Source of the DNA: Candidatus Limnocylindrales bacterium
Lineage (GTDB): Bacteria; Chloroflexota; Limnocylindria; Limnocylindrales; CSP1-4
Assembly (NCBI GenBank): GCA_046704705.1
Contig: JBJKRK010000296.1
Coordinates: 1 to 31,788 of the forward strand
Length of the DNA: 31,788 nucleotides
Direction of reading: 5' to 3'
The position numbers and the translations under genes were made by a program. Below are positions 1 through 31,788 of the stretch, one piece after another. Within the stretch, counting starts at the first letter, position 1. Each line of letters opens with the position of its first letter. The notes beneath the pieces are model-generated. The model had not been told where the DNA came from and ran no database searches. It saw only the letters and a list, made by a program, of their open reading frames with translations.

Positions 1-130
1 CCGCGGAACTCAGCCTGGTCGTCGAGCGACGAGGGCCCGTGGCGGTGGTCCGGCGTTCACCAGGGGTGCGTCCTCGGTCACTCGACCGCGGACGTGCCTA
101 TGGTCGTCCAGTAAGGGCCCACCCTGCGCC

Positions 131-192
131 TCTCTCTCCCGGGCGCCTGTCTGCGCGCCCATCTCCCTCCCGAGCGCCTGTCTGCGCGCGCT
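131..192. repeat. 31-bp tandem duplication (2 near-identical copies)
   Basis: 131-161 tctctctcccgggcgcctgtctgcgcgccca versus 162-192 tctccctcccgagcgcctgtctgcgcgcgct. Confidence 0.8.
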
Positions 193-396
193 GAGGGTCC
201 GTCCCCGTAACCCGATCGACAGGCACGCCCGCCCAGACTGCCGGCATGCACAGCGAGTCGAACCGCCGGGTGTCCGTGCTGCTCCTTCGCCGTACGCCGC
301 GGTGGCTCGCGATGCCTCGTACCCGTCGGTCACTCGGGTGAGCGCCTGCCCTGCCGCCATCCGGGCCGATGCACCGCTGCTTGAAAGGACACCTCG

Positions 397-2400
397 ATGA
401 CGGCTGTCACCCGCGATGCCAGCACCCCGCACACCAGGTTCCGCATCAACCTGCGCGAGCTGGTGCGCTCGCGCGAAGGGGAGTCGCCCTGGGCGCTTCC
501 AGCGCTGCTCGGCGTCACCGGTCTGGCCATCGCGCTCTACATCTGGAACCTGTCGATCAGCGGCTACGCGAACACGTACTACTCCGCGGCGGCGCTGGCT
601 GCCTCGAAGAGCTGGTCCGCGTTCTTCTTCGGCTCGTTCGACCCGGCCAACTTCATCACCGTCGACAAGCCGCCCCTCGCGATCATGGTCATGGGGTTGT
701 CCGTGCGGCTCTTTGGCCTGAGCTCGTGGAGCATCCTGCTGCCCCAGGCGCTCGAGGGAGCGCTGACGGTGGCCATCCTTTTCCTGGCCGTCCGGCGCTC
801 GTTCGGTCCGCTCGCGGCGCTCATCGCTGGGCTCGTCATGGCGCTCACGCCCGCGGCCGTGCTGATCTTCCGCTTCAACAACCCGGACGCGCTCCTGGTG
901 CTGCTGCTCGTCGCGGCGGCATGGGCCCTACTCCACGCGCTGGACGACGGCAGTCTGCGCTGGACCGCGGTTGCCGCAGCGTTCGTTGGCCTCGCCTTCC
1001 TGACCAAGTACCTGCAGGCGTACCTGGTGCTGCCGGGCTTCGCGCTGGTCTACGGGTTCACCGCGGATACGACGCTGCGTCGGCGTGTGACCGGGTTGTT
1101 CGCGGCGGCGATCACGGTGGTCGTCACGAGCGGCTGGTGGGTTGCAGTCGTGCAGCTCATCCCCGCGGCCTCGCGACCGTTCATCGGCGGCAGCACCACC
1201 GGTTCGCCGCTCGATCTGATCTTCGGCTACGACGGGCTGGGGCGCCTGTTCGGTCGCACCGGACCGGGCGGCGGCGTGGGCGGATTCGGGGGAACAGCAG
1301 GCCTCTTCCGCCTGTTCAACGCGGACTTCTTCGGCGAGATCGCCTGGCTGCTCCCGCTCGCGCTCGCTCTCCTGCTGCTCGGCATCTGGCTCCGCCGGCA
1401 CGCTCCCGCCACGGATCGAGGCTTCGCCGGGTACCTGCTCTGGGGATCGTGGTTCGTGATGACCGCGGCGGTCTTCAGCTTCATGTCCGGCGTCATCCAC
1501 TCCTACTATGCGGTGGCCCTCGCGCCGGCGGTTGCGGCGCTCGTGGGGGCCGGCGTGGCCGACCTGTGGGCGCGTCGGTCGCGGGGGTGGCTGGCCCCCG
1601 CAGCGCTGGGCCTCGCATTCGTGGCATCCGCCTGGTGGGGCTGGCAGCTGCTTTCCCGCACGCCCGATTTCGCGCCGTTCGTGGGGCCGCTGGCCGTGGT
1701 GCTGGCAGCAACGGCGGCCGCGGTGCTGCTGCTCGGGTCAGTGCCCCGGCTGTCACCGGTCCTCGGCCGGTTCTCCGGCCCGGCGCTGGCACTCGGCCTG
1801 TCCGCGCTGCTCCTCGCGCCAGCGGCCTACGCGTCCGCCACGCTGGGCACGTCGTACGGCGGGGGCGACCCGCACCCCGGGCCCGGAGCGGCGGGGACTC
1901 GGTTCGGTGCGGCGGGTCATCCCGGCGCCTTCGGAGGCCCGGCAGATGGAGGCAGCGGTGTTCCCTTCGGCGGCGGCACACTGCCTGCCCCTGCTGGGAC
2001 CTTCGGGCTCCCCGGCGGAGGTGGGGCGGACAGCGCCCTGGCCAGCACAGCCCTCGACAGCTACCTCGTGGCGCACCGCGGCAGCGCGACGTGGATCGTG
2101 GCCATCAACTCGGCACAGGACGCCGGCTCGATCGAGCTCGCGACCGGCCTCCCCGTGATGGCGATGGGCGGCTTCACCGGCTCGGATCCGGTCCCGACAC
2201 TCGCGCAGCTGCAGCAGTACATCGCCTCGGGCAGGCTCCGCTACGTGATCGTGGGAGGCGCCGGCGGGTTCGGCGGGCCGGGTGGTTTCGACAGCCTGAG
2301 CTCGGAGCGGATCGCGTGGGTGACGAGCGCGTGCAAGGTCGTCGATGACGCGGGCAGCGGCCGCCGCTCGCTGTACGACTGCGCGGGCGCGGCGACCTGA
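397..2400 (+). CDS. Glycosyltransferase family 39 (ArnT/PMT-like, YycA/YkcB-like) polytopic membrane protein
   Basis: 667 aa with many TM segments. Motifs NTYYSAA, FFFGSFD, ITVDKPP, RFNNPD and FLTKYLQAY are typical of PMT_2/GT39 proteins. Gly-rich C-terminal region; AAGGA upstream of the ATG. Confidence 0.88.
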   Translation: MTAVTRDASTPHTRFRINLRELVRSREGESPWALPALLGVTGLAIALYIWNLSISGYANTYYSAAALAASKSWSAFFFGSFDPANFITVDKPPLAIMVMGLSVRLFGLSSWSILLPQALEGALTVAILFLAVRRSFGPLAALIAGLVMALTPAAVLIFRFNNPDALLVLLLVAAAWALLHALDDGSLRWTAVAAAFVGLAFLTKYLQAYLVLPGFALVYGFTADTTLRRRVTGLFAAAITVVVTSGWWVAVVQLIPAASRPFIGGSTTGSPLDLIFGYDGLGRLFGRTGPGGGVGGFGGTAGLFRLFNADFFGEIAWLLPLALALLLLGIWLRRHAPATDRGFAGYLLWGSWFVMTAAVFSFMSGVIHSYYAVALAPAVAALVGAGVADLWARRSRGWLAPAALGLAFVASAWWGWQLLSRTPDFAPFVGPLAVVLAATAAAVLLLGSVPRLSPVLGRFSGPALALGLSALLLAPAAYASATLGTSYGGGDPHPGPGAAGTRFGAAGHPGAFGGPADGGSGVPFGGGTLPAPAGTFGLPGGGGADSALASTALDSYLVAHRGSATWIVAINSAQDAGSIELATGLPVMAMGGFTGSDPVPTLAQLQQYIASGRLRYVIVGGAGGFGGPGGFDSLSSERIAWVTSACKVVDDAGSGRRSLYDCAGAAT

Positions 2401-2452
2401 GCCGTGGGCGAGGGCAGCCCCGGGCCCGGGCGAGTGGCGGCTGTCCGGGTTC

Positions 2453-3667
2453 TCAGGCTGTGGCCGTGCTCACGACCTGTTCCCCGTCCTGCCAGACCGC
2501 CTCGACCCGCTCGGCCAGCCCGACGAACTCGTACGGGTCGCCTGCGACGACCGCGAGATCGGCCCGCTTCCCGGGCTCGATCGAGCCGAGCTCGTCCTCC
2601 ACCCCGAGCAGCTCGGCAGCCACGATCGTGGTCGCCGCGAGGACCTCGGCCGGCGGCATCCCGCCGGCGGCCATGAGCTCCAGCTCGCGGAGGTTCTTGC
2701 CGTGCGGCGTGACGGGGCTGTCGGTGCCCATCGCGACACGGACGCCGGCTGCCACGGCCCGCCGGAACGACTCGCGATGGACGTCCACGACCTCACGCGC
2801 CTTTGTCAGGCTCGCCTCGGGGATCTGCACGCCCCGCGCGGCCGCGTCGATCACCCCCTGTGGGGCGACGAGCGTCGGCACGAGGTAGGTACCGCGCTCG
2901 AGCATCAGGTCGATCGCCTCGTCGTCGAGGTAGATGCCGTGCTCGACCGAACGGATCCCGGCCCGTACGGCGTTGATGATGCCGGCCGTGGACTGCGCGT
3001 GCGCCATCACCCAGCGACCCGCTGCCGATGCCTCGGCGACGAGCGCCCCGAGCTCGTCCAGTCCGAACTGCGGATGCCGGGGGTCGTCCCTGGCCGACAG
3101 CAAACCCCCGCTCGCGGCGACCTTGATGACGTCGGCGCCGTCGCGGATCAGCTCGCGGACCTTCCGCCGCATCGCGTCCGGGCCGTCCACCACGCCGCTG
3201 GGCATCCCCGGGTAGACGGCGAACATCCCGGCCTCCGCCCCGCTCGGGAGCCAGGGATCGCCGTGGCCACCGGTCTGGCTGAGCATGATCACCGAGATCT
3301 GCATCCGCGGCCCGGCGATCAGACCCTCCTCGAGCGCCCGCTTCATGCCCAGGTCGGCGCCGCCCGCGTCCCGCACGGTGGTGATCCCGAGGCGCAGCGT
3401 CGCGAGCAGGCTGCGCTCGGCTTCGTAGAAGCGGTACGAGATCGGCGTCTGGAGCAGCCGCCAGGTGTCGACATGGCTGGCCGCCATGTGCACGTGGCAG
3501 TCGAACAGCCCGGGCAGCAGCGTCCGACCGGCGACGTCCACGGCGCGGTCGCCGTCCAGCCGCGGACCCACGTCGACGATCCTCCCATCCTGGATCGCGA
3601 CGTCTGCTTCGGCAAGATTCCGTCCCGGCGCATCGAAGACCCGACCACCGGTGAAGACCGTCCGCAT
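2453..3667 (-). CDS. Metal-dependent amidohydrolase (prolidase/ochratoxinase-like subgroup)
   Basis: Metal-site motifs PGLFDCHVH, VIKVAASGG, AHAQ, SVEHG, MGTDS. Start moved from 3880 to ATG 3667 (MRTVFTGG), which has GGAGG 6 nt upstream. Confidence 0.88.
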   Translation of the reverse strand: MRTVFTGGRVFDAPGRNLAEADVAIQDGRIVDVGPRLDGDRAVDVAGRTLLPGLFDCHVHMAASHVDTWRLLQTPISYRFYEAERSLLATLRLGITTVRDAGGADLGMKRALEEGLIAGPRMQISVIMLSQTGGHGDPWLPSGAEAGMFAVYPGMPSGVVDGPDAMRRKVRELIRDGADVIKVAASGGLLSARDDPRHPQFGLDELGALVAEASAAGRWVMAHAQSTAGIINAVRAGIRSVEHGIYLDDEAIDLMLERGTYLVPTLVAPQGVIDAAARGVQIPEASLTKAREVVDVHRESFRRAVAAGVRVAMGTDSPVTPHGKNLRELELMAAGGMPPAEVLAATTIVAAELLGVEDELGSIEPGKRADLAVVAGDPYEFVGLAERVEAVWQDGEQVVSTATA

Positions 3668-3847
3668 GACCAACCTCCGTCGCGGCATTCGATCCAGCCG
3701 CTGCGCCACATGATGGCGCGCCGGGCGGATCGTGGCAGACCGTCTCGCCCCCGGATGGCGCGGCCCACGGAATGGCGCCTTCGCCCCGGCATGCCGCGAG
3801 ACCCTCAGCGGTGGCACTGTCCGCGCCAGCTGGGCACCGTCCGCGCC

Positions 3848-3955
3848 GATCGGCCTGCCCGGCATTGGCCCGGCCGGCAATCGGCCTGCCCCGCAAGCGA
3901 CGTGCCCGCAATCGGCCTGCCCGCAATCGGCCTGCCCGCAATCGGCCCGGCCCGC
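3848..3955. repeat. Degenerate ~15-bp tandem repeat, about 7 units, consensus AATCGGCCTGCCCGC
   Basis: Exact copies at 3910-3924 and 3925-3939; variants at 3848, 3864, 3879, 3895 and 3940. Confidence 0.85.
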
Positions 3956-4235
3956 ACCAGGTCGCCGCGCCCGTCACGGGCTGCGGATCTCCGCCTCACC
4001 CGAAGCCGCCGCACAGCGTCGAGGTCGCCCGCCCCCCGGCTGGTTGACGACGGCCCGCCCTGGAGCGCGGCCGGCGCCTCACTCCGGTACGATGCGCCCG
4101 GACCGTGCGGCGCACCCTGGGTGTCGCTGCAGGCCGGAGGTGGCGGCGTCGTTGCCTCGTGCAGGGCAGCGTCCCCGCGGCACCCGACCGTCCGGCGTGC
4201 GTGCCCCGCGCCCAGGGGAGGAGGAGATCCAGGAC

Positions 4236-5597
4236 ATGGACGAGCGGTTCGACTTCGTGATCATCGGTGCGGGTGCTGCCGGCGAAGCGGCGGCGTATCT
4301 GGCACGTGAGCGCGGCGCCTCGGTCGCGATCGTCGACCGAGAGCTTTTTGGCGGGTCATGCGCGTACTGGGCATGCATGCCATCCAAGACGCTGCTGCAC
4401 GCCGCTGGCATCCATGCCCTGGGCGGGAACTACGCCTGGCCCCGTGCCGCCGCCCGGCGCGACTGGATGATCAACCGGGAGGGGGTCGAGATCCCGAGCG
4501 ACGCCGGTCATGAGAGCGGGCTCACATCCGCGGGAGCAGTTCCCATCCGAGGTTCCGCCCGCCTCGCCGGCCCAGGAACCGTGGTGGTGGAGTCGGCCGA
4601 GGGACCCCGCACGTTCCACGGGTCGCACATCATCCTGGCCGTCGGCTCGAACGCCGCCGTTCCGCGCGTGGAAGGGTTGGACGGGATCGTGCCGTGGACC
4701 AACCGGGAGGGCACCAGTGTCCGCGCGCTACCGGCCACTCTCGTCATCATGGGCGCCGGGCCCACGGGTGTCGAGCTCGCACAGGTCTACGGGCGCTATG
4801 GCGTTCCCACCGCCCTGATCGCGTCGCAGCCTTGCGTCAACGCCAGGGATCACCCCCGCAGCTCGGCCGTGCTCGAAGCGGCGCTGCGCCACGATGGCGT
4901 CGACATCCGGACAGGGGTGCGCGCGGTGCGAATCCGCGCCGGGGCGGGCGCCGCCGGCGCGCACGTCGTCGACCTTTCAGACGGTTCCACGGCGGAGGGC
5001 GCCGAGATCCTGCTCGCCGTGGGTCGCCGGGTCCCCCTCGACGGGCTGGGCCTTGAGACGGTCGGGGTCGAGGTCCGCGACGGCCGTGTCGCTCCGGACG
5101 ACCGGTTGCGCATCGCCGAGGAGCTCTATGTCGTCGGGGATGTCGCGGGGCCGGAGATGCACACCCACGTCGCGCACTACCAGGGCGAGATGGCCGTGCG
5201 GATCGCCATGGGGGAGGACGCGCGGCCCGATTACCGGGCCATCCCGCACGCCACGTACACCGACCCGGAAACGGCCGGCGTCGGCCTGCTCGTGGAGCAG
5301 GCACAGGTACAGGGACGCGACGCGCTCGAGCTGACGGCCGATCTGGCGACCTCCGCGAAGGGCTACGTCTCCGAGTCCGGGGGCCACGTGACGATCGTGG
5401 TCGACCGCGGGGAGCGGCGCCTGCTCGGGGCGTTTCTCGCCGGCCCGGGCGCGTCGGAGGCGCTGCACGAGGCGGTGCTGGCGGTCAAGACACGGACGCC
5501 GCTGGACGTGCTCGCGGACACCATCCATGCCTTCCCGACCACCGCACGCGTGATGGGGAACCTGTTCGTCGACGCGTACCGGCAGCTCCAGGCGTAA
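4236..5597 (+). CDS. Class I pyridine nucleotide-disulfide oxidoreductase (dihydrolipoamide dehydrogenase/mercuric reductase fold)
   Basis: FAD motif IIGAGAAG, redox pair GGSCAYWACMPSK, NAD(P) motif GAGPTGVE, C-terminal IHAFPT. ATG 4236 follows a GAGGAGGAG-rich RBS region. Confidence 0.88.
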   Translation: MDERFDFVIIGAGAAGEAAAYLARERGASVAIVDRELFGGSCAYWACMPSKTLLHAAGIHALGGNYAWPRAAARRDWMINREGVEIPSDAGHESGLTSAGAVPIRGSARLAGPGTVVVESAEGPRTFHGSHIILAVGSNAAVPRVEGLDGIVPWTNREGTSVRALPATLVIMGAGPTGVELAQVYGRYGVPTALIASQPCVNARDHPRSSAVLEAALRHDGVDIRTGVRAVRIRAGAGAAGAHVVDLSDGSTAEGAEILLAVGRRVPLDGLGLETVGVEVRDGRVAPDDRLRIAEELYVVGDVAGPEMHTHVAHYQGEMAVRIAMGEDARPDYRAIPHATYTDPETAGVGLLVEQAQVQGRDALELTADLATSAKGYVSESGGHVTIVVDRGERRLLGAFLAGPGASEALHEAVLAVKTRTPLDVLADTIHAFPTTARVMGNLFVDAYRQLQA

Positions 5598-5640
5598 GCG
5601 CACGGTGGATCTGGCATCGCCGCGCGGCCCCGGCCGGTCG

Positions 5641-6192
5641 ATGCCTGCGCGTCGGCGCTGCGCATGGGCGGCCGCCGACCCGGCGCTCGCGACCTACCAC
5701 GACCTCGAGTGGGGCCATCTGCCCGCCACCGAACGCGACGCGTTCGAGCTGCTCACCCTGGAGATCTTCCAGGGAGGGCTCTCCTGGCGCACGGTCCTCG
5801 GACGCCGGGAGGGATTCCGGGCTGCCTTCGCCGTCTTCGATCCCGAGCAGGTGGCGCGCTTCGGAGCGGAGGAGCTCGAGCGGCTCGCATCGGACGCGCG
5901 CATCGTCCGCCACCGGCAGCGCATCGGCGCGACGATCGAGAACGCTCGACGGTTGCTGGTGGCGCGGGTGGAGTGGGGGAACGGCCCCCGGGATCGTGAC
6001 GCTTTCGTCCGGAGGCTTGCGCTGGCTCGCGACTCGGGAGACGCGGGCACCCTTGCCGCGGAGATGCAGTCGAGGTTCGTTGCCGTTGGCCCGGGCACCG
6101 CCAGGAGCTTCCTCCAGGCCGCCGGTGTCGTGCCGCCGGTCCATGAGGCGCACTGCTGGCTGGCACCCGCCCCTGACGGCCGATGCCGGTAG
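5641..6192 (+). CDS. tag: DNA-3-methyladenine glycosylase I (Tag family)
   Basis: RCAW, YHDLEWG, FELLTLEIFQGGLSW, RIVRHRQRI and C-terminal HEAHC Zn ligands. Start uncertain (5605 GTG or 5641 ATG). Confidence 0.82.
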   Translation: MPARRRCAWAAADPALATYHDLEWGHLPATERDAFELLTLEIFQGGLSWRTVLGRREGFRAAFAVFDPEQVARFGAEELERLASDARIVRHRQRIGATIENARRLLVARVEWGNGPRDRDAFVRRLALARDSGDAGTLAAEMQSRFVAVGPGTARSFLQAAGVVPPVHEAHCWLAPAPDGRCR

Positions 6193-6219
6193 GGGCTTCG
6201 GCCCGGCTCGGGCGGCGCG

Positions 6220-6228
6220 TGCGATAAT
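6220..6228 (+). promoter_or_regulatory. Extended -10 promoter element (TGcGATAAT) for the 6276 ORF
   Basis: TGn plus GATAAT about 48 nt upstream of the start codon; AT-rich relative to its surroundings. Confidence 0.5.
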
Positions 6229-6275
6229 CGCTCGAACGACCCCTGGAATACCCTGTTCTGCCGTGAGGAGGAACG

Positions 6276-6644
6276 TTGGCCAGCAGCACCGGACTCGCCC
6301 AGGACCCCGCGGAGTACCGACGTCGGCTGGCGGATCAGTCCGACGAGCAGATCGATGCATGGGCCGCCGAGCTGATGCGCGATCTCTCGATCCGGATCGG
6401 CGTGCGACGGGTGGTCAGCGATGTGCTCGCCGCGGCGCGCGTCGACGAGGGCCAGTTCGAGCACATCTTCGCGGCCGGAGGTGGTTCCCCGGCGACCGTG
6501 GGTCGCACGGCCGACGGCGAGCTGATGGTCCCGGCGATCGAGCTGTGGTGCATCGTGCGCGGCATCCGGGCGAGGGTGCCGGAACCCCGCGAGCGCCTGA
6601 TCGACTACCTGGTCGGCTGCTTCGCGGAGATGGTCTACCTGTAG
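6276..6644 (+). CDS. Hypothetical protein, 122 aa
   Basis: GAGGAGGA RBS before a TTG start, strongly GC3-biased codons, globular-looking composition; no recognised motif. Confidence 0.75.
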   Translation: MASSTGLAQDPAEYRRRLADQSDEQIDAWAAELMRDLSIRIGVRRVVSDVLAAARVDEGQFEHIFAAGGGSPATVGRTADGELMVPAIELWCIVRGIRARVPEPRERLIDYLVGCFAEMVYL

Positions 6645-6654
6645 CTCCAGCGCC

Positions 6655-6674
6655 GCGCGGTCTCAGGACCGCGC
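6655..6674. terminator. Possible bidirectional hairpin between the convergent hypothetical gene and parB
   Basis: GCGCGGTC-TCAG-GACCGCGC, an 8-bp stem with no U-tract. Confidence 0.3.
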
Positions 6675-6721
6675 CGCAGCCGGAGGGCGCGCTGGCGCGA
6701 GGCGGTGGTGCTGCGGCTGGC

Positions 6722-7822
6722 TCAGCGCCGTCCCGGGTCGGCGCCCTGTCCGGCACGCAGGACGACGATCGCGTTCTCGAGCCGGAGCTTGGCGATCGTG
6801 AGGTACTTGGCCAGGTTCGCGCGGTCCGTCTCGCTCGCCTCATGCATGGCGTTGGACCCGCGCAGGACGTCCACCAGCTCATCGAGCGCCTCGCCGAGTC
6901 GGGTCTTCGCCTGGACCAGCGCGTCGTCGCCCAGCACCCGGGGACCACGCTCGTCGGAATGCCCCGCCAGCAGGCCCATGGAGTCGGGCACGCCGTCGGG
7001 GGAGGCGTCCTCACGCGCCGCTGACGCCTGATCGGCCGCCTCAGCCGCCTCGCCGGCGGCGGTCGGGATCGTGGCGCGGCCGCCGGGACCAGTGGTCATC
7101 TCCGGATCGACCGTGCTGCCGGCCCGCCGACCCTCGATGCGCTGGCGCAGCTTCATCAGGGACAGCTCGCCGCGCGCCACCTGCTCCGCGAGCCGGCGGC
7201 GCTTGCGCGGATCCTCGACCTTCAGCAGCTCGTACGCATGGGAGACCGTGTCTTTGCGCAAAGACACGAGCTCGCGGACCTCCGGCGGCGCGTCCGCCAG
7301 GCGCAGCCGGTTCTCGATGTAGCCCTTGTCCTTGCCGATCTTCTGGGCCAGCTTGCGGATGCTGTAGCCGTGCTCGCGCGTCATCCGGTCGTACATCGAC
7401 GCTTCGTCGAGTGGCGAGAGGTCTTCGCGCTGCAGGTTCTCGATGATCGCGATCTCGAGCGCGGTGTCATCGTCGAGTTCCTCGACGAGCCCCGGCACGG
7501 TCGTCAGGCCGGCGAGCTGTGCGGCGCGCCAGCGCCGCTCCCCGGCCACCAGCTGGAACCGGCCCGCGGCAGCCGGTCGGACCAGAATCGGCTGCAGCAC
7601 CCCGTGCTCGCGCAGCGACGCGGCGAGCTCGTTCAGGCCGACCTCGTCGATCATCAGCCGCGGCTGTTGCGGGTTGGGGTCGATCCGGTCCACCGGGATC
7701 TGGCGGACGCCGGGCAGCTTCTTCTCGCCCTCCCGGCCCAGCAGGCTGAGTACGCCGGTGGGAAGCTCGCGATCTTCGGACAGGCGACGCGCGGCGGCGC
7801 TGCGGAAATCGGGCCTAGCCAA
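6722..7822 (-). CDS. parB: ParB/Spo0J-family CTPase partition protein with divergent HTH and long C-terminal region
   Basis: NPQQPR, GVLQPILVR, arginine patch AGERRWRAA, ENLQREDL, HTH SIRKLAQKIGKDKGYIENRLRL. Overlaps the parA stop. Confidence 0.93.
   Translation of the reverse strand: MARPDFRSAAARRLSEDRELPTGVLSLLGREGEKKLPGVRQIPVDRIDPNPQQPRLMIDEVGLNELAASLREHGVLQPILVRPAAAGRFQLVAGERRWRAAQLAGLTTVPGLVEELDDDTALEIAIIENLQREDLSPLDEASMYDRMTREHGYSIRKLAQKIGKDKGYIENRLRLADAPPEVRELVSLRKDTVSHAYELLKVEDPRKRRRLAEQVARGELSLMKLRQRIEGRRAGSTVDPEMTTGPGGRATIPTAAGEAAEAADQASAAREDASPDGVPDSMGLLAGHSDERGPRVLGDDALVQAKTRLGEALDELVDVLRGSNAMHEASETDRANLAKYLTIAKLRLENAIVVLRAGQGADPGRR
7247..7268. promoter_or_regulatory. Palindrome copy 1 (candidate non-canonical parS), inside the parB CDS
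   Basis: Perfect 22-bp inverted repeat CGTGTCTTTGCGCAAAGACACG; core GTCTTTGCGCAAAGAC at 7250-7265. The sequence is certain; the function is inferred. Confidence 0.7.
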
Positions 7823-8585
7823 GGTCGATCACCTCCCGTGCCAGCTCGCGAAACGAGCGAGCTGCCTCCGACGTCCCGGCGTAGACGGTCACCGGCCGGC
7901 CGGTGAGCGGCGCCTCTCCCAGTTTGACCGTGCTCTTGATGATGCTGTGAAAGACGTGGTGGTCGCCCAGCTCCCGCAGTTCGTCGAGCATCTCGCGACC
8001 CAGCAGGGTGCGGCCGTCGTAGAAGGTGGGCAGCAGGCCGAGGATGCGGAGGTCGCGGTTGAGGCCCTTCGCGCGGATCTGGTTGATGACCTTGACGAGC
8101 GCCGTGAGTCCTTTGAGCGCGTAGTACTGCGTCTGCACCGGGATGATCACGTCGTTCGCCGCGACGAGGCCGTTGATCGTCAGCAGGCCGAGAGTCGGCG
8201 GGCAATCGACCAGGACGTAGTCGTACCGAGGTTCGACCCAGCCCGCGAGGGCTTCGCGCAGTGCGTGCTCTCTGCCGATCGCGGTGAACAGCTCGACTTC
8301 GGTGGACGCCAGCTCGAGGGTCGCAGGGGCCACGTCGATGCCCGTGGTCTGCGTGGGCACCACGACCTCGTCCATCGTCGCGCGCGCGTCGCCGAGCACA
8401 TCGGAGACGGAATGTTGCAGCGTCCCGAGGTTCACACCGAGTCCGACGGTGAGGTTCGCCTGCGGGTCCATGTCCACGCACAAGACCCGGTGGCCCTGCT
8501 CGGCGAGTGCACCGGCCAGATTGATCGCCGTTGTCGTCTTTCCCACGCCGCCTTTCTGGTTGGCGATCGCGATCACGTTCGTCAA
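7815..8585 (-). CDS. parA: ParA/Soj-family partition ATPase
   Basis: Deviant Walker A IANQKGGVGKTTT, VDMDPQAN, DCPPTLG, IIPVQTQYYAL. Likely TTG start at 8585 with AGAGGG upstream. Confidence 0.94.
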   Translation of the reverse strand: MTNVIAIANQKGGVGKTTTAINLAGALAEQGHRVLCVDMDPQANLTVGLGVNLGTLQHSVSDVLGDARATMDEVVVPTQTTGIDVAPATLELASTEVELFTAIGREHALREALAGWVEPRYDYVLVDCPPTLGLLTINGLVAANDVIIPVQTQYYALKGLTALVKVINQIRAKGLNRDLRILGLLPTFYDGRTLLGREMLDELRELGDHHVFHSIIKSTVKLGEAPLTGRPVTVYAGTSEAARSFRELAREVIDLG

Positions 8586-8675
8586 GGCGCGTCCCTCTCT
8601 CTGTCGCTCGTGGGCGGCGATCGTCCCGTGCGCGGCCGGCGATCTGGTGTTGGCGCGGGATGAGCCAGGCAAGGC

Positions 8676-8725
8676 AGTCTACCAGTCCGGTCCGGCAGTC
8701 TACCGCGCGAACAGCGAGCGTCCAA
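8676..8725 (-). promoter_or_regulatory. Tandem sigma-70-type promoters of parAB
   Basis: On the minus strand, TTGGAC (8725-8720), 17 bp, TAGACT (8702-8697). A second extended -10 TGGTAGACT lies at 8684-8676. These explain the 11-bp direct repeat GGCAGTCTACC spaced 21 bp apart. Confidence 0.6.
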
Positions 8726-8730
8726 GGCGC

Positions 8731-8773
8731 TTGTCCACAGCTGACCCGAGTTGTTCACCGAATCTGTGGATAA
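8731..8773. promoter_or_regulatory. DnaA-box cluster upstream of parA
   Basis: TGTGGATAA 8765-8773 (perfect reverse complement of TTATCCACA), TTGTCCACA 8731-8739 (1 mismatch), TTGTTCACC 8751-8759 (degenerate). Confidence 0.7.
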
Positions 8774-8794
8774 GTGACGCCCCGTCCGTCGTTT

Positions 8795-8833
8795 GCTGAC
8801 GGGGACCTGACGGCTGCTGACGGCGACCTGACG
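8795..8833. repeat. Helically phased direct repeats: CTGACG x4, forming two 18-mers GCTGACGG(G/C)GACCTGACG 21 bp apart
   Basis: CTGACG starts at 8796, 8807, 8817 and 8828 (spacing 11/10/11). Confidence 0.8.
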
Positions 8834-8920
8834 ACGTGCCATGCGGGCGGCGTCGACCTGTGCGTTTCTGCCGCGACCCGAAGTCCGCGATGGTCGCCGC
8901 GGGGAGAGGTCATGCGCCGC

Positions 8921-8929
8921 TGGTACGAT
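8921..8929 (+). promoter_or_regulatory. Extended -10 (TGGTACGAT) of the pccB operon
   Basis: TGn plus TACGAT about 47 nt upstream of the pccB ATG. Confidence 0.5.
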
Positions 8930-8937
8930 ACCGGGAC

Positions 8938-8955
8938 CGTCTTTGCGCAAAGACG
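8938..8955. promoter_or_regulatory. Palindrome copy 2 (candidate non-canonical parS or operator)
   Basis: Perfect 18-bp palindrome CGTCTTTGCGCAAAGACG with the same 16-bp core (8939-8954). Confidence 0.7.
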
Positions 8956-8975
8956 CGACCGCAGCAGGGAGCGTG

Positions 8976-10529
8976 ATGGCCACCAACGAGGAACGACTCG
9001 TCCGTCTGCGCGTGATGCGCGAGCAGTCTCGCCTCGGGGGCGGGGAGGCGAGGATCGAGCAGCAGCACGCGCGGGGCAAGCTGACGGCCAGGGAACGGCT
9101 CGACATGTTGCTCGACCCGGGATCGTTCGTCGAGCTCGATGCGTTCGTCACCCACCGGGCTACCGAGTTCGGCCTGGACGAGCAACGCATCCTCGGCGAT
9201 GGCGTCGTCACGGGTCACGGCACGATCGATGGTCGACTCGTGTTCGTCTTCAGTCAGGACTTCACGGTCTTCGGAGGATCCCTGTCTGAGACACATGCGG
9301 AGAAGATCTGCAAGATCATGGACCTGGCGATGCGGACGGGCGCGCCGGTTGTGGGGCTGAACGACTCGGGCGGTGCGCGAATCCAGGAAGGCGTCGTGTC
9401 GCTGGGCGGCTATGCCGACATCTTCCTGCGCAACACCCGCGCCTCGGGCGTCATCCCGCAGATCTCGGTGATCATGGGACCGTGCGCCGGCGGCGCGGTG
9501 TACTCACCGGCGATCACCGACGTCACGATCATGGTGGAGGAGACGAGCTACATGTTCGTCACCGGTCCCGACGTTGTGCGCGCCGTGACTCATGAGGATG
9601 TCGACCGTGAGCGGCTGGGTGGCGCGCGCGTCCACACGAGCGTGAGCGGCGTGGCCCACCTGGCCGCGCCCGATGAAGCGGTCGCGCTCGACCTGGCCCG
9701 CCGCATCCTGGGCCACCTGCCACAGAACAACGTGGACGACCCGCCGCACCGCCCGACGAGTGATCCAGCGGATCGTCGCGACCCCGAGCTCGACCGGCTG
9801 GTCCCGGACGAACCGAATCGCCCGTACGACATGCACGAGGTGGTCGCGCGGGTCGTGGACGACGGCGAGTTCCTCGAACTGCAGCCGGCGTGGGCCATGA
9901 ACATCATCATCGGCTTTGCCCACCTGGGCGGCCGGAGCGTGGGAATCGTGGCACAGCAGCCGGCGGTGCTCGCGGGGGCGCTCGACATCGATGCGTCCGA
10001 CAAGGCGGCGCGGTTCGTGCGCCTGTGCGACGCGTTCAACGTCCCGCTGGTGACGTTCGTCGATGTCCCGGGCTTCCTTCCGGGCGTGTCGCAGGAGCAC
10101 GGTGGGATCATCCGTCACGGGGCGAAGCTGCTCTACGCGTACTGTGAGGCGACGGTCCCCAAACTCACCGTCATCACGCGCAAGGCGTACGGTGGTGCGT
10201 ACGACGTCATGAGCAGCAAACATGTCGGTGGGGACATCAACTTCGCCTGGCCTTCAGCGGAGATCGCCGTGATGGGTGTCGAGGGTGCCGTGAACATCAT
10301 CTTCCGGGACCGCATCGGCTCGGCGCAGGATCCCGACGCGGAACGCCAAGCGCTCGTCGCGGAGTACGAGGAACGCTTCGCGCACCCGTACATCGCCGCG
10401 GCGCGCGGGTACGTGGACGATGTGATCGAGCCGTCGGAGACTCGACCGCGACTGATCCGGGCGCTGGAGATGCTCGCCACGAAACGCGACCGGAACCCGG
10501 CGCGCAAGCACGGCAACATCCCGCTGTGA
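8976..10529 (+). CDS. pccB: Acyl-CoA (propionyl/methylmalonyl-CoA) carboxyltransferase beta subunit
   Basis: [68 protein letters not shown] before ATG 8976. Confidence 0.92.
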
Positions 10530-10534
10530 TGATC

Positions 10535-10550
10535 GTCTTTGCGCAAAGAC
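10535..10550. promoter_or_regulatory. Palindrome copy 3 (candidate non-canonical parS)
   Basis: Perfect GTCTTTGCGCAAAGAC 5 bp after the pccB stop codon. Confidence 0.7.
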
Positions 10551-10656
10551 AGGGGGGCCCGCGGTCTCGTGTTGCCCTGCGGGTGCGCCCCCACCCCCGG
10601 CTGGACGATTCGGGCCGTGCCCCTGGGAGCGGACACGCGCGAATGGGTCGACGGCC

Positions 10657-12266
<1,610 letters not shown>

Positions 12267-12270
<4 letters not shown>

Positions 12271-12815
12271 CGCAGCTGCCGGAACAGGCTGGCTCGTCCC
12301 CCGTTCCCCAGGGCGCGGCACCAGCCGTTCCCGACCCCGGAGCACGGAGCACCGCGTTGCGCGTGACGGTGGCGCCGGAGGGTCAGCTGGCCGTCGACCT
12401 CGTGCCGCAGGCCGACCTGCACCGCGCTGCACGGCAGTCGGTGCATGCGCTGCCGCTCTCGGCCGAGGATCGGGCCGCCGGACGGCGGCGCTACGAAGCG
12501 TTCGTCGACGGATGGCGGTTCGAGTTGACCGTCGAGGCGGCCCACCGCGCGGCCCTGCGGGAGCGTGTCCGGCGTGGACTCGATGGCGAGGGCGGGAGCG
12601 GACCCCAGGTCATCCGGGCGCAGATCCCGGGGAGGATCGTGCAGGTCTGGGTGACGGCAGGCGCCGACGTCGAGGCAGGCGCCCACCTCTGTTCCCTGGA
12701 AGCGATGAAGATGGAGAACGAAATCCGGGCCCCGCGAGCGGGTACTATCGCGCGGGTCATGGTCGAGCCCGGCAGCCGGGTGGAACTGGGGGATGAGCTG
12801 GTGGTGATCGAGTGA
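12267..12815 (+). CDS. Biotin carboxyl carrier protein with N-terminal extension
   Basis: C-terminal biotinyl domain with [12 protein letters not shown] overlap with the accC stop. Confidence 0.88.
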
Positions 12816-14623
12816 GTGCCGGAGCGCGCGATGCGCACGCTGCGGTCGCGCGAGGCGAGCGCGGGCCCCTCGCGGGCGGCGACCGCGGTGGCGGCACGGA
12901 CGAGCCTCTGGAGGCTGCCGCCGGCACTGACCGGGAGGGGAGCAGCCCGGGCGCGGCGCATCCACGGGCGATCGATCCGGGTCGCGAGCGCTGGCGGGCA
13001 GGCGTGCGCGCCCACGCGCTTGCGGAGCATCCGGAGCGCCGTCCGCGCTTCGTGACATCCAGCGGGATCGAGATCGCGGACCTCTACACTCCGGCAGACG
13101 TCGCCGGGCTCGACGAAGCCAGGGATCTCGGCAGGCCCGGCGAGTTCCCGTTCACACGCGGCGTCCAGCCCACGATGTACCGCGGCCGGCTCTGGACGAT
13201 GCGCCAGTACGCCGGCTTCGCCAGTGCGGAGCAGACCAACGAGCGGTTCCGCTACCTCCTCGAACAGGGGCAGACGGGGCTCTCCGTCGCCTTCGACCTG
13301 CCGACTCAGATGGGGTACGACCCGGACGCGCCCCAGGCGCGTGGCGAGGTCGGGAGGGTCGGGGTGCCCATCAGCTCGCTCGCCGACATCGAGACACTCT
13401 TCGCCGGAATCCCGCTGGATCGCGTGAGCACGTCGATGACCATCAACTCGACGGCAGCGATCCTGCTCGCCTTCTACATCGCGGCGGCCGAGCGGCAGGG
13501 CCTCCCTCGCGCGGCGCTGAGCGGCACCACGCAGAACGACATCCTCAAGGAATATGTCGCGCGCGGGACGTATATCTACCCTCCAAAACCGTCGCTCAGG
13601 CTCGTGACTGACATATTCGAGTACTGCTCTTCTGAATTGCCCAGATGGAACACGATTTCCATCTCTGGATATCACATGCGTGAAGCGGGCGCCACGGCGG
13701 CGCAGGAACTGGCATTCACCTTCGCCGACGCGATCGCGTATGTCGAGGCAGCCAGGCAGCGCGGGCTGGACGTGGACAGCTTCGCCGGTCGCCTGAGCTT
13801 CTTCTTCGCGGCGTGGGGCGAGCTCTTCGAAGAGGTGGCGAAGTTCCGCGCGGCGCGGCGCATGTGGGCACACATCATGCGCGACCGCTTTGGAGCTCGC
13901 AGCGAGCGTTCGATGCTCTGTCGCTTCCACGTCCAGACTGCGGGAAGCAGCCTCACCGCGCAGTCGGTCGACAACAACGTGGTGCGCACGACAGTGCAGG
14001 CGCTCGCGGCCGTGCTCGGCGGGGCGCAGAGCCTGCACACCAATGCCCGGGACGAGGCGCTCGCGCTCCCCACCGCCGAATCGGCGCGCCTGGCCCTGCG
14101 GACCCAGCAGATCCTGGCGCACGAGACGGGCGTGGCGGACACGCCGGACCCGCTGGCCGGCAGCTACTACGTGGAGCGCCTGACGGCCGACCTCGAGGCG
14201 GCCGCGGAGTCCTATCTCGAGGAGATCGATGCGCTCGGCGGCACGCTCGCCGCGATCGAGGGCGGTTACCAGCAGCGTCAGATCCAGGAGGCAGCCTACC
14301 GCCAGCAGCGCGAGGTCGAGCGGGGGGATCGGATCGTGGTGGGGGTGAACCGCTTCGTGGACGAGCAGGTGTCGTCCCCGACGCTGCAGCGCATCGATCC
14401 TGCGGAAGAGCAGCGTCAGGTCGACCGTGTCCGGCGCGTCCGTGCGGAGCGCGACCCGCTCACCTGGGAGCGCGCCATGGACCGGCTCGCGACCCTGGCG
14501 CGCGGTGGCGGCAATGTCCTTCCGGCGCTCGTGGAGGCGGCCGCCGCGTATGCCACGCTCGGCGAGATGAGCGATGCCCTGCGCGCCGCCTGGGGCGAGC
14601 ATCGCGAGTCGATCACGATCTGA
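12812..14623 (+). CDS. Methylmalonyl-CoA mutase, substrate-binding large subunit (split type, no B12-binding domain)
   Basis: [19 protein letters not shown] (Tyr, as in MCM rather than isobutyryl-CoA mutase), [39 protein letters not shown]. No DxHxxG motif. Start uncertain. Confidence 0.9.
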
Positions 14624-14693
14624 CCGGCAACCCGGCGCGCCGCGCGAAGCGGTGCAGCCCGGAGACGTCGGAGGACAGCTGGGGAGCACGAGG

Positions 14694-15194
14694 ATGTCGG
14701 ATCTCATCGGTACAGCAGGCCCCGGCGGGCCCGCAATGCAGCCCGCCGCGCTCGCGCGTCGCCACCGGCTCGGCCGGGTGCACCACGTCGCGGTGGTCGT
14801 GCGCGATCTGGAGGCCGCGCTCGGCCTCTACCGGGACACGCTCGGGCTGCCGCTCGAGACCGTGCAGGACATCCCCGGGGACGGCGTCCGCATCGCGTTC
14901 CTGCCGCTCGACGACACGAAGCTCGAGCTCGTCGAGCCCACGGATCCCTCGACCGGGGTGGCCCGCTTTCTCGAGAGCCGCGGCGAGGGATTCCACCATG
15001 TGTGCTTCGAGGTGCCGGACCTGGCCGAAACCCTGACACGGCTCGCCATCAACGGCCTCGAGCTCATCGACACGGCGCCGAGGGCAGGCGCCGAGGGACC
15101 GGTGGCGTTCCTTCACCCGCGCAGCTGCCACGGGCTGCTGGTGGAGCTCATCGAGGCGCCCGGCGGCCCGGCCTGGTCCGCCCTCGGCTACTGA
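14694..15194 (+). CDS. mce: Methylmalonyl-CoA epimerase (VOC family)
   Basis: VHHVAVVV, KLELVEP, GEGFHHVCFEV, FLHPRSCHGLLVELIE; adjacent to the mutase. Start 14694 or 14736. Confidence 0.88.
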   Translation: MSDLIGTAGPGGPAMQPAALARRHRLGRVHHVAVVVRDLEAALGLYRDTLGLPLETVQDIPGDGVRIAFLPLDDTKLELVEPTDPSTGVARFLESRGEGFHHVCFEVPDLAETLTRLAINGLELIDTAPRAGAEGPVAFLHPRSCHGLLVELIEAPGGPAWSALGY

Positions 15195-15236
15195 CGACTC
15201 GACGGGGCGAGCCGGCCCCGGCGCCCGCCCAGCTCG

Positions 15237-16124
15237 TCAGCTCGGTCGGACGCCCTGCTCCATCAGCAGCGTCGCGATCTGGCCGGGCGACTCCGCCACG
15301 CGGAAGCCGGCGGCCTCGAGTGCGGCGACCTTCGCCTGGGCCGTCCCGGAGCCGCCGCTGATGATCGCGCCCGCGTGCCCCATGCGCTTGCCCTCCGGAG
15401 CGGTGCGGCCGGCGATGAAAGCTGCCTTGGGCACGCCCTGCATGTGCTCTGCCGCCCAGGCCGCCGCTTCCTCCTCGGCGCTGCCGCCGATCTCGCCGAT
15501 GAGCACGACCGCGCCCGTGTTCGGGTCCGCGGCGAAGAGCTTGAGGATCTCCAGGTGGCTCGTGCCGACGATCGGGTCGCCGCCGATCCCCACGCAGGTC
15601 GACTGGCCGAGCCCGGCGTCCGTGAGCGCCTGCACGACCTCGTACGTCAGCGTGCCGGAGCGGCTGACCACGCCGACGGGGCCCTCGCGGTGGATCGAAC
15701 CGGGGATGATGCCGACCTTCGCCTCTCCCGGCGAGGTCAGGCCCGGGCAGTTCGGCCCGATGAGCCGCGCGCCCGCCGCGTGGACGACGGGCATGACTTT
15801 CAGCATGTCGAGGGCCGGAATCCGTTCGGTGATGCAGACCACCAGCTTGATGCCCGCGTCGACGGCTTCGAGCACCGCATCGGGGGCGGCCGGCGCCGGC
15901 ACGTAGATGATGCTGGTGTTCGCGCCGGTCTCGCGGACCGCCTGCGCGACGGTGTTGAAGACGGGGACGCGGCCGTCGACCGCGCGCTGCCCGCCCTTGC
16001 CCGGCGTCATGCCGGCCACCACCTGCGTGCCGTAGGCCACCATCTGGCGCGCGTGGAACTCGCCCTCGCGGCCGGTGATGCCCTGCACGACGAGCCGCGT
16101 CTCGCGGCCGACCAGAATGCTCAT
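15237..16124 (-). CDS. sucD: Succinyl-CoA synthetase alpha subunit
   Basis: [33 protein letters not shown], phospho-His motif RMGHAGA. Confidence 0.96.
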
Positions 16125-16179
16125 GCTTGCTCGCTTCCCGGTGTGTGGCTGCTGCGATCGGGCGTGGATCGGCGGGGGC

Positions 16180-17367
16180 TCACGCCGCGCCTGCCGCGAC
16201 CTGACGCGCTGCCGCGACGGCGCGTTCGGCGGCCTCCTCGAGGCTGCTTGCCGTTTCGAACTTCGCCGCGTGCAGGATCTCGGCGGCCTCCTTCGCGTTG
16301 GTGCCCACGATGCGCACCACCATCGGCACGTCGCGCGTCTGCCTGCTGCGTGCCTCCACGAGCCCTCTGGCGACCTCGTCGCCGCGCGTGATCCCGCCGA
16401 AGATGTTCACCAGGATGACCTGCACCTTGGGGTCGGCCAGGATCAGCTTCATCGCGGCGGTCACCTGCTCGGCCTTCGCGCCGCCTCCGATGTCGAGGAA
16501 GTTGGCGGGCTCACCGCCGGCCCGTTTCACCAGGTCCATCGTGGTCATGGCGAGCCCGGCGCCGTTCACCAGGCAGCCGATGGAGCCATCGAGGTGAATG
16601 AAGTTGATCTCCTTCGTGCGGGCCTCGATGTCGGCGGGGTCCTCCTCGTCCAGGTCGCGCCGGGCCTCGAGGTCGGGGTGGCGCGTGAGCGCGGAGTCGT
16701 CGAGCGTGATCTTCGCGTCGAGGCACACGAGCCGCTCCCGCGGGGCCCCATCCTGCCCCTGCTCCCGGACGACGGCGAGCGGGTTGACCTCCACCAGGTC
16801 GGCGTCGTTGACCCGCAGGCACTCCACGAGCCCTTGCGCGATGGCGACCGCCTGCTTGAGGAACGGACCACCCAACCCGAGGGCGAAGGCCATCTGGCGG
16901 GCCTGGTAGTCGAGGAGGCCGAGGAGGGGGTGGGCGTAGACGCGCACGATCGCCTCGGGGTTCTCGTGCGCCACGTGTTCGATCTCGACGCCGCCCTCGG
17001 CCGAACCCATCAGCAGGATCCGCTGCGACGCGCGATCGAGCACCGCGCCCAGGTAGTACTCGCGGGTGATGTCCGCGGCCACGGCCACCAGCACCTTGCG
17101 CACCGTGATGCCCTTGATGTCCATGCCGAGGATCGACCGAGCGACCGCCTCGGCCTCCGCCGGATCGGCGGCGAGCTTCACGCCACCGGCCTTGCCCCGC
17201 CCCCCGACGAGCACCTGCGCCTTCACCACGACCTGCGCAGCGCCCGCGGCGAACAGCCGTTCCGCCACCGCCCGCGCTTCCGCCGCGGTGGCTGCCACGG
17301 CACCCTCGGTCACCGGCAGTCCCGTGCTGCACAACAGTTCGCGGGCGTGGAATTCCTGTAGCTTCAT
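16180..17367 (-). CDS. sucC: Succinyl-CoA synthetase beta subunit
   Basis: [52 protein letters not shown]. Confidence 0.96.
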
Positions 17368-17434
17368 ACGCTCGGATCATCCTCCAGGGGGACCTGGGCC
17401 GCCTCGCGCGCCCGACGCATTCCAGATGTGCGAC

Positions 17435-17460
17435 AGGATAGCGCAGCGCGACGCTAGAAT
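17435..17460. promoter_or_regulatory. Overlapping divergent -10 elements for sucC (TATCCT, minus, 17440-17435) and sdhC (TAGAAT, plus, 17455-17460)
   Basis: Two TAnnnT hexamers on opposite strands in the short divergent spacer. No clear -35 elements. Confidence 0.4.
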
Positions 17461-17602
17461 GGTCCGAGGTCAATCCCGGTCCGGTTCGCGGCGTTTCCGC
17501 TGCTCGGTGGCGTCTCCGGTCGGGTTCAGACCGCGGGAGTGACGCTCACGGACACCAGCGCCTGACCATGCCGGTCGGCCGAACAAGCAAGGCGGAGGCT
17601 GC

Positions 17603-17983
17603 ATGCTGTCGCGTTACCTGTCGTACCGGGGTCATCGCGAGGGGTACCTTGCCTGGGCCTTCCACCGGATCACCGGCGTCGCGATCTGGCTGTTCGTCAT
17701 CGTGCACGTCATCGACATCTACCTGGTCGGGGGCGACCCGCAGGCGTACAACAACATCCTCAAGGTGTACGCGAGCCCGCCCGGCAGGGTGGGGGAGGTG
17801 CTGCTCGGCGCGGCGCTCTTCTACCACGCGCTCAACGGCCTGCGCATCCTGATCATGGACCTGTGGCCGGCGATGACGGTGTTCCACCGGCAGATCTGGT
17901 ACGCCAGCTGGGTGATCTTCTTCGTGGTCGGCATCCCGGGGGCCTTCATCATCCTCCGGCCGATCCTGCCGGCAGGCCTGTAG
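17603..17983 (+). CDS. sdhC: Succinate dehydrogenase cytochrome b556 subunit
   Basis: [19 protein letters not shown], 3 TM segments, GGAGG RBS; first gene of the sdh operon. Confidence 0.9.
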
Positions 17984-17994
17984 GGAGCAGGGCG

Positions 17995-18395
17995 ATGATC
18001 CGCATCAACCCGCAGACGTCGTCCCGCCGCAAGCCGGAGGGCAGCGGCTTCGAGCTGTTCGTCTGGTACTTCATGCGCATCAGCGGCGTGGGGCTGTTCG
18101 TCCTCGCGCTGGCGCACTTCAGCATCCTGCACTTCATCTTCGACCCGTCCAACGAGACTTCGACGTTCATCATCGATCAGCGCTGGCGATTCCTGTACTG
18201 GCGGGTCTTCGATTGGCTGCTGCTCATGATGGTGCTGTTCCACAGCTTCATGGGCGTGCGCACCGTCATGAACGACTACATCCACGCGCTCCGTGCGCGC
18301 CTGATCTCGCTTTCGGTGCTCTACCTCCTGGCAGCGGTGCTCTTCGTCACGGGCACGAGCGTCGTCCTCACCCTGCCTGTTCCAGGGGCGAACTG

Positions 18396-18396
<1 letters not shown>
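17995..18396 (+). CDS. sdhD: Succinate dehydrogenase membrane anchor subunit
   Basis: [22 protein letters not shown], 3 TM segments. ATG 17995 is in frame within ORF 17863..18396. Confidence 0.88.
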
Positions 18397-20138
<1,742 letters not shown>

Positions 20139-20145
20139 GGCGAGC

Positions 20146-20844
20146 ATGCAGGTCGAGTTGCGCATCCAACGCTACGATCCGGAGCACGACAGCGCGCCGC
20201 ACTGGGAGGAATACCGGGTCGACGCGCCGCCGCTCGCGCGCGTCCTCGACGTGCTCCACCTGGTGAAGTGGGAGCAGGACGGCACGCTGACGTTCCGGCG
20301 CTCGTGTGCCCACGCGGTCTGCGGATCGGACGCGATGCTGATCAACGGGCACAACCGGCTCGCCTGCAAGATCCGTGTCGACCAGCTGGGCAAACGCATC
20401 TCCATCGCGCCGCTGCCGGGGCTGCCGGTGGTGAAGGATCTCGTGGTCGACATGGACGGCTTCTTCGCGAAGTACCGCAGCGTCCGGCCCTTCCTGGTCA
20501 ACGACTCGCCGCCGCCGGTGACGGAGCGCTATCAGAGCCAGGAAGACCGCGCCCGCTACGACGACACCACGAAGTGCATCCTGTGCGCGGCCTGCACCAG
20601 CTCCTGCCCTTCGTTCTGGGCGCAGGAGAGCTATGTGGGGCCAGCGGCGATCGTGAACGCGCACCGCTTCATCTTCGACTCGCGTGATGAGGCGGCCGAG
20701 GAACGGCTGGACATCCTGGCCAACCGCGACGGGGTCTGGCACTGCCGGACCATCTTCAACTGCGTCGACGCGTGCCCGCGCGGCATCAACATCACGCGGG
20801 CCATCCTGGAGGTGTCGACGGCCATCGTGGAGCACTCGACCTGA
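20146..20844 (+). CDS. sdhB: Succinate dehydrogenase iron-sulfur subunit
   Basis: SCAHAVCGSD, LACK, CILCAACTSSCP, CRTIFNCVDACP. Confidence 0.95.
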   Translation: MQVELRIQRYDPEHDSAPHWEEYRVDAPPLARVLDVLHLVKWEQDGTLTFRRSCAHAVCGSDAMLINGHNRLACKIRVDQLGKRISIAPLPGLPVVKDLVVDMDGFFAKYRSVRPFLVNDSPPPVTERYQSQEDRARYDDTTKCILCAACTSSCPSFWAQESYVGPAAIVNAHRFIFDSRDEAAEERLDILANRDGVWHCRTIFNCVDACPRGINITRAILEVSTAIVEHST

Positions 20845-21365
20845 GCGCCCGCCGCCCTCTGCGGCTGCTGATCCGCACGGATGGCGCGGCGCGCGGGAAC
20901 CCGGGTCCGGCTTCCTGCGGTGCCGTGCTGATCGATGCCGACCAACCGGGGGCCGAGGACCCTGACGCGACGCCGCTCGTCGCGCTGTCTCGACCGCTCG
21001 GCGTGCGGACGAACAACGTCGCCGAGTACACCGGCGTCGTGCTGGCGCTGCGCGAGGCCCGGCGGGTCGGCGCCGCGGAGGTGTCGCTCATCCTGGACTC
21101 CAACCTGATCGTCGAGCAGCTCGCCGGTCGCTGGCGGGTGAAGGACGCGAAGCTCGCGCCGCTCCACCGTGAGGCGCGTGAGCTGCTGTCGGGTTTCGTC
21201 CGCTGGAGCGTGCGCCACGAGCCCCGCAGCCGGAACCGTGCCGCCGACGCGCTGGCCAACCTCGCGCTCGACGACCCCGCGGCTGCCGCACGGACCGAGC
21301 AGCGCTACGGCGTGGTGCGCGATTCGCTCGCGGCCGGCCAGCGCACGTTCTTCGGGGAAGCCTAG
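20841..21365 (+). CDS. rnhA: Ribonuclease HI (type 1)
   Basis: Catalytic DEDD set in TDGAARGNPG, TNNVAEY, LDSNLIVEQ, NRAADALAN. Start uncertain: CTG 20841 with RBS, or ATG 20772 inside sdhB. Confidence 0.88.
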   Translation: MSARRPLRLLIRTDGAARGNPGPASCGAVLIDADQPGAEDPDATPLVALSRPLGVRTNNVAEYTGVVLALREARRVGAAEVSLILDSNLIVEQLAGRWRVKDAKLAPLHREARELLSGFVRWSVRHEPRSRNRAADALANLALDDPAAAARTEQRYGVVRDSLAAGQRTFFGEA

Positions 21366-21368
21366 AAT
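21363..21368 (+). promoter_or_regulatory. -10 element (TAGAAT) of rnpB
   Basis: TAGAAT 6 nt upstream of the 5' strand of the P1 helix; overlaps the rnhA stop. Confidence 0.55.
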
Positions 21369-21373
21369 CCGGT

Positions 21374-21725
21374 CGCCGGCGAGACGGCCGGACGGCCGCG
21401 GGTTCGGCCGGGAGTACCCGGTCTGGCTCGAGGAAAGTCCGAGCTCCCTGACGCAGGGTAGCGGGTAACGCCCGCCCGCCGCGAGGCGAGGACCAGTGCC
21501 ACAGAGACGAGCCCGACCTCGGTCGGGGTGAAACGGGCAAACTCTACCCGGAGCAAGGCCGAATAGGAGGGCGATGTCGGAGCATCCGCTCCGACGACAG
21601 GCGCGTCACCCAGCCCTCGGGTAGGCCGCTGTGAGCCGGCGGGCAACCGCCGGACAAGATGGATGGCCGTCCCCGCGGCCCATGGTCGCGGGACAGAACT
21701 CGGCTTACAGGCCGTCTCGCCGGCG
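21374..21725 (+). ncRNA. rnpB: RNase P RNA (bacterial type A)
   Basis: Universal GAGGAAAGTCC (21430-21440), AGTGCCACAGAGACGAG, GGGTGAAACGGGCAAACTC, GGAGCAAG, 3' ACAGAACTCGGCTTAC. Perfect 16-bp P1 pairing of 21374-21389 with 21710-21725. Confidence 0.96.
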
Positions 21726-21772
21726 CCTTGCGCAGCTATGCTCGCGGGCGCCTTGCGCAGTTCGTTTCGCGG
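21717..21772 (+). repeat. 25-bp tandem repeat starting in the rnpB 3' end
   Basis: tcgccggcgccttgcgcagctatgc (21717-21741), tcgcgggcgccttgcgcagttcgtt (21742-21766), partial third copy tcgcgg. Confidence 0.7.
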
Positions 21773-21782
21773 TGTCCGGACC

Positions 21783-22037
21783 TCAGTCCTCGTCCGGCCG
21801 GAAGATGTGGTCGGCGCGGCACGCGTCGCAGATGGGTCGAGCGGTGGCGAGGTCGCCGAGTGGCACGGCAGTGACGCGATCCGGGTAGAGGCACTCGACC
21901 GCGTACAGTGGCTCGCCGCCCCGGCGCACGATCGACATCCGGCGATACGTGCAGCGACGGATGTGCGGCACGGCGGTCGCTGGTTGAACGCTGGGTTCGC
22001 GTGCCGACTGGATCACAGCCACGTCGTCGAGGGTCAC
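21783..22037 (-). CDS. Small hypothetical protein with four Cys (C29, C49, C70-x-x-C73); possible metal binder
   Basis: 84-aa ORF with GC3-biased codons filling the gap after rnpB. Start codon and RBS spacing uncertain. Confidence 0.62.
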   Translation of the reverse strand: MTLDDVAVIQSAREPSVQPATAVPHIRRCTYRRMSIVRRGGEPLYAVECLYPDRVTAVPLGDLATARPICDACRADHIFRPDED

Positions 22038-22067
22038 CTCCGGCGCGCGAGCCTAGCATGCCGCGTT

Positions 22068-22091
22068 CTTCCGGCACAAGGGTGCCGGAAG
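22068..22091. other. Perfect hairpin CTTCCGGCAC-AAGG-GTGCCGGAAG in a divergent intergenic region
   Basis: 10-bp stem with a 4-nt loop. The right arm matches the first bases of the 45-bp repeat units downstream. Confidence 0.65.
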
Positions 22092-22145
22092 TACCGATCG
22101 GTGAGTGGGCCTCCCGGCGGCAGCCGATCGCGATGCTTGACGACC

Positions 22146-22280
22146 GCCGGAAGTGACGCGCGACGACTTCGATCGCCGCGCCCGTCAGCAGCCGAAAGTG
22201 ACGCCACACGATGGCGGTTCCCGCGCCCGGCAGCAGCCGGAAGCGACGCCACACGATGGCGGTCCCCGCGCCCGCCCGTC
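22146..22280. repeat. 45-bp tandem repeat, 3 units
   Basis: Units start at 22146, 22191 and 22236 (gccggaagtgacgc...ccgcgcccgtcagca). Units 2 and 3 are near identical; unit 1 differs in its central 16 nt. Confidence 0.85.
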
Positions 22281-22342
22281 AACTCGATCGACCCGATATC
22301 GTACGCAGGGCACGCCGCGGCACCGCCCGCATCCCGCGTGCC

Positions 22343-23590
22343 ATGTACCCCCGGAGGCCAGTCCTGGACGGATCGGACCGGCGAGGGCGGAGCCTCGCCT
22401 TCTCGTCCCTGTCGCACTTCATCAACGACGGAACGACGTTCTTCGTCCCGGTGATCGCGGCGATCCTGGCGGCCCACAGGAGCGTGCCGCCGCTCGCAGT
22501 CACGCTGCTGTTCCTCGTCTTCTATGGCGCGTCCTCGATCCTGAGCCCGTACGTCGGTCGGATCGCCGATCGCTCGGGGAAATCGGCGCCGTTGATGGGC
22601 CTGGGGCTGGCGATCGTCTCGCTCGGACTGCTCGGCTTCTACATCGCCCTCAGCGCGACGAGCGGTCCGGCGCTGGTCGCGGCGTTGCTGCTCTCGGCGC
22701 TCCTGACGGGCGCGGGCAGCGCGTTCTACCACCCGTTGGGCGGATCGCTCCTGCAGGCGGCGTTCCGCGATGGCCGGATGGGCGTTGCACTGGGGGTGAA
22801 CGGCGCGATGGGCGGCCTGGGGCGCGCGCTGTATCCATCGCTCTACTTCGCGGCCGCGGCGCTCATCGCGGGATATGGCTCGATCGCGCTGTTCGCGGCG
22901 GTTGGCCTGGCCGCGGCCGTCGCGGTGGCACTCGGCACGCGGGAATCGCCGGGAGCACGCGTGCAAGCGGCGCAGGGCGGCCACGCACGGACATCCGAGG
23001 CGGTCACCCGGGGGATCGTGATCCTCACCGCGGTCACGTTCCTGCGATCGGCGGCCACCCAGGGGATCGCGACCTGGATCCCGACCTATCTGGCGACGCA
23101 GCAGGGACTGGGCGTGAGCGCGGACCTGGGACTCTCGGTGAGCACGATGTATGCGGCGGCGATCGTCGGCCAGCCGCTCTTCGGCCTGCTGGTGGACCGT
23201 TTCGAGAAGCGCCTCGTGCTCGGCGCGAGCTCCGCGGGCGCCGCGGTCGCGATCGTTGGCTACCTGGGGGCCGGCGCCGGCTGGGCGGGACTCGCCTGGT
23301 TGTTCGCGTTCGGGTTCTTCGTCTTCAGTGGCTTCCCGCTGCTCCTATCGATGACCGCCGACTACGTGCCGCGCAACTCGACGTCGCTGGCGAACGCGCT
23401 CGTGTGGGGCATCGGGTCCACGGCGGGCGGCGCCGTCGGACCTCTCGTCACGGGCGCGCTGATCGTCAACGACTACGGGCGGCTGGGCTTCGCGTTCACG
23501 ATTCTCGCCGGCGCGGCCCTCGTGTCGGCGGTCGCGACGGCCTTTGTGCCGCGTGCGCCGCGGACGAGCCGGATGCCGGCCTTCGGATAG
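22343..23590 (+). CDS. MFS transporter (FsrA/fosmidomycin-resistance-like)
   Basis: About 12 TM segments; SHFIND, motif A (GRIADRSG; GLLVDRFE), FYHPLG. The extension to 22211 runs through the tandem repeat, so the true start is probably at or after 22343. Confidence 0.85.
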   Translation: MYPRRPVLDGSDRRGRSLAFSSLSHFINDGTTFFVPVIAAILAAHRSVPPLAVTLLFLVFYGASSILSPYVGRIADRSGKSAPLMGLGLAIVSLGLLGFYIALSATSGPALVAALLLSALLTGAGSAFYHPLGGSLLQAAFRDGRMGVALGVNGAMGGLGRALYPSLYFAAAALIAGYGSIALFAAVGLAAAVAVALGTRESPGARVQAAQGGHARTSEAVTRGIVILTAVTFLRSAATQGIATWIPTYLATQQGLGVSADLGLSVSTMYAAAIVGQPLFGLLVDRFEKRLVLGASSAGAAVAIVGYLGAGAGWAGLAWLFAFGFFVFSGFPLLLSMTADYVPRNSTSLANALVWGIGSTAGGAVGPLVTGALIVNDYGRLGFAFTILAGAALVSAVATAFVPRAPRTSRMPAFG

Positions 23591-23672
23591 CCCTTCCTCG
23601 CCCGTCATCAGCGGTCCTCGCCGGTGGCGGACGAGGGCTGCCCCGCGCCGCCGTCCCGTCCGCCCCCTCGCG

Positions 23673-23765
23673 GCGTCCTGCGCCCGACCCCGCCCCCGCG
23701 AACCCGACGATGCGTCCTGCGCCCGACCCGGACCCCGCGAACCCACGATGAGGCACGCCCGACCC
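23673..23765. repeat. ~39-bp tandem repeat, about 2.5 units
   Basis: gcgtcctgcgcccgaccccgcccccgcgaacccgacgat (23673-23711), a near copy at 23712-23749, and a partial third copy. Confidence 0.8.
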
Positions 23766-23778
23766 GCTCGATTGTGCC

Positions 23779-23806
23779 TTGACGCGGCCGTTCGGGCGTG
23801 TATCAT
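23779..23806 (+). promoter_or_regulatory. dcw cluster (mraZ) promoter
   Basis: TTGACG (23779-23784), 16 bp, TATCAT (23801-23806). Confidence 0.75.
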
Positions 23807-23811
23807 CGCCC

Positions 23812-23848
23812 GAGTGGCGCAAAGTGGCGCGAAGTGGGGAGCAGAGGT
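23812..23848 (+). promoter_or_regulatory. MraZ autoregulatory boxes (GTGG direct repeats, 10-bp period)
   Basis: GTGGC 23814, GTGGC 23824, GTGGG 23834, degenerate GAGGT 23844, just downstream of the promoter. Matches the known MraZ box arrangement. Confidence 0.78.
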
Positions 23849-23930
23849 GAACAGGAGCCGGTAGGGAGCCCTCAGGTGGGGCGAGGACCGACCCCGTCCA
23901 CATCTGGCCCTGGAGGCGGAGGCCAGCGCG

Positions 23931-24359
23931 GTGTTCATCGGTGAGTACCGGCACGCGATCGACGAGAAGGGACGCATCGCCGTCCCGGCTCGCTTTCGCA
24001 CGCAGCTCGCCGAGAGCGCCTTCATCTCCCGCTGGATCGACGCCTGCCTGGCCGTCTTCCCGCGGGACGCCTGGGATGCCCTGACGGCCAAGGTGGCTGT
24101 GCTTCCCGTCGCCGACGCAAGTGCCCGCACCTTCTCGCGCTTCATCTTCTCGAGCGCGTTCGAGCTCGAGCTCGATCGACAGGGACGCGCAGTCGTCCCG
24201 GCCGGTCTGCGGGAGTGGGCGGGTCTGGAAACCGAAGCCGTGGTCGTCGGGGCGCGCGATCACGTCGAGCTCTGGGCCCCGGATCGCTGGGCGACCTACA
24301 GCGCGTCGATGACGTCGCCAGAGGTTCTCGCGCAGCACCTCCAGGGTCTGGGCATCTAG
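23931..24359 (+). CDS. mraZ: Cell division/cell wall cluster transcriptional repressor MraZ
   Basis: MFIGEYRHAIDEKGR and ELDRQGR (two DxxGR motifs), VVVGARDHVELW. Confidence 0.95.
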   Translation: MFIGEYRHAIDEKGRIAVPARFRTQLAESAFISRWIDACLAVFPRDAWDALTAKVAVLPVADASARTFSRFIFSSAFELELDRQGRAVVPAGLREWAGLETEAVVVGARDHVELWAPDRWATYSASMTSPEVLAQHLQGLGI

Positions 24360-24407
24360 CGCCCGAGTCATCTCCGGGATCCGGGCGGATCCGTTCGTCC
24401 GCAACGC

Positions 24408-25355
24408 TTGATGGAAGCAGGGCACGTGCCCGTGATGGTCGAGGAGGTCATGCAGGCACTCTCGCTACATCCGGGCAGCTTCCAGATCGACGCAACGGTG
24501 GGCGGCGGTGGGCACGCCGCCCGGATCCTGGAGGCCATCTCACCCGATGGCCGCTTGCTCGGGCTCGACGCCGACCCGGCGGCCATCCTCCGGGCGGGCG
24601 CCCGTCTCGCCCCATTCGGCGACCGCGTGACGCTTCGCCACAGCAACTTCGAGCAACTCGCCCTGGTGGTCGACGAGCTGGATCTCGGTCCCGCCGACGG
24701 GATCCTCCTCGACCTCGGGCTGAGCTCGGACCAGCTCGCCGACGCGGAGCGCGGCTTCAGCTTCTCCGCGACGGGGGCACTCGACATGCGCTTCGACACC
24801 GCCCACGGTGAGCCCGCGAGCGCACTGCTGGCCCGCCTCGACCAGGCCGAGCTGGCGGACCTCCTGCGCCGAAACGGCGAGGAGCCCTTCGCGTGGCGCA
24901 TCGCGCGGGCGATCGTGGAGGCCAGGCGCCGCGGTCCCATCACCACGCCCCGGCAGCTTGCCGACGTGGTGTCCCGCGCCGTGCCGGGAGCCCCGGCCGG
25001 GCGTCGCCGCATCCACCCCGCCACGCGCGTGTTCCAGGCGTTGCGCGTGGCCGTGAACCGCGAGCTGGACGTGCTGCCGGCCGCGCTCGGTGCCGCCGTG
25101 AGCGTGCTGCGGCCGGGCGGGCGCCTGGTGGTCCTCAGCTACCACTCGCTCGAGGACCGCATCGTCAAGCGTTTCATCGCCGCCGAGCGCCGCGGCTGCT
25201 TGTGTCCGCCCGAGCTGCCGGTCTGCATCTGTGGCAGGCAACCGCGACTGCGGCCGATCGGACCGACCCCAGGAAGGCCCACGGTCGCCGAGGTGCAGGC
25301 CAACCCGCGTGCCCGCAGCGCCCGGTTGCGGGCCGCGGAGCGGCTGGCGGCATGA
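24408..25355 (+). CDS. rsmH: 16S rRNA m4C1402 methyltransferase RsmH (MraW)
   Basis: HVPVM, DATVGGGGH, LLDLGLSS, LDMRFD, HPATRVFQALR, SYHSLEDRIVK, NPRARSARLR. Confidence 0.96.
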   Translation: MMEAGHVPVMVEEVMQALSLHPGSFQIDATVGGGGHAARILEAISPDGRLLGLDADPAAILRAGARLAPFGDRVTLRHSNFEQLALVVDELDLGPADGILLDLGLSSDQLADAERGFSFSATGALDMRFDTAHGEPASALLARLDQAELADLLRRNGEEPFAWRIARAIVEARRRGPITTPRQLADVVSRAVPGAPAGRRRIHPATRVFQALRVAVNRELDVLPAALGAAVSVLRPGGRLVVLSYHSLEDRIVKRFIAAERRGCLCPPELPVCICGRQPRLRPIGPTPGRPTVAEVQANPRARSARLRAAERLAA

Positions 25356-25413
25356 ACGGGGAGCAGCCGGGCCGCGCGTGCGCGACCCGATCGCAACGCA
25401 GGGAGGTCGACCG

Positions 25414-25614
25414 ATGAGCAGACGCCACCAGCAACACCGGCGACGAACGTATGGCCGGCGACAGCACGAGTTGCACGAACGGCATCAGGAGCTCGTCCCG
25501 CCCTTCGAGGAGGACCTGCGCCCCGCTGGCATGTTCTACCGCGATGAGGCGGACGAGGGGTTCGTGCCCTTCGGTATGCCGGGGCCCCGGCTCCGCTGGG
25601 CGGAGGCGCGCTAG
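25414..25614 (+). CDS. Hypothetical 66-aa Arg/His-rich protein between rsmH and ftsL
   Basis: GGGAGG RBS 7 nt before ATG 25414. Its TAG stop overlaps the ftsL GTG start (TAGTG). C-terminal part of ORF 25231..25614. Confidence 0.65.
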   Translation: MSRRHQQHRRRTYGRRQHELHERHQELVPPFEEDLRPAGMFYRDEADEGFVPFGMPGPRLRWAEAR

Positions 25615-25958
25615 TGGCCGTCTACGAGGGCGCGCGTCCTCGCGCCACCGTCCTGCCGCGACGGCGCCAGCCCGCCCGCGTGCGGGCCAGGCGCCGCTCG
25701 AATCCGATCGGGCTCACCCTGGCCGCGATCATCGTCGCCTTCCTGCTCGGCCTCTTCTATCTGACGCAAACGGTCCACGTGGCGGCCACCACCTACGACA
25801 TCGACACGCTGATGAACGAGCGCGACCAGATGTCGCAGCAGCTCCAGTCGCTGAAGGCGGAGATCGCGCAGTACGGCGCGGAGCTCGCCGTGAGCACGCG
25901 TGCACAGCAGAGCGGGCTGGTTCCGCTGGGTGCGCCCATCTGGGTCACGGGTCGCTAG
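25614..25958 (+). CDS. ftsL: FtsL-like cell division protein
   Basis: Basic cytoplasmic N-terminus, one TM helix, coiled-coil-like periplasmic part; canonical position between rsmH and ftsI. Confidence 0.75.
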   Translation: MAVYEGARPRATVLPRRRQPARVRARRRSNPIGLTLAAIIVAFLLGLFYLTQTVHVAATTYDIDTLMNERDQMSQQLQSLKAEIAQYGAELAVSTRAQQSGLVPLGAPIWVTGR

Positions 25959-25964
25959 TCGACC

Positions 25965-27851
25965 ATGCTGGGACGGACCGACCGGCGCCTGCGCCTGCTC
26001 GCGGTACTCGTCGCGCTGCTCGTCATGGGCAGCGCCACGGGGTTCCGCCTCGCGTACTGGCAGGTCGCGCAGCGAAGCTGGCTCGACGCGATGGCGATGC
26101 AGCAGCTGCAGCACCAGATCGTCGAACCGGCGCAGCGCGGCGGCATCTACGATCGCACCGGCACCGTCCTGCTCGCCACCACCGTGTATCGCGATCAGCT
26201 GGTCGCATATCCGGCCCAGATCCCGGTAGCGCAGCGCGGCGCGGAGGCCGACCAGCTGGCGGGGGTCCTGGGGCTCACGGGAGCCGCCGCGTCGGCCCTG
26301 ACGGAGAAGCTCGCGGGGGGCGCGCAGTACACGGTCCTGGCACCGCTCCTGACGCCCGCCCAGAGCGACGCCGTGAAGGCCGGCCTGAACAACGGCAGCC
26401 TCGTCTCCCTCGGGCTGGTGCCCCAGCCCGTCCGCGTCTACCCCAACCCCGGTGGCGCCCCGGACACCACCCTGGCGAGCCAGCTGCTCGGCTTCGTCAA
26501 CGCCGCCGGGCAGGGGCAGTACGGCGTCGAGCAGCGCTACAACACCCTGCTTGCCGGTCGCCCGCGGACGGTCATGGCCGAGGAGGACATCGCGGGACGG
26601 CCGATCGCGGACACAGAGACCGTGGTCGACCCCGGCTCCCCGGGCAGCAACCTCGATCTCACCGTCGACGCCGGGCTGCAGCTGCGGCTGGAGAAGGAGC
26701 TGTACACGGCCTGGATCGCCGACAAGGCCGCGTCGGTGAGCGCCGTGGTGATGGACGCGCATACGGGCGCGATCCTTGCCTGGGGCAGCGTGCCCGCCTA
26801 CGACGCGAACGCCTACCAGAAGCTCGCCAGCACCGATCCGGCCATCTTCGTCGACCCGATCGTGAGCGACGTGTACGAGCCCGGCTCGGTCATGAAGATG
26901 TTCGTGGCGAGCGCCGCGTTCCAGGATCACGTCGTCACCCCCACCACCCTGGTCGACGACACCGGGGTCATGCAGATCGGCAACAACCAGATCGCGGACT
27001 ACGACCGTCAGGACTGGGGCTGGATTCCCTTCCAGAAGGTCATCTCCTACTCGCGGAACGTGGGCGCTGCCCGTGTCGCCATGATGCTCGGACCGACCAC
27101 CGCGAAGGCGTCCACCGTCCTCTACGACACCTGGCAGAAGTACGGGATCGGCCTGCCGACCGGCGTCGACGTCGCGGGCGAGGTTCCGGGCATCGTGGCG
27201 AACCCCGCGACGCAGCCCTGGCAGCCGATCGATCTGGCGAACCGAGCGTTCGGCCAGGGGGTTGCCATCACGCTGCTGCAGCTGGCGCGCGCATACAACG
27301 CGATGTCGAATGGGGGCTATCTGGTGCAGCCGCACGTCGTCGCGTCGATCGACGGCCAGCCCGCCGACACGGCGGCCCCGCAGCGCGTCATCACCTCATC
27401 GCTTTCGGCTGAGCTGGTGCAGCTGATGCACCACGTCGTGACGTCGGTGCCGTACTACGCGCAGTGGACGCTGATTCCCGGGTACCTGGTGGGCGGCAAG
27501 ACCGGCACGGCGCAGATCTGGGACCCGAAAACGAACAACTGGATGAACAACATCTTCGACTTCTCGTTCGTCGGGTACCTGGGCCGCCAGAAGCCGGACT
27601 ACACCATCGCCGTCACCATCACACACTCGCATCCCACCGTGCTGGCCCAGGGAGTGCTCTTGCAGAAGATCACGCCGAACGAGCTGTTCCGGAGAATCGC
27701 CTGGGACACGATCCAGACCATGGACCTTGCGCCGCTCCCGGGCTCCTCGCCTGCGGCGCCGCCGACGCTCGCGCCTGCCGCGACGCCGGCAGCGTCACCC
27801 GCCGCGGTCACGCCCGCCGGAGGATCGAGTCCGCCAGGCACCGCGCCCTGA
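25965..27851 (+). CDS. ftsI: Class B penicillin-binding protein (FtsI/SpoVD-like transpeptidase)
   Basis: N-terminal TM, RGGIYDR, R-x-YP, catalytic motifs EPGSVMK, SRN and KTGTAQ; Pro/Ala-rich tail. Confidence 0.9.
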   Translation: MLGRTDRRLRLLAVLVALLVMGSATGFRLAYWQVAQRSWLDAMAMQQLQHQIVEPAQRGGIYDRTGTVLLATTVYRDQLVAYPAQIPVAQRGAEADQLAGVLGLTGAAASALTEKLAGGAQYTVLAPLLTPAQSDAVKAGLNNGSLVSLGLVPQPVRVYPNPGGAPDTTLASQLLGFVNAAGQGQYGVEQRYNTLLAGRPRTVMAEEDIAGRPIADTETVVDPGSPGSNLDLTVDAGLQLRLEKELYTAWIADKAASVSAVVMDAHTGAILAWGSVPAYDANAYQKLASTDPAIFVDPIVSDVYEPGSVMKMFVASAAFQDHVVTPTTLVDDTGVMQIGNNQIADYDRQDWGWIPFQKVISYSRNVGAARVAMMLGPTTAKASTVLYDTWQKYGIGLPTGVDVAGEVPGIVANPATQPWQPIDLANRAFGQGVAITLLQLARAYNAMSNGGYLVQPHVVASIDGQPADTAAPQRVITSSLSAELVQLMHHVVTSVPYYAQWTLIPGYLVGGKTGTAQIWDPKTNNWMNNIFDFSFVGYLGRQKPDYTIAVTITHSHPTVLAQGVLLQKITPNELFRRIAWDTIQTMDLAPLPGSSPAAPPTLAPAATPAASPAAVTPAGGSSPPGTAP

Positions 27852-27860
27852 GGTCGCGGC

Positions 27861-29387
27861 ATGCGAGAATGGCGGCTGACAGTGAACGACGCGCCTCGGT
27901 CCGCCCCCCTGCCCGTCGCGGACGCCCTGGACGGCGCGGGGATCGCCACGGCGTGCGGTGGAACTCTGCTTCGTGCTTCTCCCCGCGGGATCAGGGGAGG
28001 GGCGGTAGATTCGCGCCGCGTCGAGCCGGGGATGGTCTTCTTCGCGCTTCCGGGCGCGCATCGTGACGGGCACGAGTTCCTGCACGACGCGGCCGCACGC
28101 GGTGCGGCAGCGCTGGTGCTCACCCATGAGCTTGCGCCCGAGGCACTCGACGGCCTCGTTGCCGCCGCGCGTGGCGGCGTCTCGATCATCCGCGTCGCCG
28201 ACGGCCTGACGGCGCTCCAGGCCCTGGCGGCGGCCTGGCGGCGCAGGTTCAACCCGGTCGTCGTCGGGATCACCGGTTCTGTCGCCAAGACCTCGACGAA
28301 GGAAGCCGTCGCGACCGTCATCGCCGAGCGGCGGCGCGTGCTCCGCAGCGCCGGCAACGAGAACAACGAGATCGGTCTCCCGCTCACGCTCCTCCGGCTC
28401 GACCGGCAGTGCGAGGTCGCGGTGCTCGAGATGGGGATGTACGTACCGGGCGAGATCGCCGCCCTCGCGGCGCTCGCGCGACCCCGCATCGGGATCGTCA
28501 CCGCGGTGCGTGGGGTGCACCTGGAGCGGGCGGGGTCGATCGAGGCGATCGAGGAGGGGAAGGGCCAGCTCGTGGAGGCGCTGCCGCCCGACGGGACCGC
28601 CATCCTGAACGCGGACGATCCGCGCGTGCGGCGCATGGACCGACGGACCCGCGCCCGGGTCCTCACCTACGGCTTCGCCGCGGACGCCGACGTGTCCGCC
28701 GCGACGGTGACCGCGCTCGGCCTGGAGGGCATGCGGTTCGAGCTTCGCCTGCCCGGATCCGCGCCGCGCGAGGTGCGTACTCCGGCGCTCGGACGGCACG
28801 GGGTGCACAATGGCCTCGCCGCCGCGGCCGCGGGCGTCGCCCTCGGCCTCGACGCCGACGCGATCGTGGCGGGCCTGACACGCGGCTGGCACGCCCCGCA
28901 TCGAGATGCCCGCGGCACCATCGGCGCCTGGGACGTCATCGATGACACCTACAACGCGGGGCCGGACTCGATGGCCGCGGCGCTCGAGTTGCTCGCCTCT
29001 CTCCCGGGGCGCCGCGTGGCGGTGCTCGGCGAGATGCTGGAGCTGGGCCCGGAGGCCCCGGAGCTCCACCGCACCGTCGGGGCACGTGCCGCCGACAGCG
29101 CCGATCTGCTCGTTGCCGTGGGCGAGGGCGGCGCGATGATCGCGGAGGGCGCGCGCCGGTCCGGGATGGCCGGGGAACGAGTCCGCCTCGTCCGCGACCT
29201 GGAGGCGGCGCTCCTGGAGCTGCTCGCCACGCTCCAGCCGGGCGACACGGTGCTGTTCAAGGCGTCGCGGGGGCTGGGCATGGATCCCGCGGAGCGCTCG
29301 AGGCGGGGCCTGGGCCTGGACGACCTGGTGGCCGCGTTGCAGCGCGTGGCCGGCGCGGCGCCGGCAGCGGGCGGGACGGTCGCGTGA
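27861..29387 (+). CDS. murF: UDP-MurNAc-tripeptide:D-Ala-D-Ala ligase
   Basis: DSRRVEPG, DGHEF, GITGSVAKT, NENNEIGLPLTL, VLEMGM, DDTYNA, VLGEMLELG, LFKASRG. Start 27861 or 27882. Confidence 0.9.
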   Translation: MREWRLTVNDAPRSAPLPVADALDGAGIATACGGTLLRASPRGIRGGAVDSRRVEPGMVFFALPGAHRDGHEFLHDAAARGAAALVLTHELAPEALDGLVAAARGGVSIIRVADGLTALQALAAAWRRRFNPVVVGITGSVAKTSTKEAVATVIAERRRVLRSAGNENNEIGLPLTLLRLDRQCEVAVLEMGMYVPGEIAALAALARPRIGIVTAVRGVHLERAGSIEAIEEGKGQLVEALPPDGTAILNADDPRVRRMDRRTRARVLTYGFAADADVSAATVTALGLEGMRFELRLPGSAPREVRTPALGRHGVHNGLAAAAAGVALGLDADAIVAGLTRGWHAPHRDARGTIGAWDVIDDTYNAGPDSMAAALELLASLPGRRVAVLGEMLELGPEAPELHRTVGARAADSADLLVAVGEGGAMIAEGARRSGMAGERVRLVRDLEAALLELLATLQPGDTVLFKASRGLGMDPAERSRRGLGLDDLVAALQRVAGAAPAAGGTVA

Positions 29388-30358
29388 ACGTCCTGCTGAT
29401 CCAGGGCGTGCTCCTCGCGTTCGCGCTCGTCGTGATCCTCATGCGTCCGTACCTGCAGCTGCTCCGCTGGCTCGGATTCGGCAAGCACGTCCGCGAGGAG
29501 GAGCCCGACAGCCACTACGGCAAAGAGGGCACGCCCACCATGGGCGGCCTGCTCCTCATCGTCGTCGTCAGCGTGCTGGCCGTGCTGCTCGGCCTGGTCG
29601 ACGCCTCGACCTTCGCCCCGCTGCTCGCGCTCGTCGGCGTCGGGGTGCTGGGGGGCGTGGACGACTACCTGAACGCGCGGACCGGCCAGGGGATCAGCGC
29701 GCGGCAGAAGCTCATCTGGCAGACGGCGGTGGCCATCCTCGCCGCGATCTACATCCAGCGCCACTACGACTTCACCGGGTTCCGGGTGCCGTTCGTGGGC
29801 GACGTGCACGTGGACCCGTGGATCTTCGTCGTCTGCGCGGCGATCGCCATCATCGGGGCGAGCAACGGGGTGAACATCACCGACGGGCTGGACGGGCTCG
29901 CCGCCGGGACGCTGATCTTCGCCTACACGGCGTTCGCGATCATCTCGCTGCTGAACCAGCCGCGGCAGGAGAACCTGGCGATCTTCTCGATGCTGATCAT
30001 CGGGGCGCTCCTCGGCTTCCTCTGGTTCAACGTCCATCCGGCGCAGATCTTCATGGGCGACTCGGGCGCGTTATCCCTCGGGGCGACGCTTGCCGTGACC
30101 GCGCTCATCACCGGCCAGGTGGTGATCCTGCCGTTCATCGGGGTGATCTTCGTGGTCGAGGCGGGCTCGGTGATCCTGCAGATCGCGAGCGTCAAGCTCA
30201 TCGGCCGGCGCATCTTCCGGTACACGCCGATCCATTACCAGTTCGAGCTGGGCGGCTGGGACGAAGAGAAGATCACCATGCGCTTCTGGATCGTCGCGGC
30301 CCTGGCGGGCATGCTCGGGGTGGTCCTCTTCCTCTCCTCGCTGCACATGCTGGAGTAG
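29384..30358 (+). CDS. mraY: Phospho-N-acetylmuramoyl-pentapeptide transferase
   Basis: KEGTPTMGG, GVDDY, NGVNITDGLDGL, FMGDSG, PIHYQFE. Confidence 0.95.
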   Translation: MNVLLIQGVLLAFALVVILMRPYLQLLRWLGFGKHVREEEPDSHYGKEGTPTMGGLLLIVVVSVLAVLLGLVDASTFAPLLALVGVGVLGGVDDYLNARTGQGISARQKLIWQTAVAILAAIYIQRHYDFTGFRVPFVGDVHVDPWIFVVCAAIAIIGASNGVNITDGLDGLAAGTLIFAYTAFAIISLLNQPRQENLAIFSMLIIGALLGFLWFNVHPAQIFMGDSGALSLGATLAVTALITGQVVILPFIGVIFVVEAGSVILQIASVKLIGRRIFRYTPIHYQFELGGWDEEKITMRFWIVAALAGMLGVVLFLSSLHMLE

Positions 30359-30360
30359 CG

Positions 30361-31788
30361 ATGGCGACGCACCGACCCGCCCCCGTTGCAGCGATCGACC
30401 TGGGACGCCTGGACCTGGATGCGTTCCGCGATCGCCCGGTGGCCGTCCTCGGGTTCGCGCGGAGCGGCGTCGCGCTGGCGCGCTTCCTCGTCGACCGCGG
30501 CGCGCGCGTCACGGTCTACGACCTCCGACCGCCGGAGGAACTCGATGCCTCGGTGCAGGCGCTCGAAGGGCGCGACGTCCGCCTGCTGGCAGGTCCGGAG
30601 ATCGATCCGGCAGATGCGCTGCACGGGCAGGCGCTGGTCGCCTGCTCTCCGTCGGTGAGCAGCCGCTATCCCACGACCAAGCCGCGGCTCCGCGCCGCCC
30701 TCGGGGAGCTGGAACGGGCGGGCCGGACGCCCGTGGTGAGCGAGGCGGACCTGTTTCTCCGGCTCTGCCCGGCACCGACGATCGGGGTGACCGGCACCAA
30801 GGGCAAGACCACGACCAGCGCGCTGTGCGCGGCGGTGCTCGGGGCGGGCAGCGCGCCCGTGGTCCTCGGTGGCAACAACGGCACGCCCCTGGTGGAGCGG
30901 CTGCCCGAGCTGACGAGCGGACACCGCGTGGTGATCGAGCTCTCGGAGCTCCAGCTGCCGACGCTCTCGCGTGGCACGACGGTCGCGGTGTACACGCACG
31001 TCACGCAGGACCACCTGGATCGACACGGCAGCGTTGCGGCGTACCGCGCGGTGAAACGTCGCCTGGCCGAGCTCGTGGACCCCGAGGGCGCCCTCGTGCT
31101 GAACGCCGAGGACCCCGTGAGCGCCGCGTATGTCGGGCTCGGCCCCACGCAGGCCGTGCTGTACCGCCGCGATCTCCCGATCGCGGGCGGCGTGGGCGTG
31201 GTCGAAGACTGGGTCGTCGCCGGCGGTGTCACCCGACTCCCCCTGGCGGGCGTGGGCGCCGCTGCGACGGGGCCCCGCGGGCGGCTGCTCCCGCTGGGCG
31301 AGATCCCCGTGCCCGGCGCGCACAACGTGAGCAATGTGCTCGCGGCGGTGGCCGTGGGCCTGCTGTTCGGCGTGGCGCCCGACGCCATCCGCCGCGCCGT
31401 CGCGGAGTTCCGCGGCGTGCCGCACCGCCTGGAGCCGGTGGCCCAAGTGGACGGCGTGTCGTTCGTGAACGACTCGATGGGCACCCAGCCCGACGCGGTC
31501 GTGGCGGCGCTGCGCAGCTTCGCCCCGCCGATCGTGCTGATCGCGGGCGGTCGGGACAAGGGCGTGCCGCTCGAGGACCTGGCCCGGGAGGCGGCCGCCC
31601 GTGCGTGGGCGGTGGTGTTGATCGGAGAGAGCGCCCCGCTGCTGGAGCAAGCGCTGCGTGCCGCCGGGCATCCGCGGGTCGAGCGTGCCCGCAGCCTGGA
31701 CCAGGCCGTGCGGCGTGCGGACGCCCTGGCCCGCGAGGCGTCTGGCGGCGGCCGGGCCACGGTGCTGCTCAGCCCGGCAGCCGCGAGC
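30361..31788 (+). CDS. murD: UDP-MurNAc-L-Ala:D-Glu ligase (3'-truncated by the window end)
   Basis: Manually translated from ATG 30361: VAVLGFARSG, GVTGTKGKTTT, GGNNG, ELSELQL, HLDRHG, GVPHRLE, VNDSMGT, LIAGGRDKG, ending in VLLSPAAAS with no stop. Confidence 0.92.
   Translation, partial: MATHRPAPVAAIDLGRLDLDAFRDRPVAVLGFARSGVALARFLVDRGARVTVYDLRPPEELDASVQALEGRDVRLLAGPEIDPADALHGQALVACSPSVSSRYPTTKPRLRAALGELERAGRTPVVSEADLFLRLCPAPTIGVTGTKGKTTTSALCAAVLGAGSAPVVLGGNNGTPLVERLPELTSGHRVVIELSELQLPTLSRGTTVAVYTHVTQDHLDRHGSVAAYRAVKRRLAELVDPEGALVLNAEDPVSAAYVGLGPTQAVLYRRDLPIAGGVGVVEDWVVAGGVTRLPLAGVGAAATGPRGRLLPLGEIPVPGAHNVSNVLAAVAVGLLFGVAPDAIRRAVAEFRGVPHRLEPVAQVDGVSFVNDSMGTQPDAVVAALRSFAPPIVLIAGGRDKGVPLEDLAREAAARAWAVVLIGESAPLLEQALRAAGHPRVERARSLDQAVRRADALAREASGGGRATVLLSPAAAS

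Follow-up and report, generated by a model that had tools for sequence, protein, structure and literature searches.

Gene Content of the Locus

The window analyzed here, a stretch of 31,788 nucleotides from a Candidatus Limnocylindrales genome, contains a partition-type gene pair beside a propionate-pathway operon. The first gene, parB2 (6722–7822, minus strand), encodes a ParB-family CTPase in which the specificity residues of the HTH are altered and the C-terminal domain is helical but not of the canonical kind; the Pfam matches were ParB_N (E = 9e-34) and HTH_ParB (E = 7e-20). The parB2 start is overlapped by the stop codon of parA2 (7815–8586, minus strand), which encodes a ParA/Soj-type ATPase (Pfam AAA_31/CbiA/ParA; E = 1e-58 for AAA_31). 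The TTG at 8586 is the presumed start of parA2, and the open reading frame extends to 8672. Upstream of parA2 lies a trio of DnaA boxes without strand assignment (8731–8773), formed by TTGTCCACA (8731–8739), TTGTTCACC (8751–8759), and TGTGGATAA (8765–8773). The divergent gene pccB (8976–10529, plus strand) encodes the carboxyltransferase of propionyl-CoA carboxylase (Pfam Carboxyl_trans, E = 2e-205) and heads the operon pccB-pccA-mcm-epimerase. On the other side, a conserved ORF of 122 aa (6276–6644, plus strand) is convergent with parB2 and adjoins it in 43/43 loci of the groups designated f1, f2, and f3. Its product gave no match in Pfam or the Atlas; AlphaFold2 predicted a structure with a pLDDT of 91.5, for which a structural search returned no known fold and nothing except its own ortholog. 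The protein is a possible accessory component of the system.

Three Copies of a 16-bp Palindrome

The palindrome GTCTTTGCGCAAAGAC occurs in the window in three exact copies, termed parS2 sites 1 to 3 and carrying no strand. Site 1 (7250–7265) lies inside parB2, where it spans codons V186 to D191, encodes V-S-L-R-K-D, and is part of a 22-bp palindrome (7247–7268). Site 2 (8939–8954; 18-bp palindrome at 8938–8955) is located between the divergent genes parA2 and pccB, 22 bp ahead of the pccB ATG, and site 3 (10535–10550; 16 bp) follows 5 bp downstream of the pccB stop codon, between pccB and the biotin carboxylase gene, so that sites 2 and 3 bracket pccB. The original prediction had reported these three perfect copies, with the longer palindromes at sites 1 and 2, and the coordinates were confirmed from the sequence. 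It had further claimed that there was no other copy in the 31.8 kb and that chance was an unlikely explanation. Both statements held: at up to two mismatches, the whole assembly (390 contigs, 2.95 Mb, 71% GC) contained the window's three copies only, GTCTTTGCGCAAAGAC was the sole perfect 16-bp palindrome present three times in the assembly, and three matches were reached by 0 of 100 dinucleotide shuffles with up to three mismatches permitted. Across loci, the consensus is Y-GTCTTTGCGCAAAGAC-R. Compared to the canonical parS TGTTNCACGTGAAACA, the half-site differs at five of eight positions.

Since site 3 comes after a stop codon, the palindromes might be RNA hairpins, e.g., a terminator or processing site, and the extended site 1 indeed yielded an RNA fold of −15.8 kcal/mol (z = −3.5). 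However, the fold of site 3 did not surpass that of shuffled sequence (z = +0.8), no U-tract comes after it, variants alter one arm only and show no compensation, the transcripts carrying the sites differ in orientation, and Rfam gave no match. An RNA-level role is almost certainly not the explanation.

ParB2 Carries Altered Specificity Residues

The CTP-binding motifs GERRWRA and ENLQRED are intact in ParB2, and GERRWRA is invariant in 43/43 ParB2 orthologs. The best PDB matches were Noc, Caulobacter ParB, and Spo0J (E = 1e-40 to 1e-45), while the NCBIfam model for Noc scored 189 bits versus a cut-off of 315. A gap-free HMMER alignment to Spo0J, Noc, and Myxococcus ParB assigned the specificity residues as D172, K173, R179, D184, S201, and Y204. 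ParB2 therewith reads K-R-D-S at positions 173/179/184/201, compared to R-x-x-G in parS-binding ParBs, and R173 is known to be invariant among parS-specific variants (PMC7383237). In place of the canonically required R173 and small residue at 201, ParB2 has K173 and S201, together with D172 and Y204. In AlphaFold2 models, the HTH reached a pLDDT above 90, and residues 299–358 formed a helical hairpin (pLDDT ~90) that follows a disordered linker. Residues 240–366 had no match in Pfam, and as modeled, this C-terminal domain is different from the canonical ParB dimerisation domain. Within the class, 20/20 genomes have it, versus 0/180 outside. A very long branch separates the ParB2 clade from all canonical Chloroflexota ParBs.

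Conservation across Limnocylindria

Limnocylindria are abundant, uncultured bacteria of soil and freshwater. In two orders of this class, the locus follows the same order, i.e., parB2 with site 1 inside, parA2, DnaA boxes, site 2, pccB, and site 3. The layout comparison covered 31 loci from f1 and f3, the latter being the second order: sites 1 and 2 were each present in 28/31 loci, site 3 in 28/28 loci having pccB, and parA2 adjoined parB2 in all of them. The DnaA-box trio is kept in 18/19 f1 loci, and f3 has one perfect DnaA box ~18 bp from site 2. DnaA boxes are rare genome-wide (0.022 per kb); in genome G026, the TTWTCCACA at the parA2 locus is the only one in 3.1 Mb.

As a check of the original prediction, clustering of the motif near parAB and oriC in this genome and its relatives had been suggested. 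The first part was borne out. In the present genome, the copies are confined to the window locus, and in 35/36 family genomes the motif occurs two to five times, nearly always on the ParB2 contig and with a spacing of 1.5–1.7 kb between copies, compared to ~0 matches for a reversed-pattern control. The motif was found in 15/15 f1 and 13/15 f3 genomes; outside f1 and f3, ~268 other Chloroflexota gave seven single matches. Also, the motif does not lie mainly at metabolic genes genome-wide, an outcome that had been named as refuting; its absence there favours a parS. Yet pccB is flanked by two of the three sites, which may thus act as operators in addition.

Owing to its position at the pccB promoter and the pccB/pccA junction, the palindrome could alternatively be the operator of an unlinked transcription factor controlling propionyl-CoA carboxylase. 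This is highly improbable, with only a slight chance of being correct: parB2 is the only transcription-factor gene conserved in the cluster, the genome has no copies of the motif outside this locus, the copy within parB2 is under codon-level selection, and the palindrome persists in three genomes without pccB. Site 2 is retained in such genomes. It stands out as a conservation island in the intergenic alignment and always heads the propionate-pathway operon, whether pccB is deleted or not.

Codon-Level Selection and Co-Loss

Site 1 is written in codons that are rare in this genome (TCT, 2.3%; TTG, 3.4%; AAA, 7.1% of their families). Among 311 ParB2 columns in 31 orthologs, those of S187 and K190 had the highest A/T frequency at the third position. 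These codon data support that site 1 is held within parB2 by selection at the DNA level, and such rare-codon maintenance indicates that selection is ongoing.

This bears on a further explanation, by which the locus is the fossil of an ancient secondary replicon (a DnaA-box origin plus par) fused into the chromosome, with inert, nonfunctional sites. DnaA boxes beside a parS-like site upstream of parAB resemble what is reported for Deinococcus secondary replicons (PMC7671480), and the long branch of the ParB2 clade would fit as well. However, besides the codon-level maintenance of site 1, the sites, ParA2, the ParB2 motifs, and the DnaA boxes are kept across two orders at only ~50% protein identity, and the neighbourhood comprises core metabolic and division genes only, with no replication-initiator or mobile-element genes. 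A fossil locus with inert sites is very unlikely, although a now-functional system could still stem from an ancient replicon fusion.

Those f2 genomes that have parA2 carry diverged site remnants upstream of parA2. Where parA2 is missing in f2, there are no sites either and the N-terminal peptide of ParB2 is replaced, whereas ParB2 is kept and the propionate operon is still adjacent; site retention thus follows parA2, not the operon. In one genus with reduced genomes, sites, parA2, and the ParB2 N-terminal peptide were lost together, and the co-loss in f2 is probably a single evolutionary event within one genus. The ParB2 recognition helix of f2 is unchanged although the sites are degenerate or gone, which counts against the palindrome being the cognate parS.

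The co-loss pattern is also central to the explanation that ParB2 binds the palindromes solely as a KorB/VirB-like, CTP-dependent regulator of the divergent parA2B2 promoter and of the operon pccB-pccA-mcm-epimerase, playing no part in segregation. Several points speak for such a regulator. A −10-like TATGAT is found just ahead of site 2; site 3 sits at the pccB/pccA junction, and in some genomes extra sites occur, also along the propionate operon; the adjacency of parAB2 and the operon is conserved in f1, f2, and f3; and ParB-family CTPase regulators are known, with KorB among the PDB matches of ParB2. This match is remote, however (E = 2e-14, N-terminal domain only), and a consensus scan found no promoter. 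Moreover, the f2 genomes without parA2 lack any site in spite of ParB2 and the operon being present, a promoter operator does not need a copy maintained by rare codons inside parB2, and a full ParA partner is conserved alongside the ParB2 N-terminal peptide predicted to contact ParA. A purely regulatory role is unlikely, but it keeps a small, appreciable chance.

A Separate Canonical System and the Chromosomal Position

The original prediction had noted that canonical parS was absent from the window, and our scan agreed: the only canonical core, GTTTCACGTGAAAC, is found on contig C231 of the same genome, together with canonical ParA1/ParB1 and beside gyrB. In closed relatives, this gyrB-side locus is close to dnaA, with 21–40 kb between ParB1 and dnaA. 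There is one parS1 per genome, beside parA1B1, and the canonical system is separate and complete. Of the earlier conclusion, a ParABS system with a rewired recognition code, the cognate-parS-like character of the palindrome stood, but the window pair is a second, paralogous system, as the canonical ParA1-ParB1-parS1 is also kept. It is tempting to conclude that the class replaced the universal parS; this misreading arises if only the window locus is inspected and the canonical system elsewhere is missed.

The suggested clustering near oriC was not observed. ParB2 sits 77–81% of the way down a replichore and is not origin-proximal. A single-copy dif-like site, which we take to be such from a motif familiar from other phyla and from its single-copy, antipodal placement, lies 45–49% of the genome from dnaA. 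In nine genomes, parS2 is 218–410 kb away from it, corresponding to 9.5–12.7% of the chromosome. GC skew gave no independent support for this placement of the terminus.

Discussion

Site distribution, conservation, codon-level selection, co-loss, ParB2 residue changes, and chromosomal position, all computed here, suggest that the palindrome is probably parS2, the cognate parS of ParA2/ParB2. Together they would form a second, orthogonal ParABS system that the class Limnocylindria carries in addition to the canonical ParA1/ParB1/parS1 near the origin, both on one chromosome. Judged from sequence, the features of a ParABS of the ParB-CTPase type are present, i.e., a CTP domain, a ParB/Noc-like HTH, an adjacent ParA, and clustered palindromes that are rare elsewhere.

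The system shares with canonical Spo0J/ParB the ParB_N CTPase domain, the ParB/Noc-type HTH, and the adjacent Soj-like ParA, and with canonical ParABS a palindromic, CG-centred 16-mer with copies inside or near parB. It differs in the half-site, in the changes of R173 to K and G201 to S, in the near-terminus locus, and in the C-terminal domain. Like Noc of Firmicutes, ParB2 is a paralogue of ParB that is encoded on the chromosome, occurs alongside ParB, and is accompanied by a changed 16-bp palindrome. Noc was re-specified via substitutions at positions 173, 179, 184, and 201 (PMC7383237). It reads Q-K-K-R at these positions (Q173, K179, K184, and R201), unlike the K-R-D-S of ParB2. Noc is not known to have a ParA of its own, and its many binding sites are scattered across the chromosome, whereas ParB2 has its own ParA and two to five sites at one locus. 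KorB/IncC of RK2 combines a ParB-family CTPase with a ParA partner, and its palindromic sites serve as both operators and centromere. ParB2 is similar with regard to the ParA partner and the palindromic sites, but KorB is plasmid-borne, has many operators, and is only remotely matched.

Two further systems resemble the locus in their sites. The linear plasmid SCP1 of Streptomyces coelicolor encodes dual ParABS systems with experimentally shown binding. They depend on CTP and are strictly orthogonal to the ParB of the host chromosome; each ParB binds three identical non-canonical inverted repeats around its own parAB, one of them inside parB, an arrangement also seen in the window (bioRxiv 10.64898/2025.12.10.693275). 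SCP1 differs in being plasmid-borne, with sites of 13 and 19 bp and binding shown, while the putative system of the window is chromosomal, terminus-proximal, and vertically inherited across a class. In Burkholderiales, the Bsr systems of secondary chromosomes and plasmids use as parS a perfect 16-bp palindrome whose 5′ arm is T-rich and whose 6-bp core consists of two C, two G, one A, and one T, with CG at the centre; within the same cell, it is orthogonal to the main chromosome's canonical parS (PMC5450999). The window motif, with GTCTT and AAGAC flanking the core TGCGCA, fits this description in its geometry. Bsr systems belong to separate replicons and lie near their own origins, whereas here both systems reside on one chromosome.

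By analogy with ParB CTPases already characterised, ParB2 dimers would recognise the three sites via the HTH with its changed specificity residues, close as a CTP clamp, and slide over the ~3.3-kb cluster including their own genes, thereby forming a partition complex. ParA2 would then position or segregate this complex by contacting the conserved N-terminal peptide of ParB2. Because the locus lies ~10% of the chromosome from the dif-like site, it is the terminus-proximal region, rather than the origin, that would serve as cargo. In many plasmid par systems, the centromere also acts as an operator. Site 2, between the divergent parA2 and propionate-operon promoters and next to the DnaA boxes, probably doubles as an operator in the same manner; as it always heads the propionate operon, even without pccB, the operator role is inseparable for this site.

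ParABS is viewed as a device for origin segregation, and parS codes are known to differ mainly in cases where distinct replicons must be kept apart. In the literature, we found a native terminus-side partition machine described for no bacterium. If ParB2 binds parS2, it would add a third, naturally occurring specificity to the chromosomal ParB/Noc lineage, with K-R-D-S reading GTCTTTGC. This code would be useful for studying the evolution of DNA recognition, and the pair would be a ready-made orthogonal ParB/parS combination for labelling DNA loci. It would also offer a concrete case in which to examine whether bacteria can partition the terminus actively and in what way DnaA might be coupled to this. 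In Limnocylindria, a single chromosome carries two ParABS systems, probably orthogonal, the second at a conserved terminus-proximal position class-wide. We tentatively propose, as a possibility short of an even chance, that their chromosomes may be "dicentric", in that, in addition to the centromere at the origin, a dedicated orthogonal ParABS would actively position or segregate the terminus-proximal domain, the DnaA boxes would link it to the replication cycle, and the 122-aa protein would possibly assist.

The palindrome and its three sites

The three copies of GTCTTTGCGCAAAGAC named in the original prediction were borne out: exactly three are present in the window, at 7250 (site 1), 8939 (site 2) and 10535 (site 3), and scanning the whole assembly at ≤ 2 mismatches revealed no match beyond these. 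The source genome is metagenome-assembled (2.95 Mb, 71% GC, 77% complete), and the window is its entire contig C296. None of 100 dinucleotide-preserving shuffles of the window reached three GTCTTTGCGCAAAGAC matches, even allowing three mismatches, and no other perfect 16-bp palindrome with three copies was found in the same genome. Read off the sequence, the palindrome extends to 22 bp at site 1 and to 18 bp at site 2. A position matrix built from 87 sites gave Y-GTC[T/c][T/g]TGCGCA[A/c][A/g]GAC-R, in which the outer GTC/GAC never varies.

Site 1 lies inside parB2 (6722–7822, minus strand; ParB_N and HTH_ParB domains), directly past the recognition helix, and encodes V-S-L-R-K-D. Within their codon families, its TCT, TTG, and AAA have shares of only 2.3%, 3.4%, and 7.1% in the source genome, and for this peptide to be encoded with all three the joint chance is 6e-5. 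Across 31 orthologs, K190 and S187, the columns of the palindrome's AAA and TCT codons, ranked as the top two of 311 ParB2 codon columns for A/T at the third position (0.71 and 0.48; mean 0.12). ParB2 proteins from loci lacking the site (those of f2, which is a sister family with reduced genomes, and one outlier of f1, the family of the source genome) carry V-A-E-R-S-D at this position.

The neighboring parA2 (7815 to ~8586, minus strand) overlaps parB2 with its end. On the plus strand follow pccB (8976–10529), a biotin carboxylase/BCCP gene (10657–12815), a methylmalonyl-CoA mutase gene (12812–14623), and an epimerase gene (14574–15194), beyond which lie sucCD, the sdh genes, and the dcw cluster; no mobile-looking features were seen within the window. 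The divergent arrangement of parB2-parA2 and this propionyl-CoA to succinyl-CoA operon (pccB, pccA, mcm, epimerase) recurs in f1, f2, and f3, a family of another Limnocylindria order, and the adjacency (6722–15194 in the window, and related loci) survives deletion of pccBA. Convergent with parB2, an ORF of 122 aa (6276–6644, plus strand) adjoins it in 43/43 loci from the three families. Structure prediction gave it a high-confidence fold (pLDDT 91.5), and comparison with Pfam, Atlas, PDB, and AFDB folds returned no match except its own ortholog, which points neither towards nor away from an alternative DNA binder; it is possibly an accessory factor of the ParAB2 system. The phased CTGACG repeats (8796–8833) that had also been pointed out were dismissed as a conserved part of the system, as this segment aligned only to gaps in 18 family relatives; they look confined to the source genome.

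A second system beside the canonical one

A family search of the source genome identified a second ParB on contig C231, where the genes for ParA1 and ParB1 are followed by gyrB. ParB1 is a typical ParB of ~290 aa (GERRLRA; GRSRPSITNTLRLL...EGHARA), and a single canonical parS core, GTTTCACGTGAAAC, is located 1.3 kb upstream; exactly one such parS1 adjoins ParB1 in 5/5 genomes checked from three families. ParB2 shares 39% identity with ParB1, and ParB1 shares 44–58% with the sole ParB that other classes of Chloroflexota carry. A maximum-likelihood tree grouped the ParB2 sequences in a single clade (100/100), set apart by a very long branch, and Limnocylindria ParB1 was nested within the canonical ParBs. 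ParB2 was not sister to Limnocylindria ParB1 in this tree, which has no outgroup and is compatible with either an accelerated ancient duplication or a foreign acquisition.

HMMER gave a gap-free alignment of the ParB2 HTH with B. subtilis Spo0J, Noc, and Myxococcus ParB, in which ParB2 carries D172, K173, R179, D184, S201, and Y204 in Caulobacter numbering. In a study of ParB and Noc, S172, N178, and R204 were conserved DNA contacts, R173 was invariant among parS-specific variants, and specificity resided in positions 173/179/184/201, which read Q-K-K-R in Noc (PMC7383237). Judged by these residues, ParB2 appears to be re-specified in its DNA reading. The CTP-binding boxes are intact in every ortholog. 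AlphaFold2 modelled the N-terminal domain and the HTH with confidence, followed by a disordered linker (238–293) and a helical hairpin (299–358) that replaces the usual C-terminal domain; ParB2's own, distinctive C-terminal domain was detected in 20/20 genomes of the class versus 0/180 outside it.

Distribution and conserved layout

ParB2 orthologs were identified in 60/61 relatives, each time alongside a ParB1-type protein. At ≤ 2 mismatches, 35/36 family genomes contain two to five copies of the motif, nearly all on the ParB2 contig and spaced 1.5–1.7 kb apart; a reversed-pattern control yielded ~0 matches in the same genomes. A phylum-wide search at ≤ 1 mismatch recovered the motif in 15/15 f1 and 13/15 f3 genomes, and produced seven chance-like hits in ~268 other Chloroflexota genomes. 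The layout is shared as well: among 31 f1 and f3 loci, site 1 lies within parB2 in 28 and site 2 upstream of parA2 in 28, and site 3 follows pccB in all 28 pccB-bearing loci. Because of this genome-wide confinement, the phyletic pattern, and the conserved layout, we assign the palindrome to ParAB2, and comparative evidence supports well that it is a putative parS of this system (parS2). The idea of a non-canonical parS thus held insofar as comparison ties the palindrome to ParAB2; ParAB2, however, is a second system, as the canonical ParA1/ParB1/parS1 is also present.

Within the family (f1), ParA2 is less conserved than ParB2 (41–58% vs. 54–66% identity, tblastn HSPs) and hence the faster evolving partner, the opposite of the usual ParA/ParB pattern.

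Family f2 and alternative readings

Family f2 comprises one genus with genomes of ~1.1 Mb. The motif was not found near ParB2 there, and a de novo hunt for an alternative palindrome near ParB2 revealed nothing recurrent. Two-mismatch matches elsewhere in f2 fall within a gene for an aminoacyl-tRNA synthetase and in a spacer unrelated to the locus. Only with a PWM scan did diverged remnants emerge, namely the half-site GTCTTTG, GTCTGCGCGCACGGAC, and GTCCGTG, ~112–130 bp upstream of parA2 in seven parA2-bearing f2 loci. Five parA2-less f2 loci have no site, and their ParB2 lacks the N-terminal peptide A-R/K-P-D-F-R-A-A-A-x-R-R-L, which is conserved elsewhere and lies where known ParBs contact ParA. 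As these loci still possess ParB2 and the adjoining mutase operon, site retention tracks parA2 and not the operon. The co-loss was probably a single evolutionary event and was therefore weighed as one observation. In the orphan ParB2 genomes (L055, L056, L060, L064, and L065; genus g38, 1.1 Mb), the N-terminal peptide is replaced and the CTP-binding and HTH motifs are intact; either this ParB2 is in decay, or its role does not depend on ParA.

The f2 pattern speaks against a solely KorB-like operator role of the sites, for which their position near the operon could be taken as an argument: sites 2 and 3 flank pccB, 22 bp 5' of its start and 5 bp 3' of its stop, and site 2 lies downstream of a −10-like TATGAT. 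No sigma-70 consensus was found at the sites, and no transcription-factor gene besides parB2 was seen near them. Three genomes without pccB (G003, G007, and G013; the positive control was fine) retain sites 1 and 2, which rules out an operator for pccB alone and leaves an operon-wide operator unaffected. Since site 2 in these genomes heads the methylmalonyl-CoA mutase gene of the same operon, the sites may have a KorB-like operator role, perhaps alongside a centromere role. A further reading, in which the palindromes act as RNA hairpins, is weak given zero Rfam matches, an unremarkable stability of site 3, and no terminator at the sites.

Chromosomal position and DnaA boxes

In G026 and G020, each a genome on one contig, dnaA and ParB1 are 28–40 kb apart, and ParB2 lies at a distance of ~40% of the chromosome. 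The GC-skew signal (20 samples of 20 kb, closed genome G026) was weak, dominated by gene orientation, and uninformative for placing origin and terminus, which were located instead via dnaA, DnaA boxes, and a dif-like site. The dif-like motif, modelled on dif sites of other phyla, reads CTTCCGATAA-N6-TTATGT (CTTCCGCAAA-N6-TTATGT in f3) and occurs once per genome in nine genomes, e.g., at G026:C1:2281823 (L110) and G306:C1:2179438 (L111). In five genomes it lies 45–49% of the genome from dnaA, and in G026 26 kb off the exact antipode. The ParB2 locus is 298, 303, 362, 410, and 355 kb from this site in f1 and 223, 242, 236, and 218 kb in f3, corresponding to 9.5–12.7% of genome length, or 77–81% down one replichore.

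Upstream of parA2, three DnaA boxes (TTGTCCACA, TTGTTCACC, and TGTGGATAA; 8731–8773) are kept in 18/19 f1 loci, and f3 has a perfect box ~18 bp from site 2. Such boxes are scarce in the source genome (66 at ≤ 1 mismatch), and the sole TTWTCCACA in G026 (3.1 Mb) is the box upstream of parA2; the origin adjoining dnaA carries its own three-box cluster. The trio suggests that control of parA2B2 is coupled to DnaA, or that DnaA binds here at a locus remote from oriC. The source genome (G000) has two strong DnaA-domain matches (C218, 2151–2633, E = 1e-74; C200, 3015–3497, E = 3e-71) and closed relatives have one; contamination (estimated at 2%), strain heterogeneity, or a true duplication could account for the second match.

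Comparison with known partition systems

Like the Limnocylindria palindrome, the established parS palindromes of Burkholderiales secondary replicons are 16 bp long, CG-centred, and non-canonical, and they are orthogonal to canonical parS (PMC5450999). The Limnocylindria locus further resembles both systems of the SCP1 plasmid, for which experiments showed three identical sites surrounding parAB, including one within parB (bioRxiv 10.64898/2025.12.10.693275). In the literature searched, no native second ParABS was described close to the terminus of a single chromosome, and ParB in Limnocylindria was not mentioned. On the strength of the genomic comparisons, ParAB2 and its palindromes would constitute a second, orthogonal ParABS, located on the chromosome close to the terminus and shared across the class, a variant of the known ParABS; and for Limnocylindria, where GC skew is uninformative, the dif-like site provides a usable terminus marker.

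Follow-up and report, generated by a model that had tools for sequence, protein, structure and literature searches.

Studies of how ParB proteins choose their DNA site have concentrated on a single natural case, the ParB-to-Noc switch, and otherwise on a small number of secondary replicons in proteobacteria. For canonical ParB/Spo0J proteins (Caulobacter 6t1f, B. subtilis Spo0J 6sdk and Thermus Spo0J 1vz0), which have TGTTNCACGTGAAACA as their parS, the specificity residues are R173/T179/A184/G201 (Caulobacter numbering), and Noc has Q/K/K/R at these positions (Jalal et al. 2020, PMC7383237), as the sequence-only reading of the present locus had correctly stated. In that study any residue was tolerated at 184 and all except P, D and E at 179, S at 201 was permitted among parS binders, and R173 was the sole invariable position of the four. 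The orphan Noc of Firmicutes, which has an N-terminal membrane-targeting helix, belongs to the ParB family and has a re-specified HTH; it coexists with a canonical ParB and has its sites scattered over the chromosome. In Burkholderiales, the ParB families of secondary replicons have diversified 16-bp palindromes (Bsr; PMC5450999), and one member is carried on a plasmid integrated into a chromosome. Our literature search returned no paper on a Limnocylindria ParB, nor on a 'second ParABS'.

The window analysed here is a stretch of 31,788 nt (assembly GCA_046704705.1, contig JBJKRK010000296.1, positions 1-31,788, forward strand) from an uncultured soil bacterium of the class Limnocylindria (Candidatus Limnocylindrales). 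Its parB2 gene (6722-7822, minus strand) encodes a 366-aa ParB-family CTPase and DNA-binding protein, as assigned from Pfam, TIGR00180 and PDB matches and from AlphaFold2/Foldseek. A conserved N-terminal peptide (RPDFR..RRLSE) is followed by ParB_N (PF02195, 115.8 bits, cut-off 26.3), a ParB-type HTH (HTH_ParB PF17762, 71.5 bits), a linker of low complexity and a C-terminal domain that forms a helical hairpin without a Pfam match; the TIGR00180 score is 162.5 bits (cut-off 58.45). The CTP-binding motifs GERRWRA and ENLQRE, which had been read as intact, are both present, and both are invariant in the homologue alignment. The AlphaFold2 model, with pLDDT >90 across residues 40-230, matched Caulobacter ParB (6t1f_D) with a TM of 0.83 and an rmsd of 2.8 A in Foldseek and the Noc DNA-binding domain (6y93) with a TM of 0.80-0.82, and it has helices at 155-162, 166-176, 180-188 and 190-199 in the HTH region.

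Residues 154-197 (7232-7363, minus strand) form the HTH and the next helix, carry the DNA-contact positions and read exactly as the sequence-only reading had quoted them. It had aligned them by hand with Caulobacter ParB, and that register holds: phmmer aligned ParB2 34-225 with 6t1f and 38-229 with Geobacillus Noc 7ng0, the HTH region was free of gaps in both, and the structural match to 6t1f agrees. A register shift, which could have brought the canonical residues back, was looked for in these two alignments and does not occur. The frequencies of the residues concerned were compared between 167 GKDKGY-type (ParB2-like) proteins and 81 canonical-type representatives. K166 (codon 7325-7327, minus strand), equivalent to Caulobacter R173, is K in 167/167 of the former, and the canonical-type proteins have R in 78/81. 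R172 (7307-7309, minus strand; T179) is likewise R in 167/167 at a position that is highly variable among canonical ParBs, while D177 (7292-7294, minus strand; A184) is D in 151/167 and also in 9/81 canonical-type proteins, and is not diagnostic. S194 (7241-7243, minus strand; G201) is S in 162/167 against G in 73/81, and Y197 (7232-7234, minus strand; R204) is Y in 163/167 against R or K in 79/81. The two groups contrast sharply at positions 162, 173, 196, 198, 201 and 204; D at Caulobacter-numbered position 172 is invariant among the 167 proteins, as are K173 and R179. Of the 120 homologues closest to ParB2 (61-66% identical), 113 have K-R-D-S-Y, five K-R-N-S-Y and two K-R-G-S-Y. Judged from these alignments, the residue state of the HTH is conserved and is not chance drift.

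The claim that all four specificity positions are altered was sound as an observation of a departure from parS-type residues, but two of the four add little to it. Positions 179 and 184 weigh little because 184 tolerates any residue and 179 all but P, D and E (PMC7383237), and because both vary in canonical ParBs; parS binders may also have S at 201. On the alignment evidence the telling changes are R173K, G201S and R204Y together with Q162I (I155 in ParB2; I, V or L in ParB2-like proteins), G196R and L198D, the last three of which had not been listed. Since the residues that read canonical parS have been replaced, ParB2 most likely does not use TGTTNCACGTGAAACA, and we consider it very likely that the protein fails to bind this site.

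The canonical site appears to be served by another protein of the same genome. On contig C231, a second ParB (ParB1, with GRSR..TNT..EGHAR) lies beside parA and gyrB with GTTTCACGTGAAAC upstream, and the conclusion that ParB1 serves canonical parS is supported. In each of five near-complete relatives a perfect GTTTCACGTGAAAC occurs just once, at a distance of about 1 kb from parB1, and a new palindrome occurs in two to three copies at parAB2 alone; the controls gave 0. In these relatives ParB1 is 21-53 kb from dnaA (the genome under study is too fragmented for this distance), and ParB2 is 0.76-1.8 Mb from dnaA along the contig or, taking the shorter arc, 35-42% of the genome away. ParB2 thus differs from a canonical chromosomal ParB both in its contacts, with K166, S194, Y197 and I155 in place of R173, G201 (or a small residue), R204 and Q162, and in its location, which in the five relatives is far from the origin with no canonical parS beside it. 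In the single-contig relative G090, GC skew was tried for locating the origin and terminus, but it was weak and, the coding strand being C-rich, simply reflected the orientation of the genes; gene-orientation bias was used instead.

A non-canonical palindrome had been reported near the gene, and it was confirmed around parB2. The palindrome GTCTTTGCGCAAAGAC, of the form GTCTTTGC-GCAAAGAC (16 bp with a central CG), occurs in three perfect copies in the 2.95-Mb assembly, all inside 3.3 kb at parB2-parA2-pccB and none elsewhere; its chance expectation in the window is 0.05, even with three mismatches allowed. The first candidate parS2 copy (7247-7268, core 7250-7265) is a perfect palindrome out to 22 bp and lies within parB2, where it encodes V-S-L-R-K-D-T by means of the rare codons TCT, TTG and AAA (usage 3.3%, 5.0% and 12.9%). 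The joint probability of this synonymous spelling is 7.5e-5, and the copy is kept, with its rare codons, in 8/10 loci; the rare-codon spelling indicates that selection holds this sequence inside parB2 at the DNA level. The second copy (8938-8955), an 18-bp perfect palindrome, lies between the divergent genes parA2 and pccB, 22 nt upstream of the ATG of pccB, and 8/10 related loci have a site at this position. The third (10535-10550), consisting of the 16-bp core, is 5 nt past the pccB stop codon and is the most conserved, with a site 5-10 nt past the stop in 10/10 related loci. Across the relatives, grouped here into families f1 to f5, the palindrome with at most one mismatch was found in 35/35 genomes of f1 and 36/40 of f4, always clustered on a single contig; across all 121 genomes, the reversed pattern used as a control had no match. 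Of the four f4 genomes that lack such a palindrome, three were examined, and these have versions with two to three mismatches at the same positions.

The partner gene parA2 (7815-8672, minus strand) encodes a ParA-type ATPase with a deviant Walker-A motif (KGGVGKTT) and matches to Pfam AAA_31 (198.7 bits), CbiA and ParA. Its end overlaps the start of parB2, so that the pair is translationally coupled, and the two genes are adjacent in families f1, f3, f4 and f5; in 4/5 of the reduced f2 genomes, ParB2 occurs without ParA2. The true start of parA2 is probably nearer 8582, as orthologues begin about nine residues ahead of the P-loop. The N-terminus of ParB2 (MARPDFRSAAARRLSEDRELPTGVLSLLG), in which P4, D5, F6, R7, R13, L14 and L28 are invariant among homologues, lacks the LG(R/K)GL ParA-binding motif, which the ParB1 of the same genome has as GLGRGLAALIP. 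A predicted complex of a ParA2 dimer, ATP and ParB2 residues 1-45 scored 0.00, with a partner pLDDT of about 30.

Compared with canonical ParB/Spo0J, ParB2 shares the GERRxRA and ENLQRE motifs, the HTH fold (about 42-45% structural-alignment identity), the coupling to parA, a 16-bp palindrome with a central CG (a candidate site in the case of ParB2) and one site copy within parB. It differs in having K/S/Y at R173/G201/R204 and in having Q162, G196 and L198 replaced by I/V, R and D respectively, in lacking LG(R/K)GL, in its distance from dnaA and in coexisting with a canonical system. Noc is its best-scoring relative in both PDB (7ng0, E = 3.5e-45) and NCBIfam, where the TIGR04285 score of 189.4 bits is far under the cut-off of 315. 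Unlike Noc, ParB2 has K-R-D-S rather than Q-K-K-R, has lost R204, which Noc keeps, has its own ParA and has candidate sites that number two to four and are clustered.

The sequence-only reading had proposed that these residues define a third specificity class, and this part of it was not borne out. In the tree, ParB2, eleven relatives of 45-52% identity and the ParB of the Candidatus Chlorohelix allophototropha plasmid NZ_CP128402.1 form one clade (SH-aLRT 100); ParB1 of the same genome and 36 canonical ParBs fall outside it. This subfamily has the HTH signature GK(D/G/S)K(G/S)Y..(N/D)RL ... R.DT, and its other members come from one plasmid and from mobile-element-like contigs, with at least six different palindromes among them. 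ParB2 is thus not a Noc-like third class derived from a chromosomal ParB, because it belongs to a separate, plasmid- or mobile-element-like ParB subfamily, and, unlike Noc, it did not arise by recent duplication of the host ParB.

Perfect palindromes with a 16-bp GT-N12-AC core like that of GTCTTTGCGCAAAGAC were found in or beside parB in 7/9 of the relatives' loci, one to five in each. They comprise GTGTCTGGACGTCCAGACAC (3, 2 and 5 copies in three different loci), TGTCTGTATATACAGACA (2 copies), CGTTTTTGCGCAAAAACG (1 copy), ATCGTATTTACGTAAATACGAT (in 3 contigs) and GTACTCACGTGAGTAC (2 copies); none was found in P0276 (an orphan ParB from Chthonomonadales) or P0247, and the scan left aside contigs P0122 and P0170 and the second place for P0271. 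No pccB was seen near these palindrome loci. The Chlorohelix and metagenomic ParBs, which are known from sequence, resemble ParB2 in their GKDK.YIENRL-type recognition helix with K173 and R179, and in having a parA-parB pair with perfect palindromes whose outer arms are GTCT/AGAC; the Chlorohelix protein is 47% identical to ParB2 over residues 100-229. They differ in that most keep R204 and P197, that the inner 8 bp of their sites are GGACGTCC or GTATATAC rather than the TTGCGCAA found at ParB2, and that they are plasmid- or element-borne whereas ParB2 is chromosomal.

Within the Limnocylindria the palindrome does not follow ParB2 everywhere. In families f3, f2 and f5 the ParB2 helix is changed (AQRYDT..SAAYE, AERSDT..SHAYE or SQRHDT..AAAYE), no such palindrome is present and the pccB neighbourhood is also lost, so that the loss of the site tracks two things at once. 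No convincing replacement site emerged in these families from near-palindrome clustering (which recovered the known motif in 8/8 control loci from f1 and f4), shared exact palindromes, upstream regions, shared repeated 11-mers, GTC-N8/10/12-GAC scans or a whole-genome TGTC-N10-GACA scan. The sequence GTCGCGGAGCGCTCCGACAC within parB2 of f2 was considered as a target site and rejected, having no good second copy. In locus L119 the HTH reads SVRSDTLSAAYE and is altered at 197 and 202, yet a perfect palindrome copy follows pccB, the only copy retained; the coupling between residues and site is therefore imperfect.

We propose that ParB2 is probably the CTP-switch DNA-binding protein of a second ParA/ParB/parS-type system, orthogonal to the origin-proximal ParAB-parS. 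A ParA with a deviant Walker A is encoded beside it and the candidate palindromic sites are clustered at the operon, and its binding to GTCTTTGCGCAAAGAC is, in our judgement, a likely outcome. A ParB2 dimer would nucleate on the 16-bp palindrome with one HTH to each 8-bp arm and would then close as a CTP clamp, a step we propose because GERRWRA and ENLQRE are intact. The clamp could spread across the roughly 3.3-kb parB2-parA2-pccB region, providing the cargo for ParA2, and would probably autoregulate the divergent promoter region. Whether such a system would partition or position the origin-distal region of the chromosome, rather than only regulate genes, we regard as evenly balanced. The copy after the pccB stop codon is also plausible as an operator of the gene that follows pccB in the propionyl-CoA carboxylase operon.

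Regulation could also be the main role. ParB2 may bind the palindrome mostly as a KorB-like, CTP-dependent regulator or roadblock of parAB2 and pccB-pccA and not as a centromere protein, which we think unlikely although several observations are in keeping with it: two of the three copies bracket pccB and are conserved at these places in f1 and f4, most f2 genomes lack ParA2, the locus is far from the origin and the KorB structure 8qa9 matches the ParB2 model (TM 0.74). However, the KorB domain PF08535 scores 17.8 bits, under its cut-off of 22.3, and parA2 is translationally coupled to parB2 and is present in four families. In f4 the intergenic copy adjoins parA2, and a tRNA gene and a distance of at least about 145 nt separate it from pccB; the mobile-element relatives combine palindromes of this kind with parA-parB in loci that have no pcc genes. 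Autoregulation and partition are, in any case, not mutually exclusive.

It is less probable still that the palindrome is the operator of some other regulator of the propionyl-CoA carboxylase operon, that the target of ParB2 is elsewhere and that their co-location is mere synteny. The palindrome does occur only where pccB is adjacent (f1, f4 and L119) and is absent where ParB2 is found without pccB, and L119 retains just the copy after pccB. Against this, the ORFs that were scanned included no visible transcription-factor gene, the copy inside parB2 is kept by rare codons, no copy occurs outside the parAB2 locus in the five near-complete genomes, and related ParBs in unrelated contexts have GT-N12-AC palindromes of their own.

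That the HTH substitutions are neutral or permissive, and that ParB2 is a redundant paralogue of ParB1 still reading canonical parS, seems very improbable. S201, R179 and D184 are each parS-compatible in the Caulobacter library (PMC7383237), and ParB2 keeps N178, G170 and K171; but R173, invariable in parS binders, is K throughout the ParB2-like proteins, R204, conserved in ParB and Noc, is Y and Q162 is I, V or L. The single canonical parS of each relative examined sits at parAB1, 0.76-1.8 Mb along the contig from parAB2, and the tree separates the two ParBs deeply. The palindromes are scarcely credible as RNA hairpins for stability or processing of the pccB mRNA, despite copies in its 5' leader and directly past its stop codon, given that variants are often one-armed without compensatory changes (for example GTCTTTGCGCAAGGAC and GTCTGTGCGCAAAGAC), that the stem would consist of six pairs, most of them A-T, and GCGC would be its only loop, and that one copy is within a gene on the opposite strand.

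Taking ParB2 as the protein of a second, orthogonal system, it is a conserved, chromosome-borne ParB that lacks three contacts, R173 and also Q162 and R204, which are conserved in both ParB and Noc. Its candidate site is clearly defined, being exclusive to the locus, clustered and fixed by rare codons, and the related ParB-palindrome pairs provide a comparison series. If the binding is real, ParB specificity can be rebuilt at positions beyond the four that have been studied, a new orthogonal ParB/parS pair would be available for DNA labelling tools, and the question would be raised of why a second partition-type system, at a site far from the origin, is needed on a single chromosome of 2-3 Mb.

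A wider reading, which we offer tentatively, is that the class as a whole carries two orthogonal CTP-dependent ParABS on one chromosome, the second having been domesticated from the plasmid-type subfamily and placed about three-quarters along one replichore with DnaA boxes at its promoter. It might actively position or segregate that part of the chromosome which replicates late, or be a still functional remnant of replicons that fused long ago, and the subfamily, with invariant outer GT..AC and variable inner bases, might serve as a ParB-palindrome series for a recognition code beyond ParB/Noc. The Bsr systems (PMC5450999) are similar in their narrow-specificity 16-bp palindromes, T-rich on the outside and with CG at the centre, and in having orthogonal systems in each cell. 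They differ in belonging to another phylum, and the ParB2 system has its place among housekeeping metabolic genes of the main chromosome; it is not that of a secondary replicon, because in G090 ParB2 shares a 2.09-Mb contig with dnaA. The ParB2 system also differs in being vertically conserved across the class, with conserved synteny and DnaA boxes. In the window these boxes form a pair upstream of parA2 (8731-8773), consisting of TTGTCCACA at 8731-8739 and TGTGGATAA at 8765-8773, and 9/9 loci from families f1 and f4 have conserved a DnaA box, counted with one mismatch or none.

The parB2 gene (6722-7822, minus strand) encodes a protein of 366 aa with Pfam matches to ParB_N (115.8 bits) and HTH_ParB (71.5 bits), and its start overlaps the end of parA2, a ParA-type ATPase gene at 7815-8672. 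The residues quoted in the sequence-only reading from 7232-7363, which codes for ParB2 residues 154-197 in the helix-turn-helix (HTH), are identical in the translated ORF, and the CTPase motifs GERRWRA and ENLQRE, described there as intact, were both found and are invariant among homologues. From a hand alignment, the same reading had equated K166, R172, D177, S194 and Y197 of ParB2 with R173, T179, A184, G201 and R204 of Caulobacter ParB. By phmmer against all PDB sequences, ParB2 34-225 was aligned to Caulobacter ParB (6t1f, E = 2.9e-41) and ParB2 38-229 to Geobacillus Noc (7ng0, E = 3.5e-45), both gap-free from the HTH through the HA(R/Y) motif. An AlphaFold2 model built with 39 homologues (pLDDT >90 over residues 40-230) was matched by Foldseek to parS-bound Caulobacter ParB (6t1f_D, TM 0.83, rmsd 2.8 Å) and to the site-bound DNA-binding domain of Noc (6y93, TM 0.80-0.82). 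The five equivalences therefore stand, and the register shift that the reading had warned of was seen neither in the phmmer alignments nor in the structure match.

The specificity residues named in that reading (R173, T179, A184 and G201 in ParB, Q/K/K/R in Noc) agree with Jalal et al. 2020 (PMC7383237), where the four positions are unequal in weight: in parS-specific variants R173 is invariable, position 201 tolerates G, C, S or T, position 179 all residues except P, D and E, and position 184 any residue. The DNA contacts Q162, G170, K171, S172, N178 and R204 are conserved in ParB and Noc alike (PMC7383237). Among the proteins returned by our searches, 81 canonical-type representatives were compared with 167 ParB2-like proteins. 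Position 162 was Q in 62/81 (H in 13) versus I, V or L in 167/167; position 173, R in 78/81 versus K in 167/167; position 179, highly variable versus R in 167/167; position 196, G in 53/81 versus R in 165/167; position 198, L or I in 75/81 versus D in 166/167; position 201, G in 73/81 versus S in 162/167; and position 204, R or K in 79/81 versus Y in 163/167. D172 is frequent in the canonical ParBs (24/81) and D184 is also present there (9/81). The ParB2 HTH does indeed appear to be re-specified relative to canonical ParB, with the weight on 173, 201 and 204 plus 162, 196 and 198, and not on alteration of "all four" specificity positions as had been proposed.

ParB2 is the second ParB of the genome and not the sole one. 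A Pfam search of the 2.95-Mb MAG (77% complete) found ParB1 on contig C231, with the sequence GRSR..ITNT..LLE..EGHAR, the LGRGL ParA-binding motif and the gene order parA, parB1, gyrB. The sole good canonical parS core of the assembly, GTTTCACGTGAAAC, lies immediately upstream of the parA-parB1 operon. In five near-complete relatives parB1 is 21-53 kb from dnaA, and each genome (5/5) carries exactly one perfect GTTTCACGTGAAAC, ~1 kb from parB1. With the canonical pair present as well, these searches contradict a reading of the palindrome around parB2 as a substitute for the universal parS, and fit a second, origin-distal system.

The candidate parS2 of ParB2 is the palindrome GTCTTTGCGCAAAGAC, of which the whole assembly holds three copies (up to 2 mismatches allowed), all perfect and all in the window, where 0.05 matches are expected even with three mismatches allowed. 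Copy 1 (7250-7265) is inside parB2, its perfect palindrome extending to 22 bp; copy 2 (8939-8954) is in the divergent region between parA2 and the propionyl-CoA carboxylase gene pccB, 22 nt before the pccB ATG; and copy 3 (10535-10550) is 5 nt after the pccB stop. Copy 1 encodes V-S-L-R-K-D-T using the codons TCT (3.3% of Ser), TTG (5.0% of Leu) and AAA (12.9% of Lys), a spelling with a probability of 7.5e-5 given the peptide and the codon usage of the window. Conservation is highest for copy 3, behind pccB (10/10 loci), followed by the intergenic and in-gene copies (8/10 each).

The closest ParB2 homologues are named as coming from Candidatus Limnocylindria, and orthologues were found in 120/121 genomes of the class. 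Allowing one mismatch at most, 35/35 genomes of f1, the family of the window genome, and 36/40 of family f4 have the palindrome; its 1-4 copies per genome are always clustered within a few kb of a single contig, and a reversed-pattern control had no match in any of the 121 genomes. Of the four f4 genomes lacking such a match, the three examined carry versions with 2-3 mismatches at the same places. The palindrome is essentially absent from families f3 (1/39) and f2 (0/5). Families f3, f5 and f2 have a changed helix behind the HTH (AQRYDTLSAAYE, SQRHDTLAAAYE, AERSDTISHAYE) and no longer have the pccB neighbourhood; a target site was looked for in these three families and not found. The coupling of helix residues to palindrome appears loose, judging from locus L119, which has the HTH SVRSDTLSAAYE and keeps a single perfect copy, after pccB only. 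Across 301 sampled genomes of the phylum, DNA-binding domains of the ParB2 type (64% identity or more) are confined to this class, the next best matches being 44% identical.

ParB2 lacks the LG(R/K)GL motif, with a different N-terminal peptide invariant in the homologue alignment instead, and it occurs without ParA2 in 4/5 f2 genomes. Together with the loose coupling and the high conservation of the copy behind pccB, this makes a KorB-like regulatory role, instead of or besides partition, a live alternative.

In an exhaustive HMMER search covering 1.84 billion representatives, the closest relatives beyond the ParB2 clade were 45-52% identical and had the HTH signature GK(G/S)KGY..(N/D)RL ... 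RPDT. In a maximum-likelihood tree of 65 rows, from which fragments and proteins without the HTH region were left out, ParB2 proteins form one group (SH-aLRT 99), which is joined with these relatives and a Candidatus Chlorohelix plasmid ParB (SH-aLRT 100); the 36 canonical ParBs and ParB1 of the window genome fall outside this clade. Several relatives' contigs carry a TraG-like coupling protein, relaxase, Mrr, methyltransferases or IS elements. By this evidence ParB2 did not arise, in the manner of Noc, by recent duplication of the host ParB, and is probably a domesticated member of a subfamily of plasmid and mobile-element ParBs.

Perfect palindromes were found in or beside parB in 7/9 relatives' loci with readable DNA, which suggests that ParBs of this subfamily recognise sites of this kind. 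The proteins P0155, P0149 and P0150, with near-identical HTHs, have 3, 2 and 5 copies of GTGTCTGGACGTCCAGACAC in three different loci; the Chlorohelix plasmid has 2 copies of TGTCTGTATATACAGACA directly after parB; P0207 has 1 copy of CGTTTTTGCGCAAAAACG inside parB; P0198 has ATCGTATTTACGTAAATACGAT inside parB on three contigs; and P0184 has 2 copies of GTACTCACGTGAGTAC. None was seen for the subfamily members P0276 and P0247. All of these palindromes and GTCTTTGCGCAAAGAC have a 16-bp core GT-N12-AC with a central CG or AT; the window site has the outer GTCT/AGAC common to three of the relatives' groups and the inner TTTGCGCAAA common to P0207. Throughout the subfamily K173 and R179 do not change, while positions 184, 201 and 204 vary with the site, and the invariant residues may read the invariant outer bases. 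The absence of pcc genes from all of the relatives' palindrome-bearing loci argues against the window palindrome being a pcc operator merely near parB2. The metagenomic contigs L049, L050 and L051 carry parA-parB with 2-5 copies of the perfect 20-bp palindrome GTGTCTGGACGTCCAGACAC, some inside parB; L049 also has genes for a relaxase and a TraG-like protein, Mrr and methylase genes occur on both L049 and L050, and L051 has a fragment of a Tn3-family transposase.

In relatives, ParB2, dnaA and ParB1 are on the same multi-megabase contigs, with ParB2 and dnaA separated by 35-42% of the genome. In the single-contig genome G090 (2.09 Mb), the cumulative gene-orientation bias peaks at ~1.33-1.38 Mb, which fits a terminus opposite dnaA (0.275 Mb), and ParB2 at 1.077 Mb is ~77% along that replichore. 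Weak GC skew across this contig tracks gene orientation, with a C-rich coding strand; the cumulative skew therefore runs opposite to the usual pattern, and origin and terminus are not naively readable from it. The genes flanking parAB2 are housekeeping genes (dihydrolipoamide-dehydrogenase-like, Tag glycosylase, pccB, biotin carboxylase and methylmalonyl-CoA mutase) and the synteny is common to f1 and f4, therefore the locus is not a recent insertion.

Burkholderiales secondary replicons and plasmids are an established case of several orthogonal ParB/parS pairs whose 16-bp palindromes have diversified, one pair being on an integrated plasmid (PMC5450999), and Noc is a re-specification alongside canonical ParB (PMC7383237). 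A 2025 survey stressed the breadth of ParB-like proteins, with Chloroflexota not mentioned in its main text (PMC12704722), and our literature search found no publication on this second ParAB system of Limnocylindria. What appears to be new is the particular specificity and residue set, the subfamily with its series of palindromes, and the fact that a second complete system is stably kept throughout a class, on a single chromosome and far from its origin.

Four reduced f2 genomes (G011, G044, G056 and G065, ~1.1 Mb) keep a ParB2 orthologue, and the sole ParA-type ATPase found in them is ParA1-like (40-43% identical); in G104, of the same genus, ParA2 still adjoins ParB2. Two long plus-strand ORFs at the window start, 369-2348 (659 aa) and 2345-4309 (654 aa), matched no Pfam family at E <= 1e-5. 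The biotin carboxylase gene (pccA/accC-like, 10657-12815) is apparently split over two frames, with BC domains in the frame 10657-12270 and the biotinyl (BCCP) domain at the C-terminus of the frame 10539-12815, which may reflect either a frameshift or a mistake in assembly.

Upstream of parA2, a DnaA box TTATCCACA is conserved in 9/9 f1 and f4 loci examined, perfect in 7/9 and with one mismatch in 2/9 (window 8731-8773; loci L018-L027), and L119 has boxes too. The boxes form an inverted pair ~25 nt apart in f1, and in f4 the box begins at a constant 27 nt before the first base of the intergenic palindrome; none was seen in the f3/f5 regions inspected by eye. Four phased CTGACG repeats (window 8796-8833) are not conserved, related loci having none or one copy elsewhere in the region. 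In f4 (L018-L024) the intergenic palindrome and pccB are separated by a tRNA gene, with none there in the f1 window, and f3/f5 also have a tRNA gene ahead of parA2. At the parA2 start of f3/f5 (L008-L017, L021), a conserved hairpin, GCGYG..GCTTCC..CRCGC, is found beside an opposite-strand tRNA gene, and its stems vary in sequence between genomes with complementarity kept.
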